Both the position numbers and the translations under genes were made by a program. A DNA stretch of 64,000 nt from Patescibacteria group bacterium (GTDB taxonomy: Bacteria; Patescibacteriota; Patescibacteriia; Patescibacteriales; UBA12465). Of this stretch, positions 1-64,000 are shown one piece after another (the first letter of the stretch is position 1; each line of letters opens with the position of its first letter). Location of the stretch: contig JBAZZR010000001.1 of the NCBI GenBank assembly GCA_041658665.1, positions 384,576 through 448,575 of the forward strand, written 5' to 3'. The notes beneath the pieces were generated by a model. The model searched no databases, was not told the DNA's origin, and was given only the letters and a program-made list of their open reading frames with translations.

Positions 1-57
1 TGGCTATTAGCGAAAATGGTCCTCAGATTTTAACTAACTAATTTTTAAATTAATATT

Positions 58-468
58 ATGGCCGATAAGATAAAAAATTATTTAGGCGTTGACTGGGGAG
101 AGAAAAGAATTGGTTTAGCGACCGCCGATAGTGAAGTAAAATTAGCGTTGCCTCTTAAAACTGTCAGTACTTTAGCGGAGCTTTTAGGAGTTATTAAGGA
201 GGATGAAATTAATGTCATTGTGCTTGGTGATCCTCGAAAAATGACCGGCGCCGAGGCTAATAGCGAGTTATGGTTAAATTTTTTAGAGCAGCTGCGTAAA
301 CGAAGCGGTTGTGCGGTCGAACTACTTGATGAACGTTTAAGTAGTCTAGCCGCTGATGCCTTAGGCGGTACGGATGAAGAAAAAGCTAGTCGGGACGAAA
401 TCGCCGCGACTCTTATTTTACAAGATTATTTAGATAAACAACCGAATCTAGCCTATGGAAGCGACTAA
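58..468 (+). CDS. ruvX: Holliday-junction resolvase-like nuclease RuvX/YqgF
   Basis: 136-aa ORF. N-terminal LGVDWGEKRIGLA motif and size are typical of the YqgF/RuvX family. Overlaps the next ORF by 14 nt. Confidence 0.85.
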   Translation: MADKIKNYLGVDWGEKRIGLATADSEVKLALPLKTVSTLAELLGVIKEDEINVIVLGDPRKMTGAEANSELWLNFLEQLRKRSGCAVELLDERLSSLAADALGGTDEEKASRDEIAATLILQDYLDKQPNLAYGSD

Positions 469-1228
469 AAATTCTTTAGCGATTATTTTGAAGCGTCAGG
501 CCTATCGGGAGAAAGATTCGTTAGTGAGTGTTTATACGGCCGCTTGGGGAAAATTAAGTTTACTAGCGCGAGGTACTCAACGATTAGGTTCTAAGCTAGC
601 CGGTCATATTGAACCGCTTAGTTTAGTAAATTTAATGATTGTCCGCGGTAAAGGTTTAGATTATGTTGGTAGTGCGATTAATAGTAAGGTTTTTTTAAGT
701 ATTCGTCAGGATCTCAATAAGCTCTATTACGCGGGTGAAGCGATTAGTATATTTAATCGTCTCGTTAAAGATAATCAGGCCGATAGTGACCTATTTTATT
801 TATTAGAAGAATATTTAGAAGCTTTAGATATTTTCCCCGAAGCGATATTAACTAATTGTCTTCCGGCTAATTTACCGAAAGATAAGGGGGAGTTATTTTT
901 AGCGGGATTTGTTTGGCGTTTATTAAAACTTTTAGGTTATCAGCCGGAATTAAGATTTTGCTTAGCTTGTCGAGCGCCTCTAGCGCCTGGGTTAAATTAT
1001 TTTGATTTTCTGAGCGGTGGGGTCGTCTGTACTAATTGTTTAGAAAATCAACGAAAAATTATGACTTTTTCGGCGGCTAATTTTTTAGTCGTTTCTGATA
1101 ATTGTTTAAAGGCGGTGCGTTTTTTAATCGCTAATGAGCCGCGAACCTTCGCTAAATTAGTCTTAAGCCTTAAAGTGACTAAGGAGCTCAGTCTGCTAAC
1201 CAAAAGCTTCTTAAAATTTTGTGATTAA
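455..1228 (+). CDS. recO: DNA repair protein RecO
   Basis: 257-aa ORF. N-terminal OB-like region (ILKRQAYREKDSLVSVYT) and a C-terminal CxxC...CxxC zinc module (CLACRA...CTNC), as in RecO. Confidence 0.8.
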   Translation: MEATKNSLAIILKRQAYREKDSLVSVYTAAWGKLSLLARGTQRLGSKLAGHIEPLSLVNLMIVRGKGLDYVGSAINSKVFLSIRQDLNKLYYAGEAISIFNRLVKDNQADSDLFYLLEEYLEALDIFPEAILTNCLPANLPKDKGELFLAGFVWRLLKLLGYQPELRFCLACRAPLAPGLNYFDFLSGGVVCTNCLENQRKIMTFSAANFLVVSDNCLKAVRFLIANEPRTFAKLVLSLKVTKELSLLTKSFLKFCD

Positions 1229-1339
1229 ATTTATTGGTTTTTCTTGCTAAACTAGCATATATAATGTAAAATTTAAACAGTTAAAAATGTTTTTATTTGT
1301 TTTTTAATTTTAAATTAAGTTTGAAATATTTTTTATTTT

Positions 1340-2644
1340 ATGTCAAGACTACTTATTACTGAAGCTAAAAAAATTGGTACCGGCGTTGTCACCGTTTCGG
1401 GTTGGGTGCGTAATCTGAGGGTACACAAGGGGGTTATTTTCGTAGATTTATGTGATATTTCTGGCACAATGCAAATAGTGTTTCTAAGCGGAGACGATAA
1501 TTATAAATTGGCGGAAGGACTTAGTTTAGAGAGTGTTATTGAAGTCTCTGGAGTCTTACAAGAAAGGCCGGCCAAAAAAACAGAAGTTAACCCGGTTAAA
1601 GATTATGAATTAGGGGTTAAAACGGCTAAATTAATTTCCCTAGCCGATAGTAATTTGCCTATTCCGGTTTTGCAAAAAGGTGATAGCGAAGTCAATCTCG
1701 ATAATCGTTTAGACTGGCGCTGGTTAGATTTACGGCGCGAAGAGAACCAATTAATTTTTAAAGTTTGGACAAAATTAGAAGAAGGTTTCAGGGATTATTT
1801 CAGCGCTAATAATTTTATTCAAATTTATACGCCTTGTCTGATGAACACCGCTTCCGAAACCGGTTCGGAAGTGTTTGAGGTTAAATATTTTGAGCGGAAA
1901 GCTTATTTATCTCAGTCGCCACAGTTTTATAAACAAATGGCGATTGCTTCCGGTTTAGAAAAAGTTTTTATGGTCGGACCGGTGTTCCGAGCCGAATTGT
2001 CTTTTACTACTCGTCATGTCTCGGAGTTTACGGGTTGGGATTTTGAACTCTCTTTTATTGACTCGCACGCCGCTTTAATGGATATTGAAGAAGATCTTTT
2101 AATTTCTGGTTTTAAAAAAGTAAAGGAACAATTAGGTCTTGATTTGGAAATACCCGCTAAACCTTTTCCTAAAATTACTTTGGCTGAGGCTAAAATAAAA
2201 TTACAGGCGGCGGGTATTAAGAGCGAGAAGGATTTTGATTTTTCTACAGAAGAGGAGAAGGAACTGGGAGAAATTATTAAAAAAGAATTTGGTCATGATT
2301 TTGTTTTCGTGACCGACTACCCGATTGCTGCTCGACCTTTTTATCATATGCGACACAGCGATCAGCCAAATTTAACTAAAAGCTTCGATTTATTATATCG
2401 CGGTTTAGAGATTACGACGGGAGCGCAACGAGAACACCGAGTAGATATTTTAGAAAGACAAGCCTTAGAAAAAAATATGAATCTCGAAGAATTGAAAGAT
2501 TATCTAAATTTTTTTCGTTACGGCTGTCCTAGCCATGGCGGTGTCGGGATTGGACCGGGTCGGATTATCATGAAGATGCTGAATCTTAATAGTATTAAAG
2601 AAGCTTGCTTCTTACCGCGCGATGTTAAGCGTTTAACTCCCTAG
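1340..2644 (+). CDS. aspS: Aspartyl-tRNA synthetase, short archaeal/eukaryal-type class IIb
   Basis: 434 aa. N-terminal OB anticodon-binding region. Class II motifs [15 protein letters not shown] and C-terminal GGVGIGPGR. No bacterial-type insertion domain. Confidence 0.9.
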
Positions 2645-2664
2645 TTATAAAAATAATTGATTAT

Positions 2665-4056
2665 ATGGCTCAGATTTTAATAAAATCATTATATCGGTCA
2701 ACCGCTGAATATTTAAATAAAGAAATAAGCGTATCGGGCTGGGTGCGAACGGTTCGCAGTTCTAAAGATTTTGGTTTTATTGAGATTAATGATGGCTCAT
2801 TTTTTAAGGGGCTGCAGGTGGTTTTTTCTAGTGATCTAAATAATTTTGCTGAAATAGAGAAAGCTAGCGTCGGTTCGTCGCTGGTAGTCAAGGGGACACT
2901 AGTTGAGTCGCCCGCCGCCGGACAAACTTTCGAGCTTAAAGCTAAAGAAATTACGGTTTTGAGTTTAGCGGCGGCTGATTATCCGCTACAAAAGAAGAAA
3001 CATAGTTTCGAATTTTTACGGACGATTTCTCATCTCCGGGTGCGCAGTAATACTTTTTCGGCAGTTTTTCGCTTACGTTCCGTTTTAAGTTTTGCTATTC
3101 ATAAATTTTTTCAAGAGGAAGGATTTGCTTATATCCAAACGCCGATAATTTCCACTAGCGACTGCGAAGGAGCAGGGGAGATGTTCCAAGTAACAACGCT
3201 TGATTTAAAGAAACCGATTCTAAATGATCAGGGAGAGATAAATTATACTGAAGATTTTTTTGGTAAGAAGACGGGGCTAAGCGTTAGCGGCCAGCTTAAT
3301 GCGGAGGCTCTCGTTATGGGGTTGAATAAAGTTTATACTTTTGGGCCGACTTTTCGGGCAGAAAATTCTAATACGACGCGGCATGCGTCGGAATTTTGGA
3401 TGATGGAGCCTGAAATGGCTTTTGCCGATTTGGCCGATGACATGGCTCTCGCTGAAAAAATGTTGAAATATTTAGTAGCCGAGGTGCTGAAGGAATTGCC
3501 GGAAGAAATGGAATTCTTTAATAAATTTATTGATCCGGGAATTTCTGAACGCCTAAATAATATTATTAATTCCGATTTTGGTCGGATAAGCTATACGGAG
3601 GCCATTCAGATTCTAGAGACATCGGCTGAGAAATTTATTTATCCGGTTAAATGGGGAATTGATTTACAAACCGAACACGAAAGATATTTAACGGATAAAG
3701 TTTTTAAAAAACCAGTTTTCGTTATAGATTATCCTAAAGATATTAAGGCTTTTTATATGCGTTTAAATGACGACGAAAAAACCGTGGCGGCTATGGATTT
3801 ACTGGTTCCGGGCGTTGGAGAAATAATCGGGGGGAGTCAAAGAGAAGAACGATTAACTAATTTAGAGAAAAGGATGACTGAGATGGGTTTAAATAAAGAA
3901 GATTACGCCTGGTATTTAGATTTGCGAAAATACGGATCGGTTAAGCACGCGGGTTTTGGTTTAGGTTTTGAACGCTTAATTATGTATATTTCCGGTATGG
4001 CGAATATTCGTGATGTTATTCCGTTCCCGCGGACGCCGAAAAACGCGGAATTTTAA
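2665..4056 (+). CDS. asnS: Asparaginyl-tRNA synthetase
   Basis: 463 aa. [27 protein letters not shown] and C-terminal GFGLGFERL signatures are typical of AsnRS. Confidence 0.9.
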
Positions 4057-4064
4057 AAAATAAG

Positions 4065-5093
4065 TTGTCGACCATGGGTTTTATTAGTTTTTTTATTTTT
4101 TTACCTCTTCTGGCCCTGCTAATATTTTTAATTGTTTTAGCTACCCAGAAAGGAAATAATAATATGAATAATAAGTATGACGCTAAGTATGTGTTTTATT
4201 ATCTCTTGTCGCTAGTGGCTCTTATTTTCACGGCCTTTTCGGTTGGTCTAGTAGTCTTTAGTATTATCGACAAGACTATTCCGGACGCTTTAAACGCCTA
4301 TTATAACGGTAATGTTGATGGTTCTTTGAAGTTCGCAATTTCGGCCTTATTTATCGCCGCACCAATTTTTTACCTTATTTCCAGCCTGATAGCCAAAGGG
4401 TTACGTAAGGGGGAATTAGAGAAAGAGTCGGGTTTGCGTCGTTGGTTGACTTACTTTATTCTTCTAGTTTCTTCTTTAGTAATTTTAGGGGTCTTTATTA
4501 GTGTTATTAATAATTTTTTATCTGGTGAATTAAGTTCCCGTTTTGCTTTAAAAGCTTTAACCGTTTTTATCCTCTCCGCGTTGCCTTTTTCTTTCTATTT
4601 TTATGATATTAGGCGCGCTAACCCGGAACAGCCGGATAAGATTGTTAAGATTTTTTTCTACGTTACGTTAGTCCTAGTTCTCGTCGCTTTTATTGCCGCT
4701 TGGTTTTTCGTCGAATCGCCGAAAACTGCGCGCGCTCGTCGCTTAGATCAAAACTTAATTCAGAATATCGCTAATATTGAGAATGCGGTTAATAATTATT
4801 ACGAGCGGAATAAAAAATTACCGGATAGTTTAAATGATTTACAAGCTGGTCAAGGGATATATTTAGATAAGAACTCCTTGAGTGATCCAGAAACCAAGGT
4901 CTTAATAGTTTATCAGAAATCCGGCGACAAAGACTTCTCTCTGTGTGCGACTTTTAGAGTTAGTTCTTTGGCAAGTGATCAGGGTAAGTCCGTTCCTTAC
5001 GGCGGTGATATGTATAGTCGCGAACACGAAGCGGGTTATCAATGTTTGCCGGGCAATCTTTATACCGCGATTAAAGCCGCGCCTCTGCAATAA
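4065..5093 (+). CDS. Multi-pass membrane protein with C-terminal extracytoplasmic domain (function unknown)
   Basis: 342-aa ORF with about 6 hydrophobic helices followed by a soluble tail containing Cys residues. TTG start in the track; an in-frame ATG lies at 4074. Confidence 0.6.
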   Translation: MSTMGFISFFIFLPLLALLIFLIVLATQKGNNNMNNKYDAKYVFYYLLSLVALIFTAFSVGLVVFSIIDKTIPDALNAYYNGNVDGSLKFAISALFIAAPIFYLISSLIAKGLRKGELEKESGLRRWLTYFILLVSSLVILGVFISVINNFLSGELSSRFALKALTVFILSALPFSFYFYDIRRANPEQPDKIVKIFFYVTLVLVLVAFIAAWFFVESPKTARARRLDQNLIQNIANIENAVNNYYERNKKLPDSLNDLQAGQGIYLDKNSLSDPETKVLIVYQKSGDKDFSLCATFRVSSLASDQGKSVPYGGDMYSREHEAGYQCLPGNLYTAIKAAPLQ

Positions 5094-5099
5094 TTAATT

Positions 5100-5843
5100 A
5101 TGATGGATTTTACTACGGAAAAATTTTCTGGCCCCCTTGGTCTTCTGTTAAGCCTAATTGAAAGCGAAGAGATGGATATTACCGAAATCGCTTTGGCTAA
5201 AATAGCGGATGATTATGTCGGCTATATTCGGTCGGCCAAGAATATTAATCCCGAGGAATTGGCGGATTTTTTGCTTATTGCCGCCAAGCTACTGTTTATA
5301 AAATCTAAAGCCCTCTTACCTTATCTTTATTCCGCAGCCGAGGAGGAGGAGATAAACGATTTAGAACATCAGCTAAAGATGTATAGAGAATTTGTGGCGG
5401 CTAGTCGGCAGGTAAAAGAAATAATAAATACTAGACATTGGTTATATCTACCCCCTTTTAGTAACGCTCGTAACCGGCGGAGCCAGTTTAATCTGCCAGT
5501 GTTTGCGCCGCCCGCTAAAATAAATACCGGTCTCTTGCATGAGCGTTTTTTAGAGATTTTAGGCGGTCTAGAGAAACAGCTGGAAAAAAATAAAGAAGAA
5601 AAATTATTAGAAGAAACTTGGGAAACTAAAATTAGTATTGATGATCAAATTGTTATTATTAAGCAAATGCTAGTTGATAAGATTAAAGTAAATTTTTCTC
5701 GACTTTTGGCCGCGGCTAAGACAAAAACGGAAATTATTGTAAATTTTTTAGCGGTTTTAGAGCTCGCCAAACAACAAGAATTAATTTTTGAACAAAGCGA
5801 ATTATTCAGCGAGATTCATATTAGTCGGCTGGTGGAGAAATAA
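5100..5843 (+). CDS. scpA: Segregation and condensation protein A
   Basis: 247 aa. N-terminal F.GPLGLLLSLIE..EMDITEI..A.I.D.Y motif is typical of ScpA. Followed by scpB. Confidence 0.8.
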   Translation: MMDFTTEKFSGPLGLLLSLIESEEMDITEIALAKIADDYVGYIRSAKNINPEELADFLLIAAKLLFIKSKALLPYLYSAAEEEEINDLEHQLKMYREFVAASRQVKEIINTRHWLYLPPFSNARNRRSQFNLPVFAPPAKINTGLLHERFLEILGGLEKQLEKNKEEKLLEETWETKISIDDQIVIIKQMLVDKIKVNFSRLLAAAKTKTEIIVNFLAVLELAKQQELIFEQSELFSEIHISRLVEK

Positions 5844-5884
5844 TAATCTCTCGATTCGGCCAATATTAAAATTTCTATAATATT

Positions 5885-6451
5885 ATGTCCCTGAAATCAC
5901 AATTAGAATCCTTACTCTTCGTTTCTTTAAAGCCCCTAACTTTAAAAGATTTAGCGTCTTTGACCGACACAAAAATTAAGGAAGTAGAAGCGGCTGCTAA
6001 TGAATTATTTTTAGACTATCAGGCGGGTGATCGAGGTTTAACCTTAATTAAGAATAATCAACAATACCAACTAACTACTAGTGCCGCTAATTCGGCGGTA
6101 GTCCAGAAGTTATTGAAAGATGAAACGAGCGGTGAATTGTCTCAGCCTAGCTTAGAAGCGTTAACGATAATTGCTTATCGCGGTCCGATTGCTAAATTAG
6201 AGTTAGATCGTATCCGCGGCGTAAATTGTAGTCTGATTATTCGTAATTTACTCCTGCGTGGTTTAATTGAAGAAAGTTTTGATAAGACAAAAAATGAAAA
6301 TTTTTATACAATTACCAATGATTTTATTCGTTTTTTGGGTTTGAGACAGCTGAGCGATTTGCCCGATTACGATAAATTGAGTCGGGCGGAAACGGTTGAT
6401 GAAGTTCTTAGAGCGGCGGCTAGTTTATTACCGGCTGCTTTAGAGCACTAA
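5885..6451 (+). CDS. scpB: Segregation and condensation protein B
   Basis: 188 aa. LESLLFVS..PLT...L start and tandem winged-helix layout. Directly downstream of scpA. Confidence 0.8.
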   Translation: MSLKSQLESLLFVSLKPLTLKDLASLTDTKIKEVEAAANELFLDYQAGDRGLTLIKNNQQYQLTTSAANSAVVQKLLKDETSGELSQPSLEALTIIAYRGPIAKLELDRIRGVNCSLIIRNLLLRGLIEESFDKTKNENFYTITNDFIRFLGLRQLSDLPDYDKLSRAETVDEVLRAAASLLPAALEH

Positions 6452-6460
6452 TTTTATCCC

Positions 6461-7336
6461 ATGTTGTTTTCTATTATTACTAATTTAATAGTTTGGTTGG
6501 TTCTTAATCATAATATTGAGTCAAGCGCCTGGCAATCTCCGGGGCCGATTATTTTTTTGAAACCTCAAGCGGAAATTTTGAAGTTAACTTCTCCGCGGGC
6601 CGCCGTTTTTTCGGTGAGCGATCAGCTGTTTTTATTAACTAAAAAAGCGGACGAAACTCAGCCGATTGCTAGTATTACTAAGCTCATGACCGCCTTAGTT
6701 TTTTTAGATAATAATCCCGGTTGGGATAATATTTATGAAATTAGCGCGATTGATAAAGTTTTGGGGGGGCGTCTGAATCTTTTTCCCGGCGACCGGGTTA
6801 AGCTTCGGGATTTATTTTATACTAGTTTAGTAGCGTCTGATAACGGCGCGACGCTAGCTTTAGTCCATGCGAGCGGTTTAAGCGAGAAAGAGTTTGTTTT
6901 ACGGATGAATATTAAGGCGCAAGAGCTTAATTTAGAAAAGACTAATTTTTCCGATCCGGTTGGCTTAAGTGATGATAATATTTCTAACGCCCGTGAGGTC
7001 GCACTACTGGCTAAAGCCGCTTTAGCTAGAGAAGAGATTCGGTTAGCGACGTCGAAGCGAATTTACCTTTTTAATACTCTAGGAGGCAAAGAGAAGAAAA
7101 TTGAATCGACTGACGATTTATTATTTGTCGGAAATTCTGGCACTCTACAAGTTTTAGGCGGGAAGACGGGGTATACTGAGAAAGCGGGTTATTGTTTTGT
7201 CGGACTACTTAAAAATTCGGCCGGTCGGGAATTTATTTCCGTTATTTTAAATAGCAATAGCCGCGCCGGTCGATTTGCTGAAAGCCAAAAATTAGTCGAT
7301 TGGATAATTAATAATTATGAATGGCAGAAAGATTAA
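6461..7336 (+). CDS. D-alanyl-D-alanine carboxypeptidase (peptidase S11 / PBP5-like)
   Basis: 291 aa with an N-terminal membrane anchor. SxxK (SITK), SxN (SDN) and KTG (KTGYT) active-site motifs are in the correct order. Confidence 0.8.
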   Translation: MLFSIITNLIVWLVLNHNIESSAWQSPGPIIFLKPQAEILKLTSPRAAVFSVSDQLFLLTKKADETQPIASITKLMTALVFLDNNPGWDNIYEISAIDKVLGGRLNLFPGDRVKLRDLFYTSLVASDNGATLALVHASGLSEKEFVLRMNIKAQELNLEKTNFSDPVGLSDDNISNAREVALLAKAALAREEIRLATSKRIYLFNTLGGKEKKIESTDDLLFVGNSGTLQVLGGKTGYTEKAGYCFVGLLKNSAGREFISVILNSNSRAGRFAESQKLVDWIINNYEWQKD

Positions 7337-7364
7337 CCGAGTTAGAAAATAATAATGATAATCT

Positions 7365-7829
7365 ATGCCTTTAGTTAGACGTTGGTATGATAATTTTCGT
7401 CGCTATTTTTCTTCGGCTTATCCGGAGATTTATAGCGTTTGCAATCAGCATAAATCAGTGATTAAATTTATCGTCGCTGGTTGTTCGGCCGCCGGGACCG
7501 ATTTAGTTCTTTTGTATGTTTTTTATGGCCTCTTTGGTCTCGATTTAGTGGTTTCGACTAGCTTAGCTTTTCTTATTGCTTTTTTAGTTAGTTTTTCTTT
7601 ACAAAAATTTTGGGCTTTTAGGAATTATCAGGATAAGGTCATTAGCCAGTTATTTTTGTATCTCCTCAATGCTTTACTAGGTTTATATTTGAATGGGTTT
7701 TTTATGCACCTGTTAGTCAATAAATTCCAAATTTGGTATATGTTGGCTCAGTTTGCGGTTAATCTAGTTTTGGGTTTTTGGAACTTTGTTGTTTATAAAT
7801 TTATTATTTTTAAAACCAATAAGCCATGA
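7365..7829 (+). CDS. GtrA-family membrane protein
   Basis: 154 aa with 4 TM helices. IKFIVAGCSAAGTDL and WAFRN motifs are typical of the GtrA family. ATGA overlap with the next ORF. Confidence 0.7.
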   Translation: MPLVRRWYDNFRRYFSSAYPEIYSVCNQHKSVIKFIVAGCSAAGTDLVLLYVFYGLFGLDLVVSTSLAFLIAFLVSFSLQKFWAFRNYQDKVISQLFLYLLNALLGLYLNGFFMHLLVNKFQIWYMLAQFAVNLVLGFWNFVVYKFIIFKTNKP

Positions 7830-8155
7830 AATTAACGATTAATAAAAAACGACTAGGGGATAGTCCGGAAATGTGGTTGCGTCACGCCGGTTATTCTTTT
7901 ATACCAGAAAGGGAAGACGGACAAGCGAGTTTCGCGCGACGTTTTACGCGCGATTTTTATCCGCGTTTTCATATATATTTTTTAGAATCAACGACTACCG
8001 CCGGAGAAGAATTCGTGACCTTTAATCTTCATCTTGATCAAAAAAAACCAGGTTACGTTGGTTATAGCCGCCATAATGCAGAATATGACGGTGAAATAGT
8101 CGAAGCGGAAATCGAACGCTTAAAAAAACTCTTATTGCCAGATTTCTTTATTTAG
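7826..8155 (+). CDS. Hypothetical protein
   Basis: 109-aa ORF translationally coupled to the GtrA-like gene. No motif recognised. Confidence 0.5.
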   Translation: MKLTINKKRLGDSPEMWLRHAGYSFIPEREDGQASFARRFTRDFYPRFHIYFLESTTTAGEEFVTFNLHLDQKKPGYVGYSRHNAEYDGEIVEAEIERLKKLLLPDFFI

Positions 8156-8215
8156 TCCATAATTATTAGTCAGGTCTGTTAGTCCGGTATATTATTAGCT
8201 TAAATTTTCTCGTCT

Positions 8216-10021
8216 ATGGGTCAGAGCGAAGAAATAAAATCAAAACTGGATATCGTCGAAGTTATCAGAGAATATGTCCCGGTTAAAGCCGTTGGGGCTA
8301 ATTTTCAAGCGGTTTGCCCCTTTCATAACGAGAAGACGCCGTCTTTTATTATTTCCCCAGATAAGCAGATTTGGCATTGTTTTGGTTGCAGTCGGGGCGG
8401 CGACGTTTTTGCTTTCGTGATGGAAAAAGAAAATTTAAATTTTATCGAAGCCTTGCGTCTTCTCGCTAATAAAGCAGGCGTAGTTCTAAAATATGAAAAG
8501 TCAGATAATTATGCTAAACGGAATCGAGTTTTAGATATTTTAGAATTAAGCGGTAAATATTATAATCATGTGCTTAGTACGCCGGTGGGCGGCCAGGCAC
8601 AAGACTACTTATTAAAACGCGGCTTAGAGTCAGAGACAATTAAAGAGTGGCAGTTGGGCTATAGTCCTGACGCTTGGGATAATCTTTATCGGTTTTTAAG
8701 AGAGCGTCCTTTAAGTGGCCCGAAGTATACCGATGAGGAGATTCTAGCGGCCGGACTAATTATTAAAAAAGAAGGTGGTCGTTCGTATTATGATCGTTTT
8801 CGCGATCGTCTAATGTTTCCGATTTGGGACGTTAATAATAATTTAATTGCTTTTACCGCCCGCGTTAATCCCGCCAAAGAAAAAACGGAAAAGATGGGTA
8901 AATATATCAATAGTCCGCAAACAGGAGTTTATGATAAAAGTAAAGTTCTTTTTGCTTTAAATAAAGCGAAGAATCAGATCCGCCAAGATGATTTAGCGAT
9001 CGTCGTTGAAGGGCAGATGGATGTTATTGCCTGTCATAAACATGGCTTTAAAAATGTGATTGCTTCTTCGGGGACCGCTTTAACCGTCGATCAGATTACT
9101 TTAGTTAAACGTTATACTAAAAATATTGCTTTGTTGTTTGATATGGACGACGCCGGGCAATTAGCTGCTGACCGCGGAATTAAAGAAGTATTGGCGCAAG
9201 AATTAAATTTAAAAATTATTATTTTATCGGGTTATAAAGATCCGGATGAATGTTTAAATAAAAATCCGGATGATTTTAAACGAGCCATTAGCGAAGCGAA
9301 GCCGATGTTAGATTATTATTTTGATAAAATTAGCGCTAATTTAGACTTAGAACAATTAGACAATAAGCGCTTAGTGCGCGACAAGATGTTTACCATGATT
9401 AGTCTAGTTTCTAATAAAACAGAACAAGGCTATTGGCTTAAAAAACTTAGCGAAGAGTTAAATTTTTATGAGTTAGATACTCGTGAGGAATTCGCGAAGT
9501 GGCAAGCCAAAATTAGCGTATTAAAAGATAAAGAAACTAGAAAAAATAACCAATTAGCCGGTCATAATTTACCGTCAGAATTAAGCCGCGAAGATAAATT
9601 AGCTGAGCTTTTACTGGCCATTCTCCTAAAATTTCCGGAACTTATTAATTATAGCGCTAGTAACTTAGAGCCGGATTATTTAAATACGGAATTAGCGAAG
9701 TTTTACAAGGAATTTATAATCCATTATAATAGAAGCAACACTTTAGATTATGAAAATTTTCGCTTATATTTAGAAGAAAATTATCCCGGTGATGAGAATT
9801 TTCTAGATAAACTTATTCTCCTGGGCGAAAAAGAGTTTTATAATTATGATTATACTCAAATTAAGTCGGAATTGTCAGGTATTATTAGCGAGTTAAAGAA
9901 ATATGGTAAGCAGAGAAAAATACAGCAACTACAGCGAGCGATAGCGATCGCCGAAAAAAATGGCCAGGCTGAAGAGTTAGGCTTGCTAATGAATGATTTA
10001 AAAAATTTAATGATCTCCTAA
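8216..10021 (+). CDS. dnaG: DNA primase
   Basis: 601 aa. CHC2 zinc finger ([11 protein letters not shown]...[11 protein letters not shown]) and a TOPRIM region (VVEGQMDV...DMDDAG). Classic dnaG-rpoD pairing. Confidence 0.9.
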
Positions 10022-10026
10022 TTATT

Positions 10027-11358
10027 ATGGCTAAAAAAAAGCCGGAAAAAATTAAAAAACATCAGGTTAATAAGAAGTCGGCTAAAAAGAGTCCGATTAT
10101 TAAAGCTAAAGATAATCGTGTTGTTAAGACCGAAAAATTCCGCAAGATAAAGACAACTAATAAGAAAACAAAAAAAGAAAAAAAGTCAGCGGCATTTTCC
10201 CGAACAAAGGTTCATCGATCGAAGGATTTAGTGCGGGTCAGGGAAGAACATATAGCAGTAAAACCAACGGAAGAGGCGATAAAAAAGTTAATTGATAAGG
10301 GGCGACTGCGCGGCTTCGTTACCGAAACCGAATTATTATATTTGTTTCCGGAAATTGAAGAGTATGTTTATGACTATGATGTCTTTTTAGGCGAACTGCA
10401 AAGAAGCGGCGTCAGAATTATGGAAGATTCTGGCCGAATTTTAGATACGGCAGAAAAGAAAGCTCAAGAGCCGGTTTTAACGGGTCGCGCCTTAGCTCAT
10501 CAGAACGCTCTTAATATTGATTTATCGAAATTAAGCGCTGACTCTATTCAGATGTATTTGAAAGAAATTGGCAAGGTCCCTCTTTTAAGCGGCGATGAAG
10601 AAGTCGAATTAGCGAAGCGGAAAGAGAAGGGCGATAAGGAGGCGGAGAAAAAAATAATTGAAGCGAATTTGCGTCTCGTTGTTTCTATCGCTAAGAAATT
10701 TGCCGGCGCTAAAGGCATGAGTTTACTGGACTTAATTCAAGAAGGAAATATCGGTTTATTTCGGGCGGTCGAAAAATTTGAGTATCGGAAGGGCTATAAA
10801 TTTTCTACTTATGCGACCTGGTGGATCCGCCAGGCGATTACGCGTGCTTTAGCCGATCAGTCGCGGACTATTCGTATTCCGGTTCATATGGTCGAAAATA
10901 TTAATAAATTTCAACAGGTGCAGCGTAATTTAATCCAAGAATTAGGGCGTGAACCGCTTGCTGACGAAATCGCTTCCGAAATGGGGGAGAGTATTGAAAA
11001 AGTTCGTTATATTATGAAAATATCTCAGGACACTATTTCGCTTGAGACAACTATTGGGGACGATGGCGAGGACTCGACTTTAGAAGATTTTATTGAAGAC
11101 GTTAAGAATATTACGCCGGATCGCGCCGCCGCTTTACAGCTTTTAAAAGATTACGTGAAGAATATTGTCGCTCAGCTATCCCCACGAGAACAGAAGATTT
11201 TAGAAATGCGTTTTGGTTTAATTGACGGTGTTGCCCATACTTTAGAAGAGGTCGGGCAGGAATTCGAGGTTACTCGGGAACGTATTCGTCAGATTGAGTC
11301 TAAAGCCCTAGAGAAGATTCGGAAGTTTAAGGGTTTAGAGAAGTTGAGGGATTATTAA
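10027..11358 (+). CDS. rpoD: RNA polymerase primary sigma factor (sigma-70)
   Basis: 443 aa. Lys-rich N-terminus. Conserved regions 2.x ([16 protein letters not shown]), 3 and 4.2 ([20 protein letters not shown]). Confidence 0.9.
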
Positions 11359-11400
11359 TTGATAGTAAGAAAAGTTAGATAAATTAATATTGTATATAAT

Positions 11401-11428
11401 AAAAATAGGCCAAAGTTAGCCTATTTTT
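11401..11428 (+). terminator. Intrinsic terminator after rpoD
   Basis: TAGGC-N8-GCCTA hairpin followed by a T-run. Confidence 0.6.
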
Positions 11429-11484
11429 ACTTTCAGATAATTAACCTATAAAATAGCCTATTCTTTTATTCGGTTTTTGATTAT

Positions 11485-11512
11485 TTGACATAACTCTCAT
11501 ATTTGCTAGAAT
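11485..11512 (+). promoter_or_regulatory. Sigma-70-type promoter for the tRNA gene
   Basis: TTGACA (11485-11490), 16-nt spacer, TAGAAT (11507-11512), about 50 nt upstream of the tRNA 5' end. Confidence 0.5.
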
Positions 11513-11564
11513 ATATATACAAAATGTTTTAAAACATTTTTGTTTTTTGAAAGTAATTTAATAT

Positions 11565-11867
11565 TCCCGGGTAGCGCAGCGGTAGCGCAGTTGGCTGTGA
11601 ACAATAAACGCAGCTTCCTCAGGTAACTGAGGTCGAATAACGAGGTGAATTGTCTGGAAGCCTAAATCCGTAAGGACATGGTAATCAGCAGCCAAGCCCT
11701 GACTTGTCAGGAAAGGTTCAGAGACTATCTCGAAAGAGAGTAGGTCCGTCTAGGAGACGGCCCGAAGCGCCTCGCGCCCTTATAGGGTGATGATATAGTC
11801 CACCCCATTAAGAAATTAGTGGATAAGTGTAACCAATTGGTCGTCGGTTCGAATCCGACCCCGGGAG
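11565..11867 (+). tRNA. tRNA-Asn(GUU) interrupted in the anticodon loop by a group I intron
   Basis: Exon 1 is 11565-11598 and exon 2 is 11830-11867. Together they fold into a full cloverleaf: acceptor TCCCGGG/CCCGGGA, D-arm GCGC-AGCGGTA-GCGC, anticodon stem GTTGG/CCAAT, T-arm GTCGG-TTCGAAT-CCGAC. The joined loop CTGTTAA gives anticodon GTT. U1:A72 and G73 fit bacterial tRNA-Asn. No encoded CCA. Confidence 0.8.
11599..11829 (+). ncRNA. Group I self-splicing intron (small, ORF-less, tRNA-type/IC3-like)
   Basis: P1 forms between exon GGCTGT and intron GCAGCT (11610-11615), with a U.G wobble at the splice site. Core strings GGACATGGTAATCAGCAGCCAAGCCC, GGTTCAGAGACTA and GATATAGTCC parallel the Tetrahymena/Azoarcus cores. 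GAAA and GTAA-type hairpins are present. The terminal base is G. Confidence 0.8.
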
Positions 11868-11873
11868 CTAAAT

Positions 11874-11906
11874 AAAAATAGAGGCTAATAGCCTCTATTT
11901 TTATTT
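11874..11906 (+). terminator. Intrinsic terminator after the tRNA
   Basis: ATAGAGGC-TAATA-GCCTCTAT hairpin followed by TTTTTATTT. Confidence 0.7.
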
Positions 11907-11907
11907 C

Positions 11908-12088
11908 ATCTTCAGGATTTAGGGATTCGAACAGGTCAGAAGCGAAACAAGTTCGAGACGCTATTTCGAGCGGCGAGAACGCAGGTGAGCGTCGCTAAGC
12001 CCGCCCCGGGCGGGCTTAGCGCTGACCCAGGGCAAGTGAGCGACGCGGAAGCGGAGCGAGCGCGATAATCCCTATCCCCGAGCAGTTT
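11908..12088 (+). other. GC-rich structured element (candidate small RNA or recombination site)
   Basis: No ORF, yet much more GC-rich than its surroundings. 13-bp GC hairpin CGCTAAGCCCGCC-CCG-GGCGGGCTTAGCG (11993-12021). Closing pair TAGGGATT (11920-27) / AATCCCTA (12067-74). Sits between two terminators. Confidence 0.35.
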
Positions 12089-12116
12089 TAAATAGCCCTG
12101 AAACAGGGCTATTTTT
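12089..12116 (+). terminator. Intrinsic terminator closing the GC-rich element
   Basis: ATAGCCCTG-AAA-CAGGGCTAT hairpin followed by TTTTT. Confidence 0.65.
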
Positions 12117-12161
12117 GATATGGAGTTTATTGCCTTAGAACAGTATGTTATAATTAAATAT

Positions 12162-12695
12162 ATGAATGAAGAACTATTTGATATTTATGATGAGCAGAAT
12201 AAGCCACTTGGAATGACAAAATCCAGGTCGATTGTGCATAAAGATGGCTCTTGGCACAGAGTAGTGCATATTTATGTTATTAACGACCAGGGACAATATT
12301 TGGTTCATCTCCGCTCTCCTTATAAAGATTTACACCCTAACTGTTGGGATGCCCGCCTTGGTGGTCATGTTGTTGCTGGCATGGATTACGACCAGACTGC
12401 AATTGAGGAATTAAAGCAGGAGATTGGAATTACAGTGAGCCTTAATAATCTAATTTCCAGTAAAATACACAAAAGTGATAACGGCACCAACAGAGAACAT
12501 AGTAAAATATATTTTTATAAATATAATGGCGAACTAACCGATTTACAATTTAACGATAACGAAGTGGTTGAAGTAAAATGGATGTCCCCTGACGATATCA
12601 TCAAATCCATAGAACAAAATCCACAAATTTGGACGACCACCATAAAAGGTTTCCGGGGCATAAATCTTATTCAAGATTCCTTATGGAACAGATAA
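12162..12695 (+). CDS. NUDIX hydrolase
   Basis: Nudix box GGHVVAGMDYDQTAIEELKQEIGI. The ORF opens at 12120, but that codon abuts the terminator. ATG 12162 follows an extended -10 (TGTTATAAT, 12143-12151), so the mRNA may be near-leaderless. Confidence 0.7.
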   Translation: MNEELFDIYDEQNKPLGMTKSRSIVHKDGSWHRVVHIYVINDQGQYLVHLRSPYKDLHPNCWDARLGGHVVAGMDYDQTAIEELKQEIGITVSLNNLISSKIHKSDNGTNREHSKIYFYKYNGELTDLQFNDNEVVEVKWMSPDDIIKSIEQNPQIWTTTIKGFRGINLIQDSLWNR

Positions 12696-12699
12696 ATAA

Positions 12700-12759
12700 G
12701 TTCCAACTATATCCCAACCTCGGAGCATAGAAAAGACGAGAGTAAAATCTCGTTTTTTT
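12700..12759 (+). repeat. Junction module copy: tRNA-3'-end-like segment plus terminator hairpin
   Basis: GTTCCAACTATATCCCAACCTCGGAGCA differs at 2 of 28 positions from the copy at 14966. Followed by an ACGAGA/TCTCGT hairpin and a T-run. Confidence 0.5.
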
Positions 12760-12826
12760 ATGATAAGTAATTATAGTATGATAAATAACAATAAATATTA
12801 ATGTTAAATAAGCCAAAATATAGTTA

Positions 12827-12855
12827 TTGACATTACTGCTTATATAAGCTAAAAT
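12827..12855 (+). promoter_or_regulatory. Sigma-70-type promoter for the fic gene
   Basis: TTGACA, 17-nt spacer, TAAAAT. Confidence 0.5.
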
Positions 12856-12881
12856 TTACAGTATAATGTTAAATAAATAAA

Positions 12882-14075
12882 ATGACTAATGTAAATAATG
12901 CAAAATTTAAAGATATTCCTTTAAAGCTTTATGACCCCAAATGGGGCAGTCAATTAGCTAATGCTGTTATTGAGCTTGAAAAATTAAGGGTTAAAAAGCT
13001 TGGTGGCCCTGTTCCTCCATATATCTTTTTTCAAATAAAAGATATTTTTCAGATTTTAGAGAGCTTGGGCTCAGCCAGAATTGAAGGAAATCATACTACT
13101 TTAGCTGAATTTGTGGAAAAGATTATTGATAATCCTAACAGGCAAACTAAAATAGAAAAAGATAGGGAGATTTTTAATATTGAAAGAGCAATAGATTTTA
13201 TCGAAAAAAATGTAGATAGTAAAACAAAAATTAGCCGTGCTTTCATCTCGGAAATACACAAAATTTTAGTTGATGGTTTAACCCCACCTCCCGGCGGAGA
13301 AGGTTCAAGATATCCGGGTGAAATGCGCCACGAGAATGTTGTTATTACAAAATCAAATCATATTCCGCCAGAAGCTATAAAAGTTTCTGATTATTTTAAC
13401 GAGTTGATTACATTTATTAATCAGCCTATCGAATCCCAATATCATCTTTTAGCGATAGCCATATCTCATCATCGTATGGCTTGGATACATCCTTTTGATA
13501 ATGGTAATGGACGTTTAGTGAGAATGTTTACTTATGCCCTCCTGATTAAGCAGGGTTTTCAGGTTAAAAGCGGTAGGATTTTGAATCCGACGGCCGTATT
13601 TTGCATGGATAGGGATAAGTATTATGATATGCTAGCGCTAGCTGATTCCGGGGAAGAAGAAAAAACATTGGAATGGTGCTTATACGTTCTAGAGGGACTA
13701 CGAACAGAAATAGAAAAAATTGATAAGCTTCTTAATATTTTTTATATTACCAATAACATTCTTTTACCGATGTTATCCTTTGCCTTCGAAAATCAGTATA
13801 TTACTAAACGTGAACATGAAATTCTTTCGGCACTAGTAAAAAGTAAAAAAATGATTATCAAATCTTCTGATTTAATAAAAATGATTGGGAAGGAATCCCC
13901 TGTACAGCGATCAAGAATATTAAGAAGACTAAAGGAAAAACATATGTTAATTCCTCTAGAAGATAAAGGTAGGGTATATACAATCGGATTTGCCAATAAT
14001 TATCTATTGCGTGGGATGATACATATTCTTGAAAAAAATGATTTTATTCCTTTATCTCTAAATAATAAAAATTAA
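12882..14075 (+). CDS. Fic family protein (AMPylase-type) with C-terminal winged-helix-like domain
   Basis: 397 aa. Canonical Fic motif HPFDNGNGR. N-terminal SARIEG matches the (S/T)xxxE(G/N) auto-inhibitory helix motif. Confidence 0.85.
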   Translation: MTNVNNAKFKDIPLKLYDPKWGSQLANAVIELEKLRVKKLGGPVPPYIFFQIKDIFQILESLGSARIEGNHTTLAEFVEKIIDNPNRQTKIEKDREIFNIERAIDFIEKNVDSKTKISRAFISEIHKILVDGLTPPPGGEGSRYPGEMRHENVVITKSNHIPPEAIKVSDYFNELITFINQPIESQYHLLAIAISHHRMAWIHPFDNGNGRLVRMFTYALLIKQGFQVKSGRILNPTAVFCMDRDKYYDMLALADSGEEEKTLEWCLYVLEGLRTEIEKIDKLLNIFYITNNILLPMLSFAFENQYITKREHEILSALVKSKKMIIKSSDLIKMIGKESPVQRSRILRRLKEKHMLIPLEDKGRVYTIGFANNYLLRGMIHILEKNDFIPLSLNNKN

Positions 14076-14085
14076 AATAAATTAT

Positions 14086-14277
14086 ATGGACAAAGAAACA
14101 TGTAAAAAGTGCGGTAGCGAAAACATTGTTATGGTCGAATATGAGCCAGGAAGTCCGGAGCATTATGATGGCGTTAGCGAAATCCAATGCCGAGATTGTG
14201 GAGCTCGTTTTGGTAGATGGTCAGGTAAAGAATTAGCTAAAGGGGAAATAGAAAAACGTTGGGGAAAGAGCGAATAA
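14086..14277 (+). CDS. Small zinc-ribbon protein
   Basis: 63 aa with two CxxC pairs (CKKCGS...CRDCGA). Starts 10 nt after the fic stop. Confidence 0.55.
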   Translation: MDKETCKKCGSENIVMVEYEPGSPEHYDGVSEIQCRDCGARFGRWSGKELAKGEIEKRWGKSE

Positions 14278-14308
14278 TATAATTATTTCAAATCCAATAT
14301 TGATAAAT

Positions 14309-14338
14309 AAAAAGCACCTTTAAATGAGGTGCTTTTTT
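14309..14338 (+). terminator. Intrinsic terminator
   Basis: GCACCT-N7-AGGTGC hairpin followed by TTTTTT. Confidence 0.7.
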
Positions 14339-14424
14339 GACTTTTCGCTAAAATTATGGGATTATTAAAAAAAGATAAAGAAAAGATAAAATATTTATAA
14401 TTTTTCCAATAACACTTTAGCCTC

Positions 14425-14490
14425 GCTTCGAACATCGTCAGCGACTCCGAGCAAATAGACAAAATAGCACTAATGTGCTATTTTTGTTGT
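14425..14490 (+). repeat. Junction module copy (tRNA-3'-end-like segment plus terminator) with no ORF in front
   Basis: GCTTCGAACATCGTCAGCGACTCCGAGCA, then an AAAATAGCAC-TAAT-GTGCTATTTT hairpin. Confidence 0.5.
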
Positions 14491-14513
14491 ATAAATAAAC
14501 ATTTAATAATTTT

Positions 14514-14909
14514 ATGGATTCAAGTAATTGGTACTCACAATTAGTTAAACCATCTTGGGCGCCACCATCATGGTTATTTGGCCCAGTATGGTCATTCCTG
14601 TACGTTCTTATATTAGTTTCTTTTAGTAAGGTTGTTTTAATGTTTATTGAAAAGAAGATATCATTTCTAGTGTTTTTGCCGTTTATTCTTAATATTATTT
14701 TTAATTTATCTTTTACCTATTTCCAGTTTGGCCTTAAAAGTAATATATTAGCAGCTATAGATATATTGTTTGTATTAGGAACATTAATTTGGGCGATTAT
14801 AGTTATTTATCCTCACTCACACTGGGTGTCTTATGCTCAAATTCCATATCTTCTTTGGGTCGCTTTTGCGACTGTGCTTCAATTAACTATTACATACTTA
14901 AATAAATAA
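14514..14909 (+). CDS. tspO: TspO/MBR family tryptophan-rich sensory protein
   Basis: 131 aa, multi-TM. N-terminal WYSQLVKPSWAPPSWLFGPVWSFLY signature. Confidence 0.75.
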   Translation: MDSSNWYSQLVKPSWAPPSWLFGPVWSFLYVLILVSFSKVVLMFIEKKISFLVFLPFILNIIFNLSFTYFQFGLKSNILAAIDILFVLGTLIWAIIVIYPHSHWVSYAQIPYLLWVAFATVLQLTITYLNK

Positions 14910-14965
14910 AATTTTAATTATAATTAAGAGAATAAAAAAATATATTTCAAAGACTAGTTAAAAAT

Positions 14966-15030
14966 GTTCCAACCATATCTCAACCTCGGAGCAAGTAGAC
15001 AAAATAGCACTTTCGTGCTATTTTTGTTAT
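14966..15030 (+). repeat. Junction module copy (tRNA-3'-end-like segment plus terminator)
   Basis: GTTCCAACCATATCTCAACCTCGGAGCA, then an AAAATAGCAC-TTTC-GTGCTATTTT hairpin with the same stem as the copy at 14461. Confidence 0.5.
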
Positions 15031-15058
15031 TAATGAATTAAATAATATACAAGTTTCT

Positions 15059-15535
15059 ATGGAAGCAACATTACTTAAAATTATAGAAATACTAAAAAAA
15101 TTAAACATAAAGCCCGTAATATATGGGTCCTTTGGAGTCTCCTATTATCTTGGTGACTTTAAGCAGTTTGGCGATCTCGATCTTTTGGTAGAGGATAAGT
15201 TCATTGATAATAATTGGGAAGAATTTAAGACATTTCTTTCGTCACATAACTTTGTTGTAATTAATGAGAAAGAACATGAGTTTTTATTTGATAATTTTAA
15301 GATTGGGTTTGCTAAAAAAAGTATACTAGTAAAAGATGGGATAATTGAAGATTACACAGACCTCGCAAAGTACGGGAAAGTTGATGCCTATACTTTACGG
15401 CCCGAACATTTTTTAGCCGTCTACAGATTTAGCTTAAAGGATGGTTACAGACTCGCCAATAGATTAAAAAAAGACCAGGAGATTATTGATAAAATAATAG
15501 AATATATAAAAGTGAATAAGATAGACGCGGATTAA
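15059..15535 (+). CDS. Putative nucleotidyltransferase-fold protein
   Basis: 158 aa. The N-terminal YGSFGVS...GDLDLLV pattern resembles the GS-x-DxD minimal NTase motif. The assignment is tentative. Confidence 0.4.
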   Translation: MEATLLKIIEILKKLNIKPVIYGSFGVSYYLGDFKQFGDLDLLVEDKFIDNNWEEFKTFLSSHNFVVINEKEHEFLFDNFKIGFAKKSILVKDGIIEDYTDLAKYGKVDAYTLRPEHFLAVYRFSLKDGYRLANRLKKDQEIIDKIIEYIKVNKIDAD

Positions 15536-15679
15536 GTCTTAAATTATCACCTAATCTTAGCCACACTATACTGATAATATTGTTTCATTTGCTAAATAGT
15601 TCATGTGTCGGCTTAAGCCTTTGCTATGCTCGAACCTTTATATTTATTTTGTTATAATAAGAATATATTTGAATAAAAA

Positions 15680-17191
15680 ATGAAAAAATACGATTACGTT
15701 ATTATTGGCGCAGGTATAGGGGGCTTAACCGTGGCATCATTATTGGCTAAATCAGGTAAGTCTGTTTGTATTGTTGAGGGTAATAAAGTTTTGGGTGGTT
15801 ATGCCCATACACTTAAAAAAGGTAAATATTCTTTTTGTCACGAAGTTCAATATCTAATGGGCTGTCAGTCTGATGGGCCAATGATCCGCTTCTTTAAGCA
15901 GATCGGTATTGCCAACGATATAAAATTCAACGAGCTCAATCAGAAGGCTTTTGATTTAGTTAGTTTTGATAATTTGAAAGTAGGCATACCGCACGGCCTT
16001 GGCAGTTTTGAAAAAGAAATTATTGGGATGTATTTAAAGTATACCAAGCAGATAAAAAAGTATTTTAATGTTATTGAAACAATTTTTAACACTTCCGACG
16101 CTTATGAAAAAATCCTTGAAACGAATGATGTTTTGCTGCATCCTATAAAACATCGCTCGATTATAAAATATAAAAATTACACACTTCACGATTTTTTTGA
16201 AGAACTAAAATTGCCTCAAGAATTGAGAGCCGTGTTGGCTGGTCAGGCAGGAAATTTATGTGCCAGCCCTAAACAAGTGTCACTTTTAATGCACTCAGCT
16301 ATGCAGGTTGCTTATTGCAAGAGTGCCCATTTTCCTAAAAAAGGTATGGAGTTTGTTGTGAACAAGATCGCCGAAAAAATAACTAAGAATAAGAATAACA
16401 AGATAATTACTGATTGTCTTGTTAAAAAAATTAATTGTAATAAAGACAGAATAATCTCTATTGAAACTGTAAAGGGCACGATTTTCGGCGATAATTTTAT
16501 TTCCAATATCGACCCTAAGCAGACTTATAATTTAATTGATGATAGGAGGTTATCTTGCAAACTACATAAAAAGTTTAATTACGATTATACTAATTCGGCT
16601 TTTACGATTTATCTTGGCTTGAAAAATGTTAATTTGAAAAAATATGGTTTTGGTAAGATGAACATTTGGCATCACTCAACCTTTGATATTGATAAAGAGT
16701 TTAGGGATGAGATTAAAAAGGATGACTTTTCTCATCCTTGGCTGTTCATTTCAACGCCTTCAATGTTAACTGAAAAGGGTATAGTCTGTCCCAAAGGCCA
16801 TCATACAATGGAGATATTGACATTTGTTGATTACGATTACTTTAAAACATTGTACGATAAAGATAAAAATAAGTTTGAATACTTGAAAAATCACATCTAT
16901 AATCACATTCTTGATATTATCGATCAGCATTATCTGCCTAATATCCGAAAATATATAGATGAAAAAATTGTGCATACGCCAATCGACATAGAAAAACTGC
17001 TTCATTCCCCTAAGGGTAACGTTTATGGGTGTAGTTTAACCCCTGACAATTATAGTCTTGGTCGAATAAATTCAAATACTTATTTTGAGAATATGCACTT
17101 TGTTGGGGCAGCTTCTTCTTACCCTGGTGTAATGGGAGTTACTATCGGAGGAATGGATTTGTTTAAAAAATTAAGTAGTGAAAATAATTGA
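15680..17191 (+). CDS. FAD/NAD(P)-dependent oxidoreductase, phytoene desaturase (CrtI)-like family
   Basis: 503 aa. N-terminal dinucleotide-binding motif DYVIIGAGIGGLTVASLLAKSGKSVCIVE. Length and C-terminal GAASSYPG motif fit the CrtI-like family. Confidence 0.75.
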   Translation: MKKYDYVIIGAGIGGLTVASLLAKSGKSVCIVEGNKVLGGYAHTLKKGKYSFCHEVQYLMGCQSDGPMIRFFKQIGIANDIKFNELNQKAFDLVSFDNLKVGIPHGLGSFEKEIIGMYLKYTKQIKKYFNVIETIFNTSDAYEKILETNDVLLHPIKHRSIIKYKNYTLHDFFEELKLPQELRAVLAGQAGNLCASPKQVSLLMHSAMQVAYCKSAHFPKKGMEFVVNKIAEKITKNKNNKIITDCLVKKINCNKDRIISIETVKGTIFGDNFISNIDPKQTYNLIDDRRLSCKLHKKFNYDYTNSAFTIYLGLKNVNLKKYGFGKMNIWHHSTFDIDKEFRDEIKKDDFSHPWLFISTPSMLTEKGIVCPKGHHTMEILTFVDYDYFKTLYDKDKNKFEYLKNHIYNHILDIIDQHYLPNIRKYIDEKIVHTPIDIEKLLHSPKGNVYGCSLTPDNYSLGRINSNTYFENMHFVGAASSYPGVMGVTIGGMDLFKKLSSENN

Positions 17192-17350
17192 TATTGAAAA
17201 TATTTGTTTTTAACATCTTCGAAGAGGATTCGAAGTTATTAGGTTGACCAAAAATAATTATATTTATATTAAACATGAAAGAAATTGTGCCCTTGCTTTG
17301 TATTAGAAGCAAAGGTCGAGTAAAATAATAAATTAATAAATTTTAAGTAT

Positions 17351-17758
17351 ATGAAAAAATCTATATTAAGTTTGGGTGTTTTAGCAATCGTTATTTTGGT
17401 CGGATTATCTGCTAGTGCTGTTTTAGCTTATCAGGGAAATCCTACAATTAAAGGGCCAAACTACTCGGCTGATCGTCATGCAGCCATGGAACAAGCTTTT
17501 GAAAATCATGACTATAATGCTTGGAAAAGTCTGATGACTGGAAATGGCCGAGTTAGGCAAGTTGTAAATAGTGAAAATTTTGCTAAGTTTGCCGAAGCTC
17601 ATGAATTAACTGAACAAGGCAAAAATGCCGAAGCACAAAAAATTCGTCAAGATCTAGGTTTAGGTTTAAATAATGGTTCCGGCAACGGATGTGGCCTCGG
17701 GAATGGCAGTGGTAAGGGTGGCTGCAAAATGAACGCTGGTTGCGGTTTAAATCGCTAA
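17351..17758 (+). CDS. Secreted small protein with Gly/Cys-rich C-terminus
   Basis: 135 aa. Signal peptide (…SASAVLA/YQ), a helical middle, and a C-terminal GSGNGCGLGNGSGKGGCKMNAGCG tail. Confidence 0.55.
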   Translation: MKKSILSLGVLAIVILVGLSASAVLAYQGNPTIKGPNYSADRHAAMEQAFENHDYNAWKSLMTGNGRVRQVVNSENFAKFAEAHELTEQGKNAEAQKIRQDLGLGLNNGSGNGCGLGNGSGKGGCKMNAGCGLNR

Positions 17759-17841
17759 AACATTTTGTTTTATTATTCACTAGGCCTCGGTTAATTCGGG
17801 GCCTGGTGTATAGTTGGGTGTGATTTGTTATAATTGATACT

Positions 17842-18384
17842 ATGAGTAAAAATATTATACTTTCCGATGAAGAAATCATTGAAAGAGTCCGATCGGAAGA
17901 TCAGGAGCTTTATTCTCTTATAATTGAAAGATATCAGGATAAGCTTTTACGTTACGCGACAAATTTAATTCAAGACGAACACAACGCCGCCGATATAGTA
18001 CAAGAAGCCTTTATTAAAGCATTTATAAATTTACGAGGGTTTAATACGAAAAAGAAATTTTCTAGCTGGATTTATCGCATCGTTCATAATGAATCAATAA
18101 ATATAGCTAAAAAATATCAAAGAGAAGTGCCAATCTTAGAAAATGTAGATTTTAAAAGTGAAGAAAATATTGAACTTAATTTTGAAAAAAAGGAAATTAT
18201 GGAAAAAGTTGAAAAATGCTTTGCAAAGATGCCGTTATTATACGCTGAGCCACTTCGTTTATTTTATATTGATGAAAAATCTTATGAAGAAATAAGCGAT
18301 ATTTTAAGATTGCCAATGGGGACGGTCGCAACCCGGGTTAATAGAGCAAAAATATTAATTAAACATATATGCCAAAAGAACTAA
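17842..18384 (+). CDS. ECF-type RNA polymerase sigma factor
   Basis: 180 aa. Region 2 (DIVQEAFIKAF...WIYRIVHNE) and region 4 (SYEEISDILRLPMGTVATRVNRAK) are present. Confidence 0.8.
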   Translation: MSKNIILSDEEIIERVRSEDQELYSLIIERYQDKLLRYATNLIQDEHNAADIVQEAFIKAFINLRGFNTKKKFSSWIYRIVHNESINIAKKYQREVPILENVDFKSEENIELNFEKKEIMEKVEKCFAKMPLLYAEPLRLFYIDEKSYEEISDILRLPMGTVATRVNRAKILIKHICQKN

Positions 18385-18830
18385 AACATATAACTAATGA
18401 TATAATGGGCGAAATTCGTCATGGGAAATTAAAAATGCGTCCCAAGATTTATTTTATTGTTGGCTCGATTCTTGTTTTTATAAGTTTAATATTATCAGCG
18501 TTAAGTTCTATTTTTCTTTTTGGCTTAATAAGATTCTCCTTACGCTCTCATGGTCCAATGGAGCAGTATCGCTGGGAGCAGCTTTTAGCTAGTTTTCCTT
18601 GGTGGACAGTAATTTTTGCTTTTTTAGGACTGTTAGTGGGAATTTGGCTACTTCGTAAATATGATTTTTCTTATAAAATAGATTTTAAAATATTAATAAT
18701 CGGGTTTGTGGCGGTTATAATTATTACCGGGTACTTAGTAGATGCCATTGGTCTAAATGATATATTTTCTCGTCAGGGATGTATGAATAGAATTTATGGT
18801 AGAAATAATTGTTCTCGGATTATTAAGTAA
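18369..18830 (+). CDS. Membrane protein, possible anti-sigma partner
   Basis: 153 aa with about 4 TM helices. Overlaps the ECF sigma stop by 16 nt, suggesting translational coupling. No recognisable anti-sigma domain. Confidence 0.45.
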   Translation: MPKELKHITNDIMGEIRHGKLKMRPKIYFIVGSILVFISLILSALSSIFLFGLIRFSLRSHGPMEQYRWEQLLASFPWWTVIFAFLGLLVGIWLLRKYDFSYKIDFKILIIGFVAVIIITGYLVDAIGLNDIFSRQGCMNRIYGRNNCSRIIK

Positions 18831-18876
18831 ATTTACTAAAATATAATGAAAATTTTTTAAAAATAATATAAATATT

Positions 18877-19773
18877 ATGCATCAAAGAAATGAGGGGATA
18901 CTCGATCGACTAATTAGAATAGTATTAGCAGAGATTTTTTTTCTTTTAGCTTTTTTTTGGTTCGGAGGCATTGCACAGATAGTTTTGTATATTTTAAGTT
19001 TAATGATGATTGTAACGGCCGCTATGGGTTTTTGCGGGTTGTATAAATTAATTGGATTTAATACCAATAAGAATAATAAGAAGATATCAAGGATACTAAT
19101 TGTTGTTTTTATTACTATTTTTTTAACGATCGCTATTGCTGGAAGTTATTATAGCAGTTTCTTTACTAGAAAATTTTTTCTAGAAGATTATAATGTAATG
19201 AATAATTATTATAAACAAACATTATTTAATACTGGACAAGAAAAAAGGTCAGAATCAATTTCTAATTATGATAATTTGGTTTTAGAATATGCTAAGTTTT
19301 CGACAAAGTACTCCAATTACCATCCTCGTGTTGTTGCTAATGATAAGAATTTTAATTCCGACTTAGCCAAAGTTTCAGTGCTTATCATAAATTTAAAAGG
19401 TAAGGTTTATGTGGGTGATCTAAAGGAAGCCCATACTAATTTCGAAGAGGTTCGTCCGATTTTTCAAGATATCTTGAAGCGCAATAGTTTTTCTATGTTG
19501 GCCGTGTATTTAGTCGATTTTCATGATTCCATGGAGAAGGTAATCGCCGAGGCGGATAAACAAAATATAGCAGGAGTTATTGACACATATATTGATGCTA
19601 ATGGTAAATTAATGACCGTTGAGGAGGTGGCTAACGATGATGAAATTAAGGTAATTAGAAATAACCTGGAAGCATTGTTGAATTTAGCTAAATCAGGGGG
19701 CACTGAAAGCTTGTCCGCTAAAGCGGCTGAGTTAAAAAGCAGCTTTGTTAAAGTTTATTTGAAGCGGGGATAA
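18877..19773 (+). CDS. Membrane protein with DUF2892-like N-terminus and helical C-terminal domain
   Basis: 298 aa. The N-terminal LDRLIRIVLA... two-TM segment resembles the YgaP/DUF2892 module. The rest is unassigned. Confidence 0.5.
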   Translation: MHQRNEGILDRLIRIVLAEIFFLLAFFWFGGIAQIVLYILSLMMIVTAAMGFCGLYKLIGFNTNKNNKKISRILIVVFITIFLTIAIAGSYYSSFFTRKFFLEDYNVMNNYYKQTLFNTGQEKRSESISNYDNLVLEYAKFSTKYSNYHPRVVANDKNFNSDLAKVSVLIINLKGKVYVGDLKEAHTNFEEVRPIFQDILKRNSFSMLAVYLVDFHDSMEKVIAEADKQNIAGVIDTYIDANGKLMTVEEVANDDEIKVIRNNLEALLNLAKSGGTESLSAKAAELKSSFVKVYLKRG

Positions 19774-19801
19774 TCATGGTTTCTATTATCTCTCTTTTTT
19801 T

Positions 19802-19900
19802 GCGTCGAATCTGACCTTGGGAGCAGATAAAAATACTAGCATAAAATGCTAGTATTTTTATTTCAGCATGGCTCTAGGATTCGGACAGGTTAGAAGCGAG
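19802..19900 (+). repeat. Best-preserved direct repeat of the tRNA 3' end, terminator and downstream sequence
   Basis: About 100 nt align colinearly with 11846-11947: GTCGAATCTGACCTTGGGAGCA, then hairpin ATACTAGC/GCTAGTAT, TTTTTATTTC, then AGGATTCGGACAGGTTAGAAGCGA. The hairpin stem shows compensatory changes relative to the tRNA terminator. Confidence 0.65.
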
Positions 19901-19973
19901 CTTAGCCAAAGGTCAGTATACTAAAAGTGACTAAAGCCTATTTTGTGTTATAATAGATAGATAAACTCAAAAT

Positions 19974-20792
19974 ATGAACAGATTATTATCAATGTTGGGA
20001 CATAAAATCAAAGAATTAGTGCAGTATCCTTTATTTATCTTAGAGGATATTTTATCGATTGTGCGTAATATAACTAATATAAATTTGCAATCGGCCTTTC
20101 TTAAAACTCGGGCCGATGGCTATCGTTTGGCCGGTTATTACTGGAAAGTATTTTATCCCACTTTTGACGGCTGGGCTTTGACAAAATCTTCTTTAAGATA
20201 TTTCTGTGGCGAGTTTTTTAAAGCGCCGGCTCATACCTCTATCTTTGAATTGGGTAGTGGCGCTTCTACTATTTTTTGGAAAAATTTGATGGAGGGAAAC
20301 GACCTGGGAATAAAAGTTGTATCTTTAGAGCATGATGTCGATTGGCACAGAAAGGTAACGGCCGATCTAGGGGAAACACGCCAGGCCTCCGTCTGCCTTA
20401 GCGAGCTGAGATGTTTGCGTCAGGATAAGAGAGACTTGATTTTCGGCAATCCGGATCAGGCCGAAGCTAATTTTTATCAAAACAGTGATACGGTTCGGGC
20501 GGACGTTGCCAAGACCACACAGATTGATAATTTTTTTTATGATATTAGGGCGTTGGGTAGTAGTCTAAGTAAAATAGACGGCCTGATAGTCGATGGCCCG
20601 CACGGCGGCGGTCGCTCTCTGGCTTTTCCTTTGCTTTATAAATTCATACATGCGGGAACCGTTATTCTGATAGATGATTTTGATGACTATCCCTTTTTAT
20701 CCGACCTGAGCCGGATATTTAAGTTTAAGATTGTTAAGCAGTCTATTCCCGGTCTCAGTTTGAAACGGTGGATTATTGTGAAGATTTTATAG
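19974..20792 (+). CDS. Putative class I SAM-dependent methyltransferase-fold protein
   Basis: 272 aa. FELGSGASTIFW resembles SAM-binding motif I, and an LIVDGPHGGG / ILIDDFDD pattern follows. Tentative. Confidence 0.4.
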   Translation: MNRLLSMLGHKIKELVQYPLFILEDILSIVRNITNINLQSAFLKTRADGYRLAGYYWKVFYPTFDGWALTKSSLRYFCGEFFKAPAHTSIFELGSGASTIFWKNLMEGNDLGIKVVSLEHDVDWHRKVTADLGETRQASVCLSELRCLRQDKRDLIFGNPDQAEANFYQNSDTVRADVAKTTQIDNFFYDIRALGSSLSKIDGLIVDGPHGGGRSLAFPLLYKFIHAGTVILIDDFDDYPFLSDLSRIFKFKIVKQSIPGLSLKRWIIVKIL

Positions 20793-20960
20793 ATTTTTAG
20801 TCTATTTATTTTTCTTAATAAGATAGTTCCTTATTTACAAAAAAGAGAAGTGTTTTGCTTCTAGGTTATTCCAAGGAGTGGTTATTAAGAAGATTGTGAA
20901 GTATGTTCATATTTATCTAAAACCGTTCCAATTATTCCAAACTCCGAATTCTATAAACAT

Positions 20961-21500
20961 ATGAGTGTCAAAATAATTTATTTTGTCCATGGCACAACCA
21001 CGGACAATGAGACGGGCAAGTGCACTGGTTGGGCTGGTGGAGAATTGTCCGAATTAGGCATTATACAGGCTAAGGAGCTAAAAAATCAGATCAAAGAGAG
21101 GGATTTCCAAGTGATGTTCTGTTCCGATCTAAAAAGAGCGATTGATTCGGCTAATTTAGGTTTTCAAGGCGATTATAAGATTATTCAAGATGAAAGATTG
21201 AGAGAATGTAATTATGGCGATTTAACTCAGACTGATGAAAGTTTGGTTGATTATATGAAACAGATAAATACTCCATTTCCAGACGGCGAATCGATGAAAG
21301 ATGTCGAGAAAAGGATGAGAGATTTCATCGATTACTTGAAAAGGGAATATGACGGCAAATTTGTCGCTATTATGGCACATAAGGCACCACAATTAGCTTT
21401 GGATGTAATATTAAATGGTAAAACCTGGGAACAGGCAATTAATGAGGACTGGCGCAATAAGAAGGCTTGGCAACCGGGCTGGATTTATAATATTAATTAA
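20961..21500 (+). CDS. Histidine phosphatase (phosphoglycerate mutase-like) family protein
   Basis: 179 aa. IYFVHGTTTDNE in place of the RHG motif (the Arg is absent), then SDLKRA and a later MAHKAP His. Confidence 0.65.
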   Translation: MSVKIIYFVHGTTTDNETGKCTGWAGGELSELGIIQAKELKNQIKERDFQVMFCSDLKRAIDSANLGFQGDYKIIQDERLRECNYGDLTQTDESLVDYMKQINTPFPDGESMKDVEKRMRDFIDYLKREYDGKFVAIMAHKAPQLALDVILNGKTWEQAINEDWRNKKAWQPGWIYNIN

Positions 21501-21504
21501 ATTT

Positions 21505-22845
21505 ATGGATGCGGACATAAAAAATAATAATGACAATTTTAATACTATGAAAAAATTATTTTTTAGACACTTTTGGTGGCTTGGACTTGGTATTATAATA
21601 ATGTTGATCGTTTTCGGTATAATCATTAATGATGCCCACAAAAAAGATGAAAATAAATTTGATGACAAAAAGGGAGTAGGTCAAGAACAGAATATTGCTT
21701 TAGCCGAAAATCTTCCTGTTTGTCCGGCCGACACTTCCGGGCTTTTTACTAAGCCGTTCATGGATGGTGATAAACCGGACATGATTATCCCGCTCGGCCA
21801 TTCGAGCCTGTCCGGCCACGTTGTTCCCACCGACCATGTTTATCCAAACAACAATATTTTTGTCCCAGATATGCCGATCTATGCGCCGGGAAGAATAACT
21901 TTAATCTGGATAGAAAATAAACAAATGTACTATAAGGAAACCAATGAAAAAGTCGCCCCTGATTATCAGCTCAACTTTGCACCTTGCCGCGGTATTAATT
22001 TAACCTTTATTCATCTCACAAAATTATCAGACAAATTATCATCGGCCATCACGGAAAAAGTGGATTCCAACTGTGATGACTCTCAAAAAATGGATTTCGG
22101 TACCAGAAATGGAGCTCCAATATATTACAAAACTTGCCATCCAAAGTTTGTTCAAGTCACACTGGAACCAGGTGAACTTATAGGCTATTTCGGATTTACT
22201 GATAGGGTAGGAAAATCACAGGTCAACTTTGATATTGGTATCTATGACTTTAACAAACCAGCCTTGGCTTTTGTTAACCCTGATAGATATTATAACGAAA
22301 CTAACCATACCGCTTGTTTTACCGACTATTATGTACCGGAACTGCGAGCGAAATACGAGGCGAAGTTCGGTAGCAATGATAATAATAATGGCCAGCTATC
22401 ATTTTTACAGCGCACTACTGAACCGGTTTGCGGTCAGGTAATGTATGATATCGCCGGTACGGCGGCTGGTTCCTGGTTTAAAAATCCTCTAGAAAAATGG
22501 AACATCACCGATCAGGACGCCCTCGCGCTAATTCATGATAATTTAAAACCAGAATTAGTCAAAATGTCGATGGCTGGTATCACGAGTTATACTTTCACAC
22601 CGACTCACTCCGGCACTACCAATCGGGAATTCTCCGAAGTGAATGCCGACAATAAGATCTACTACTATCAAAGTGACGATAATTTTGATGGCTCTTATTT
22701 AGATAAAGACGGCAAGACGATTACCAAAGAGGGGTTTAAATATTTGTTGCAGTTAGTTGATGACATCCATCTCAAAGCCGAAGTTCAATCTGGCACCTGC
22801 GACACAAACGAATCATTTAAAAATCCTTATATATTTGAAAGGTAA
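21505..22845 (+). CDS. Membrane-anchored extracytoplasmic protein, function unknown
   Basis: The track ORF starts at 21415, inside the previous gene. In-frame ATG 21505 gives MDADIK... with a single N-terminal TM helix and a Cys-containing exported domain. Confidence 0.55.
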   Translation: MDADIKNNNDNFNTMKKLFFRHFWWLGLGIIIMLIVFGIIINDAHKKDENKFDDKKGVGQEQNIALAENLPVCPADTSGLFTKPFMDGDKPDMIIPLGHSSLSGHVVPTDHVYPNNNIFVPDMPIYAPGRITLIWIENKQMYYKETNEKVAPDYQLNFAPCRGINLTFIHLTKLSDKLSSAITEKVDSNCDDSQKMDFGTRNGAPIYYKTCHPKFVQVTLEPGELIGYFGFTDRVGKSQVNFDIGIYDFNKPALAFVNPDRYYNETNHTACFTDYYVPELRAKYEAKFGSNDNNNGQLSFLQRTTEPVCGQVMYDIAGTAAGSWFKNPLEKWNITDQDALALIHDNLKPELVKMSMAGITSYTFTPTHSGTTNREFSEVNADNKIYYYQSDDNFDGSYLDKDGKTITKEGFKYLLQLVDDIHLKAEVQSGTCDTNESFKNPYIFER

Positions 22846-22866
22846 ATTTATACGCTTTATTAGTAA

Positions 22867-22898
22867 GGTCGTTCTGACTATATCTCAATCTCAGCGCA
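22867..22898 (+). repeat. Degenerate junction module copy (tRNA-3'-end-like)
   Basis: GGTCGTTCTGACTATATCTCAATCTCAGCGCA keeps the tRNA variable-loop/T-stem start GGTCGT and resembles the copies at 12700 and 14966. Confidence 0.35.
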
Positions 22899-22901
22899 GC
22901 A

Positions 22902-22931
22902 TTGACAAAAAATATTCCAATGTGATATATT
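22902..22931 (+). promoter_or_regulatory. Reiterated promoter module, copy E (diverged)
   Basis: TTGACAAAAAATAT...TGTGATATATTTTTTTATTG, with TTGACA plus TATATT at an 18-nt spacer. Confidence 0.45.
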
Positions 22932-22981
22932 TTTTTATTGATCTTTAAAATTAATGTTTAATTAGAATAGGAGAAAAAGTA

Positions 22982-23047
22982 ATGGAAGAAAATAATCTTT
23001 GTTGTCTTGTTGATCATAACAATGATCACGTAACTCTAAATTCTTAG
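22982..23047 (+). CDS. Possible 21-aa micro-ORF (MEENNLCCLVDHNNDHVTLNS)
   Basis: AGGAG lies 8 nt upstream of the ATG, and the ORF is downstream of promoter copy E. Too short to assess by composition. Confidence 0.25.
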   Translation: MEENNLCCLVDHNNDHVTLNS

Positions 23048-23088
23048 TAATTGAACTTCGGAACGAGTGGTGCTAGTATTAAAATAGT

Positions 23089-23262
23089 ATGAAAAAAAAT
23101 TATAAAAAAATACTATATTTTGTTTTAGCCATATTATTTGGTGTGTTTATGTTTGTATACGGCGAATTTGATGATAGTCCTGGTGGGCAACTGATAGGGC
23201 TAATAGCGTTTATTATCGGTGTTATTGGCCTCATAATGAGCAGGCAGAAGACTTCTGATTAA
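23089..23262 (+). CDS. Possible 57-aa two-TM membrane protein
   Basis: ORF below the track cut-off: MKKNYKKILYFVLAILFGVFMFVY...LIGLIAFIIGVIGLIMSRQKTSD. Two clear hydrophobic helices. No obvious SD. Confidence 0.35.
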   Translation: MKKNYKKILYFVLAILFGVFMFVYGEFDDSPGGQLIGLIAFIIGVIGLIMSRQKTSD

Positions 23263-23284
23263 ATTACTGTTCTTTTATCGTTTG

Positions 23285-23314
23285 CAAAATAGCACTTTTT
23301 GTACTATTTTTGTT
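23285..23314 (+). terminator. Terminator hairpin of the AAAATAGCAC family
   Basis: AAAATAGCAC-TTTTT-GTACTATTTT. One mismatch relative to the copies at 14461 and 15001. Confidence 0.5.
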
Positions 23315-23329
23315 ATATAAACTAAAAAT

Positions 23330-23668
23330 ATGAATTGGCAATCCAGTTTTAAAAAAGGTAAAGAGATTATATTATCCACTTCTTCAAAAAATAATATTCC
23401 TAATGCTAATATTGTTATTTCTTTAGGTTTTATTAGAAATAAGTTGTTAATAGCGGATTGTCAAATGAAGAACACAATAAAAAATTTAAAAGCAAATAAT
23501 CATATTTGTGTTATTGGCGGATATTTTAGAATTAAAGGAAAGGTTAATATTTTTTCTTCCGGAAAATATTTTGATATTTGCGTTAAAAATAGTGCTAACT
23601 ATAAAGTTAAAAATGCTATTTTAATAACTATAAAAGAGGTCTTTGATCTAAACATATGTCAAGAATAA
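23330..23668 (+). CDS. Pyridoxamine 5'-phosphate oxidase-like (FMN-binding split barrel) family protein
   Basis: 112 aa. The pattern KEIILSTSSKNNIPNANIV...IADCQMKNTIKNLKANNHICV resembles small PNPOx-like proteins. Tentative. Confidence 0.45.
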   Translation: MNWQSSFKKGKEIILSTSSKNNIPNANIVISLGFIRNKLLIADCQMKNTIKNLKANNHICVIGGYFRIKGKVNIFSSGKYFDICVKNSANYKVKNAILITIKEVFDLNICQE

Positions 23669-23934
23669 TTACTAAAAAAGTTCTCCCTGAATATTTCCAA
23701 GATATTCTAGACGGAAAAAAGAAATATGAGCTAAGACTTAATGATTTTGAGATTGAGCCAGGTGACACTTTAATTTTAGAAGAGTATACTTCGACTGATC
23801 CAAACGTAAGACAGGCTACTGGCAGAGTAATTGAAAAACAAGTCACCTATCTAAGAAAATTTAAGTTACAAGATTTGTGGTGGAGTGAAAAAGATGTTAA
23901 AGAGAAGGGGGTTCAAATAATTTCCTTTAAATAA
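23656..23934 (+). CDS. ASCH/DUF3850-like domain protein
   Basis: 92 aa. VLPEYFQDILDGKKKYELRLNDFEIEPGDTLILEEY matches my recollection of the DUF3850 (ASCH-like) pattern. 13-nt overlap with the previous ORF. Confidence 0.55.
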   Translation: MSRIITKKVLPEYFQDILDGKKKYELRLNDFEIEPGDTLILEEYTSTDPNVRQATGRVIEKQVTYLRKFKLQDLWWSEKDVKEKGVQIISFK

Positions 23935-24028
23935 TATAACCATTTAATATTTGAGTATTATTAAACATTTTTAAATTTTTACTTATAGTTAGTCCTCCAA
24001 TCCAAAGCTATAAACACGTTTAGTATAT

Positions 24029-24074
24029 GGAGCTCCGATAAAAAATAGACTAATATTAGTTTATTTTTTATTTT
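24029..24074 (+). repeat. Junction module copy (tRNA acceptor-end-like GGAGCT plus terminator)
   Basis: GGAGCTCCGATAAAAAATAGACTAATATTAGTTTATTTTTTATTTT parallels GGGAGCTAAATAAAAATAGAGGCTAATAGCCTCTATTTTTATTTC at the true tRNA end. Confidence 0.4.
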
Positions 24075-24078
24075 ATTA

Positions 24079-24107
24079 TTGACATATATTAAATTTAGTT
24101 GTAAAAT
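24079..24107 (+). promoter_or_regulatory. Sigma-70-type promoter for the 211-aa orphan
   Basis: TTGACA, 17-nt spacer, TAAAAT. Confidence 0.5.
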
Positions 24108-24192
24108 TTTATGATGCTTAATTATATGGCATAACCTAAATCTGTCAGGTAAAGTACAGACTAATAGTAATTTAAAAAAAGAGCTGTGTGCG

Positions 24193-24828
24193 ATGGGAAA
24201 CATTGTAAGCAGTCGTAAGTTAAGTGTTCATAAAGAACACGAAGTTCTTCAGAAGTTAGAGGATGGTGGGTTGAATGATCGAATTGCTCAGTACATTATT
24301 GAGAGCAAGGAAAATAAAATTGCTAAAAAATTAATTTCTCGGGCGGAGGAATTGATCATTGAAGAAACGGTATTTAAAATAATACCTTTTGTTTCGTTTT
24401 CTTCTCTTGAAGAAGGGAAGGAATTCACAATAATCCACCCGAAAATTAAAAGCGGTGAGTTCTTGGCCCAGCTGCCTTTGATGGATGCTCATGGAATGGA
24501 CGTGATTTTACTTAAATGTAGTTATCGGCATCTTGCAAATTCTATGTATCAAAAATTTCGTTTTATTTCCGCTGCTCATTTAGTAGTTTTGGGCAAGAAT
24601 TATCCTGAAGTAGTAAAAGTATGCAGACATATTATGTCTCTTGACCCTAGTTGCCATTTAGGAGGAACCCCTAACAAACAATATGGGATGAAACATAGGG
24701 AATTCCTCACTCTTAATTATTTTGATGTTTACCAACATTTAGTAAATCCGGGTTCTACTCTTTCATTTGAAAGGGAAAAATTTGGCGATGATGCTAATGT
24801 TTGGTTCGCAGTGACTCCAATTAGTTAG
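24193..24828 (+). CDS. Hypothetical protein (orphan 1)
   Basis: 211-aa ORF with its own promoter and terminator. No motif recognised. The N-terminus is MGNIVSS. Confidence 0.6.
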   Translation: MGNIVSSRKLSVHKEHEVLQKLEDGGLNDRIAQYIIESKENKIAKKLISRAEELIIEETVFKIIPFVSFSSLEEGKEFTIIHPKIKSGEFLAQLPLMDAHGMDVILLKCSYRHLANSMYQKFRFISAAHLVVLGKNYPEVVKVCRHIMSLDPSCHLGGTPNKQYGMKHREFLTLNYFDVYQHLVNPGSTLSFEREKFGDDANVWFAVTPIS

Positions 24829-24836
24829 CCTAGAAG

Positions 24837-24870
24837 GTCCTAATCAGCGTATATGATTAGGACTTTCTTC
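24837..24870 (+). terminator. Intrinsic terminator
   Basis: GTCCTAATC-N9-GATTAGGAC hairpin followed by TTTCTTC. Confidence 0.6.
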
Positions 24871-24978
24871 AAATAACCGGACTCTCAAAACTAGCTTTAA
24901 TTAATGGATAGATATCATAAATTCGAGAAATATATGATTTTTTATTTCAACAAGTAAATTCAACACTCTCGAACCAAA

Positions 24979-25007
24979 TTGACAAAAATATAGTTCCATG
25001 CTATATT
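24979..25007 (+). promoter_or_regulatory. Reiterated promoter module, copy A
   Basis: TTGACAAAAATATAGTTCCATGCTATATT: TTGACA, 17-nt spacer, extended -10 TGCTATATT, then a T-run. Confidence 0.55.
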
Positions 25008-25142
25008 TTTTTCATTATATAGTTATTTAATAAAAAATGTCCGATTAGTTTATCGGTTAGTATTTATTGAATTATCTAAGCTCCTCTAATCTGGGCGTTT
25101 AGACAGTTCAATAAATATTAATTAAATTAATCGGAGTTAATA

Positions 25143-26738
25143 ATGGAAAATAGTGTAGTTAGTTCCTATTCGGATTTGCTTGATAAGACGAATCTGATAT
25201 TTGTTAAGCTTTTGGAGTGGGAAAGTAAGGAAGATATTGAGCCAAAATATTATATGCAGCGGCTTGAAGAGAATCCTGTCCAGACTATGAGCTTAAGAAT
25301 AGTTCCCAGCGCAGTAGTCTTTTTTCTAAAAAGATTATTTTGTATTTTAACCGGCATGATTGCCGAGAAAGCGATGTTGGAGATCGATAAAAAAACTGAG
25401 ACAAGATTATTAAAAAATATGGTCTGGGCAGGAGTTTATGCCCTAGATCTATTAAAGAGTAGTTTATCTCAGTACAGTGGCATAAAATGTTTGTCAGTAT
25501 CTAATAATAAATTGACCTGCACCTTTAAGTCTCCTTTAGACCTGGGTGCGGTTAAAGACATTCTTAGCGATCCTTATTCGAGTATTAATCAATTAGTGGT
25601 TGAAAGACGAGAGGAGAATAGAATTCTTAATTATTATTTGATGATTGACGGACGGGACGTCCTAGTAGTCTCGAATTATAGTATTAGTTTCATATATAAA
25701 GTCACGTCCGATGATTGGGAAGAATATCTACAGATGTTTGTAGAGATTATCGCTCGTGTTCATCGCGATTTACTTTATCGAGAAGGTCTTAGAAACGTAT
25801 TTATGAATACCTATAATGCCTTCTATCGTTTAATGTCTCCTGAAATGTTCAATGATAGTGAATTAACGTCATGGTTTGAAAGCGTTAGGAAACTGGTACT
25901 TGCAGGAGGAATACAGAAAGATAAGTCATTTTCTGAAACAAAAAAATCGAGACTTTATCATAAAACTGATAAACTCTATCGATTGGTACAACCACTGTCT
26001 CATCTAAACTATATAGTCGTCTGTCCGGACAAGAAGGAACTCTATATTAGTTTTAGACCATTTTTTGATTTTAAGGCGATTGGAGAATATTTAGGAAAAA
26101 CCAATTTGTCGCTAGATCAAAGAAAAGAAGACGTGGAGTACAAAAAGGTTCTAAAGAAAGGAGCCGGGCGTCGAAAATCTGAAGGGATTATACATGTTAC
26201 ATTCAATGATGTTATTAATCAGAAGAAACAAAGGATCGCTTCGTTCGACGGCCAATCGATTATTGTTTTGTATTTAGCTGATCAAGAAATTTTTGCAGAA
26301 GGACTCCAATTATTTAATTATATATACTATAATTGGATTTATTATACCTCCTGGATTCCAACCGCGGATGTTCCGCATTCTGACTTAGATAGTGTTGATA
26401 GAACAGTAATTACCAATATTGATATTTTATTTCATATTTATTCAACATTTTTGGGCGTTATCTTAAGTAAAGAATATTTTCGCTCAGATCGTATGAATAC
26501 CTTAACGACGAAAGAATGGTTGATTAATTTTTTAAGTATTGATCCCGCCCTTCGTTATGAAGAGAAAATGTTGCATTTATTACAGTTCATGAAAGACAAA
26601 ATTAATTTGCAGGAATTTTTAAGTCATACGACGGGGGATAGTTTCGAAGATGATGAAGCTAGAAAAAGGTTAATCGATTTATATGCTAAATTGTGTTCGC
26701 AATTATCGCTTACTCAGGCGTATGTAAATTCATTGTGA
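25143..26738 (+). CDS. Hypothetical protein (orphan 2)
   Basis: 531-aa ORF. No recognisable catalytic motif. Apparent internal duplication (see findings). Confidence 0.65.
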   Translation: MENSVVSSYSDLLDKTNLIFVKLLEWESKEDIEPKYYMQRLEENPVQTMSLRIVPSAVVFFLKRLFCILTGMIAEKAMLEIDKKTETRLLKNMVWAGVYALDLLKSSLSQYSGIKCLSVSNNKLTCTFKSPLDLGAVKDILSDPYSSINQLVVERREENRILNYYLMIDGRDVLVVSNYSISFIYKVTSDDWEEYLQMFVEIIARVHRDLLYREGLRNVFMNTYNAFYRLMSPEMFNDSELTSWFESVRKLVLAGGIQKDKSFSETKKSRLYHKTDKLYRLVQPLSHLNYIVVCPDKKELYISFRPFFDFKAIGEYLGKTNLSLDQRKEDVEYKKVLKKGAGRRKSEGIIHVTFNDVINQKKQRIASFDGQSIIVLYLADQEIFAEGLQLFNYIYYNWIYYTSWIPTADVPHSDLDSVDRTVITNIDILFHIYSTFLGVILSKEYFRSDRMNTLTTKEWLINFLSIDPALRYEEKMLHLLQFMKDKINLQEFLSHTTGDSFEDDEARKRLIDLYAKLCSQLSLTQAYVNSL

Positions 26739-26750
26739 GTATTTTTTATG

Positions 26751-26781
26751 GCTCCTGTCAGTTTTTTGACAGGAGTTTTTT
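26751..26781 (+). terminator. Intrinsic terminator
   Basis: CTCCTGTCA-N6-TGACAGGAG hairpin followed by TTTTTT. Confidence 0.75.
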
Positions 26782-26829
26782 AATATATGTGTATATTCCT
26801 TATTATATTTGATAGAATTTCGACGTGAT

Positions 26830-26858
26830 TTGACAGAATTATATTAGTATGATACATT
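26830..26858 (+). promoter_or_regulatory. Reiterated promoter module, copy D
   Basis: TTGACAGAATTATATTAGTATGATACATT, followed by the conserved TTATTACTTTAACAA leader. Confidence 0.5.
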
Positions 26859-26880
26859 AATTTATTACTTTAACAAACGT

Positions 26881-26928
26881 TTATAACCATCTTTTTGAGT
26901 ATTGAGATGCTTAGAAAGATGGTTATAA
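26881..26928 (+). promoter_or_regulatory. 5'-UTR hairpin (14-bp perfect stem) ahead of orphan 3
   Basis: TTATAACCATCTTT (26881-94) pairs perfectly with AAAGATGGTTATAA (26915-28). It lies between the promoter and the AAGGAG RBS. Confidence 0.45.
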
Positions 26929-26974
26929 GTTATATAAATAAAATAATTCATAAAATAATTCAAGGAGATCTAAA

Positions 26975-28168
26975 ATGAAACTAGTAGCTAATAGTGGCGC
27001 GACTGGTAATGCAACGCTAGCAATCAGATGGTGTTTGGAGGATGAGGAAATTTCGGCATTGCGTGAATTAGTAATTACTGATCCTTACATTTTATTTGTT
27101 GTTGTTCATAAGCATGAAAATGTTGATCGGAAACTGGTTCGTCTCAACGAACTAATGGTTTTTTTGCCTCTTAATAATCCAGGTGATAATACGGTGTTCG
27201 CTACGATTGTTTGGCATAAGACTAAAAAGAAATTGGACGAATGGTGTCTGGAGAGGAATAAATATGGGTGTTATAAAACTGATTTTTATGACATTGAAGA
27301 TGATTCATTACGACATGGCGATTTAGGAAAAACCCGGATGGAGGTTAATGTTTCATCGGAATTTTTTGCTAAAGAACCGCCGGCCTGGGAAAAAAAGTGG
27401 GTTAATTTATGGTTTGGTGGGAAAAGGGCGCGTAATAGTTGCGATTATGGTAAACGCCGTATGCTGGCTTATTCGGTTCAGCCGATTCCGGTTCTAGTGT
27501 TTATAGTATTTATTACCATTTTTCGTTTTTTGGCAGCGGCCTTTTGGATTTTAATTCGGACTAAGACTAAGGTTGATTTACGGCCTATTATTCACCCTTT
27601 TAAATACGAAAGCGATGATGTTTGGTTTTACGCTACATCAGCCCGGAATTTTTATGAAAAGGATAAAGATGGTAAAGATAGGGCAACAGCAGTCTGGCTT
27701 TATCACCCCGTAACTATCATCGTTATGGCAGTAGTACTTTTTTATATTACCATAGATCAACCCAGGTTATTTGTGAGTCTACATATTCCTTCGGTCTGGT
27801 GGGCATATATTCTATTAAGTCCCATCTTTACTACTCTGTTAGCTATTGGAGCCATTGTTGTCGCGGTAGTTATCGTCGGACTAGTAAAACTAGGTTTCTT
27901 GATTTTTAGCCGGTTTTTTCCCTCTAAAAGTGAAGAACAATCGCAGGAACTTCTCGAAGAAAAAACGGCTGAGCAAATAAAAGCCGAGCAGGAAGAAGCG
28001 GATCTTAAATTAAAGCTTAAATTAGTTGAAGATAATTTGACCTGGCTCGCCTGTAATCAAGAACAACCGGTTCCGAAACTCAGCGCTCTGCCTAGAGAAA
28101 AACGAACTGTGTATTTACACTTTTTAGATTTAAAATCAAAATGGTGTAAACCCTTCCCCGGAGTCTAA
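26975..28168 (+). CDS. Hypothetical membrane protein (orphan 3)
   Basis: 397 aa. Soluble N-terminal domain of about 170 aa, about 4 TM helices, and an acidic coiled-coil C-terminus. AAGGAG RBS. Confidence 0.65.
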   Translation: MKLVANSGATGNATLAIRWCLEDEEISALRELVITDPYILFVVVHKHENVDRKLVRLNELMVFLPLNNPGDNTVFATIVWHKTKKKLDEWCLERNKYGCYKTDFYDIEDDSLRHGDLGKTRMEVNVSSEFFAKEPPAWEKKWVNLWFGGKRARNSCDYGKRRMLAYSVQPIPVLVFIVFITIFRFLAAAFWILIRTKTKVDLRPIIHPFKYESDDVWFYATSARNFYEKDKDGKDRATAVWLYHPVTIIVMAVVLFYITIDQPRLFVSLHIPSVWWAYILLSPIFTTLLAIGAIVVAVVIVGLVKLGFLIFSRFFPSKSEEQSQELLEEKTAEQIKAEQEEADLKLKLKLVEDNLTWLACNQEQPVPKLSALPREKRTVYLHFLDLKSKWCKPFPGV

Positions 28169-28193
28169 TCGGAGTCAAGTGAATTCTTATCTC

Positions 28194-28227
28194 AAATCCC
28201 AGACTGATCAAAAGTCTGGGATTTTTA
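28194..28227 (+). terminator. Intrinsic terminator
   Basis: AATCCCAGACT-N7-AGTCTGGGATT hairpin followed by a T-run. Confidence 0.75.
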
Positions 28228-28284
28228 TTTGATTTATGCTATATTTAAAGTGGTTTACTAATTTAAACTAAATAGTTTTAATTC

Positions 28285-28310
28285 TTTTACAAAATGCTTT
28301 TAGGGATGGA
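28285..28310. repeat. Inverted repeat, left arm
   Basis: TTTTACAAAATGCTTTTAGGGATGGA. Its reverse complement matches 28730-28755 at 25 of 26 positions. Confidence 0.6.
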
Positions 28311-28340
28311 ATAAATAATAAACTGTACTCCAAAAAGGAG

Positions 28341-28676
28341 GTGATTATATTGGGTCTAAAGTATGAATCGATTAACATTTTTCGTTCAAATTTACCGGCC
28401 ATAATTCATCCGTACAATGTCCGCGTTATCGCCGTTCGTCCTTGGTGGCATTTCTTTTTGTTTACAAACGGCCAAACCGAGGCGATATTTCTTAAGCTGA
28501 ATTGTCTAGATAAAGAATCTGTGCTTTTAGGAATTACGGCCGCTCTTAAGAAGGAAGGAGGTATTTACGCCAAAACTTTTCTTAAATGTATTAAACACGT
28601 TACCATTTCTCAGGGACGTGAAACCAACCTAAAAATTGACTGGTCCGAAAAAGATCAGTGCCTACAACTTGAATAG
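28341..28676 (+). CDS. Hypothetical protein (orphan 4)
   Basis: 111-aa ORF (GTG in the track; in-frame TTG at 28350) preceded by a strong AAGGAGG. Bracketed by the 26-bp inverted repeats. Confidence 0.5.
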   Translation: MIILGLKYESINIFRSNLPAIIHPYNVRVIAVRPWWHFFLFTNGQTEAIFLKLNCLDKESVLLGITAALKKEGGIYAKTFLKCIKHVTISQGRETNLKIDWSEKDQCLQLE

Positions 28677-28729
28677 CGTTTCTCGTTATCAAGAATGGGA
28701 GCTTATATTTCCGTTCCATCTATAAGCTC

Positions 28730-28755
28730 TCCATCCCCAAAAGCATTTTGTAAAA
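28730..28755. repeat. Inverted repeat, right arm
   Basis: TCCATCCCCAAAAGCATTTTGTAAAA. It ends 2 nt before the -35 of promoter copy B. Confidence 0.6.
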
Positions 28756-28757
28756 AA

Positions 28758-28804
28758 TTGACAGAAATATAGCCTAATGCTATATTTTTTTATTACTTTA
28801 ACAA
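28758..28804 (+). promoter_or_regulatory. Reiterated promoter/leader module, copy B
   Basis: TTGACAGAAATATAGCCTAATGCTATATTTTTTTATTACTTTAACAA. 5 mismatches in 53 nt relative to copy C. Confidence 0.55.
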
Positions 28805-28836
28805 TCAATTTTATTTAATTAATAGAGGAGTCACTC

Positions 28837-29202
28837 ATGTTAACGATTGCTGTTATTTTTATATCTACCGCTCTTTTACTCTACTCTACGGCTATTTGGT
28901 CGGAAAGAATTATAGGGGTGTTAAAATTATGGATGATAAGAATTTTTATTTCGGCTTTTGTCTGTGACTTATTAGCGACGTCTCTGATGGCTTATCAAGC
29001 GACAACTAGGTTCGAGCTTAATGCCCATAGTCGCTCGGGTTATATAGCCTTAGGTATCATGGGGTTACATTTTATTTGGGCCATTATCGCCATAAGATGC
29101 AAAGGTCAAGCGGAAAAATATTTTCATCGTTTCTCCCTATTGGCTTGGCTCATTTGGTTAGCCGCTTTTATTAGCGGTGTGCCTAAAGTTCATTTTTTTT
29201 AA
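28837..29202 (+). CDS. Small 4-TM membrane protein (possibly TIGR03987/HsmA-like)
   Basis: 121 aa with four hydrophobic helices. The family name is from recollection only. Confidence 0.5.
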   Translation: MLTIAVIFISTALLLYSTAIWSERIIGVLKLWMIRIFISAFVCDLLATSLMAYQATTRFELNAHSRSGYIALGIMGLHFIWAIIAIRCKGQAEKYFHRFSLLAWLIWLAAFISGVPKVHFF

Positions 29203-29205
29203 CAG

Positions 29206-29237
29206 AAAATCCTCGTCAGCTGATGGGGATTTTTTTA
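29206..29237 (+). terminator. Intrinsic terminator
   Basis: ATCCTC-N12-GGGGAT hairpin (one G.U pair) followed by TTTTTTT. Confidence 0.55.
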
Positions 29238-29353
29238 TTTAGATTATTTAATTTCTAGTTTCTCAATTTAAAGTTTTTGCTTCGTCGATTAATGTCCCCG
29301 TCCTATTTTTAATCATTAGTACCTTTAAGAAATTGAAAAAAATTGAATAAAAA

Positions 29354-29400
29354 TTGACAAAAATATGGCATAATGCTATATTTTTTTATTACCTTAACAA
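29354..29400 (+). promoter_or_regulatory. Reiterated promoter/leader module, copy C
   Basis: TTGACAAAAATATGGCATAATGCTATATTTTTTTATTACCTTAACAA. Confidence 0.55.
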
Positions 29401-29438
29401 TTAATTAACCAATAAACATAAGTGTAGCAAAGGAGTTC

Positions 29439-30560
29439 ATGATGAATCAGAAAATCAAAGATTTTTTTCAGAGATTTTTAAATCCGGCTGGAATCAGAAT
29501 TAATGGGAAGCGTCCTTGGGATCTTCAAGTCCATAATGATGGTTTCTATGACCGTGTCTTAAAACAAGGTTCCTTGGGTTTAGGGGAGTCTTATATGGAT
29601 AGCTGGTGGGACTGTGAGTCTTTAGACGAATTTTTTAATCGGGTTATTAAAGCTGACTTGGGGAGCAAAATACGTTGGGATCTTAAAAGTTATCTGTTTG
29701 CTCTCAAGAACATATTAATTAATCAGCAAAGAAAGAGTAAGGCGCGTGAAGTTGGCCAAAGTCATTATGACTTAGGGAATGATTTATATGCCGCTATGCT
29801 TGACCCTTCTTTGTCTTATAGCTGTGGCTATTGGTCTAAAGCACAAAATTTAGCGCAAGCTCAAGAAGCTAAACTTGAGCTTATTTGTCGCAAGTTAAAT
29901 TTAAAAGCGGGAGATGATGTTTTAGATATCGGCGGCGGCTGGGGTAATTTTGCTAGATATGCTGCCAAAAAATACGGCGTTCATGTTGACGTCGTAACAG
30001 TTTCTCGAAAACAAGTGGAGTTAGGCAAAAAATTATGTGCCGATTTAGACGTCTGTTTTTTATTGCAAGACTACCGCGAGATTCAGGGCTTCTATAATCA
30101 TATAATCTCCGTCGGAATGATTGAACACGTAGGGTATAAAAATTATCGCACTTATATGCAGACTGTGGCCGATAGTTTAAAAGACGATGGGTTATTTCTC
30201 CTCCATACTATTGGGAGGAATAAATCTACCAGATTTAATGACCGGTGGATAGCGAAATATAGTTTTGTTAATTCTATGTTACCGTCGATGAGACAACTAT
30301 CTAAAGCTATAGAAAATTTATTCGTTCTTGAAGACCTGCATAGCTTTGGAGCGGATTACGATAGAACGCTTATGGTTTGGTTTGCTAATTTCGAAAAAAA
30401 TTGGCCGGATCTAAGAGAAAAATATGGCGATAGGTTTTATCGTCAATGGAAATATTATCTACTTTCTTGTGCGGGGGCTTTCCGGGCTCGAAAGAATCAG
30501 GTTTGGCAGATCGTTTTATCTAAAAATGGTGTGCCCGGCGGATACAGATCTGTTCGTTAA
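29439..30560 (+). CDS. cfa: Cyclopropane-fatty-acyl-phospholipid synthase
   Basis: 373 aa, colinear with E. coli Cfa. Shared strings include LGLGESYMD.WW, GQSHYDLGNDL, VLDIGGGWG, LLQDYR, GMIEHVG, LLHTIG, FGADYDRTLM.W and CAGAFRAR. Confidence 0.9.
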   Translation: MMNQKIKDFFQRFLNPAGIRINGKRPWDLQVHNDGFYDRVLKQGSLGLGESYMDSWWDCESLDEFFNRVIKADLGSKIRWDLKSYLFALKNILINQQRKSKAREVGQSHYDLGNDLYAAMLDPSLSYSCGYWSKAQNLAQAQEAKLELICRKLNLKAGDDVLDIGGGWGNFARYAAKKYGVHVDVVTVSRKQVELGKKLCADLDVCFLLQDYREIQGFYNHIISVGMIEHVGYKNYRTYMQTVADSLKDDGLFLLHTIGRNKSTRFNDRWIAKYSFVNSMLPSMRQLSKAIENLFVLEDLHSFGADYDRTLMVWFANFEKNWPDLREKYGDRFYRQWKYYLLSCAGAFRARKNQVWQIVLSKNGVPGGYRSVR

Positions 30561-30587
30561 TTATTAGTCGGTTCTTAATTATTAATC

Positions 30588-30620
30588 AGAGGCGTTTGGA
30601 TTTCCAGACGCCTTCTTTTT
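30588..30620 (+). terminator. Intrinsic terminator after cfa
   Basis: GGCGTTTGG-N5-CCAGACGCC hairpin followed by TTCTTTTT. Confidence 0.75.
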
Positions 30621-30626
30621 ATATTT

Positions 30627-30655
30627 TTGTCTTATCTAAGCAAATTTGCTATAAT
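30627..30655 (+). promoter_or_regulatory. Promoter of the efflux operon
   Basis: TTGTCT, 17-nt spacer, TATAAT. Confidence 0.5.
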
Positions 30656-30708
30656 TTTAAGGTCAGCCCGGCTATTCGCCGTTAATATTTTAGTAGATTA
30701 TTTAATTT

Positions 30709-32628
30709 ATGTCCGCCCAAAAAAATCATAAAAAGAGATGGATTATCATTATTAGTTTAGTTTTAGTGCTTGGTTTAGTTATTTTTTTCTTATTGCGGAA
30801 GAAAACGACGGTTGATTATACTACGGTCGAATTAAAGAAGGGAACTTTAATCCAAACAGTCGCTGAAGTTGGTACGGTCAAGGCGAATAAGGAATTAGAG
30901 TTGAATTTTAGTCTCAGCGGCCGGATTAATAAGATAACGACTAAAGTCGGAGAATTAGTAAAGAAGGGGCAGATTTTAATGGAACTTGATTTAAGTTCAT
31001 TACTTCTTAAAGAAAAGGAGGCGTCTTCTAATTTAGAAGTAGCTCAAGCTAATTTAAATAAATTATTAAAAGGGGCGACTCCTCAGGAATTAGCGATTTT
31101 AGATGCTCAAGTGAGCCAAGCCCGTGTAGCTTATGAATCCGCTTCGAACGATTTAGATAAGACTGAAGCAGTGGCGAAAGAAAACTTGACTCAGGCGGCG
31201 AAGAGTTTAGCTGATTTAGAGTCTAACAGTGAAATCGATGTTACGCCTCAAGAACAAGCTATTTTAACCGCTGAAAATAATTTAGCTAATGTTAAAAGTA
31301 GCTCTCAACAAACTTTGGATAATAGTCGTAATAATACTTTAATTGTCGCCGACGCGAAAATGGCTATTGCTAACACCGCGTTAGATTATGTTAGTCGTCT
31401 TTTAAATGACAATGACTTAAAAAGCACCTTTAGTGTTTTAGACGGGGCTAATTTAAATAGTACCAAAGTTTCTTATAATGCGGGGTTGGTTTTAAAAGCT
31501 CAATTAACTAGCGTTTTAGCTATTGCTAAAAAAGATCCTAGTGAAGAAAATTTACGTGCCCTGTCTAGCGGCGCTTTAGCTTATCTCAACGGTGTTTATC
31601 AGGCGGTTAGTTACTGTTTTAAAGCTTTAGAGGCGACAGTTGTTTCTTCTTATCTTTCCCAAACTACTTTAGATTTATATAAAAGTAATGTGAGCGCTAA
31701 TTTATCCGCGCTGAGCGCCGGAATTAGCGTAGTTCAAGAAGCGGACTATAGTCTGACCAACTCTTTGTTGGCTTATAAAAACAATGTGGCGACGGCTACG
31801 GATTCTTTATCAGCCGCGAAAGTTAATTTAAATAATGCTATAAAATTAGCGAGGAATTCTTATAATTCTACTAAATTAAGTGGCGAAAGCCAGGTAGCGG
31901 ATGCTAAGGCTCGGATGGCGGCGGCCCGGGAAGCTTGGAGTGTCGCCTACAAACAACTGACAAAAATTAAAACGTCTGCCCGGGTTGAAGATATTGAATT
32001 ATCGCGTGCTCAGTTAGCGCAAGCTCAGGCTAATTTAGATCTAATCAAGAAACAGGAATCAGACAGTCAGATAATTGCTCCTATTGATGGACAAGTTTCC
32101 AAAATAAATTATGAAATTGGCGAACAAGTTGGAACCCTAGCTGCTTTAACTATGTTGACCGAAAATAATTTCGAAATTGAGGTGGATATTTCCGAATCAG
32201 ATATTTCCAAAATTAAATTACAGGACCCGGTGGCCATTACTTTTGATGCTTTCGGCGAAGTTCGTCAGTTCAAGGGTCAGATTTATTTTATCGAACCGGC
32301 TTCGACGGTCATTCAAGGAGTTATTTATTATAAAGTAAAAATTCTGCTAGTCGATAGCCCGGAAAATCTTGTTGACATTAAAGCGGGCATGACCGCTAAT
32401 ACGACGATCATGACTAATAAAAAGGAGGATATTTTCATGGTGCCGGCGCGGGCGGTGATTGATAAAAATGGGGCGGGGAAATTTATTCGACTTTTAGAAA
32501 ATGGCCAAGTGCGGGAGATTTCAGTCGTCGTTGGCATATCCGGTAATGATGGTCTCTTAGAAATAAAAGGCGACGGTTTAAGCGCTGGCCAAGCGGTAAT
32601 TACTTTCGTTAATACTAAGAGTAATTAA
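30709..32628 (+). CDS. HlyD/MacA-type membrane-fusion (periplasmic adaptor) protein with very long coiled coil
   Basis: 639 aa. N-terminal TM anchor, lipoyl-like halves (GQILMELD ... IIAPIDGQVSKINYEIGEQV), a coiled coil of about 350 aa, and a beta-barrel C-terminus. Confidence 0.8.
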   Translation: MSAQKNHKKRWIIIISLVLVLGLVIFFLLRKKTTVDYTTVELKKGTLIQTVAEVGTVKANKELELNFSLSGRINKITTKVGELVKKGQILMELDLSSLLLKEKEASSNLEVAQANLNKLLKGATPQELAILDAQVSQARVAYESASNDLDKTEAVAKENLTQAAKSLADLESNSEIDVTPQEQAILTAENNLANVKSSSQQTLDNSRNNTLIVADAKMAIANTALDYVSRLLNDNDLKSTFSVLDGANLNSTKVSYNAGLVLKAQLTSVLAIAKKDPSEENLRALSSGALAYLNGVYQAVSYCFKALEATVVSSYLSQTTLDLYKSNVSANLSALSAGISVVQEADYSLTNSLLAYKNNVATATDSLSAAKVNLNNAIKLARNSYNSTKLSGESQVADAKARMAAAREAWSVAYKQLTKIKTSARVEDIELSRAQLAQAQANLDLIKKQESDSQIIAPIDGQVSKINYEIGEQVGTLAALTMLTENNFEIEVDISESDISKIKLQDPVAITFDAFGEVRQFKGQIYFIEPASTVIQGVIYYKVKILLVDSPENLVDIKAGMTANTTIMTNKKEDIFMVPARAVIDKNGAGKFIRLLENGQVREISVVVGISGNDGLLEIKGDGLSAGQAVITFVNTKSN

Positions 32629-32632
32629 ATTT

Positions 32633-33346
32633 ATGTTGATTGCCGTCAGGGATTTATTTAAGAGTTATGGCGAAGGCGAATTAATAACTGATGTTTTACG
32701 CGGTTTAAATTTTAATATTGCTAAAGGAGAATTCGTGTCGATTATGGGGCCATCGGGTTCGGGTAAATCGACCTTGATGCATATTTTAGGTCTCCTAGAT
32801 CGGCCGACTAGCGGCGAATACCTATTAGACGGTAAGAACATAGTCGACCTTAATGACGATGAATTAGCGAAACTGCGCAATAAGAAAATTGGTTTTATTT
32901 TTCAAGCCTTTAATTTATTGCCGCGGACCACGGTTTTAGAAAATGTAAAATTACCTTTAATTTATTCAGACGGCCATCACGATCCCGATAAATTAGCGCG
33001 TCAAGTTTTAGAAAGCGTTGGTTTAGCGCATCGTCTTGATTATTATACTAATCAAATTTCGGGCGGCGAAAAACAGCGTGTCGCTATTGCGCGGGCGCTC
33101 GTTAATAATCCGTCGGTTATTTTTGCGGATGAGCCGACCGGTAACTTAGATTCTCGTTCCGGAACACAGATTATGGAAATTTTACAACGGCTTAATGATG
33201 AAGGGAATACCATTATTTTAGTGACGCACGAAACTTATACAGCGGAACATGCTAAGCGAATTATTAAAATAAAAGACGGCCAAATAATCTCAGATGAGTT
33301 ACTCTCGCACCGTCGGCTGGCTAAAGACGGAGAATTTTTGAAATAA
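32633..33346 (+). CDS. ABC transporter ATP-binding protein (MacB/LolD family)
   Basis: Walker [10 protein letters not shown], signature [15 protein letters not shown], Walker [12 protein letters not shown]. Confidence 0.9.
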
Positions 33347-33352
33347 ATTGCC

Positions 33353-34600
33353 ATGCATTTGCCTATCAGACAATCAATTTTAATTTCTTTAAGGGCGCTT
33401 CTAACTAATAAAGCTAGAAGTTTTTTGACTATGCTTGGCATCATTATCGGTGTGGGCGCAGTAGTTTTAATTATGTCCTTAGGCGCGGGAGCGCAAAGTC
33501 TTATTTTAGATCAGATAAAAAGTTTGGGCAGTAATTTAATTGGCGTTCTGCCCGGTAAATCAGAAAGTAATGGTCCGCCGGCTACCGCCATGGGTATTCA
33601 AATTACTACCCTAGTAACAGACGACTTAGAAGCGATTCGTCGGCAAGTTCCTAATATTGTCGGGGCGGCTGGTTATTCTCGGGGTTTGGCAACGGCTAAT
33701 TGGGGAAATAATAGTTACGAAACTAATATTAATGGTTGTTCTATTGATTATTTAAAAGTTGAGGGTGGAGAAGTCGCGACGGGTCGTTTTTTTACCGCTG
33801 AAGAAGATCAGGGTATGGCGAAAGTCGCGGTTCTCGGATCAACTGTAAAACAAGAGTTATTTGGCGATTCTGACGCTTTGGGTCGTCAAATTAAGATTAA
33901 GAAACAAGCTTTTGAAGTTATTGGTGTAATGGTGCCGCGCGGCAAAGTAACTTTTACTGATTATGATGATCAAATTTATATTCCTCTTAAGACTACTCAG
34001 AAATTAATTAACGGCGTCAACTATTTAAGTTTTTTGCGAGCTAAAGTTAATAGTGAACAGAATATTAATCAAGCGATTGATGATGTCAGTCGTTTACTGC
34101 GCAGTCGTCATAATATTAGCGATGAGAGTGGCCAGGACGATGATTTTTCGGTTCGGAGTATGGCGCAAGCCCTAGATATGATTACTACTATTACTGACGC
34201 TTTAAAATATTTTTTAATCGCTATGGCCGCTATATCTTTAGTAGTTGGTGGAATTGGTATTATGAACATAATGTTGATTAGTGTTAGTGAACGAACGAGA
34301 GAAATTGGTTTGCGTAAAGCCGTCGGCGCTAATAATACGAATATTGTTTGGCAGTTTTTAATTGAGTCAGTCACGATTACCGTTATTGGCGGATCAATGG
34401 GTATTATCGGGGGAATTTTTATGTCTTGGCTAGTATCTTTAGTTATTAATAAACTCGGTTATAATTATGATTTTATTATTAATTTTTCGTCGGTATTTTT
34501 AGCTTTATTCGTTTCGGTTATGATTGGTGTAATTTTTGGTTTATATCCCGCGCGGAAAGCTAGTCGTTTAGAGCCCGTTGAATCCTTGAGCTATGAATAA
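33353..34600 (+). CDS. ABC transporter permease (MacB-like, FtsX domain)
   Basis: 415 aa. N-terminal TM, large periplasmic domain, C-terminal FtsX-type 3-TM bundle (ERTREIGLRKAVGA). Confidence 0.85.
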   Translation: MHLPIRQSILISLRALLTNKARSFLTMLGIIIGVGAVVLIMSLGAGAQSLILDQIKSLGSNLIGVLPGKSESNGPPATAMGIQITTLVTDDLEAIRRQVPNIVGAAGYSRGLATANWGNNSYETNINGCSIDYLKVEGGEVATGRFFTAEEDQGMAKVAVLGSTVKQELFGDSDALGRQIKIKKQAFEVIGVMVPRGKVTFTDYDDQIYIPLKTTQKLINGVNYLSFLRAKVNSEQNINQAIDDVSRLLRSRHNISDESGQDDDFSVRSMAQALDMITTITDALKYFLIAMAAISLVVGGIGIMNIMLISVSERTREIGLRKAVGANNTNIVWQFLIESVTITVIGGSMGIIGGIFMSWLVSLVINKLGYNYDFIINFSSVFLALFVSVMIGVIFGLYPARKASRLEPVESLSYE

Positions 34601-35852
34601 TTTAATTTCCGCTATAAAAATGGCTTGGCATTCTATGAACGCTAATAAAGTCAGGACTCTTCTGACTGTTTTAGGCGTCATGGTCGGTATTGCTAGTGTA
34701 ATTATAGTTTATTCCGCCGGGGAAGGGATCCGGGGTTTATTAGTCGGCCAATTAGAGGCCTTTGGTACTAATATTATTCAGACGGAAATTAAAGTGCCTA
34801 CTTCTAAAAAAGGTAGTTCGGGCGATAGTCAAAGCGCGATGGCGATTGCGTCTGGCGTTCAGGTTACTAGTATGACCTTAAAGGATTTAGAAGATATTAA
34901 AAAAATATCTAATATCACTGATGGTTACGCGGCGATTATGGCGCAAGAAAAAGCTAGCTACGCCAATGAAGCGCGTAAAGCTAATTTATTTGGCGTGAGC
35001 GTGAGTTATCTAAATATTGATAAAAGTACCATGGCAAGCGGTATTTTTTTTAGTGACGAGGATGACAAGTCTTTGAACCAAGTAGCTGTTTTAGGTAGTA
35101 AAATGAAGGATAAATTGTTTGGTGACTCTGATCCAATTGGGAGGTATATTACTTTGCGACAGACTAAATTCAAGGTTATCGGAGTTATGGAGTCGCGAGG
35201 CGCTACTTTTGGCCTTGATCTTGATGACTATATTTATGTTCCGATTCGGAGTTTACAGAAAAAAATTATGGGGACAGATTATGTCATGTATATGATTCAT
35301 AAATTTCGGGACCAAAAATTAAGCGCCGATACGGCCGAAGAAATTCGTCGTATTATGCGACAAAACCATGAGATAACTGACCCCAATAAAGACGATTTTC
35401 GCGTTTCGACTATGGACGATATGATGGCTACTTTAAATACCGTGACCGATGCTTTAACTTGGCTTTTATTGGCTATTGTCGCGATTTCTTTGTTAGTCGG
35501 CGGCGTAGGAATTCTCAATATTATGTATGTCATAGTGAGTGAAAGAACGGCGGAAATCGGTTTACGTAAGGCTGTCGGCGCCAATTATCGGGATATTATG
35601 ACGCAATTTTTAGTAGAAGCGGTACTGATTACCTTACTAGGAGCATTAGTCGGCATTGTTTTTGGTATTTTATTTTCTTGGTTAATCTCTCTTGGCGCGG
35701 GTCTGGCTGGCTTAGATTGGCAATTTAAGATTCCGTTACGGGCTTTTACTGTTTCCTTAACTTTTTCTTTTATTTGTGGTTTATTTTTTGGGGTTTATCC
35801 GGCTCGTCGAGCGGCTCGGCTTGATCCAATTGAAGCTCTGAGGAGGGAATAG
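34593..35852 (+). CDS. ABC transporter permease (MacB-like, FtsX domain), second paralog
   Basis: 419 aa with the same architecture (ERTAEIGLRKAVGA). 8-nt overlap with the previous gene. Confidence 0.85.
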   Translation: MNNLISAIKMAWHSMNANKVRTLLTVLGVMVGIASVIIVYSAGEGIRGLLVGQLEAFGTNIIQTEIKVPTSKKGSSGDSQSAMAIASGVQVTSMTLKDLEDIKKISNITDGYAAIMAQEKASYANEARKANLFGVSVSYLNIDKSTMASGIFFSDEDDKSLNQVAVLGSKMKDKLFGDSDPIGRYITLRQTKFKVIGVMESRGATFGLDLDDYIYVPIRSLQKKIMGTDYVMYMIHKFRDQKLSADTAEEIRRIMRQNHEITDPNKDDFRVSTMDDMMATLNTVTDALTWLLLAIVAISLLVGGVGILNIMYVIVSERTAEIGLRKAVGANYRDIMTQFLVEAVLITLLGALVGIVFGILFSWLISLGAGLAGLDWQFKIPLRAFTVSLTFSFICGLFFGVYPARRAARLDPIEALRRE

Positions 35853-35969
35853 GGAAAGATTAAAATACTTGACTTAATTAAATATAGGTGATTAAATAAG
35901 TGATTAAATAAGACAAATTAAATGAAACGTAACTAGTTCTTAAAAAACTAATCAAGAAGGAGAAATCAA

Positions 35970-36611
35970 ATGAGTTCCGCAGAATCTGAAAAAAAAGTCG
36001 ACAGAAGAATGGTCATCAATGGGAACGTTTACCAACGAATTATTTCCCATGAAGAAATGTTTCAGCGGGTCCAAGAGTTGGCCGCTCAAATTAAAAAAGA
36101 TTATCGGCAGTATGCTCAACCGCCGATACTTCTCTTCGTAGAGCTTGGGGCTTTATTTTTTTTATCAAATTTATCTCGAGCCTTAGATCGTTTGGCGTTT
36201 GATCATACGGTTGATTCTATCAGACTCAAGAAATTTACAAAAAATAAAGAAGCCGAACCGGTTAAAATTATTAATTTTCCGGTTGAAGACTTGGGTCGCC
36301 GCCATCTGATCGTCGTAGAGGATATTATTGACTCAGGCGAGTCTATGGATGTTTTGAATCAATATTTAAAACACTTAAAAGTTCCGCCTCAATCAGTTAA
36401 ATATTGTAGTTTACTATTAAGAAGTAAAAATAGTCATTTGCTCGGAGATGCGAATAGCCCTGTCCTAGATAAAAATGATTCACTCGATTTTAAGCTAGAT
36501 TTTAAGATAGAGTACTACGGATTTCTAGTAAAACCAGGCTGGGTTTTTGGGGAAGGAATGGATTATAACCATATTTTGCGGGGAGTGTCTGGTGTATATC
36601 AAGAAATCTAA
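35970..36611 (+). CDS. Phosphoribosyltransferase family protein (purine PRTase-like)
   Basis: 213 aa. PRPP-binding motif LIVVEDIIDSGESM. AAGGAG RBS. Confidence 0.6.
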   Translation: MSSAESEKKVDRRMVINGNVYQRIISHEEMFQRVQELAAQIKKDYRQYAQPPILLFVELGALFFLSNLSRALDRLAFDHTVDSIRLKKFTKNKEAEPVKIINFPVEDLGRRHLIVVEDIIDSGESMDVLNQYLKHLKVPPQSVKYCSLLLRSKNSHLLGDANSPVLDKNDSLDFKLDFKIEYYGFLVKPGWVFGEGMDYNHILRGVSGVYQEI

Positions 36612-36642
36612 GAAAAAAATTAGAAACTGAGAAACAAAAATT

Positions 36643-36680
36643 AAAAAACCCGGTATGGGATATACCGGGTTTGATTTTTT
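36643..36680 (+). terminator. Intrinsic terminator
   Basis: CCCGGTAT-N4-ATACCGGG hairpin followed by TTTGATTTTTT. Confidence 0.75.
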
Positions 36681-36710
36681 AAAATTTAGTTTTTAAAATT
36701 ATTGATAGTT

Positions 36711-36744
36711 AAAATGCCTGGCTTTTTTGAGTCAGGCATTTTTT
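36711..36744. terminator. Bidirectional terminator between convergent genes
   Basis: ATGCCTG-N12-CAGGCAT hairpin flanked by an A-run and a T-run. Confidence 0.6.
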
Positions 36745-36777
36745 ATAAAGTTATGGTCGTATTTTAGCCTTCTTGAG

Positions 36778-37182
36778 CTAACCGCCTTTTTTTTTCTGGC
36801 ACTTAATACAGAACCCAGTTTCTGGTATTGCCTTCAGGCGAGCGGCGCCTATTGTTTCTTGACAATCAGCACATTTTCCAGAAAATGTTCCTTCGAGTAT
36901 TCGAATAATAACATTCTGTAGTAGTAACATCTTCGTGTTATTATTCCCGGATCTTGACAGCAGGGGCGCTAAATTCTCGATCTGAGAATTGTCGCCGGGG
37001 TCAGTATGATAGCTTCGGCCGTCATCAGCCCCATCTTTTATAGATTCCTTAATATTCTGTGTAATATTTAAGGATTCTTTTAATTTTATTTGAGCCCCTT
37101 TAAATATATCCTCTAAATCTTCTTGGGAGAGTTCGCAAGCCGGATTTGTTGGAATTCTTGTAGTTTTTTGAACATTTTTCAT
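36778..37182 (-). CDS. DksA/TraR-family C4 zinc-finger protein
   Basis: 134 aa. C-terminal CADCQETIGAARLKAIPETGFCIKCQ (CxxC-x17-CxxC) is typical of the TraR/DksA family. Confidence 0.75.
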   Translation of the reverse strand: MKNVQKTTRIPTNPACELSQEDLEDIFKGAQIKLKESLNITQNIKESIKDGADDGRSYHTDPGDNSQIENLAPLLSRSGNNNTKMLLLQNVIIRILEGTFSGKCADCQETIGAARLKAIPETGFCIKCQKKKGG

Positions 37183-37551
37183 TATATTCCTTAGAAATAG
37201 TTTTAGAAATAGTTTGAGATTTGAAAAATAGTTTAAGAAATAAGTATTTTTTCGGTTTAATACCGAGTTTTGATTAGCTTGGTGCTTTTTTAGGCATCGC
37301 GTTCTCCTTGTTAATGTACGAAATATTGGTTTGTTATAGATTAATACAATTAAAAGTATTTGTCAAATATATAATTACAGATTTTTGTGAAAATTAAAAT
37401 TTATGTTAAACTAAAAATAAAGAAATTAATTTTTTATGTTTTATAATAATAAATTTTGGCTTAGTCTTGACAAAAATATTTTATTAGTATATTAGTTTTA
37501 TCAGTACATTTTTAATTAAATTAAATCTACTCAAAATATCGCGGAGTATTT

Positions 37552-37995
37552 ATGCACCCCTTTCATCTTTTCATTATTTTTTTATTTATTCGCTCGTTAG
37601 ATACAGTTTTGAATAAACTTTTGCAGTTTTCTTTACTTTTTGGTTTTCTGAGTTTATCCTTAAAAATAGCTAGTTTTCTCGGCCAATCTTTGTCACCCGA
37701 TGATTTATATGAGTTTTTAGAAATATCTATTATTTCTGGAAAGCTCGATAGAGCTCAGCAAGTAGCCCATTTATTAGGCAGTAAACTTGACCGGGGACAA
37801 GTAAAGTTAATACTCCAGGTTAATATTGAAGAGGGTAATCTTCAAGAAGCGCAAAGAGCTGTCGCTTTACTTAAGAGAAGCTTAAGCCGGGAAGAGCAAA
37901 AACAAATTATCGAGAATTGTGTTGATAAAAAGCGTTATTTAAACGCTTTTCAAGCATGTTCTCCGAGTTTGTTTTCGAGTAGTTATTCAATCTAG
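37552..37995 (+). CDS. Hypothetical protein
   Basis: 147-aa ORF with a hydrophobic N-terminus. The upstream sequence TTGACAAAAATATT... resembles the island promoter module. Confidence 0.4.
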   Translation: MHPFHLFIIFLFIRSLDTVLNKLLQFSLLFGFLSLSLKIASFLGQSLSPDDLYEFLEISIISGKLDRAQQVAHLLGSKLDRGQVKLILQVNIEEGNLQEAQRAVALLKRSLSREEQKQIIENCVDKKRYLNAFQACSPSLFSSSYSI

Positions 37996-38013
37996 CAAGA
38001 ACTAGACTTTGTT

Positions 38014-38045
38014 AGTTACAAATTACAGCTGATCTTTGGTCAGCT
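38014..38045 (+). terminator. Intrinsic terminator
   Basis: CAGCTGA-N7-TCAGCTG hairpin followed by CTTTTTTATT. Confidence 0.7.
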
Positions 38046-38079
38046 GCTTTTTTATTAATTTAAGAAAAACTCTGGCTAG

Positions 38080-38586
38080 TTATTCGATTTTCAAGATTTG
38101 GCACTGATAAGTTTTTTCTCCGAGCTTGACTTTAAATATTTCTTCTTTTTGTCGACCGATTAAGGCTTCGCCTAGTGGTGAGTTATGGGAAATAATTCCG
38201 GCGCTCGGGTTAGTTTCGCAGGAGCCTAAAATTTGATATGTTTTAATTTTTTCGTTGAGACTAATTGTCACACGACTACCTAATTCGACTCGGCCGTTAC
38301 GGTTCGGTCGAATTATTTCGGCATTTTTTAATAAATTTTCGGTATCTAAAATTTTCTGATTAAGACCGCGTAGGCGTCCTTTCGCTAGTTGATAACCGGC
38401 GTTTTCTGAAAAATCCCCCATGAGCGCTAATCGCTGGACCTCCGCACTTAGTTCTGGTCGTTTATTTTTTAATTTTTCTAATTTATTTTTAAGTTCTAAA
38501 TATTTATTTTCCGTTAGGTGAAAATCGATTTTAACTTGATTATTTTTTTCCGCTCTCCTAATAGGTACACGCATAAGTTTAATCAA
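38080..38586 (-). CDS. greA: Transcription elongation factor GreA
   Basis: 168 aa. GDFSENAGYQLAK coiled-coil tip motif and a C-terminal FKBP-like domain (ISHNSPLGEALIG). Confidence 0.9.
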   Translation of the reverse strand: MIKLMRVPIRRAEKNNQVKIDFHLTENKYLELKNKLEKLKNKRPELSAEVQRLALMGDFSENAGYQLAKGRLRGLNQKILDTENLLKNAEIIRPNRNGRVELGSRVTISLNEKIKTYQILGSCETNPSAGIISHNSPLGEALIGRQKEEIFKVKLGEKTYQCQILKIE

Positions 38587-38712
38587 TATATTTTTAGTGT
38601 AGATATTATAGCATTTTTTAAGTTTTTTAGTTAATTTATTAATTTTTTAGATATTGATAATTATCTGATTTAATCTTATAATAAGAGTATTAATAATTTA
38701 ATAATATTTTGT

Positions 38713-39141
38713 ATGGCGCAACTGCATAATAAGACTTGGCATCAGAAACATATTGCACAGTTATCTTTCGGCCAAAGAATCGCTGATTTTGTCGCTGAAA
38801 GCATGGGTTCCTGGACTTTTATTATCTCTCAGACTGTTTTTGTTTGTTTTTGGATAGCTTTCAATATAATTGCTTGGCTTAATCATTTTGATCCTTTTCC
38901 TTTTATTTTGTTAAATCTGCTTTTTTCTACCCAAGCCGCTTATGCCGCCCCGATTATTATGATGTCTCAGAATCGTCAAAGTGAACGTGATCGTTACCAA
39001 GCGAATGAAGATTATGAAACTAATATTAAAGCTAAAGAAGAAATTGAAGAATTACAGAAATCAATTGCCAGGATTGAAAATGAAAAACTTAGTGAAATTC
39101 TTATTTTAATTAAAAATCTTCAAAAGGATATTAAGAAATAA
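38713..39141 (+). CDS. DUF1003-family membrane protein
   Basis: 142 aa. FGQRIADFVAESMGSWTFII, two TM helices, then an SQNRQ..RD motif, as I recall for DUF1003. Confidence 0.65.
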   Translation: MAQLHNKTWHQKHIAQLSFGQRIADFVAESMGSWTFIISQTVFVCFWIAFNIIAWLNHFDPFPFILLNLLFSTQAAYAAPIIMMSQNRQSERDRYQANEDYETNIKAKEEIEELQKSIARIENEKLSEILILIKNLQKDIKK

Positions 39142-39176
39142 TTTTTTTAAAGTTTATTATTTTTTTTAGTAAATTA

Positions 39177-39209
39177 AAAGAGATTCTGAAGAATCTCTCT
39201 AATTTTTTT
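39177..39209. terminator. Bidirectional terminator
   Basis: AGAGATTC-TGAA-GAATCTCT hairpin with an A-run before it and a T-run after it. Confidence 0.7.
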
Positions 39210-39363
39210 ACTGAGGGACGTTAATTTGGGCTAGTAAGTCATGGATTAAAGTTAAAACTTTAATTAATATTTCGCTAGCTAAAGTAACCGCCTCTCCTGG
39301 TAATGCCCATTTTAATACGAGAATCAAGACGATGATTCCGATAAAACCGTTTAATGCTTTCAT
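39208..39363 (-). CDS. Possible 51-aa single-TM protein
   Basis: Sub-threshold ORF MKALNGFIGIIVLILVLKWALPGE... on the minus strand, ending at the bidirectional terminator. No clear SD. Confidence 0.3.
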   Translation of the reverse strand: MKALNGFIGIIVLILVLKWALPGEAVTLASEILIKVLTLIHDLLAQINVPQ

Positions 39364-39669
39364 ATAATGAATATATTAAACGACCCGAGTTACTAGTATC
39401 CCCGGGCCTCTTAGTTATTGATTAACTATTAAGCTCGTGGGCTAGTTTCTCGTCTAGGCCTTACTAATTTCAAAGAACATTATAATATATCAATAATCAT
39501 AATATATGTCAATAGATGTCATTTTTATTTATTTTAAAGCAAAAAGAGCTTAGCTATTTGACTATTTTTTTAAAAAGCGGTATCATTGAGGAACTTTGGT
39601 AAAATTACCTTTAATGCGTAATTTTTTTGTTTAGTTGAATATTATAAATTTTTTAAAAGATTATAAACT

Positions 39670-41454
39670 ATGGAGATTAGAAATATCGCGATTATCGCTC
39701 ATGTTGATCATGGCAAGACTACTTTAACCGATGCCCTAATGCGCCAAACGGGCATGACTAGTGACGGAGTTAGTATGGACTCTAATGATTTAGAGAAAGA
39801 GAGAGGTATTACTATCTATTCTAAAAATACCTCGGTCTTTTATCGAGATACAAAAATAAATATTGTTGATACTCCCGGCCACGCGGATTTTAGTTCAGAA
39901 GTTGAGCGAATTTTACGTTCCATTGATAGTGTTTTATTGTTAGTAGACGCGCAAGAAGGACCGATGCCCCAGACTAAGTTTGTTTTAAAGAAATCTTTAG
40001 AGCTTGGCCTTAAGCCGATTGTGGTAATTAATAAGATTGATAAACCGGCCGCCCGACCGGAAGTCGTCAGTGAAATGGTTTATGAGTTATTTTTAGATTT
40101 AGGCGCTAATGACGAGCAATTAGATTTTCCGGTCATTTACGCGGCTTCGAAGCAGGGAATTGCTAAACGGAATTTGGCCGACGAGTCAACTAACCTAGAT
40201 CCGCTTTTAGAGCTTATTTTAGAACATGTTAACCCGGCCTCTAGCCCAGAGCGAGAAACTAAACAGTTATTAATTCAGCCTTTTAATTTAGCTTATGATA
40301 ATTTTTTAGGTCGCTTAGCTATTTGTCGTATTTATGAAGGGAAAGTTAAGGCCGGTCAGGCAGTATTTATTGAAAATTTAAACGGGGAAACTAGGAGCGG
40401 CAAAATTGCTAAATTATTCACTTTCCATGGTATAGCCAGGAAAGAGGAGCCTGAAGCCACGGCCGGTGATATTATTATGATTGCTGGACTATCGGATATT
40501 TATATTGGAGAGACTATTGCCGAAGCGGCCGAACAAGCGCCGCTACCAGCCATTAAAATAGATGAACCAACTATCTCTCTTAATTTTTTAATTAATAATT
40601 CACCCTTTGCTGGTCGGGAAGGAAAATTTGTGACTAATCGTCAAATTCGGGAGCGTTTAGAAAAAGAATTAGAAGTTAACGTTGGTTTAAAGATTGATTT
40701 TTCTAATGCTAATTTTTATAAAGTTTTTGGCCGTGGTGAACTTCATATTGCTATTTTATTAGAAAATTTACGTCGAGAAGGATATGAACTCCAAGTTTCT
40801 CAACCACAGGTAATTATTAAGGAGGAAAATGGTCATAAGTTAGAGCCGTTCGAAGAGGTTACTATTGATATTCCGGAAAATATGACGGGTGTAATTATGG
40901 AGAAAGTTTCTAGCCGTAAGGGCTTACTGCGCGATTTAAAGACCCACAATAGTCAATCTCGTTTGATTTTTGAAATTCCGACGCGCGGACTTTTAGGCTA
41001 TCGCAACGAATTTATTGTCGATACGCGCGGCGAGGGTATTTTATGCACCCATTTCATTGGCTTTAAAGGATATGCCGGTACTATTGAAAGAGATAGTTTG
41101 GGCTCAATGGTCTCGATGATTGGTGGCAAGGCTCTCGCTTATTCTCTTTGGAATTTACAAAATCGCGGTGTTTTATATATTAGTCCTAATACGGAAGTTT
41201 ATGAAGGAATGGTTATCGGTAATGTTACTAAGGGTAATGACATGGCCGTTAATCCGATTAAAGGTAAACAGCTAACTAATGTTCGGGCGTCAGGGACTGA
41301 TGAGGCAATTATTTTAACGCCGCCTTGGAATATAAGTTTAGAGCGAGGTTTAAGTATTATGAATAATGATGAATATTTAGAGATTACTCCTAAAAATATC
41401 CGCTTGCGTAAACAGGGATTGACTGAGAATGAACGCGTGCGTTCTAAAAGATAA
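39670..41454 (+). CDS. typA: Translational GTPase TypA/BipA
   Basis: 594 aa. IRNIAIIAHVDHGKTTL, DTPGHADF and NKID G-motifs, with BipA-length C-terminal domains. Confidence 0.95.
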   Translation: MEIRNIAIIAHVDHGKTTLTDALMRQTGMTSDGVSMDSNDLEKERGITIYSKNTSVFYRDTKINIVDTPGHADFSSEVERILRSIDSVLLLVDAQEGPMPQTKFVLKKSLELGLKPIVVINKIDKPAARPEVVSEMVYELFLDLGANDEQLDFPVIYAASKQGIAKRNLADESTNLDPLLELILEHVNPASSPERETKQLLIQPFNLAYDNFLGRLAICRIYEGKVKAGQAVFIENLNGETRSGKIAKLFTFHGIARKEEPEATAGDIIMIAGLSDIYIGETIAEAAEQAPLPAIKIDEPTISLNFLINNSPFAGREGKFVTNRQIRERLEKELEVNVGLKIDFSNANFYKVFGRGELHIAILLENLRREGYELQVSQPQVIIKEENGHKLEPFEEVTIDIPENMTGVIMEKVSSRKGLLRDLKTHNSQSRLIFEIPTRGLLGYRNEFIVDTRGEGILCTHFIGFKGYAGTIERDSLGSMVSMIGGKALAYSLWNLQNRGVLYISPNTEVYEGMVIGNVTKGNDMAVNPIKGKQLTNVRASGTDEAIILTPPWNISLERGLSIMNNDEYLEITPKNIRLRKQGLTENERVRSKR

Positions 41455-41465
41455 AGTTAGTTGTT

Positions 41466-42434
41466 ATGTCGCGCCTTATTTTATCTTTTAAATTAATATT
41501 TCTAAGTTTAGCCATTGGCGCTAGTTATTCCTTATTTTATAGTCATCTGTTAGGTTTACAGAAAGAACCCATATCGCCAAATCCCTATTTACTGGCGGCG
41601 TCAGCCGCTTCCGATCAAGCCGCTTCGAATCAGACTCCGCCCGCGGCATCTCTCCCAACCGTCTTTAGTGATCAGTCTTTTAGTGGTAATAATGAGACTA
41701 CGACTGTCAAAAATAAGATATATAAGAGGGAAGAACCAAAATATTTTCAGGCGGATATTCCAATTCTAATGTATCATTATATCGAAGAGGCGCCCACTAG
41801 CACTAAAATGGCCGCTCTTTATTTATCGCCCTTAATTTTTGAGGAACAGCTGCAGGCGATTAAAGATAATAATTATAATACGATTTTTGTTTCCGAAGCG
41901 GCCGTGAGCTTGCGAGAAAAGAAAAAACTCCCGTCGCGCTCTTTAGCGTTAACATTCGACGACGGTTATGAAGATTTTTATGATAATGTTTTTCCTCTTT
42001 TAAAAAAATACGATATTAAAGCTACTCTTTACGTGATTGTTAATCGTCTTGAGCATCCGGGTTATATTAACGAGGCTGAACTTAAAGAAATGGTCATGAG
42101 TCGCTTTATCGAAATAGGTTCGCATACTTTTAATCATCCTGATTTAAAATTGTCGAGTAAACAAGCGGCGGAGTGGGAAATAGGAGAAAGCAAAAAAACC
42201 TTATCTAATATTATTGGACGTCCAGTTTTGACTATTGCTTATCCGTTCGGACGTTATAATTATGAAGATGTTACTATTGCTTCTTCGACTGGTTACTTGG
42301 GAGCAGTCAGCGTCGACCATGGTTTTAACCAAAGCGTTAATAATTTATATCTTTTGAAACGTTTACGTCCCGACGATCGTCGTGGCCCGGTTTTCGCTAA
42401 ATGGTTGAATAGGATTTTTACTGAACGATATTAA
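41466..42434 (+). CDS. Polysaccharide deacetylase (NodB homology domain), membrane anchored
   Basis: 322 aa. LTFDDGYEDF and GSHTFNHPDL motifs. Confidence 0.8.
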   Translation: MSRLILSFKLIFLSLAIGASYSLFYSHLLGLQKEPISPNPYLLAASAASDQAASNQTPPAASLPTVFSDQSFSGNNETTTVKNKIYKREEPKYFQADIPILMYHYIEEAPTSTKMAALYLSPLIFEEQLQAIKDNNYNTIFVSEAAVSLREKKKLPSRSLALTFDDGYEDFYDNVFPLLKKYDIKATLYVIVNRLEHPGYINEAELKEMVMSRFIEIGSHTFNHPDLKLSSKQAAEWEIGESKKTLSNIIGRPVLTIAYPFGRYNYEDVTIASSTGYLGAVSVDHGFNQSVNNLYLLKRLRPDDRRGPVFAKWLNRIFTERY

Positions 42435-42461
42435 CATAAATACTACAAAATAGGATTACAA

Positions 42462-42495
42462 AAAGGCTTTGTCTATTTCTAGATAAGGCCTTTTT
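42462..42495 (+). terminator. Intrinsic terminator
   Basis: Imperfect AGGCTTTGTCTA / TAGATAAGGCCT hairpin followed by TTTTT. Confidence 0.55.
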
Positions 42496-42540
42496 ATGTT
42501 ATAATAAGATTTATAAATATTTATTTAATTTTAAAAATTT

Positions 42541-43110
42541 ATGACAAAAAAAGTGTGGCTTATTATTATCGCTCTTATAGTGATATTAGGGGCTTGGTTT
42601 TGGACTTCTTATAATCGTCTAGTCTTAGCCAATGAAACAGTCGATAGCGCTTGGCAACAGGTCGAAACTCAATATCAGCGGCGTTTTGATCTTATTCCTA
42701 ATTTAGTGGCGGCTGTTAAGGGGGCTATGGGCCAAGAACAACAAGTTTTCGGTGATTTAGCTAAAGCGCGGGAAAATTATAGTGGAGCGCAGTCCGTGTC
42801 TGATAAGGCGACGGCGGCTGGTCAAGTAGAAGGCGCTTTCGGCCGATTACTAGCTATTATGGAAAATTACCCACAATTAAAATCAATCGATACTGTTCAA
42901 ACTTTAATGGCTCAGTTAGAGGGGACGGAAAACAGGATCAGCGTCGAGCGCAGTCGTTTTAATGATGAAGTTAAAAATTTTAATGTTGTAACTAAGAGAT
43001 TTCCTATGAATGTTTTAGCTAATCTCTACAATTTCTCTGATAAGAATTATTTTGCCGCTGTTTCCGGCGCCGCAGAAGCGCCTAAGGTTGATTTAGAGAT
43101 TAATAAATAA
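42541..43110 (+). CDS. lemA: LemA family protein
   Basis: 189 aa. N-terminal TM, then YNRLV...VDSAWQQVETQYQRRFDLIPNLV signature. Confidence 0.85.
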   Translation: MTKKVWLIIIALIVILGAWFWTSYNRLVLANETVDSAWQQVETQYQRRFDLIPNLVAAVKGAMGQEQQVFGDLAKARENYSGAQSVSDKATAAGQVEGAFGRLLAIMENYPQLKSIDTVQTLMAQLEGTENRISVERSRFNDEVKNFNVVTKRFPMNVLANLYNFSDKNYFAAVSGAAEAPKVDLEINK

Positions 43111-43137
43111 AAAGCGGTTGATCTAATTATTATTATC

Positions 43138-44046
43138 ATGTTTCGTCGCTTTTTCTTTATTTTCTGTTTTATTTTATTTTTAAGCGTCGCCGGAGTGACG
43201 CAGGCTTATTATAATCTCGGGAAGCCGGTCTCTCTAGTTAGTGACTTTGCTAATATATTAAGTGAAACAGAACGAATAAGTTTAGAGACTAAATTAGTTG
43301 GTTTTAGCGCTAGTTCGAGTAATCAGATAGCCATTGTGACCGTTAAAAGTTTGGCCGGTGATACGATTGATAATTTTGCTGTTAAGCTTTTTGCCGATTG
43401 GAAAATCGGCCAAGAAACAAAAGATAATGGTATTTTGATATTAATTGCTTCCGAGGATCGTCAGATGAGAATAGAAGTCGGTTACGGTTTAGAAGGAGCG
43501 TTGCCGGACGCTATCGCTAGTCAGATTATTAGAAATACTCTGCGTCCGGCCTTTCAAGCAGGGAATTATTATGTCGGCTTAGACGAAGCGACCAATGAAA
43601 TTATCGCCGCAACTAAAGGAGAATATCAGGCCGACGCCCCTTTGACTCAAAAATCAAAATTTCGATTTAGTTTTGAGTCAATAATTTGGTTGATTATTTT
43701 TGTTTGTTATTTATTATCAGCTCTTTGGCGCCATTTAGCTAAAAGTCAAAGCTGGTGGGAGGGCGGAGCGATTGGTCTTTTTTTAGGATTTTTAATCGCG
43801 GTTTTTTTCTTTAGAACTTTACTATTTTTTATTTCTCTCCCGCTCGTCTTAGGAATATTTGGCCTTATTATTGATTTTCTAGTGTCTCGGGTTTTGCCTA
43901 AGCCGAAGGACCCTAGCCGACGGCGTGGTGGATTTTGGTTTTTTGGTGGTCCGGGCGGCTTTGGCGGCGGATCTTCTAGTGGCGGGGGATTTGGTGGCTT
44001 TGGTGGCGGCTCTTCGGGCGGCGGGGGATCGAGCGGTTCTTGGTAA
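43138..44046 (+). CDS. TPM-domain protein (YgcG-like) with Gly-rich tail
   Basis: 302 aa. VSDFANILS...IAIVTVKSL...DNGILILIA..DRQMRIEVGYGLEG, TM helices, and a GGFGGG C-terminus. Classic pairing with lemA. Confidence 0.8.
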   Translation: MFRRFFFIFCFILFLSVAGVTQAYYNLGKPVSLVSDFANILSETERISLETKLVGFSASSSNQIAIVTVKSLAGDTIDNFAVKLFADWKIGQETKDNGILILIASEDRQMRIEVGYGLEGALPDAIASQIIRNTLRPAFQAGNYYVGLDEATNEIIAATKGEYQADAPLTQKSKFRFSFESIIWLIIFVCYLLSALWRHLAKSQSWWEGGAIGLFLGFLIAVFFFRTLLFFISLPLVLGIFGLIIDFLVSRVLPKPKDPSRRRGGFWFFGGPGGFGGGSSSGGGFGGFGGGSSGGGGSSGSW

Positions 44047-44085
44047 TATTATTTTAGCGGTGTTACTATTTTAACTTAGCTAAAT

Positions 44086-44118
44086 GAAAAAGCGCTAGAG
44101 TTAACCAGCGCTTTTTTT
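44086..44118. terminator. Bidirectional terminator
   Basis: AGCGCT-N10-AGCGCT hairpin flanked by an A-run and a T-run, between convergent genes. Confidence 0.7.
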
Positions 44119-44136
44119 GTTGTCCATTTTTTATTT

Positions 44137-45015
44137 TTAGATTTTCTTAATTACTATTTCAATCTTTTGTTGATCTTTTTGACCTCGATAATGAGCTAGA
44201 ATTAGACGTAAGGTTAATAGTATTAAACAGATAGTTAGATATAAACCTAAATAGATCCATAAATCCGCAGCTTCTTTACCGAAAAGACTATAATTAAGGT
44301 AGGCTAAGCACCCGCCATACATACTCATAAGTAGAGAGATCATAATACCGGCCAGAACGTCTGGTCCGAATTCTCTGTCATCGGAGGCTATATTAGGCAC
44401 AGCGACTGTTATGATAGCCGTAACAGCACCGACAAAAAGAAATATTATTATATCCAGAGCGAAATCGTTTCTTATGAAAGCGGCCAGCCAGCAGAGAAAA
44501 AATGAGATAAACATTCCTAGAATAGGAAAAATTAGTGAAGAGCCGATAAAAAAAGCGACTTTTTTATTTCTAATTTTTAGATTTAAATTAGAAAAAATAA
44601 AGAAAACTACCTGAATAATTATACAATAGATTAAAAAAGTAATAGTAACATCTATTTTACTAGCTTCCACTGTTCTCGTTAGTTTGGGCTGGATGACTCC
44701 GCTCGCTAGTTGGTAGTAGTTATTTTCATTTACTTTCTTAAATCCAAAAAAAGGAAGTTCTAAGGAAAATATATACCATAAATTTTCCTGACGGGTTATT
44801 GTCTCGCCTCGCGACAAGGCTATTTTTTCCGAGTCAGAAAAGGTAAATTCCGATATTTCCTTAGGTATTTTGAATTTTTTTAAGACAGTTTCGGTTTTTT
44901 GTTGAACGATTATTTCGATATCTCGCCCATTGCTTATAGCTAGAGTATCCTCCGTGGATTTAGCCATTAGCGCTGTTTGTAACATGACCATGAGAACAAA
45001 AAAGAGCTTTTTCAT
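44137..45015 (-). CDS. Exported/multi-pass membrane protein, function unknown
   Basis: Minus-strand ORF. The likely start is the MKKLFFVLMVML... signal-like N-terminus; the track start at 45027 adds 4 aa. About 6 TM helices in the C-terminal half. Confidence 0.55.
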   Translation of the reverse strand: MKKLFFVLMVMLQTALMAKSTEDTLAISNGRDIEIIVQQKTETVLKKFKIPKEISEFTFSDSEKIALSRGETITRQENLWYIFSLELPFFGFKKVNENNYYQLASGVIQPKLTRTVEASKIDVTITFLIYCIIIQVVFFIFSNLNLKIRNKKVAFFIGSSLIFPILGMFISFFLCWLAAFIRNDFALDIIIFLFVGAVTAIITVAVPNIASDDREFGPDVLAGIMISLLMSMYGGCLAYLNYSLFGKEAADLWIYLGLYLTICLILLTLRLILAHYRGQKDQQKIEIVIKKI

Positions 45016-45177
45016 CTGATACCTCAATTTGTTGATTATTTATTTGTTATAAGAACTTAGTGTTACTAATGTTATAGAAACCTAGATTTCTAATGGTTAA
45101 TTTTGCCATAGATAATAATTTTTGTAAAGCCCTGTTTTGTGCTATAATTATTAAATTAATATAGCTTATATCTGATT

Positions 45178-45648
45178 ATGCTAGACATTACTATTGTTGC
45201 TATCGGTCAGCTTAAAGAAAAATATTTTCAAGCGGCCTTTTTAGAATACGAGAAACGCTTGCGACCTTATGTGCGGTTAAAAGTAATAGAACTCTCGGCC
45301 CAACCATTTTTTAAGAATGAACAGGCTAAGGCCAAGGAGATAGAAGGGGCAAAGATTTTAAATTTTTTAGAGAAAAGAGTAAAAGGAGACAAACCGGCTA
45401 AGATTTATCTTTTAGCAGAACGCGGGCAAGATTTTAGTTCGTCGCAACTAGCGGCTTGGTTTCAAAAGAATGATCCGCTTATTTTAATTATTGGGGGCGC
45501 TTTGGGTTTTAGTGAAACGCTTTATAAGCGCTATCCTCAGATTTCTTTATCGCCCCTTACTTTCCCACACGAATTATCCCGGGTAATCTTAATTGAACAA
45601 ATATATCGCGCTACGACTATCTTAAGTAATAAAGCTTATCATTATTAA
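45178..45648 (+). CDS. rlmH: 23S rRNA (pseudouridine1915-N3)-methyltransferase RlmH
   Basis: 156 aa with a SPOUT fold. IVAIGQLKEKYF..A..EYEKRL and a C-terminal LSLSPLTFPHEL.RVILIEQIYRA. Confidence 0.9.
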   Translation: MLDITIVAIGQLKEKYFQAAFLEYEKRLRPYVRLKVIELSAQPFFKNEQAKAKEIEGAKILNFLEKRVKGDKPAKIYLLAERGQDFSSSQLAAWFQKNDPLILIIGGALGFSETLYKRYPQISLSPLTFPHELSRVILIEQIYRATTILSNKAYHY

Positions 45649-45654
45649 GACTAT

Positions 45655-46410
45655 ATGTCCTCTATTCAAAAATTAAAAAGGGAATTGACTAGTCTGGCTA
45701 ATAAGCCTCAGGCGGCTATTTTACAACGATTCTTTAAGACTGGTCCGGGTCAATATGGCGCCGGAGATCGATTTCTAGGCTTAAAAGTGCCCCTACAACG
45801 CCAAATCGCCCAGAAATATGGGGATTTGGACTGGAAGGGTCTTCAAGAGCTTTTAGCTAGTAAAATTCATGAATTCCGTTTAGTCGCTTTGCTAATATTA
45901 GTAGCGCAATATGAAAGAGCGCAAGATTTAAAAGATAAAAAGAATATTGTTGATTTCTATTTAAGTAATGTTAAGGGAATTAATAATTGGGATTTAGTCG
46001 ATTTGTCGGTTTATAAAATTTTAGGGGATTTTCTCTCTCGTCAAGAAGATTTTTTAGTTAAAGGGGCAAATGTTTTGTCGCTGGAAGTTAAACAGCTTTT
46101 AGATAAGTTAGCGGAATCCACTAATCTTTGGGAAAGACGGATGTCTATTGTTGCGACTTATGCTTTTATTAAAGCCGGCAGATCCGAAGAAACTTTTCGT
46201 CTAGCTGGTAAATTATTAAAAGATGAGCATGATTTAATTCATAAAGCCGTCGGTTGGATGTTACGCGAGGCAGGAAAGCGGGTTAGCGAGAAGGAGCTCT
46301 TGAATTTTTTAGATAAAAATTATTTAAAAATGCCAAAAACCGCTCTTCGGTACGCCGTTGAAAGATTGCGTCCGGCGCAAAGGGAGCGTTATTTAGTTAA
46401 TCAGAACTAG
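45655..46410 (+). CDS. DNA alkylation repair protein (AlkD-like HEAT repeat)
   Basis: 251 aa. LQRFFKTGPGQYGAGDRFLGLKVP and ..NWDLVD.. motifs. Confidence 0.8.
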   Translation: MSSIQKLKRELTSLANKPQAAILQRFFKTGPGQYGAGDRFLGLKVPLQRQIAQKYGDLDWKGLQELLASKIHEFRLVALLILVAQYERAQDLKDKKNIVDFYLSNVKGINNWDLVDLSVYKILGDFLSRQEDFLVKGANVLSLEVKQLLDKLAESTNLWERRMSIVATYAFIKAGRSEETFRLAGKLLKDEHDLIHKAVGWMLREAGKRVSEKELLNFLDKNYLKMPKTALRYAVERLRPAQRERYLVNQN

Positions 46411-46490
46411 TTTCTGCTGATAGTGATTTTTATTGTGGTTTTTGTTTAAAGTGTTATAATGTTAAATATTAAAATTTGATTTATATTTAT

Positions 46491-47264
46491 ATGGCCGAAG
46501 AAAAAAATCTGAGTGGTAATAATAATTGGTCGCGCGCCCTGGTTATGATTGTCGCCTTGATTTTATTTAGTGTCATTATTATTGTCGCTCTTGTGCGTGA
46601 TCGAATAGTGAACCAAATGTTTAAGAGCGTAACAATCACCGGGCAGGGGCGAGTGTCCTATGTTCCCGATATCGCGATTATTACTTTAGGAGTTCAGATT
46701 GATAAAGTCTCGAAACCGGCAGACGCGTTGAATCAATTAAATTTGAAAATTGATAGTATAATTAAGGCAGTCCAAGCGGCGGGGATAGAACCGGAAAATA
46801 TTCAGGCGCAGAATTATTATCTTTACCCCCAGTACGATTATAAAGACAATGTTTCGACTGTTTCCGGGTATAATGCTAACGAACAGTTAGTGATAAAAGT
46901 AAAAAAATATGATAAGGAGGCTAGCCGTTTGAATCGTGTCATCGCGGCTGCTTCTAGCGCAGGGGCTAATCAGATTAATAGTTTAGCTTTCGATTCTTCA
47001 ACTATCAATGATTTAAAGCAACAAGCGCGTCTGAAGGCGATTGCCGACGCTAAGGATAAAAGTATTTCTTTGGCGAAGGCGGCGGGCGTAGAACTTAAAG
47101 ATATTACCGGTTGGTATGAAAATTTGATCAGTCCTAACCCGGCTTATATTGCGGATTACGGTAAAGGCGGCCTGGGAGCGGGCGGGGCAATGCCGACGAC
47201 CCAAGTACCGTCCGGAGATCGCGAAGTGGTCCTAGAAATAGGTGTGACTTATAATATTAAATAA
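46491..47264 (+). CDS. SIMPL (DUF541) domain protein
   Basis: N-terminal TM, then ITGQGRVSYVPDIAIITLGV...QLVIKV signatures. ATG 46491 is preferred over the upstream TTG at 46476. Confidence 0.75.
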   Translation: MAEEKNLSGNNNWSRALVMIVALILFSVIIIVALVRDRIVNQMFKSVTITGQGRVSYVPDIAIITLGVQIDKVSKPADALNQLNLKIDSIIKAVQAAGIEPENIQAQNYYLYPQYDYKDNVSTVSGYNANEQLVIKVKKYDKEASRLNRVIAAASSAGANQINSLAFDSSTINDLKQQARLKAIADAKDKSISLAKAAGVELKDITGWYENLISPNPAYIADYGKGGLGAGGAMPTTQVPSGDREVVLEIGVTYNIK

Positions 47265-47316
47265 ATAAAATAAAACAATTTTGGTTCTGACTTATTAAAA
47301 TTAGAGCCTTGATTTC

Positions 47317-49794
47317 ATGTTTCTTATGAACGGAAACGGTAACTCCGATTCTAATCGCAACGCTTTAAGCGGCAAGACGGTTCTAATCGTTAATACGGCG
47401 GGTGCAAGCGATCCTCTCCATTCCAAAAAATTTTTTATCAAGAAAGTAAAAAATTTGGGAGTTAATATAGTGATCCTTAGTAAAGAGGCTAATACTTTTC
47501 AGCCTTACGTTGACTATTGTTTGACCGCTGATACTTCTAATTACGCCGAAGCCTTAATAATCTTAGATAGTTTTTTAAAAGAAAAGCCTAATCTTAAATT
47601 AGATGGGCTGATTACTTTTTTAGAAGACGATGTCCTTTTAACCTCTAAAATAGCCGATAAATATAAGTTAATTAATACTTCTTTTAAGGTAGCGAGCGGT
47701 ATTCGTAATAAATTTTTTCTACGAAAGTTTTGTGCGGCTAATAATTTGCCGACTATAAAATTCAAAGAATTAAAAAGTAGTCGTGATTTAGAAGAAGCGG
47801 CTAATTTTCTTAATTTTCCTTTGGTAGTTAAACCGGCTTATGGGGCAGCCAGCGCTTTTGTAGTTAAGGTTAATAATTTAGAAGAATTAAAAGAAAGCTA
47901 TAACTACATCAAAAAAGATATTTCGCCTAAAATAGAGTCCGCCTTAAATGACGGTCTGGATATTTTTGCTGAAGAATATATTGATGGTGACGAGGTCGAT
48001 ATGGATATTCTTATTCAAAATGGCAAGATAAAATTTTGTGCGATTTCTGATAACGGCAAAACTAAAGAGCCGTTTTTTATTGAGACTACGCGAATTACTC
48101 CCTCTAATTTACCGCAAAAAAACCAAGCCGAATTAGTCGTCATGGCGGATGAAACTCTAGAAAAACTCGGTATTTTAAATGGTTGTGTTCATTTTGAAGC
48201 GAAGTATACGGCGCGTGGTCCCGTTCCGTTAGAGATTAATTTACGTTTAGGCGGCGATGAAGTATATCCGAGCGTGAAAGTTGCCTGGCACGTTGATTTA
48301 ATTGAAAATCTTTTGAAAATTGCCTGCGGTATTTATATTCCGAAGTTTGAATTTCCCGTCGGTCCTTATGAGTATTTAGTGGCTAAAACTTTTTCGGCCG
48401 ATTATTCGGGAATTATTGTTAATTTAGAAATTGCTGATGATTTAAAACGACGTCCTTATGTTAAAGAATTCCAGTTTGAGAAAAAAATTGGTGATTCTGT
48501 TCTGTCGCCGCCGGAGGGTTATGAGTATCTGGGCTGGATTCTAGTTTCTGGTTCTAATCCCTTAGATGCTCAAGATAATCTGCAAGAGGCGGAAAAAGAT
48601 ATTAATTACGAAATAGCTAAGTTTCATCCGGCCTCATCCATTGGTAAGACAACTCGTCGCTCGCCTTTTTCTGTTTCGGCTATTAATGTTGATATTCTAA
48701 AGCGTCGCAGTAAGATTGAAAAGATCCGCCGTATGGAAATTTCTAATCAGCGCAACCTTCATGTCGGCATCGCCTGCAATTTATACGAAGAAGAGGCGAG
48801 TGATCAAGAGGTGGCAGTCGAGAATGATTTAACAGTCATTGGGCAGGAAATTGAAAAAACCTTACGGGCCAGAGGTTATAAAATTAGTTTTTTCGATTTT
48901 AATGATTTACCTAAGGCTTTTAATGATTTAAAAAATAGTGACGTGGATTTAGTTTTTAATGTTTGCGAGCGAATCAATAATTCTAGCTTACTCGAGCCAC
49001 ACGTTGCCTCTATTCTAGATACCCTGCAAATTCCTTATACGGGTTCGAACCCGTTTACTTTAGGCCTCTGCATTGATAAGATCCGAGTGAAAAAATTATT
49101 GTCTTATCATAAAATACCGACCCCGGAATGGGATTACGTTTATTCGCTTGATGATGATATTCGGGAGGATTTACGTTACCCGCTAATTGTTAAGCCGGCT
49201 AACACCGATAATTCTATCGGTATTACGAACGATTCGGTCGTTCGTAATAAAGAAGAATTATATCGTCAGTTAGAAAAAGTCTTGAAAGAAATCGGTCGGC
49301 CGGCTCTAATTGAAGAGTATATTGATGGCGATGAATACGATGTACCAATTATTGGCAGTGAAGAGGATGATTTAAGAATTTTGCCTCTCGCCCGTTCAAT
49401 CTTCGACGAATTACCAGCTAATCTTTGGCATATTTATCCTTTTGAAGCTAAATACGCGGATAAAAGTGAATATGATAAGATTATCCGCCAACGACCGCCG
49501 AAAAATATTGGTAAAAAGTTAGAGACGCTTTTGGGCGAAATCGCTTTAGATACTTATAATATTTTAGATTGTCATGATTATGGTCGAATTGAGATTAGAG
49601 TTGATAAGAATAATAATCCCTATGTTTTAGAACTTAACCCTAATCCGTCCTTAAATGCGGATGGCACTTTTTCTGCTTCCGCGGAGCTTATCGGTTTAGA
49701 TTATGGCGATTTCTTAGAAGAAATTATTCGTTTAGCGATTAAACGTTATAAAGATAATCCGCCTTATTATCATCTGCAGCCCAACGTCATGTAA
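47317..49794 (+). CDS. Fusion of two ATP-grasp ligase modules (L-amino-acid-ligase-like N-half, D-Ala-D-Ala-ligase-like C-half)
   Basis: 825 aa. N-half: FPLVVKPAYGAASAFVVKV...EEYIDGDEVDMD...EINLRLGG. C-half: YPLIVKPANTDNSIGI...EEYIDGDEYDVPI...ELNPNPSL. Confidence 0.75.
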   Translation: MFLMNGNGNSDSNRNALSGKTVLIVNTAGASDPLHSKKFFIKKVKNLGVNIVILSKEANTFQPYVDYCLTADTSNYAEALIILDSFLKEKPNLKLDGLITFLEDDVLLTSKIADKYKLINTSFKVASGIRNKFFLRKFCAANNLPTIKFKELKSSRDLEEAANFLNFPLVVKPAYGAASAFVVKVNNLEELKESYNYIKKDISPKIESALNDGLDIFAEEYIDGDEVDMDILIQNGKIKFCAISDNGKTKEPFFIETTRITPSNLPQKNQAELVVMADETLEKLGILNGCVHFEAKYTARGPVPLEINLRLGGDEVYPSVKVAWHVDLIENLLKIACGIYIPKFEFPVGPYEYLVAKTFSADYSGIIVNLEIADDLKRRPYVKEFQFEKKIGDSVLSPPEGYEYLGWILVSGSNPLDAQDNLQEAEKDINYEIAKFHPASSIGKTTRRSPFSVSAINVDILKRRSKIEKIRRMEISNQRNLHVGIACNLYEEEASDQEVAVENDLTVIGQEIEKTLRARGYKISFFDFNDLPKAFNDLKNSDVDLVFNVCERINNSSLLEPHVASILDTLQIPYTGSNPFTLGLCIDKIRVKKLLSYHKIPTPEWDYVYSLDDDIREDLRYPLIVKPANTDNSIGITNDSVVRNKEELYRQLEKVLKEIGRPALIEEYIDGDEYDVPIIGSEEDDLRILPLARSIFDELPANLWHIYPFEAKYADKSEYDKIIRQRPPKNIGKKLETLLGEIALDTYNILDCHDYGRIEIRVDKNNNPYVLELNPNPSLNADGTFSASAELIGLDYGDFLEEIIRLAIKRYKDNPPYYHLQPNVM

Positions 49795-49797
49795 TTT

Positions 49798-50691
49798 ATG
49801 TTGACTATTAAAATTATTACCGATCTAAAAGAGGCGGAGATTTTATGGCGAGTTTTATCGCCTCAAAAAACTATTTTTGATGAATGGGATTTTCGTTACT
49901 GTTTTTATAAATATCATTTCTATCCTTTAAATTTTATTACCGCTTATGAAGACAGTGAGCCGGTGGCTTTATTGCCGCTGGAGCATCATCCTAATTATGG
50001 TTTAAAATTTATCGCTGAAGATCCGTGCGAAGAGAACCGTCCTTTTGTTAAAACTGGTTATGAATATATTATTCCGGAGTTATATGCGGCAGTTACGGAA
50101 GCGGCTAAATGTTATGATATTTCTGGCGAGGATGAATTTACGATGAAGATGCCGCTAGAGGATTATAAATATGTTTTGCCTCTAAAGGGGCTAGGCAATT
50201 TCTCGGATTTTTTAACAACCCGCTTAAGAGCTAAACGGCGGCGGAGTTTAGAAAAAGAACTTAACTCTTTAGCCGGTCATCAGATTTTAGCGTCCACTAG
50301 TCGGCCAGAGAAAATGGCGGAAGATTTAAATTTATTATTTGAGCTTAATACTAAAAATTTTACTGAAGAGTCTTATTTATTGAAGCCGGAACAAGGCGCT
50401 TGGCTCGACCTTTTAAAGTTAAATTTTTCCTGGCGTTTGATGACTTTAGAAATAGGAGGCATTAAACAAGCAGTTTCTCTTAGTGTTTTACATAATAACG
50501 ATTGGCACTATCTTATTACGGGAGTTAATTTTAAGGCTTTTCCAGGGTTAGGTAAATATTTAGCTAAAATTAATATAGAAGCGGCGATTACTGAGGGAGC
50601 GGCCGTTTTTGATGCTGGGTTGGGGGACTGCGGTTGGAAGCATATTTGGCATTTAGATAAAATACCGCAGTATGAATTTATTAGGCCATAG
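49798..50691 (+). CDS. GNAT-fold acyl/aminoacyl-transferase, FemAB/CelD (BioF2-like) type
   Basis: 297 aa, starting 3 nt after the ATP-grasp stop. Layout and length resemble CelD/FemAB-like acetyltransferase-fold proteins. Tentative. Confidence 0.5.
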   Translation: MLTIKIITDLKEAEILWRVLSPQKTIFDEWDFRYCFYKYHFYPLNFITAYEDSEPVALLPLEHHPNYGLKFIAEDPCEENRPFVKTGYEYIIPELYAAVTEAAKCYDISGEDEFTMKMPLEDYKYVLPLKGLGNFSDFLTTRLRAKRRRSLEKELNSLAGHQILASTSRPEKMAEDLNLLFELNTKNFTEESYLLKPEQGAWLDLLKLNFSWRLMTLEIGGIKQAVSLSVLHNNDWHYLITGVNFKAFPGLGKYLAKINIEAAITEGAAVFDAGLGDCGWKHIWHLDKIPQYEFIRP

Positions 50692-50769
50692 ATTAAATTT
50701 TGTCTGGTGACGGCTACTGTCAGGATAGTAGCGGTTTGCTGTTAGAAAAAGCGGTCAGGCCTGTCTTTA

Positions 50770-50798
50770 TTGGCATATTTAAACAGCTATGCTATAAT
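50770..50798 (+). promoter_or_regulatory. Promoter for the HU gene
   Basis: TTGGCA, 17-nt spacer, TATAAT. Leaves a leader of about 150 nt. Confidence 0.6.
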
Positions 50799-50956
50799 GT
50801 ACTTATAAACATTGAGTTTTAAATCGGTGGCTTTTAAAAGCCCCGGTAAATATTCATTAAAATCGTTGTTAGTAAATTTAAATAAGAATTATTTAATTTT
50901 TGGTCATTATCATTAAACGGTTTTTACTGTTTACTGTTAATCCCCATACTACAATT

Positions 50957-51238
50957 ATGTCAAAAATGACAAAATCGCAGATGATTGCTTCTTTAGCCGA
51001 AGCAACCAGCTTGAGCAAGAAAGACACGGCTAGTTTTATGGATCAATTAGCGGAGTTTGTTTATAAAGAAGTTAAAAAGAATGGTGAATGCATTGTTCCG
51101 GGCTTTGGTAAATTAGTAAAGGCTAAGAGAAAAGCCAGAGAAGGCCGTAATCCAGCCACTGGTGAAGCGATTAAGATACCGGCAAAGACAGTAGTTAAAT
51201 TTCGTTTAGCTAAAATTGTTAAAGATACTGTTTTATAG
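50957..51238 (+). CDS. hup: DNA-binding protein HU
   Basis: 93 aa from ATG 50957. The track ORF begins further upstream at TTG 50900. GFGKLVKAKRKAREGRNPATGEAIKIPAKTVVKFR signature. Confidence 0.9.
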   Translation: MSKMTKSQMIASLAEATSLSKKDTASFMDQLAEFVYKEVKKNGECIVPGFGKLVKAKRKAREGRNPATGEAIKIPAKTVVKFRLAKIVKDTVL

Positions 51239-51265
51239 TTGATTAAGGTAAATAGGAAAAATTTT

Positions 51266-51299
51266 AAAACCATCTCGTCGGAATCCGAGATGGTTTTTA
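51266..51299 (+). terminator. Intrinsic terminator after HU
   Basis: AACCATCTCG-N8-CGAGATGGTT hairpin followed by TTTTAT. Confidence 0.8.
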
Positions 51300-51365
51300 T
51301 TTACAAAAAATCTATTGCCTTGAGTGGTAATAGATTTTTTGCTCTTAACGTTTATTATTAAATTA

Positions 51366-51632
51366 TTAAAATTTCCATTCTTTAACGTATTGTCCTAAGC
51401 CGAAATCGTGTAGTTTATTTTTTAATTTAGTATTTTTATGGCAAAAATAAAGAAGCGATCCAATTTCTATTTGATATCGATTTTTGACGATTCTATAACG
51501 AAAATTTTTATCATTTTTAATAGCGCGGCGAATGGTTTTTCCGGTTAAACCTCCGAATTCTGCCGCCCCTGAAACAGATATCCAAACAGGATAAGAAACT
51601 TCTTTATTTGTCAAATTAGCTAAATTGGGCAT
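51366..51632 (-). CDS. Small helix-turn-helix DNA-binding protein (excisionase/MerR-like HTH)
   Basis: 88 aa. WISVSGAAEFGGLTGKTIRRAIKNDK resembles Xis/AlpA-type HTH proteins. Confidence 0.55.
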   Translation of the reverse strand: MPNLANLTNKEVSYPVWISVSGAAEFGGLTGKTIRRAIKNDKNFRYRIVKNRYQIEIGSLLYFCHKNTKLKNKLHDFGLGQYVKEWKF

Positions 51633-51644
51633 GTTTAATTAATT

Positions 51645-51678
51645 ATATTTAAGTCTAATCTAATTTAGACTTAAATAT
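51645..51678. promoter_or_regulatory. Perfect palindrome 1 (candidate operator)
   Basis: ATATTTAAGTCTAA-tctaat-TTAGACTTAAATAT with 14-bp arms, 13 nt upstream of the HTH gene start. Confidence 0.5.
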
Positions 51679-51705
51679 AAAAATAAGCTAATAAAAAATA
51701 AAAAT

Positions 51706-51739
51706 TTATTTAAGTCTAATATTTATTAGACTTAAATAA
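51706..51739. promoter_or_regulatory. Perfect palindrome 2 (candidate operator, same half-site)
   Basis: TTATTTAAGTCTAAT-attt-ATTAGACTTAAATAA with 15-bp arms. Confidence 0.5.
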
Positions 51740-52087
51740 TTAATATATCTAACTTTTTAAAAAATTAATGGTCAAAAATAGTCAAAAAATTAAATAAGTA
51801 GGAATAGTCTATTACCTGATGGACTTAAGTCTTAATATCTTATACTTTATAAAAATAAAGTCAAGGATTCTACAAGAAACCTCTAATATGATAAGAAAAA
51901 TATAATTTATTAAGAAAGATATAAATAAAGATATAAATAATAAAAGAATATTATAATAAATTTATGGTTTAAAATATTTGCTCTTGGAAGCTATTTATGC
52001 TAGAATAGTTTAAGAATTTAAAAGGATAATCACGGCGGGCGATATATTTCCCGTTATTTTTTGTTAAAACCATTTAACAGTGTTTTC

Positions 52088-52675
52088 ATGTCCAATTTAG
52101 TCCAAAAATTTAAAGATCGTCAGGTTCTTAGTCGTCTAAAAAATCGCGATAAAGAGGCCTTTATTCGAGTTTATGACCAAAACGTTAAGGATATATATCG
52201 TTTTGTTTATTTTAAGATTAGTAATAGGGAAGAGGCCAATGATTTGACGTCCATGATTTTTTTAAAGACCTGGAATCATATTCAAAATAAAACCCTAGAA
52301 GACGCTAAAACTTTACGCGCCCTTTTATATAAAATAGCCCGTAACTCAATTATTGATTATTATCGAGAAAATAACGGTAAACAATTTACTTCTTTAGATA
52401 ACCAAGATAATAAACTCGAAATTATTGACGAATCACAGAACACTCCGGAGGATTTAGACAAAAAAACTAACCTAAATTTGATTAAGAGTAAATTACCGCT
52501 TCTTAAAGATGAATATCGGGAGATAATAATTATGCGTTTTATCAACGATCTTTCCTTAGAAGAAATAGCGGATATTAGCGGAAAAAATAGAGGCAATGTT
52601 CGCGTTTTGCTTCATCGTGCCCTTAATGCTTTAAGAGAATTAATAGAAAAAGATCAGGGAAGTAATAATGAGTAG
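52088..52675 (+). CDS. ECF-type RNA polymerase sigma factor
   Basis: Regions 2 and 4 are recognisable (DLTSMIFLKTWNHI; SLEEIADISGKNRGNVRVLLHRAL). ATG 52088 is preferred over TTG 52061. Confidence 0.8.
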   Translation: MSNLVQKFKDRQVLSRLKNRDKEAFIRVYDQNVKDIYRFVYFKISNREEANDLTSMIFLKTWNHIQNKTLEDAKTLRALLYKIARNSIIDYYRENNGKQFTSLDNQDNKLEIIDESQNTPEDLDKKTNLNLIKSKLPLLKDEYREIIIMRFINDLSLEEIADISGKNRGNVRVLLHRALNALRELIEKDQGSNNE

Positions 52676-52720
52676 GTTTAGACTGTAACAATTTATCGAG
52701 TTTTACGTATATTATAGTGT

Positions 52721-53614
52721 ATGGATAACCGAGAACTTATCGTTAAATTAAATAATTTGAAAACAATAAATCCGGATTCGGCTTGGCTGGCTAATAATCG
52801 GGAGCTTTTATTATCACAGATTTCTAATTCAGGAGCGGAAAATATTAGCGCTTGGAAAGCGGTTTTAATTAATTTTTCCAGTGTCGCTCGAATCGCGTCT
52901 CGTCCCGTTTTCTCTTTAGGCGTTTTTATTTTACTGCTTCTTTTTGGCAGTTTTTTTGGTCGTAGTTTATTTTTAAATGCTAAGCCTAATGATTCTTTAT
53001 ATATCGCGAAGATAATTTCCGAAAAACTAAAAGTTAATACTACCTTTAATACTCAAGAAAGAGATAAATTAGCTTTGCAGTTTGCGACTGAACACGCTCA
53101 GGCCATCACGAGCGTCTTATCTGACCCGACTTTTAATAATGAAGCCAATAAGGATCAAGTGGCTAAATTAAATGATAATTTTAAAGAAGAAGTAGCTACC
53201 GTTCAAAATAAATTTGATAAATTAGACGCTAGTAAAAAGATGACTCGCCCGGGGACTGCTAATCCGAAATTAAATTCTGATTTTACCCTTATTGATGATA
53301 ATGTCGTAATTGCCGATAGTGCTCGCGATAAGCAGGGAATTCAATTAATTGATAGCGCTGCCAGTCAAATAAAAGCAGAAGAAGTATTAGAATCAACCAA
53401 AGCTAGTAGCGCTCTTAGTTCGCTGGCCGCTAAAGAAGCTAAAATAAATTTAGCTAGTTCGACTGGAAATATTGCCTCTAGTTCTGAGTCAGCTCCCGAA
53501 GTTAATAAAAATGGCGCCAGTCAAATTTTAGACGAAGCGCAGAAGTTATTCGATCAGAAAGATTATTCTCAAGCTTCTAAAAAATTAAAAGAAGTTGAGG
53601 AAATTATTAAATAA
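52721..53614 (+). CDS. Single-pass membrane protein, probable anti-sigma factor
   Basis: 297 aa. Short cytoplasmic N-terminus, one TM helix (VFSLGVFILLLLFGSFFG), and a low-complexity exported C-terminus. Directly follows the ECF sigma. Confidence 0.45.
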   Translation: MDNRELIVKLNNLKTINPDSAWLANNRELLLSQISNSGAENISAWKAVLINFSSVARIASRPVFSLGVFILLLLFGSFFGRSLFLNAKPNDSLYIAKIISEKLKVNTTFNTQERDKLALQFATEHAQAITSVLSDPTFNNEANKDQVAKLNDNFKEEVATVQNKFDKLDASKKMTRPGTANPKLNSDFTLIDDNVVIADSARDKQGIQLIDSAASQIKAEEVLESTKASSALSSLAAKEAKINLASSTGNIASSSESAPEVNKNGASQILDEAQKLFDQKDYSQASKKLKEVEEIIK

Positions 53615-54112
53615 GATAAGGCGGTTTGAGCCGCCCAAGCGCTAATTTGTTAGTTTATCTCTGATTCTCGGTAAGACCTAATTGGAAGATCCGTCATCCC
53701 TTTTGGAAAAAGCCGAACGAGATAAATTAACAAATTCGCGTTTAAAGTTTATCTTTAGAGCGAATTGGCGAACCCCTAAAAGGTCGGGCCGCGGATAACG
53801 CGGTGGTTTGTCCCTTATAAATATCAATTCTTCAGTTCCAAGCTCGAACGATTTAGTAATTTGAATAAACAGTAAATCGGTTAAGCTTTTCTCCAGCTAG
53901 CGGGCAACACGCGCTCTGGCTGGCAGGACTTATTACTAAGATCAGCCGGCCTTCGCCTTAAGCCTTAATAAGCTGGTGAAGCGGGATTCCGACTGATTTA
54001 CCGAATTAGTAAAATTTCTGATTTAGTAAAGCGGCGAACTGAACAACTTATCATTATTAATCAGTTTAAACTACTATTGTTTAGACAATTAAAAATGATC
54101 TTAAAATTACTT
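53615..54112 (+). other. Long non-coding, relatively GC-rich structured region (leader or ncRNA) upstream of the surface-protein gene
   Basis: About 0.5 kb with no ORF. Several GC-rich hairpins: GGCGG/CCGCC at 53620, CCGCG-GATAA-CGCGG near 53790, CCAGC...GCTGG near 53895, CTTCGCC...GGTGAAG near 53950. Confidence 0.3.
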
Positions 54113-57100
54113 ATGAAAAAATTACGCAAATTCTTAGTTGTTAGCGTAATGGTATTATCAGTTCTTGGTATGAGTTTTCCTTTTGGTGCATCCGTGCAAG
54201 CGGCTGCTTCAACTGGTGATTTAATCAAGATGGCTGGTCATCCTGCCGTGTATTACATGGGCGCTAACAGCAAGATCTACGTTTTTCCTAATGAAGTTAC
54301 CTACTTCACTTGGTACAAAGATTTCAGCGGTGTTATTACTGTTCCTACAGCTGAACTCCAGAGCTACACTATGAGTGGCAATGTTACCATGAGACCGGGC
54401 ACTAAATTAGTGAAAAATACATTAAGTCCGGCTGTTTACGCAATCGAACCGAATGGAGTTGCTAAAAAGATCCAGAGCGAAGCCCAAGCAGTTGCTTTAT
54501 ATGGCTCAGCTTGGGGTAAGAGAATAGTTACTCTACCTGATTCTTTCTTTACTAACTACGCGGTTGGCGATCAATTACCATTAGGAAATATTCCGGTTGG
54601 TTCTTTAGTAAAGAATGCCGATTCAAGCGCCGTTTATTACTATGATGGTTCCAACTATCGTTTAATAAGCGAGGCGGCTATGACTGCTAATCGTTTTATC
54701 GCTTCTAATGTTTTAACCGTTTCTACTACTATTACAGCGGGCGGTTCTAATGTTACTAGCGCTGAGTTCGTTGACGTTTCTCAGAAAGGCGGTACAGTTC
54801 CGGGCCCAGTTTCTACTGGTTCTGGTTTAATGGTTTCCTTAAATTCTGCGACTCCGGCCGCTAACAATGTTCCTCAGAATACTTCAATTGAAATGTTGAA
54901 GTTAAATTTAACTGCTTCTAATGATGGTGATATCAGTATTTCTGGTATTAAGTTATCAGCGGCGGGCTTGGGTACAGCGAGTGAAATCGACCAAGTGACT
55001 GTTTACAACAACGGTGTTAAATTAGCTTCTTCTAAAGATATTGATTCTAACAAAGTTGCTCAAATCAGTTTCACTAACGCCTTGTTAGTAACTAGAGGTT
55101 CAACCGTTACCTTATCGGTTAAAGCAAAAATTACCGGAACCGGTCATTATGCTTTACAAGTTGAAAAGGCTAGCGATATCAGCGCCCCTGGCGTTAATAT
55201 TACTGGTGCTTTCCCAGTTAAAGGTAATGAAGCGACTGGCGTTAACGTCACTGTTGGTGGTTTAACCATTGATGATGATGGTTCATTGTCTGATGTTAAA
55301 TTAGGCGATCAACAAGCGACTTTAGCTAAATTTAAAGCTACGGTTGACGGGGTTGAAGACATTACTTTATCTTCAATTACTTTGAAGAAAGATTCTGTTT
55401 CTACAGCCTCTGATGCTTCTTTCGAGAACTTGAAATTATACATGGATGGCAGCGTTGTCGCTACCTCTAATGGAATTTCTAGTAGATATGTAACCTTTAA
55501 CTTCACTACTCCAGTTACTATTTTAAAGAATAATAACAAGAGATTCGTCGTTAAAGGAGACGTAGTTGATGGAGCCGCTAAAACTTTAATGTTAGTTTTA
55601 GATTCCGTCACCGATGTTAACGCGGTTGGTAGTCATTATGGCTATTCTTCTTTAGTAACGAACACCTTAGCGGGTGATTCAGTTCTTATTAATGCCGGCG
55701 CCTTTACTATCGAAAAAGTAAATGCTCCTAATGATAAGATTAAGAAGGATACAACTGATGTTGAATTTGGTACTTTCAAAGTTACTGCTAATAGCGGTAA
55801 GAACGTAGAAATGTCCAGATTTAAATTATCAGTTCTAACCACTAATGATAACCAAGGTGCCGCTTCTGCTTTCACCTACATTGAAAATCTTGAATTATAC
55901 AACAAGACTACTAATACTGTTTATGACTTAGCTTACGAATCTGGCAGTGCTACTAAGATCTATTCTAATACCAGCCTGGGCTTTGTTATGACAAGCGGTG
56001 TTACTTATGAGTTGGTTGTAAGAGCTGACGTTAAAGCTACGGCGACTGTTGAGGATTATACCCCGAGCATCGCTTCCGCTTATACTAGCTCTTCTGTTCA
56101 AGACGTGACCTTAAAGGAAACTGGTAATGACACTTTAATTAGCGACATTACTCCTAACTCAGTATCTTTGAAGAAAGTTACTGTTCAGGTTCCGGCTGTC
56201 ACTTTCTCTAAGAATGCTTTATCGGCCGCTTATAACTCAGTAGTTGGTTCTTCAGATGTTGAAATTATTAATTTCAACGTTAAGGCTGGCGAAAGCTCAG
56301 CGGTGAAGATGACTGAGTTAAAGTTTGTTGATACGGTTGCTGACAACGGCACTCCTAATTCAATTACCAATGCGGTAGTTTCTGAATTCAAATTGTGGAA
56401 AGATTCTACTTTATTAAAGACAGTTTCAGCTTCCCAATTATCGAGCGAAGAAATTACTTTCGCTGACTTAGCCGAAGTTATTCCGGCTAACACCACGGTT
56501 GTCTACAAGGTTACTACTTCTTTAGTTAAAGATTCTAATTTAAATACGAATACTCTTAACTATCGTTTAAGTGGTTATAGCGTAGAAGATACCGATAAAG
56601 GCGGCGCTGTTTACGACGCGGTGGCTGAAAATGTTTCAGCTAACGGCGTTGTCGCTGCTGGTGAAACTGGTGAAACTAGTTTAGCTTCAGCTAGAACGGT
56701 TACTTTTGTTGGTACTGGTGCTTTATATGTCTCAATGGACAATACTGACACTGCTACTAATAAAGACGTTTATAGCGTAGCTAATGCTACCACTGGTAGT
56801 GTTGCTGCTCTAAAATTAAGAGCGCAGAACGAACCGATTAAGGTTACTAAGCTGACAATTACTGGCAGCGCTGATCTTAACGGTAAAGTAACGGAATTAG
56901 CTTTATATGATGGAACCACTTTAGTTGGTTCTACCAATGTTATTTCTACTGATTCAGTTATTGATATCAGTGGTGATAACTTAGTTGTGCCGATTACTTC
57001 TAAGAACTACTACTTAAAAGCGACTTTAGCAAAAATTGGTAAAGACGCTACTGGTTCCTTAGACCAAGATATAACGTTTAAAGTTAAGTCTATTGAGGCT

Positions 57101-57802
57101 CAAGGTAATGAGTCTGGCGATACTTTAGTCGTTAATGGTGCTGATACTACATTATCATCTGGTGAAATTGGTTATGATAATGATAACGATGGCACGATTA
57201 CTTCTTCTGGTACAGAAACTGGTGTTTCTAAGAAGTTAGGTATCTTAGCTTCTAGACTATCTAGCGCTGCTTTAGTTTCTAGTGCTAGTGGTACTACTGT
57301 TGCTACTAAGATTTATAGTGGACAAGCTGCTAACGCTGCTATCATTCAGGTAACGGCCGATGCTTCTACCAACAGCCAAGCTAATGGCGATGCAATTAAG
57401 ACCTACTTAAATTCAATTAAGGTTAAGGTTTCAACTAGCACCACTGTTACCTTATTAACCGCCACTTTAGAAAGAATTGGCGGCACTGCGGTAGCGACAA
57501 GCTCGGATTCTATTACTCCTGGTGGTCCAGCTTATGTAAGATTTAGTGGTTTATCTGGTTCTGACTACGAAGTTGCTCCAGGTGCGACTGCTTCCTTCTT
57601 AGTAAAGGTTGTTCCAACCTTCACTACGGCTGTAGCTGGGGATTCCTCAATTAATGTTAGCCTTGATAAGTTAGATGGTACCGCTGGTACTACTGATGCT
57701 TCTGGCGCTAACTTTACCTTTAAGGATTCCAGCACTGCTTCCGCTAAATTCCCTCTAAGATTGAGTGGGTCTACGGTAGACGGTGTGACTATTAGTAACT
57801 AA
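54113..57802 (+). CDS. Giant secreted surface protein (S-layer/adhesin-like, Ig-like repeat rich)
   Basis: 1,229 aa from ATG 54113. Signal peptide MKKLRKFLVVSVMVLSVLGMSFPFGASVQA/AAS. Three N-terminal repeats of about 55 aa with a (P/S)AVYY motif. The long Thr/Ser/Val-rich, Cys-free beta-type remainder has recurring LKLxxxG.. domain starts. Confidence 0.75.
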   Translation: MKKLRKFLVVSVMVLSVLGMSFPFGASVQAAASTGDLIKMAGHPAVYYMGANSKIYVFPNEVTYFTWYKDFSGVITVPTAELQSYTMSGNVTMRPGTKLVKNTLSPAVYAIEPNGVAKKIQSEAQAVALYGSAWGKRIVTLPDSFFTNYAVGDQLPLGNIPVGSLVKNADSSAVYYYDGSNYRLISEAAMTANRFIASNVLTVSTTITAGGSNVTSAEFVDVSQKGGTVPGPVSTGSGLMVSLNSATPAANNVPQNTSIEMLKLNLTASNDGDISISGIKLSAAGLGTASEIDQVTVYNNGVKLASSKDIDSNKVAQISFTNALLVTRGSTVTLSVKAKITGTGHYALQVEKASDISAPGVNITGAFPVKGNEATGVNVTVGGLTIDDDGSLSDVKLGDQQATLAKFKATVDGVEDITLSSITLKKDSVSTASDASFENLKLYMDGSVVATSNGISSRYVTFNFTTPVTILKNNNKRFVVKGDVVDGAAKTLMLVLDSVTDVNAVGSHYGYSSLVTNTLAGDSVLINAGAFTIEKVNAPNDKIKKDTTDVEFGTFKVTANSGKNVEMSRFKLSVLTTNDNQGAASAFTYIENLELYNKTTNTVYDLAYESGSATKIYSNTSLGFVMTSGVTYELVVRADVKATATVEDYTPSIASAYTSSSVQDVTLKETGNDTLISDITPNSVSLKKVTVQVPAVTFSKNALSAAYNSVVGSSDVEIINFNVKAGESSAVKMTELKFVDTVADNGTPNSITNAVVSEFKLWKDSTLLKTVSASQLSSEEITFADLAEVIPANTTVVYKVTTSLVKDSNLNTNTLNYRLSGYSVEDTDKGGAVYDAVAENVSANGVVAAGETGETSLASARTVTFVGTGALYVSMDNTDTATNKDVYSVANATTGSVAALKLRAQNEPIKVTKLTITGSADLNGKVTELALYDGTTLVGSTNVISTDSVIDISGDNLVVPITSKNYYLKATLAKIGKDATGSLDQDITFKVKSIEAQGNESGDTLVVNGADTTLSSGEIGYDNDNDGTITSSGTETGVSKKLGILASRLSSAALVSSASGTTVATKIYSGQAANAAIIQVTADASTNSQANGDAIKTYLNSIKVKVSTSTTVTLLTATLERIGGTAVATSSDSITPGGPAYVRFSGLSGSDYEVAPGATASFLVKVVPTFTTAVAGDSSINVSLDKLDGTAGTTDASGANFTFKDSSTASAKFPLRLSGSTVDGVTISN

Positions 57803-57844
57803 TAGTTCCCAAACAGTTTTCTCAATTTTCTTTAATAAATTGAC

Positions 57845-57874
57845 AAAAAAGAGCCCCCGTCAGGGGGCTCTTTT
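57845..57874 (+). terminator. Strong intrinsic terminator
   Basis: AGAGCCCCC-GTCA-GGGGGCTCT hairpin followed by TTT. Confidence 0.85.
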
Positions 57875-57929
57875 AGTTTAGTTTAAAGCGGGTTTTGCAG
57901 ATAACTTTAATTATGCAACAGGGCATAAC

Positions 57930-57958
57930 TTTTCAATCGGTCAGAAAAATGCTATAAT
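57930..57958 (+). promoter_or_regulatory. Promoter for the ferritin gene
   Basis: TTTTCA, 17-nt spacer, TATAAT (with TGC in front). Confidence 0.5.
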
Positions 57959-57965
57959 AAATTAC

Positions 57966-57980
57966 CTAGCTATTAGCTAG
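57966..57980. promoter_or_regulatory. 15-bp perfect palindrome (candidate metalloregulator operator)
   Basis: CTAGCTA-T-TAGCTAG, 8 nt downstream of the -10 element. Confidence 0.4.
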
Positions 57981-58007
57981 TCTAATTTATTTAAATAAAT
58001 AAAATAT

Positions 58008-58526
58008 ATGAATGAAAAAATAAGGAATATTCTTAATGAACAGATTAAAGAAGAATTTTATTCCGCTTATTTTTATTTAGCTTTAGCGGCTAAACTAGAG
58101 AAGTTAAATTTACGCGGTATGGCCAATTGGTTATATATTCAAGCTAAGGAAGAAAATGACCATGCCTTAGGTTTATTTAAATTTCTAGTTGAACGCGGGG
58201 AAGAACCAGAGCTCTTAGCCCTCGCTCAGCCCGCCATGTCAGGCATTAAAACCGCTAGTGATATTTTCCAAGCCGGTTTGAAGCATGAGCGCTATATCAC
58301 CACCCGTATTTATGGTATTTTAGAAGCGGCACGCGAAGCTAAAGATTATGCGTTAGAGTCTTTTATTAAATGGTATATTGATGAACAAGTTGAGGAAGAG
58401 GCTCAGGCCACGGAAATTATTGAAAAACTAAAGTTAATTGGTCAAGATGGTTCCGCTCTTTATCTGTTAGATCAGGAGTTAGCTAAACGGACGTATTTGC
58501 CTTCCGGTCCTTATGCGGCGGCTTAA
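58008..58526 (+). CDS. ftn: Ferritin (non-heme, Ftn-type)
   Basis: 172 aa. EEFYSAYFYLALAA, EENDHA and ..HE.. ferroxidase-centre pattern. Confidence 0.85.
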   Translation: MNEKIRNILNEQIKEEFYSAYFYLALAAKLEKLNLRGMANWLYIQAKEENDHALGLFKFLVERGEEPELLALAQPAMSGIKTASDIFQAGLKHERYITTRIYGILEAAREAKDYALESFIKWYIDEQVEEEAQATEIIEKLKLIGQDGSALYLLDQELAKRTYLPSGPYAAA

Positions 58527-58625
58527 TTAATCTTTAATTTTTAGTGGAAACTATAAGCGTCGACAAACAATCGGCGCTTATGTTATAATTTAGGTTAATA
58601 ATTGTCTTATTTGTTTTAAAAATTT

Positions 58626-60896
58626 ATGCCAGCTAAAATTTATCGTTTAGTCTTACAAAGCGGACTAATCGTTTCGCTTTTGATTGTTTTTCTGGTTTTT
58701 AAGGATTTGCTTTTTCCTTATATAACCTCTAAGCAGTTAACTTTTAATGTCCTAATGGAGTTTTTGGGCGTAGTCTGGTTGAACTTTATCTTAGTTTACC
58801 CGGAATATCGGCCCAAGAAAAACTTGGTCACTTTTGGTTTAATCGCTTATTTCTTGGCGATATTAATGTCCTGCGCGGTGAGCGTTAATTTTACCTTGAG
58901 TTTTTGGGGAAATGCCGAGAGGATGCTTGGGCTTTTTCACCTTCTACACTTTTTAATATTTTATTTAATTCTTATTACGGTTTTTCGCAGCTGGCGAGAG
59001 TGGCGCACTCTTTTATTTTCTTCAGTCGGGGTGGCTACAGTAGTCAGTCTGATTGGTCTTTATTCGGCGGAAACTTATGCCACCATTGGTAATACCGCTT
59101 ATGTTAGTGGTTACTTGATTTTTAATTTATTTTTTCTATTAATTCTTTTTTTCCGTTCGGAAAATAAAGCGGCTCGTTGGTTTTATGCTATTCCGGTCTT
59201 AATCATGTTAATAGAATTTTGGCGTTGTCATACTTCAGGCGCGATTATTGGTTTGTTTATTAGTATTTTATTTTTTTTCTTTCTATTAGGTCTATTTCAT
59301 AAACATCGGATCTGGCGTCGAACTGCTTTAATTTTGGCGGGATCGTTAATTATTATTGTTATCGCTATCTTTTCTCAGCATCAGGCCGCTTGGTTTCAAA
59401 ATAGTTTTTTGCGAAGTTTAACTTTTCAAAAGAATACTTTTCAGACTCGCTTAATCTCCTGGAAAAGCGCCGCCGCTGATTTTAAGAGTCATCCTATTTT
59501 TGGCACCGGTTTTGGTAACTATGCGATTACTTTCGATAAGTATTTTGATCCTAAATTTTTGAATTATTCTCGTTCGGAAACTTATTTTGATCGCGCCCAT
59601 AATAATCTTATTGATATTACCTCAACTACGGGCGTAGTCGGTTTAGTGACTTATTTAAGTATTTTTATCGTTGTTTTAGGTTATCTTTGGAAAAAATTCA
59701 AAAACGGGGGAGCTTATATTGGGACAGGAGAAGAAATTGCTCTGCGTAATCTGGAAATTTTAATTGTCGTTTCTCTACTAGTTGCTTATTTTATTCAAAA
59801 TTTGGCGGTTTTTGATTCCTATGTCACCTACATAGGTTTAATGATAATTTTAGGATTTACGGTTTGGTTAGTCCAGGATAAAGCCGGGGAAGATAATAAA
59901 GAAGAGGGGGAATTAGTACCCTCAACCTTTAGACTGGCTAAAGATTGGGAGTGGTGGTCGCTCATTATTTTATTGATTATTTTTTATATTTTTACTAGCT
60001 ATGTTAACTTTCGCCCTTGGCGGATGTTCCAGGGAGTGATTTCCGGCTATGGTAGTATTGTCAACCAGCAACTCGCGACCGGAGTATTAACTTATCAGGA
60101 GGCTTTAGTCGATACTCCTTTAGACCATGATGGGCGAGTTACTTTAATTAATTTGGTGGCTTCTAATCCGGGTATGTTAGATCAATTTTCTCAAGATCAG
60201 GCTCAATTAGTTTTAGAGTACGCGATATCTTTGGCCCAAAAGAATTTAGATACTAATCCGAATGATAGTTTAATGCAGATGCAACTTGCCCAAATTTTGG
60301 ATACCGCGGCTCGATATAATTATCAGAATTTAACTAAATTTAACGAGTATTCTCGACAGGCTCTAATAGCCATTGATCGCTCGATTGAGGCTAGTCCGGG
60401 GCGACCACCAGTATACTTAATAAAAGCTCAGATGCTTTTACTGCGGGGAGAAAAAGAGGAAGCGATTAAGACGGTTGATCAAGCCATTAATTTGAATCCA
60501 GTCTTTCCTGATGGCTATTGCCGTTTAGCGCAATTTTATCTTTTTTTGAAAGAGGAAAAAAAGATTATTGAACCCTTGAATAAATGTCTTGATTTAGATG
60601 GTATTAGTAGCCTTAATTCTGGATCGTTATTAACTCAATTTATGGGTTATTATACGGGGAGTAATGATTATGCTCGCGCTCTTAAGATCGCTAAACAATT
60701 AGCGTCAGTCTATAGTTCTGAGCCGCAAATTTTATTTGATTTAGCGAAGCTTTATTTAATTTCCGGCGATGTTAAGGCGGCGCAAGAGGCCGCCGACCGA
60801 TTTATTGTTTTAGATAAGACTTTAGAGAAAGAATGGCTTAATTTTGTTAAGACGGTTGAAGGCACTAAAACTCCAACCAGTTCGGTATTGAAATAG
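58626..60896 (+). CDS. O-antigen ligase (Wzy_C)-like polytopic membrane protein fused to a C-terminal TPR domain
   Basis: 756 aa with about 12 TM helices. Loop motif HTSGAIIG... and AHNNLIDI. The C-terminal 300 aa or so are TPR-like helical repeats. Confidence 0.75.
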   Translation: MPAKIYRLVLQSGLIVSLLIVFLVFKDLLFPYITSKQLTFNVLMEFLGVVWLNFILVYPEYRPKKNLVTFGLIAYFLAILMSCAVSVNFTLSFWGNAERMLGLFHLLHFLIFYLILITVFRSWREWRTLLFSSVGVATVVSLIGLYSAETYATIGNTAYVSGYLIFNLFFLLILFFRSENKAARWFYAIPVLIMLIEFWRCHTSGAIIGLFISILFFFFLLGLFHKHRIWRRTALILAGSLIIIVIAIFSQHQAAWFQNSFLRSLTFQKNTFQTRLISWKSAAADFKSHPIFGTGFGNYAITFDKYFDPKFLNYSRSETYFDRAHNNLIDITSTTGVVGLVTYLSIFIVVLGYLWKKFKNGGAYIGTGEEIALRNLEILIVVSLLVAYFIQNLAVFDSYVTYIGLMIILGFTVWLVQDKAGEDNKEEGELVPSTFRLAKDWEWWSLIILLIIFYIFTSYVNFRPWRMFQGVISGYGSIVNQQLATGVLTYQEALVDTPLDHDGRVTLINLVASNPGMLDQFSQDQAQLVLEYAISLAQKNLDTNPNDSLMQMQLAQILDTAARYNYQNLTKFNEYSRQALIAIDRSIEASPGRPPVYLIKAQMLLLRGEKEEAIKTVDQAINLNPVFPDGYCRLAQFYLFLKEEKKIIEPLNKCLDLDGISSLNSGSLLTQFMGYYTGSNDYARALKIAKQLASVYSSEPQILFDLAKLYLISGDVKAAQEAADRFIVLDKTLEKEWLNFVKTVEGTKTPTSSVLK

Positions 60897-60954
60897 GGTT
60901 TAGGGAATTTTTTTAAAGAGTCCGCTAAAATTTATTAGCTAAATAGTTTTTAGA

Positions 60955-60987
60955 CAAAAATCAGACCTTACGGTCTGATTTTTTTAA
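60955..60987 (+). terminator. Intrinsic terminator
   Basis: ATCAGACC-TTAC-GGTCTGAT hairpin followed by TTTTTTT. Confidence 0.85.
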
Positions 60988-61125
60988 ATCGCGACTTCTC
61001 CTTTATTCATTAGGTTTTTTGTTCTTAAGCCGCTAAGAAAAGCTTAATAAAATTTTAAGTTCCCCTCAGCCTAGTTTTGCTATAGTTAAATAGTAATTCT
61101 AGATTTCGTTTATTTATTAAACCGA

Positions 61126-62055
61126 ATGTTAATTAAGTCAAATTTTATGTCGATAATCAAAGTAAAATTAACTAGGCTGATTAGTTATTTAAAAAATCTA
61201 GGGCAGAAAAATCGCCAGTTTAAAAAACGGCTAGGATATGGGTTAGGAATATTGGTTCTATTTCTGATGGCTTATTATTTATTAGCTCTCTTAGTCGTCA
61301 GTCCGGCTGAAGTTAATTTACTCCGGCTGAAAGAGGACACGACTTATCATAAAATTTGTCATGAAACTTGTCTCCTCGCTAGAACTACTTTAGAAAAAGA
61401 AATTGCGGATGAGTTAAAAAAGGGCGGTTCCTCCAATCTGCCGAGCGTTTTACAGAAATATTTTAGTGATTCTTCGCAAGATCTTAATTTTCGGCAAGAA
61501 ATACTTAAAATTTTAAGTTTAGCGCGGGGGACTGATAACCCGCCTGATTATTTGAAGATTTACTTTAATGATTCAAAAAATCCGGTAGAGTTACGAACCA
61601 AAATTTTAGAGTTATTTAGTTTAAATAGTTTAATCAAGTCGGAAACTAGTGGCGCTAATTTAAATAAAATTGAGCCGCTTAATGTCTATTTTAAATTATT
61701 AGAAAAAGAAGACAATTGGTTGTTGCAAGAAAAAGCTATTCAGGCTATTAGCAGCGACCACGATAAAGCCAATAACTTTACGGAGAGTCAACTTCTCATA
61801 ATTAAAAGAATTGTGCGGGATAGAAGTTCTGCACCGCGTTTGCGTTCGGCGCTGGCTATGCTTTTAAGTGATTATTATCCATTCTTTCCTAGTTTAACTA
61901 GAGAAATTTTAGAATTAATTTATCAAGATTTTTCTACTGATGCTATTAGTCGTTATTTTGCCGCGGATATTTTAAATCGTTTAGAAGTAGGACCAGCTAG
62001 TCGCCTGCTACCGGAAATTAGCGAAGAGGCTTGGCAAAATTATTATAATTATTAA
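61126..62055 (+). CDS. Membrane-anchored helical-repeat protein, function unknown
   Basis: 309 aa. One TM helix (GYGLGILVLFLMAYYLLALLVV), then an alpha-helical HEAT-like region. Confidence 0.5.
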   Translation: MLIKSNFMSIIKVKLTRLISYLKNLGQKNRQFKKRLGYGLGILVLFLMAYYLLALLVVSPAEVNLLRLKEDTTYHKICHETCLLARTTLEKEIADELKKGGSSNLPSVLQKYFSDSSQDLNFRQEILKILSLARGTDNPPDYLKIYFNDSKNPVELRTKILELFSLNSLIKSETSGANLNKIEPLNVYFKLLEKEDNWLLQEKAIQAISSDHDKANNFTESQLLIIKRIVRDRSSAPRLRSALAMLLSDYYPFFPSLTREILELIYQDFSTDAISRYFAADILNRLEVGPASRLLPEISEEAWQNYYNY

Positions 62056-62093
62056 AAAATTTATTATTAAATTTTTTAGATTAATTGTGTTTT

Positions 62094-64000
62094 ATGAAGG
62101 TAAAAATATCTATTAAAATTTTGTTTATTAGTGGGTTAATTGGTGGCGCGCTGATGCCTAGTTTTTGTTTAGCCATGTCGCCCGGTACGCTTTTATTTCG
62201 GACTTCGCAAGATGCTAAGATGTATGGGTATAGCGCCGATCCCTTAATTTATGCGGAGAAGGGGATTGTAAAAAATATTTATTCCGGGCATGTGGGAGTT
62301 TATATCGGGCGAGAAAACGGTGTCGACTATATTGTTGAAGCTATGGGGGGAGGGATAGTTAAGACGCCCGCTAAGTATTTTGTGAACCGCGCTGAAGGCG
62401 AAACTTTTTTAGGCGCCCGACTGCCACGAGGCGTCACCCACTCGCAACAAGCTAAAGTAGTCGCTTTAGCTAAAAGCTTGGTTAGCCATAGCTTAGCTTA
62501 TGATTTTGATTTTAAACATCAAAAAGGGCCAGGGAGCGGCGAATGGACTTGCGTCGGTTTGACGGAAAAACTTTATGAAAGCGCTAATATTTCTAACCCC
62601 AATAATCTCGCCTCCTTAGAATACGAACCAGCTTATTATGCAATTAATATTACGCCGGATGGTTTTGATAATAAAAGTGTGGTAAATGCAGCCGGTGATT
62701 GTTTTTCCCGTAATCAAGAATTTTCTAAAATCGCTCGCCGCCGCGATTTAATAATTCCCGCTCCGGAGTTATTAGGTTTTGACGTGGGTTTAGAGTATCA
62801 AGGCGACCGTTATGTCTTTTTGCCTTATACTCAGTTTTTGCAACCAAGTTTAGATAGTGTGCCGACTGATATCACTATTGCCTCTTCTTTTTCCGGTAAT
62901 GAAATTCGTGGGCCGATCAATACTAAGATGTTAGTTTTGCGCTGGAGTTTAGTTAATAATCCGATTTCTTCCTTTAAAATAATAGTGGGCGGTTTTAAAG
63001 ATCTTAGTTCAGCCCTACTAATTAAATCTAAAGAATTGGCTAATAATTTGAGCCAAAAATTTTTTAATTCGGATAAGTCTGACGTTGTTTTACTCAGCGA
63101 TGAGGAAAATGAAAAAAACGTTGCCTGGTCTGATAGTTTAGCTAAATCCCCAACAGCCACTACTAGTCCGCGCATCGCTTTGGTTAATAAAGCTGAGCCG
63201 GGGAAAAATATTGTCTCGCCAGTGAGTCAAACCATTAAAGCAACAACAACGCCAGTAGCGTCAGTAAAAATTAGTACCTCGACTGTTAAGGTCCGACCCA
63301 TTGTTAAAAATCAAGCGGCTAGTACCACTAAAATAATTAGTTCTTCTGCGGCCGCTAGTTCGTCCGCTAGCCAAGCTTCTTCTTCGATTCTTCACCGCTC
63401 TAATTCTTCGCCTAGTTCAGTTAGTAATTCGATTGGACAAAATAAGGTTAATACTAATTTGAATATTTCAACGAGCGCGGCGACTAGTCTCGAGCAACCA
63501 AATAACTTAGCTTTAATTAATAAAATCTATAGTACGGCGGATAATTATTGGGTAGAATTATATAATCCGACTGATCATGATTTTGATTTAGCCGCCGCTG
63601 GTTATCGTCTAGAAAAAACTAAAACCGCGGCCGATCCTAGTTTAATTATTCGTATTGGTAATTCTAGTGATGCTTCTTATCCGGGCGGCACAATAATTAA
63701 GGCGCATGGAAAATATTTAATTGTTGCCAGTGATGCTAAAGATTTTTATCGTAATAAGGCGGATGCTTTAGTCTCGCGCAATGATTTTTCTTGGACCGGT
63801 TCCGGTTATACTCTTTATTTAGGTAATGGAGCGATAAGCTCAAGTATCGATTCAAATATTATTGAGGCAGTTGGTTTTGGCTCCCAAGCTAATTATTTCG
63901 AAGGAACGGGTCCAGCGCCGGAAATAAAAGATAATTATATTTTAAATCGCATTGCGACTTCTGGTAACAATAATTCAGATTTTAATTTAATCGCCTCCGA
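62094..64000 (+). CDS. Secreted protein, 3'-truncated by the window end: YiiX-like permuted papain/NlpC-P60 domain, Ser/Thr-rich linker, lamin-tail (LTD)-like domain
   Basis: Open frame from ATG 62094 to the window end; absent from the track because it has no stop. Signal peptide. GHVGVYIG and GEWTCVGL (His/Cys) motifs. Low-complexity S/T region. NKIYSTADNYWVELYNPTDHDFDL is typical of LTD domains. Confidence 0.7.
   Translation, partial: MKVKISIKILFISGLIGGALMPSFCLAMSPGTLLFRTSQDAKMYGYSADPLIYAEKGIVKNIYSGHVGVYIGRENGVDYIVEAMGGGIVKTPAKYFVNRAEGETFLGARLPRGVTHSQQAKVVALAKSLVSHSLAYDFDFKHQKGPGSGEWTCVGLTEKLYESANISNPNNLASLEYEPAYYAINITPDGFDNKSVVNAAGDCFSRNQEFSKIARRRDLIIPAPELLGFDVGLEYQGDRYVFLPYTQFLQPSLDSVPTDITIASSFSGNEIRGPINTKMLVLRWSLVNNPISSFKIIVGGFKDLSSALLIKSKELANNLSQKFFNSDKSDVVLLSDEENEKNVAWSDSLAKSPTATTSPRIALVNKAEPGKNIVSPVSQTIKATTTPVASVKISTSTVKVRPIVKNQAASTTKIISSSAAASSSASQASSSILHRSNSSPSSVSNSIGQNKVNTNLNISTSAATSLEQPNNLALINKIYSTADNYWVELYNPTDHDFDLAAAGYRLEKTKTAADPSLIIRIGNSSDASYPGGTIIKAHGKYLIVASDAKDFYRNKADALVSRNDFSWTGSGYTLYLGNGAISSSIDSNIIEAVGFGSQANYFEGTGPAPEIKDNYILNRIATSGNNNSDFNLIAS

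Follow-up and report, generated by a model that had tools for sequence, protein, structure and literature searches.

The leader reported here resembles boxA, the NusB/NusE binding site, whose gamma-proteobacterial consensus is GYTCTTTAANA (PMC5725501). In the window (the whole 64-kb stretch of Patescibacteria DNA that was analysed), a similar block follows repeated promoters, but it lies unusually near the predicted 5' end. Its form TTAC(Y)TTAACAA matches the E. coli rrn boxA at 8-9 of 9 positions; the other form is GATCTTTAA(A/C)A, and the motif can also be written TTAACAA/CTTTAAAA. It lies 9-17 nt past the -10 box. Of 127 promoter-like sites, 51 have the motif within 50 nt of the -10 box (background 3-5%), with a positional peak at 9 nt, and TTAACAA is the top 7-mer of the leaders (25 of 88). 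It does not occur in the family-2 modules described below or at 24979, and no nusB gene was seen in the 64-kb window. The term boxA-like denotes a resemblance only.

The consensus proposed in an earlier, sequence-only reading of this DNA has exact matches at 28758-28804 and 29354-29400, with 0 expected from 100 dinucleotide-preserving shuffles; the repeated promoter/leader sequence is therefore real. Between them there are 5 differences in 53 nt, the same count as given earlier, and a repeat search aligns 28753-28810 with 29349-29406 at 91% identity over 58 nt (family D1). The other copies in that reading are present on the + strand, but those at 24979, 26830 and 22902 are partial relatives and that at 37467 is a loose one (Table 1). 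Copy C retains the promoter part exactly, TTGACA-N17-TGCTATATT with its T-run, and does not share the leader (69% identity, 58 nt); copy E is diverged (71% identity) and has kept TTTATTACTTTAACAA; copy D (repeat family D6) carries a different leader of the GATCTTTAAAATTAATGTTT type (22940-22959); and the relative at 37467, TTGACAAAAATAT, lacks a hairpin and has its TATATT after a spacer of just 15 nt. The isolated extended -10 at 28237-28245 lies directly 3' of a canonical terminator (28194-28224). In an independent consensus scan, 22902, 24979, 28758 and 29354 are among eight promoter-like sites with 11/12 matches in 11-31 kb, and TG precedes the -10 box in all four.

Table 1. Module copies and pseudo-tRNA-Gln 3' ends (UE) in the window.
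Feature	Position	Strand	Parts	Next gene, or basis
Family 1, copy A	28758..28836	+	-35 TTGACA 28758-28763; hairpin arms 28763-28773 and 28779-28789; TG 28778-28779; -10 TATATT 28781-28786, T-run next; leader CTTTAACAA 28796-28804; SD GAGGAG about 28824-28829	hsmA-family gene, ATG 28837
Family 1, copy B	29354..29438	+	-35 29354-29359; -10 29377-29382; leader CCTTAACAA 29392-29400	cfa, ATG 29439
Family 1, copy C	24979..25020	+	-35 24979-24984; -10 25002-25007; palindrome intact; no TTAACAA leader	531-aa orphan, ATG 25143
Family 1, copy D	22902..22981	+	-35 22902-22907; 18-nt spacer; -10 22926-22931; decayed palindrome	micro-ORF and 57-aa membrane ORF
Family 1, copy E	26830..26876	+	-35 26830-26835; -10 TACATT 26853-26858; palindrome lost; leader CTTTAACAA 26868-26876	397-aa orphan, ATG 26975
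Extended -10 only	28237..28245	+	TGCTATATT	111-aa ORF
Loose relative outside the island	37467..37510	+		147-aa ORF at 37552
Family 2	14456..14490	+	-35 TAGACA; palindrome AAAATAGCAC-TAAT-GTGCTATTTT 14461-14484; TGC, then -10 TATTTT 14479-14484	TspO gene, ATG 14514
Family 2	14996..15030	+	palindrome 15001-15024	158-aa NTase-like gene, ATG 15059
Family 2, degenerate	23281..23329	+	TTTGCA; AAATAGCAC..GTACTATTTT; TATTTT 23305-23310; very short leader	PNPOx-like gene, ATG 23330
UE	22871..22899	+	GTTCTGACTATATCTCAATCTCAGCGCAG	nhmmer E 2.8e-5; alignment to true tRNA-Gln genes
UE	14966..14993	+	directly before module 14996	nhmmer E 4.8e-6; tRNA-Gln alignment
UE, degenerate	14426..14453	+	CTTCGAACATCGTCAGCGACTCCGAGCA; directly before module 14456	alignment
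UE	12700..12727	+		nhmmer E 2.1e-6

The anatomy (TTGACA, a 17-nt spacer, TGnTATATT), the ORFs that follow, and a full-length primary sigma factor gene in the window (rpoD, 10027-11358, with regions 1.2, 2, 3 and 4) support the proposed promoter and leader, the transcription start itself being predicted. Among palindromic copies of other genomes, a same-strand ORF comes next in 47 of 51 cases, starting mostly ~40-60 nt past the -10 box. A Pfam match at E <= 1e-8 exists for just 9 of the 47 ORFs headed by the module; across dozens of genomes, the genes behind it are unrelated to one another, and most have no known function. Within the window the module precedes only ~9 of ~62 genes, eight of them within 14.4-29.4 kb, and the housekeeping intergenic regions show TGnTATAAT with no -35 and no symmetry. 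A generic promoter of most genes is therefore unsupported in the window, and the module appears to be a promoter class distinct from the housekeeping one.

Three features go beyond the earlier reading: an inverted repeat that spans the spacer and -10 box, a second module family, and pseudo-tRNA-Gln 3' ends in front of several copies. The inverted repeat runs from an A-run through AATATAGC, a loop and GCTATATT to the T-run. As RNA it folds at -9.2 kcal/mol (z -4.1) in copy A, at -9.9 kcal/mol (z -3.4) in copy B, whose hairpin has one G.T pair, and at -11.1 kcal/mol (z -5.7) in copy C; RNA folding found no stable hairpin at 22902, 26830 or 37467. Family-1 hairpins, with 2 G-C pairs, thus range from -9 to -11 kcal/mol, against -15 to -17.5 kcal/mol for the canonical terminators of the window, and the terminator rule of the scan did not call them. 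The second family (14456, 14996 and 23281; repeat family D2 and scans) has the architecture of the first, with folds of -13.2, -13.0 and -5.8 kcal/mol, respectively, and is both promoter-like and terminator-like in one scan. The pair formed by 23281 and its PNPOx-like gene is matched, module and gene, at L081 and L088.

In other genomes, the module begins 1-3 nt past real tRNA genes for Gln (L015, L019, L026), His (L021), Trp (L030), Ser (L039) and Ala (L047). In the window, a pseudo-tRNA-Gln 3' end (repeat family D4) stands immediately 5' of several modules; the one at 22871-22899 stops 2 nt short of copy D's -35, and a degenerate pseudo-tRNA 3' end (24955-24978) lies upstream of copy C. The one at 12700-12727 is followed by an ordinary terminator hairpin (12732-12760) and no promoter module. 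The next element is either a module or a canonical GC-rich terminator: when the pseudo-tRNA element alone was used to fetch metagenome contigs, 61 independent ones carried 70 copies, of which 47 have a hairpin next and 12 a module. This element is a conserved repeat that, compared with tRNA-Gln, carries a characteristic 5-nt insertion, and it is often present twice per metagenome contig. The palindrome thus occupies the slot of canonical terminators after tRNA genes and pseudo-tRNA-Gln 3' ends. The module region of the window is variable, follows a tRNA gene with an intron and contains att-like tRNA 3'-end remnants; a tRNA 3' end with terminator forms a diverged direct repeat on either side of ~8 kb.

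GTDB matches comprise 65 loci, mostly Patescibacteria, and ~90 unique copies lie on unrelated Patescibacteria contigs, some upstream of hsmA orthologues. At 58-63% amino-acid identity, these orthologues retain the module and TTACCTTAACAA upstream, with a compensatory arm change from AGC/GCT to CC/GG, and the remaining leader has diverged. The L061 copy differs from copy B at ~6 of 50 nt; similarly, ~75 nt of copy D are nearly identical to L002:1687 and two L030 copies, all before unrelated ORFs in three genomes. The module is therefore not local: many Patescibacteria (CPR) genomes have nearly the same one, probably clade-wide, and it would head separately expressed, mostly accessory genes.

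Based on the observed anatomy, conservation, covariation, position rules and gene context, we consider it somewhat likely (probability about 0.55) that the module fuses a sigma-70 promoter with a terminator hairpin and a leader resembling boxA, and so insulates the expression of accessory genes in a tRNA-proximal variable region. Three signals would then share ~55-90 nt of intergenic DNA. The first would be a near-consensus sigma-70 promoter with an extended -10, read by the primary sigma factor (rpoD of the window), with transcription predicted to start at the A just past the T-run. The second would act in read-through RNA from the upstream tRNA or gene, which would form a hairpin with a U-tract behind it, a putative weak and bidirectional intrinsic terminator; such a terminator between genes would make each gene an insulated transcription unit. 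The third would be the short 5' leader, whose first conserved block, boxA-like, may bind Nus factors and is followed by a Shine-Dalgarno sequence. Overlapping constraints on almost every position would explain the near-identical copies before unrelated genes, as well as the near-identity across genomes with protein identities of just 30-65%. The earlier remark that the identity exceeds what a promoter needs is borne out, the extra constraint being the two hairpin arms, the A- and T-runs and the leader motif. On the other hand, canonical terminators already precede 24979, 26830 and 29354, so that module termination would be redundant there, and 22902, 26830 and 37467 keep the promoter without the palindrome, so that the hairpin is dispensable at least in some places.

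It is possible, although rather unlikely, that the pseudo-tRNA 3' end and palindrome, perhaps with the leader, mark where small gene cassettes lacking an integrase join or recombine; such cassettes would accumulate by site-specific recombination at tRNA 3' ends; the promoter would be junction cargo, and the palindrome would be kept for a recombinase or for single-stranded DNA folding. The cassette junction is compatible with the insulated module, and both could apply together. Downstream of a tRNA, the L050 array has at least 7 TTGACA promoter sites in 7 kb, 4 of them palindromic and several preceded by ..CCGAGCAG; the L059 array has 4 sites, the first right after tRNA-Gln, and L030 carries fragments resembling its own tRNA-Trp. 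The conserved pseudo-tRNA repeat, the direct repeat bounding ~8 kb and the unrelated ORFs behind near-identical modules also fit, as does the comparison with L140, where ASCH adjoins hsmA directly, whereas four orphan genes are inserted between them in the window. However, the 84 ORFs of 12 array loci include no recurrent tyrosine or serine recombinase, only one IS200-like and one IS110-like gene; viral contigs gave no module matches, no excised/empty-site pair was observed, the pseudo-tRNA element is missing at 28758 and 29354, and the mismatch bias described below is equally compatible with RNA. Of the mobile promoter cassette envisaged by the sequence-only reading, the near-identical promoter and 5' UTR before unrelated ORFs in three genomes and the many copies after a pseudo-tRNA 3' end stand; mobility itself is opposed by the hsmA orthologues, which keep their copy in other genomes, and by the lack of any recombinase travelling with the module at the array loci.

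For 100 TTGACA-N17-TAnWnT sites chosen blind to symmetry, the arm covariation score is 0.217, compared with 0.129 +/- 0.010 in shuffled sets (reached by 0 of 500 shuffles) and at most 0.149 in slid controls, and the excess includes inner arm positions outside any promoter element. One covarying pair reads GC 25, UA 16, CG 9, UG 6 and AU 5. The -10 variants TATATT, TATACT, TATTAT and TATTTT are echoed in the left arm (TATACT/AGTATA, TATTAT/ATAATA, TATTTT/AAAATA), and 14 of 77 sites outside the selection of the search pattern have at most 2 mismatches in 12-13-bp arms. The non-Watson-Crick pairs of 95 unique modules include 34 G.T and 10 A.C (p = 4e-4), which fits sense-strand pairing; the positive GC skew of the + strand could contribute to this excess. 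Compensatory changes in quasi-palindromes can come from template-switch mutation, with no selection needed, and the arm covariation could have this non-selective origin. Even so, it is improbable that the module is no more than the optimal sigma-70 promoter of the clade, strong but ordinary, whose spacer is A/T-rich and whose leader is A/U-rich, the symmetry being a functionless product of A-/T-run composition and template switching. The perfect consensus, the AT-rich composition, the three window copies that presumably work without a palindrome and the several that sit after canonical terminators agree with such a promoter, but it accounts poorly for the covariation of the inner arm positions, the strand-specific G.T excess, the compensated palindrome of the hsmA orthologues, the palindrome standing in for terminators behind tRNA and pseudo-tRNA ends, and the asymmetric housekeeping promoters without a -35.

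Still more doubtful is the earlier suggestion that the inverted repeat is the repressor operator of one dimeric regulator, with orphan and membrane-lipid genes as its regulon. A palindrome over the -10 box is the classic repressor-operator geometry, and there is hardly any variation in the outer half-sites ACAAAAATAT/ATATTTTTGT; but the arms vary between copies of one genome, always complementarily and even within one contig (ATC/GAT in L008, AGC/GCT in L027), the symmetry centre shifts 1-2 nt relative to the -35 and -10 boxes between families, and mismatches are preferentially G.T, which together indicate nucleic-acid pairing rather than one protein reading one sequence. The diversity of the headed genes also speaks against a regulon. 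Finally, a recent duplication or gene conversion confined to this island is highly improbable and, as sole explanation, contradicted: 28758 and 29354 lie 596 bp apart, are the most similar pair of the window and have 4 of 5 loop bases in common, but copies in unrelated genomes (e.g. L061) are as close to 29354 as 28758 is, and orthologous hsmA loci already have the module; local homogenisation of copies A and B is possible.

The repeated promoter/leader proposed in the sequence-only reading is real, and it is more general than was thought there. Its consensus is matched exactly at copies A (ahead of hsmA) and B (ahead of cfa) and nowhere in 100 dinucleotide-preserving shuffles. There are 5 mismatches between the two in 53 positions, as had been reported, and a repeat search aligned them at 91% identity over 58 nt. 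The relationship of copy C was borne out by an exactly shared promoter half; copy E retains the -35 and the leader TTTATTACTTTAACAA, its -10 region having drifted, and copy D has an 18-nt spacer and a leader of a different type. The -10-only fragment and the loose copy are likewise present. In a neutral consensus scan, copies A to D were among the top eight promoter-like sites of 11-31 kb, each scoring 11/12 with TG ahead of the -10. The build of these copies (family 1, typified by A and B) recurs with different arms in family 2, whose copies were scored both promoter-like and terminator-like by one scan.

Table. Positions of the features discussed; coordinates without a locus number refer to the window, and L-numbers are loci fetched from other genomes or contigs.
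Feature	Position	Sequence or property
Copy A (hsmA)	28758-28804; leader 28796	leader CTTTAACAA; fold -9.2 kcal/mol
Copy B (cfa)	29354-29400; leader 29392	leader CCTTAACAA; fold -9.9 kcal/mol
Copy C	24979	fold -11.1 kcal/mol
Copy D	22902; leader 22940	leader GATCTTTAAAA
Copy E	26830; leader 26868	leader CTTTAACAA
-10-only fragment	28237	TGCTATATT
Loose copy	37467	
Module leader motif		TTAACAA / CTTTAAAA; RNA UUACCUUAACAA
Family 2 (TspO; NTase-like)	14456; 14996	TAGACA, then AAAATAGCAC-loop-GTGCTATTTT; fold -13 kcal/mol
Family 2, degenerate (PNPOx-like)	23281	
Family-2-type module	L141:1279-1400	..CGTGCTATTTTTGTTATATATATG
T7-like leader identity	L002:5000; L050:6152	TTTGTTTAACTAAAAGGAGG
T7-like leaders	L002:5036-5075; L050:6190-6230	TTTGTTTAACTAAAA(T)AGGAG
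Promoter of dksA/traR-like gene	37309-37366 (- strand)	leader GTACATTAACAAGGAG
dksA/traR-like gene	36778-37182 (- strand)	
Primary sigma factor ORF	10027-11358	Sigma70_r1_2, r2, r3, r4 (Pfam)
Promoter of intron-bearing tRNA	11485	TTGACA
Intron-bearing tRNA gene	11565-11870	
Group I intron	11589-11822	RF00028, 84-86 bits
Direct repeat	11848-11950; 19802-19900	78% column identity
GC-rich element, ~180 nt	11905-12085	begins GGGATTCGAACAGGTCAGAAGCGA, ends AATCCCTATCCCCGAGCAG
Upstream element (UE), window	12700-12727; 14966-14993; 22871-22899	GTTCCAACTATATCCCAACCTCGGAGCA
UE, other loci	L015, L019, L026, L032, L050, L059, L064; metagenome contigs L073-L133	
Four orphans	24193-28676	
ASCH gene adjoining hsmA	L140 (1125-1857)	ASCH 78% aa identity
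GC-rich intergenic region, 462 nt	53615-54076	
IS200-like Y1 transposase	L059:2636-3001	
IS110-like gene	L059:5556-6521	

The best explanation of the module includes a promoter, predicted from its sequence with a probability of about 0.85. The module's anatomy gives the promoter/leader reading good support: hexamers, spacing and TG agree with a sigma-70 extended -10 promoter, for which TTGACA-like and TATAAT-like hexamers 16-18 nt apart and TGn before the -10 are expected, and an ORF led by a Shine-Dalgarno (SD) sequence follows. Of 51 palindromic copies in other genomes, 47 have an ORF of 40 codons or more downstream on the same strand; its start codon mostly lies ~40-60 nt past the -10, often with AGGAGG ahead of it. 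The window itself encodes a full-length primary sigma factor. Compared with TTGACA-N17-TGnTATAAT promoters, the module has in common the hexamers, the 17-nt spacing, TG at -15/-14 and a placement 40-60 nt ahead of SD-led ORFs; unlike ordinary members of that class, its spacer and -10 are constrained to self-complementarity, its -10 reads TATATT and merges with a T-run, and its sequence hardly varies by a base between genomes. The view that it is simply the generic promoter consensus of the organism does not fit the window, where the module heads only ~9 of ~62 genes, eight of the ~9 within 14.4-29.4 kb. The housekeeping intergenic regions of the window carry TGnTATAAT with no recognisable -35, and the module is therefore a distinct promoter class, presumably a strong one. 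A bidirectional promoter was rejected, as a by-eye check of the minus strand revealed no credible -35/TG.

When one genome per GTDB species was scanned with the exact pattern, matches were found in 65 loci, mostly of Patescibacteria (CPR); Falkowbacteria, Nealsonbacteria and Saccharimonadales are among the named hosts, together with TPA bins that are labelled Gammaproteobacteria but are CPR-like. The total is ~90 unique palindromic copies, later-fetched loci included. A ~75-nt stretch that begins at the -35 and extends as far as the ribosome-binding site is common to copy D, a copy at L002:1687 and two copies in L030, and the ORFs behind these four copies, in three genomes, are unrelated. Copy B is equally close to a Falkowbacteria locus (L061) and to copy A. 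The module also lies just upstream of hsmA homologues (58-63% aa identity) in L136 and L142, and in L141 it heads a two-gene operon that includes an hsmA homologue, with the UE, a pseudo-tRNA-Gln 3' end, ahead of it; the leader block TTACCTTAACAA is common to these three loci, and the remaining leader has diverged. The presence of the module at such distant loci is not explained by local duplication and leaves either near-total positional selection or movement between genomes. A phage-borne element was rejected, with 0 matches to the module pattern in 2.9 million viral contigs. Homologues of the island orphans were absent among the GTDB loci. Downstream of its hsmA homologue and ahead of the next ORF, L141 holds a family-2-type module, and therefore both families co-occur in other genomes as well. 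No strain variation was seen, the only second assembly (Logan SRR8449812) being 100% identical; its contigs break at 11592, 23608 and 40662, positions that include the intron-bearing tRNA and the neighbourhood of the family-2 module region.

The spacer and -10 together form an inverted repeat, which had escaped the sequence-only reading; its sequence in copy A is AAATATAGC-CTAAT-GCTATATTT, with an A-run before and a T-run after. Covariation was evaluated on all 100 TTGACA/TAGACA-N17-TAnWnT sites from 45 CPR loci and the window, symmetry being ignored in their choice. In the hairpin register 73.5% of cells are paired, compared with 66.1% in shuffles. Covariation scores 0.217 there; shuffles give 0.129 +/- 0.010, with 0/500 reaching the observed value, and slid partners give at most 0.149. 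A single arm pair is occupied by GC 25, UA 16, CG 9, UG 6 and AU 5 times. At sites outside the search pattern, the left arm mirrors the -10 as TATACT/AGTATA, TATTAT/ATAATA and TATTTT/AAAATA, the last with GCAC/GTGC in addition, and the copies of the hsmA orthologues carry compensatory arm changes (AGC/GCT vs CC/GG). Among 95 unique modules, the non-Watson-Crick pairs comprise 34 G.T vs 10 A.C (binomial p = 4e-4), an excess to be read with the positive GC skew of the + strand in mind. The covariation and the G.T bias are the signature of base pairing in the sense strand and not of one protein at one operator. Template-switch mutation in quasi-palindromes is a caveat for this reading. A shared operator for one regulator, which would have defined a regulon, is accordingly not supported: the inner half-sites vary and covary, and the arms differ even between copies on a single contig (L008, L027). 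A dimeric factor would fare no better, given that the half-sites are not constant and that their register relative to the promoter shifts between families, with a symmetry centre that moves 1-2 nt between the families of -10 variants.

The strongest clue to the role of the hairpin is its position. The module starts 1-3 nt past a genuine tRNA gene in seven loci (tRNA-Gln in three of them, tRNA-His, -Trp, -Ser and -Ala in one each), and after the UE it is swapped with canonical terminators; thus the palindrome sits in the terminator slot, at the 3' end of transcription units. Its stem shows compensatory change and G.U tolerance on the transcribed strand. In the proposed mechanism, the palindrome would end transcripts arriving from upstream and simultaneously start the next one. 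Bidirectional intrinsic (Rho-independent) terminators have the same A-run/stem/loop/T-run geometry and covarying stems, and the module resembles them further in lying right after tRNA genes and gene ends and in being interchangeable with canonical ones after the UE. A T-run of 5-7 is always present, and the stems fold at -9 to -13 kcal/mol (z -3 to -5.7). Unlike canonical terminators, which in the window fold at -15 to -17.5 kcal/mol, the module has an AT-rich stem with 2-3 G-C pairs and a complete promoter inside; in a terminator scan family 2 passes, and family 1 fails the rule of at least three G-C pairs. Against a necessary terminator role stand the canonical terminator that already precedes three window copies, the loss of symmetry in three window copies and the weak stems. 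On sequence grounds, the chances that the palindrome acts as a terminator or insulator appear evenly balanced.

The leader carries a further signal. A motif of the form C[ATC]TT[TA]?AA[CA]A occurs within 50 nt of the -10 at 51/127 promoter-like sites, against a background of 3-5%, and its position peaks sharply 9 nt past the -10. TTAACAA is the commonest 7-mer of the module leaders (25/88) and, besides the SD region, the only leader block kept among the hsmA orthologues; in family 2 the leader is very short and the motif is absent. The leaders CTTTAACAA and GATCTTTAAAA match TGCTCTTTAACAA, the boxA sequence of E. coli rrn. Within the putative transcribed leader, CTTTAACAA, CCTTAACAA and GATCTTTAAAA match GYTCTTTAANA at 8-10/11 positions, a consensus that comes from gamma-proteobacteria (PMC5725501). 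BoxA is known ahead of protein-coding genes and CRISPR arrays, and its consensus drifts between phyla (PMC5725501, PMC7665894). As in boxA/Nus antitermination leaders (rrn operons, lambda nut, suhB, CRISPR arrays), the motif is part of the leader and stays constant where the rest of the leader diverges; unlike in those leaders, it precedes many protein-coding accessory genes, lies only ~3-12 nt from the inferred 5' end and is accompanied by no boxB/boxC. Neither nusB, nusE, nusG, nusA nor rho was found in the 64-kb window or its flanks, and no rRNA leader was found in the window or in 143 loci. Taken together, a boxA function of the module leader is a tentative reading, somewhat less likely than not.

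Alternatively, the leader motif may be a translational enhancer or a site for some other factor. The phage T7 gene 10 leader, TTTGTTTAACTTTAAGAAGGAG, is a translational enhancer used in pET vectors, and some module leaders share an 11-nt identity with it just ahead of the SD sequence; the likeness is confined to a subset, however, and the sequence is short and AT-rich. The two T7-like leaders listed in the table have 11 nt in common with TTTGTTTAACTTTAAGAAGGAG. An rRNA-operon promoter/leader was rejected: a search of 20 module loci with Rfam yielded no rRNA, and in the 143 loci examined the module never precedes rRNA, the sole rRNA trace being a 16S 3' end in L055. On the minus strand, a TTGACA promoter and leader precede a dksA/traR-like gene, where the leader motif abuts the SD sequence and the palindrome is missing.

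Nearly all genes of the window lie on the + strand, at a G+C content of ~36%. The dnaG and rpoD genes end at 11358, and the intron-interrupted tRNA gene is next. Accessory genes extend from there to 29.4 kb (NUDIX, Fic, TspO, NTase-like, amine oxidase, ECF sigma factor, methyltransferase, phosphatase, PNPOx-like, ASCH and several ORFs without a Pfam match), and the last genes of the region are, in order, those for an HsmA-family membrane protein, cfa and a macAB-like transporter. A diverged direct repeat, made up of a tRNA 3' end, a terminator and ~45 nt of flank, with compensatory changes in the terminator stem, brackets ~8 kb containing the NUDIX, Fic, TspO, NTase-like, amine oxidase and ECF sigma genes; its two copies have the appearance of att ends from an old integrase-less island. 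In L140 the ASCH gene adjoins hsmA, where the window has four orphans in between, each with its own promoter and terminator; in the window, cfa and macAB also lie between hsmA and a phosphoribosyltransferase gene. From the tRNA 3'-end repeat and the four orphans absent from L140, it follows that the island of the sequence-only reading is a real tRNA-adjacent variable region.

The UE, a conserved piece of ~28 nt directly ahead of several module copies, aligns to the 3'-terminal 24 nt of genuine tRNA-Gln genes except for a 5-nt insertion. Besides the three window copies, nhmmer detected it in seven other loci, each time with a promoter module or an ordinary GC-rich terminator within a few bases 3'. 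A metagenome scan anchored on the UE alone yielded 61 contigs with 70 complete copies, which are followed by a stable A-run/hairpin/T-run in 47 cases and by a TTGACA module in 12; several further copies precede module-like hairpins with a weak -35. The UE sits just past stop codons, almost always with a terminator-type hairpin next, and is a candidate att remnant or 3' UTR element.

The mobile cassette proposed for the reiterated copies finds partial support here. In the arrays of L050, L059, L030, L064 and the window, each gene or gene group has a UE or tRNA-like remnant behind it, then a hairpin, and the remnants in L030 resemble its own tRNA-Trp; this pattern resembles repeated insertion at tRNA 3' ends. 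The direct repeat and the tRNA-Gln 3' ends at the three UE positions of the window and within the L050, L059 and L064 arrays are features of a tRNA-targeted island. However, no integrase or recombinase recurs among the 84 ORFs of 12 array loci, and none was identified by Pfam in 12-29.4 kb or in the array loci; copies A and B lack a UE, and the hsmA copy was inherited along with its gene. Cassette insertion at tRNA 3' ends is therefore not the main explanation and is an attractive but rather unlikely rival or addition to it. Similarly improbable in our estimation, an undescribed tRNA-gene acquisition platform of Patescibacteria would insert integrase-less cassettes serially at the 3' ends of tRNA-Gln and other tRNAs, the palindrome doubling as recombination site. 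Each junction would then consist of a pseudo-tRNA 3' end, a terminator/promoter palindrome and a boxA-like leader, and a new orphan gene would at once be insulated, strongly transcribed and shielded from premature termination.

The arrays share with tRNA-targeted islands and integron cassette arrays the tRNA 3'-end direct repeats that punctuate small, unrelated and often orphan genes beside tRNAs, and the palindromic element at every junction; they differ in having no integrase and no attC R/L boxes. Integron cassettes usually have no promoter of their own, whereas those of the module arrays bring one. An integron cassette array was rejected, since no integrase recurs among the 84 ORFs of 12 array loci and no GTTRRRY core was seen by eye at the junctions. 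Like the Correia elements of Neisseria and REP/BIME, which can supply promoters and transcript ends, the module is a short, dispersed, palindromic intergenic repeat. Unlike them, it shows no terminal inverted repeats with target-site duplication, its orientation and distance to the downstream ORF are fixed, it is kept at orthologous loci, and no associated transposase was found. A single IS200-like Y1 gene occurs in the 12 array loci. IS200-like and IS110-like families target hairpins or palindromes; one gene of each type lies inside the L059 module array downstream of tRNA-Gln.

To our knowledge, almost nothing is known about the transcription signals of Patescibacteria, and no description of the module was found in the literature searched. 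Conservation of ~55-90 nt nearly base for base across genomes with 30-65% protein identity is unusual for non-coding DNA. The module points to a promoter, a terminator and a leader signal overlapped in one palindrome, a compact design that would suit very small genomes. The leader sequence suggests possible Nus-type antitermination of protein-coding genes, and the arrays suggest cassette insertion at tRNA genes. The module could serve for locating transcription units in CPR metagenomes and as an annotation marker of tRNA-adjacent accessory and orphan genes, which are candidates for host-interaction functions of epibionts. In practical terms, emerging genetic systems of Patescibacteria would have in it a strong and insulated expression cassette ready for use.

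A known RNA family was rejected for the module: at gathering score the group I intron is the sole Rfam hit of the window, the comparatively GC-rich intergenic region that precedes a 1241-aa ORF without a Pfam match having none, and permissive Rfam on 11540-12140 adds nothing credible. The ~180-nt GC-rich element, also without an Rfam match, has a tRNA-Gln-like 3' end with a terminator behind it. In L048, L028 and L050 its 3' half recurs in near-identical form, and its 5' motif follows the UE and a terminator in at least 12 metagenome contigs; the element may be an undescribed small RNA gene. The tRNA gene split by the group I intron is missed by ARAGORN and has its own promoter, which recurs in L027 and L011. 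Group I introns have been reported in Patescibacteria tRNA genes (PMC13011429), a pattern into which the intron of the window fits, and a group I intron was also confirmed in L027.

Follow-up and report, generated by a model that had tools for sequence, protein, structure and literature searches.

What is a long, nearly perfect inverted repeat doing on either side of a single small gene? The question is raised by a locus in a Patescibacteria MAG, where two 26-nt arms enclose an orphan gene and the right-hand arm reaches almost to the promoter of the next gene, hsmA. The locus lies in the window analysed here, a whole stretch of 64 kb that forms part of an 821,845-bp contig. An initial annotation left three readings standing side by side: a small mobile unit bounded by terminal inverted repeats, an invertible segment, and a long-range RNA helix closed over the coding region. 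We weighed these and further possibilities against the sequence of the window, fold predictions, database searches and a second strain. Our tentative answer, to which we assign a probability of roughly 0.4, is that the repeat acts as a clamp between the 5′ and 3′ untranslated regions (UTRs) of one message and as a substrate for a double-strand-specific RNase, and that it possibly descends from the ends of an inserted cassette.

Rechecking the sequence gave exact agreement with the geometry first described: the left arm, TTTTACAAAATGCTTTTAGGGATGGA (28285-28310), and the right arm, TCCATCCCCAAAAGCATTTTGTAAAA (28730-28755), match as reverse complements in 25 of their 26 positions, with 419 bp enclosed between them. 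The sole mismatch sets A28302 opposite C28738, which yields an A.C mismatch on the sense RNA of the arms and a G.U pair on the antisense RNA. The edges of the repeat are sharp, complementarity ending at once on the inner side and being limited on the outer side to a short extension, TTAATT/AATTGA (28278-83 / 28756-61), across a bulged C28284. Internal dyad symmetry of the arms is weak. Within the 64-kb window, the 26-mer finds only the two arm sites and no third copy at up to three mismatches, and none of 100 dinucleotide shuffles reached two matches. The arm pair is the top-ranked inverted repeat of the entire window, in which no other long inverted repeats around genes compare with it. A chance origin of the repeat is excluded.

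The arms are set into a compact series of predicted transcription signals. Upstream lies the gene for a 397-aa membrane protein without a family match (26975-28168), whose strong intrinsic terminator on the plus strand (about 28194-28232; 12-bp stem and T run) forms the left limit of the unit. On the same strand there follows a predicted promoter for the orphan gene, read from the sequence as an extended -10 element, TGCTATATT (28237-28245, where the initial annotation had placed it), with a weak -35 and a predicted start at ~28252. Next come the TTAATT of an optional outer helix extension (28278-28283), which pairs with 28756-61 in MFE, centroid and duplex folds, and then the left arm, which would fall in the 5′ UTR. 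A small CUCC-AAAAA-GGAG hairpin (28328-28341, plus strand) appears in MFE and centroid folds over the Shine-Dalgarno GGAGG at 28337-41, the motif that had been noted as a strong ribosome-binding site (RBS) and is indeed present. Downstream of the orphan gene (28350-28676, plus strand), the predicted 3′ UTR contains the 9-bp hairpin reported earlier, which we located at 28699-28707 / 28721-28729 of the plus strand; it has a 13-nt loop, touches the right arm, and in the folds stacks on the long-range helix.

The right arm, likewise in the 3′ UTR, ends 2 nt before the -35 of promoter B, as had been stated, with TTGACA at 28758-63. Promoter B (28758-28786, plus strand) is a TTGACA-17-TATATT promoter with a TG, matches 11 of 12 consensus positions and serves hsmA (gene 28837-29202; NCBIfam TIGR03987, 86.5 bits), which together with its terminator (29204-35) occupies 28837-29235 of the plus strand. 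Promoter C and the gene for CMAS, a cyclopropane-fatty-acid synthase (29439-30560), lie 3′ of that terminator. A terminator scan returned no terminator-like site in 28677-29203, and the first terminator it found 3′ of the orphan gene is that of hsmA at 29204-35. A search of 28150-28900 for Rfam families, up to E = 10, gave nothing except two chance-level matches on the upstream terminator.

The enclosed reading frame, deposited at NCBI as 'hypothetical protein WC863_01945', has the properties of a genuine gene. It had been annotated as a 111-aa ORF; the frame holds, whereas the GTG start at 28341 gives way to an in-frame TTG at 28350, which is the likelier start because the GTG overlaps the Shine-Dalgarno. 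The TTG follows GGAGG by 8 nt, predicts a protein of 108 aa and is also the choice of a second gene caller. When scored against the long genes of the window, the frame reaches +0.25 bits/codon with the other five frames negative, and with its neighbours scoring 0.22-0.35, its codon usage is native-like; the frame is also intact in the second strain described below. Searches of Pfam, PHROGs, NCBIfam, PADLOC and PDB sequences gave no match to the protein; among 5.8e9 clusters and 1.84e9 representatives nothing homologous turned up outside its own 90% cluster, and neither the window nor 29 related loci contains a paralogue. An AlphaFold model computed without an alignment was unusable (pLDDT 46). 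The protein looks soluble. Judging from these searches, we regard the gene between the arms as a true and apparently lineage-restricted orphan. The idea that the whole block is a structured non-coding RNA was dropped, the interior having a fold z-score of only -1.6 and the frame carrying a coding signal, and retron, integron attC and toxin-antitoxin readings were dismissed with no reverse transcriptase, integrase or small hydrophobic peptide nearby.

A second view of the locus comes from a variant in the orphan's protein cluster (P0055), which differs by nine amino acids and is encoded on short Logan contigs (L022-L029) from ten sequencing runs. The contigs of this kind (10 contigs) are mutually identical and colinear with the window, and they represent a second strain. 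The two haplotypes on which the comparison of the arms is based are all that were found among 15 billion proteins and their contigs; a further contig, L002, had been considered as an independent strain and proved 100% identical to the window over 11.6 kb, hence the same strain. In strain 2 the orphan gene occupies the same site in the same orientation, with 14 nucleotide and nine amino-acid changes and an intact frame, and both arms are identical to those of the window, down to the A/G difference between them, which falls on the same arm in both strains. The hairpin over the Shine-Dalgarno, the 3′ hairpin and promoter B are likewise invariant. The terminator of the 397-aa gene keeps its stem with an altered loop, and the extended -10 reads TGTTATATT in strain 2, retaining TG-n-TATATT. 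The CMAS gene, adjacent in the window, is absent from strain 2; within the same island, CMAS comes and goes with its own copy of the family promoter described below.

Beyond the strain level, relatives of the 397-aa protein (43 matches, best 57% identity) and of HsmA (best 64% identity) occur in unrelated contexts, and therefore yield no syntenic locus, with or without the repeat. A 394-aa gene beside hsmA in contig L012 resembles the 397-aa gene over 48 aa (E = 2e-4), which is not convincing evidence of homology. CMAS was given up as a synteny anchor, since its matches among GTDB representatives number only two, both proteobacterial.

The two strains bear directly on the reading in which a recombinase encoded elsewhere flips 28311-28729 and thereby uncouples the orphan gene from the extended -10 at 28237-45. 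Orientation could be read for strain 1 from the ENA/NCBI contig and a Logan contig, and for strain 2 from ten runs with six contigs spanning both arms; in these assemblies of two strains we found no empty site, no inverted junction and no contig end at an arm boundary. The layout is what an inverton would have, with inverted repeats tens of bases long that flank a few hundred bases near promoters, here in the form of 26-bp arms with 419 nt between them, and inversion would plausibly turn the orphan gene off. An orientation present in a minority of cells would be compatible with assembly-level data. What counts against inversion is that every assembly of both strains has one orientation without a contig ending at an arm, that the A/G difference stays on the same arm, and that the segment contains no minus-strand promoter-like site of at least 9/12 and only weak ones on the plus strand. 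Moreover, no associated site-specific recombinase was found: a Pfam search of ORFs 18877-41454, i.e. within 10 kb either side, detected no serine or tyrosine recombinase and no transposase, in keeping with the earlier remark that no invertase gene is visible nearby. Of the invertible-segment proposal, the repeat geometry remains, while a second orientation and an internal promoter were not encountered in the assemblies of the two strains. With known invertons (e.g. PMC9881135, PMC11602134) the present locus shares an inverted repeat pair a few hundred bases apart beside promoters; it differs from them in that a recombinase was not found in the neighbourhood, the segment lacks a promoter of its own, and the assemblies of two strains agree on one orientation. 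We consider inversion distinctly unlikely.

The position of the arms relative to the two promoters admits another reading at the DNA level, namely that one regulator, perhaps the orphan protein itself, binds both arms and couples or loops the promoters. The arms lie at +33 to +58 of the orphan promoter and at -63 to -38 of promoter B, the right arm stands 2 nt from the -35, where activators and UP elements act, and both arms are identical in both strains. Promoter B is, however, a member of a promoter family with the palindrome AATATAGC-N5-GCTATATT, copies of which are found at 24979, 28758 and 29354, and its sister promoters A and C share only an A tract with the right arm. A 26-bp asymmetric site would also be long for a regulator, the more so with weak internal dyad symmetry, and the candidate regulator offers neither a DNA-binding domain match nor a usable structure model (pLDDT 46). 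Such paired sites strike us as highly improbable.

Comparison of synonymous divergence shows that the orphan gene has a different recent history from its surroundings. Between the two strains its dS is 0.073 (dN/dS 0.5; 5 synonymous and 9 non-synonymous changes), as against 0.47 for hsmA (dN/dS 0.08), 0.85 for the 3′ end of the 397-aa gene (dN/dS 0.07) and 0.40 for a 639-aa gene (dN/dS 0.05). This is 5-11 times below the three flanking genes (0.40-0.85), and the difference is significant against both hsmA (p = 2.5e-5) and the 397-aa gene (p = 9e-7). The low dS implies that a block of ~28252-28832 has a more recent common ancestor than its flanks, a pattern typical of an accessory segment that was exchanged in the recent past. 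The alternative, strong constraint at synonymous sites, is less likely, because the interior shows no unusual degree of structure (z = -1.6). This low-divergence tract is not bounded by the repeat: it reaches 33 nt past the left arm and at least 53 nt past the right arm.

Within the block, 28252-28349 and 28699-28790, arms included, contain no change between the strains. The predicted start at ~28252 coincides with the beginning of this invariant stretch. Taken as a whole, the noncoding part of the block (28252-28349 plus 28677-28790) has changed at 1 of 212 positions, less than the synonymous sites of the orphan gene, with 5 changes in 71.5 (Fisher p = 0.004); for the arms alone, 0 of 52 changed positions is not significant (p = 0.07-0.23). 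A control region, the promoter and leader of the 639-aa gene (30616-30708), is equally conserved, with one substitution and one indel in 93 nt, so noncoding conservation of this degree is not peculiar to the repeat. What the divergence shows is that the orphan gene has kept its entire untranslated frame; it does not demonstrate selection on the repeat in particular.

These figures lend some weight to a plainer explanation, a functionless relic, which would be either a recent inverted duplication or the scar of a recombination event, too young to have decayed and carried within a recently exchanged block. The block is young (dS 0.073), the absence of changes from the 52 arm positions is not significantly below the gene's own rate, and between these strains promoters and leaders tend to be well conserved. 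Yet the noncoding part of the block has changed less than its synonymous sites, a chance origin is excluded, and some mechanism must be supposed for a discrete inverted duplication of 26 nt that falls precisely within the untranslated sequence on both sides of one gene. We therefore hold it unlikely that the repeat is a scar and nothing else.

On another reading, the arms are the terminal inverted repeats (TIRs) of a non-autonomous, one-passenger cassette that is moved, or once was, by a transposase encoded elsewhere, and RNA pairing is a by-product. Terminal repeats of the kind that bound a MITE or a cassette are present, matching at 25 of 26 positions with sharp limits; between them lies an entire orphan gene, RBS included. 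The surroundings form an accessory island: the neighbouring genes are orphans, and the CMAS gene in it, absent in strain 2, has its nearest GTDB-representative relatives in proteobacteria. By dS, the orphan block is several times younger than its flanks, as would be expected of a recently exchanged accessory unit, and AATT is found on both sides. Set against this, neither strain shows an empty site: both are occupied at the same site and in the same orientation, and no presence/absence polymorphism with edges at the arms was seen. The low-divergence tract overruns both arms, by 33 nt on the left and at least 53 nt on the right, and no transposase or recombinase is encoded within 10 kb.

Nor did searches for relatives of the repeat bring further copies to light. 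In the 64-kb window, no copy of the 26-mer rises above chance even at up to eight mismatches. Its 21-mer core is absent from GTDB representative genomes and from JGI metagenome contigs, which are weak negatives because these collections do not contain this lineage; in the JGI contigs promoter B is absent together with the repeat, which makes the repeat's absence there uninformative on this genome. The repeat has no phage or plasmid match, and its 17-mer occurs in viral contigs as single matches only, at chance level. As for the AATT that had been put forward as a possible target-site duplication, it does stand on both sides of the unit, where it forms part of the optional outer helix extension, but it is 1 nt off on the left and self-complementary, and a 4-mer shared within 2 nt of both boundaries turns up at 5% of random position pairs. 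In sum, the data show neither mobility nor DNA inversion of the unit, and a mobile cassette seems to us a rather unlikely account of the repeat.

Known mobile units offer instructive parallels. In mobile insertion cassettes (MICs), the ends are common to a resident insertion sequence, target-site duplications are formed, and the cassettes sit at different sites; for the unit here, shared insertion-sequence ends, a target duplication and varied sites were not evident in the 64-kb window and the two strains. The likeness to MICs lies in inverted repeats that bracket one gene with no transposase inside, as in the qnrD and qnrS2 cassettes, where inverted repeats surround one or more passenger genes without an internal transposase (PMC3913671, PMC5444012). 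A variant of the idea would make the arms the recombination sites of a single-gene cassette system, exchanged or flipped between a terminator and a family promoter; this would explain why the block is 5-11 times younger than its flanks, and we give it very little credence. Correia repeat-enclosed elements are short, non-coding and present in many copies per genome, whereas the unit here is single copy in the searched sequence, carries a 108-aa gene and has no sequence similarity to them. These Neisseria elements (PMC2649163) resemble the present unit in having inverted-repeat bounds that can create or abut promoters at their ends, and their repeats, once transcribed, bind RNase III and are cleaved or protected. 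They show that transposon ends and a role as an RNA duplex can coexist.

Coexistence of this kind is what our preferred reading, the UTR clamp, allows for, and the fold predictions make the helix its central element. Folding of 28252-28790 closes the arm helix in both the MFE and the centroid structure. When the arms are included the fold z-score is -5.7 to -6.2, compared with -1.6 for the interior by itself, and it is therefore the arms that are special. The arm duplex has an energy of -36.3 kcal/mol, and its pairing is favoured thermodynamically over local alternatives. At 25 of 26 positions the pair probability is 0.8-1.0 in four transcript contexts and in strain 2, with transcript ends that include a position after the right arm, the hsmA start and the hsmA terminator, although any co-transcribed 26-bp inverted repeat folds like this, whether selected or not. 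The long-range helix raised as a possibility at the outset is consistent with the arms lying between the predicted start and the next terminator and dominates the folds; covariation in the arms, on the other hand, is nil, both haplotypes being identical. Of the three initial readings, the RNA helix is the only one that needs nothing beyond what the sequence holds.

The placement of the arms would suit a structure that persists on a translated message. Both are wholly untranslated, ending 27 nt before the Shine-Dalgarno on one side and beginning 54 nt past the stop codon on the other, so translating ribosomes would not be expected to open the helix. The helix also leaves the Shine-Dalgarno untouched, and no translational control is therefore evident.

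We propose that events at the locus would run as follows. Transcription would begin at ~28252 from the extended -10 at 28237-45 and, because no terminator intervenes, would read through the orphan gene and the right arm into hsmA, which would place both arms on one predicted transcript. Once transcribed, the right arm would pair with the left over 26 bp, interrupted by one A.C mismatch, or over 31 bp if the outer extension takes part; the coding region would then be closed off as a loop of ~420 nt, and the 3′ hairpin would stack on the helix. A long, near-perfect RNA duplex is the classic substrate of RNase III-type enzymes, and the duplex formed here would be of the type cut by the double-strand-specific RNase III; a search of the 64-kb window for RNase III signature motifs gave none. 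From the structure we infer both cleavage of the helix by an RNase and any selective value that it may have. The likely outcome would be that the ends of the orphan mRNA are defined and held together and that the orphan message is separated from the hsmA message downstream, with a net effect on the orphan mRNA that could be either stabilising or destabilising. Taken together, the sharp 26-bp edges, the orphan cargo and the anomalously young block suggest an origin of the repeat in the ends of a cassette that was inserted or exchanged, and such an origin is compatible with a present-day RNA clamp.

Long-range helices between the flanks of a functional RNA or a reading frame are familiar elsewhere. 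The stems flanking 16S and 23S rRNA and the tac/fbi 5′-3′ pairing of hok mRNA are helices of this sort, which control maturation or inertness, and the arms here would join the flanks of a frame in the same manner. The hok gene encodes a toxin of ~50 aa and has an antisense RNA partner; the cargo here is, by contrast, an orphan of 108 aa that looks soluble, and there is no evident antisense promoter. Closer still are two short monocistronic messages whose complementary untranslated ends pair over the whole coding region. In icaR of Staphylococcus aureus, which has a UCCCCUG motif in the 3′ UTR, RNase III acts on the 5′UTR/3′UTR duplex (PMC3868564); in hbs of Bacillus subtilis, a 14-bp 5′/3′-UTR pairing modulates RNase Y cleavage (PMC5737220). 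The C-rich 3′ element UCCAUCCCC at our locus recalls the icaR motif. The helix here, at 26-31 bp and nearly perfect, is much longer than the pairing in icaR or hbs, and, unlike the icaR duplex, it does not cover the Shine-Dalgarno. The arms have no sequence homology to icaR or hbs, and the host is a Patescibacteria MAG.

Each of the surviving readings is a known kind of system, and the repeat itself is without sequence relatives. With one locus and two haplotypes to go by, the case is a lead and not yet a discovery. Should the helix function in the proposed way, it would offer a very clear natural instance of a bacterial mRNA whose two ends are clamped together by its own UTRs, in a group, the Patescibacteria, for which almost nothing is known about RNA processing. 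Were the arms instead the sites of cassette exchange, they would belong to an exchange or phase-switch mechanism not yet described in these reduced genomes. In either case, an orphan gene that has seemingly been exchanged recently between two strains, within a small strain-specific island served by copies of one promoter, bears on how the reduced genomes of Patescibacteria acquire new genes and wire them in.

Three near-consensus promoters in the window (24979-25007, 28758-28786 and 29354-29382) share the common sequence TTGACA-N14-TGCTATATT. Each contains the palindrome AATATAGC-N5-GCTATATT, which stretches across the spacer and the -10 element and could be an operator. The copy that serves hsmA and the copy upstream of the CMAS gene are 91% identical over 58 nt, leader included (28753-28810 versus 29349-29406), and one is therefore a copy of the other. 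Duplicated palindromes also occur elsewhere in the window: a palindromic promoter-like element (TAGACAAAATAGCAC...GTGCTATTTT) is present at 14454-14484 and again at 15001-15031, the two copies flanking a TspO/MBR gene (14514-14909), and a different 32-nt palindrome is found twice, 61 nt apart, at 51646-51738.

The CMAS gene (29439-30560) and its promoter are absent from a second strain that carries the same 108-aa orphan gene and bracketing inverted repeat; there, 45 nt (1267-1311 of contig L022) stand in place of 1,334 nt (29261-30594 in the window). This strain still has a remnant of the terminator's right half downstream of the missing CMAS gene, which suggests a deletion. The closest relatives of the CMAS protein among GTDB representatives belong to Proteobacteria (54% and 46% identity), which suggests that the gene was acquired horizontally.

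Within the 108-aa orphan gene (28350-28676), a third, partial copy of the left-arm core of the inverted repeat lies in the same sense at 28522-28534 (TGCTTTTAGGAAT, 12 of 13 positions matching). In the second strain, an adjacent double substitution at this site (GGA to GAG, Gly to Glu) shifts the mismatch by one position, such that the copy still matches at 12 of 13. This internal copy could act as an alternative pairing partner of the right arm (28730-28755). Codons 5-12 of the same gene (28362-28383) are also complementary at 20 of 22 positions, on the same strand, to 26662-26683, near the 3' end of a 531-aa orphan gene; the 22-nt stretch includes an ATCGAT palindrome, and, by a rough estimate, complementarity of this extent is close to what chance would give in the window.

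A gap of 760 nt separates a sigma-70 gene (10027-11358) from a NUDIX gene (12120-12695), and within it, at 11521-11822 on the forward strand, there is a group I intron (Rfam RF00028, 86 bits). ARAGORN identified no tRNA genes in the window, and none came to light when splicing around the intron was tried in 2,500 ways.

Directly upstream of the orphan-gene unit lies a gene for a 397-aa membrane protein (26975-28168). Three contigs of the second strain, assembled from separate sequencing runs (L022-L024), begin at an identical base, equivalent to window position 27991 inside the 3' end of this gene, and this shared start hints that assemblies break at a repeat or a strain-variable stretch immediately upstream. 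Homologues of this membrane protein in other Patescibacteria are encoded beside a gene for either a 299-aa divergent tyrosine recombinase (Phage_integrase) or an rve-family transposase (loci L003-L006, about 4850-5749 in L003, and L008, 4899-5846). The 397-aa membrane-protein gene family may travel with mobile DNA.
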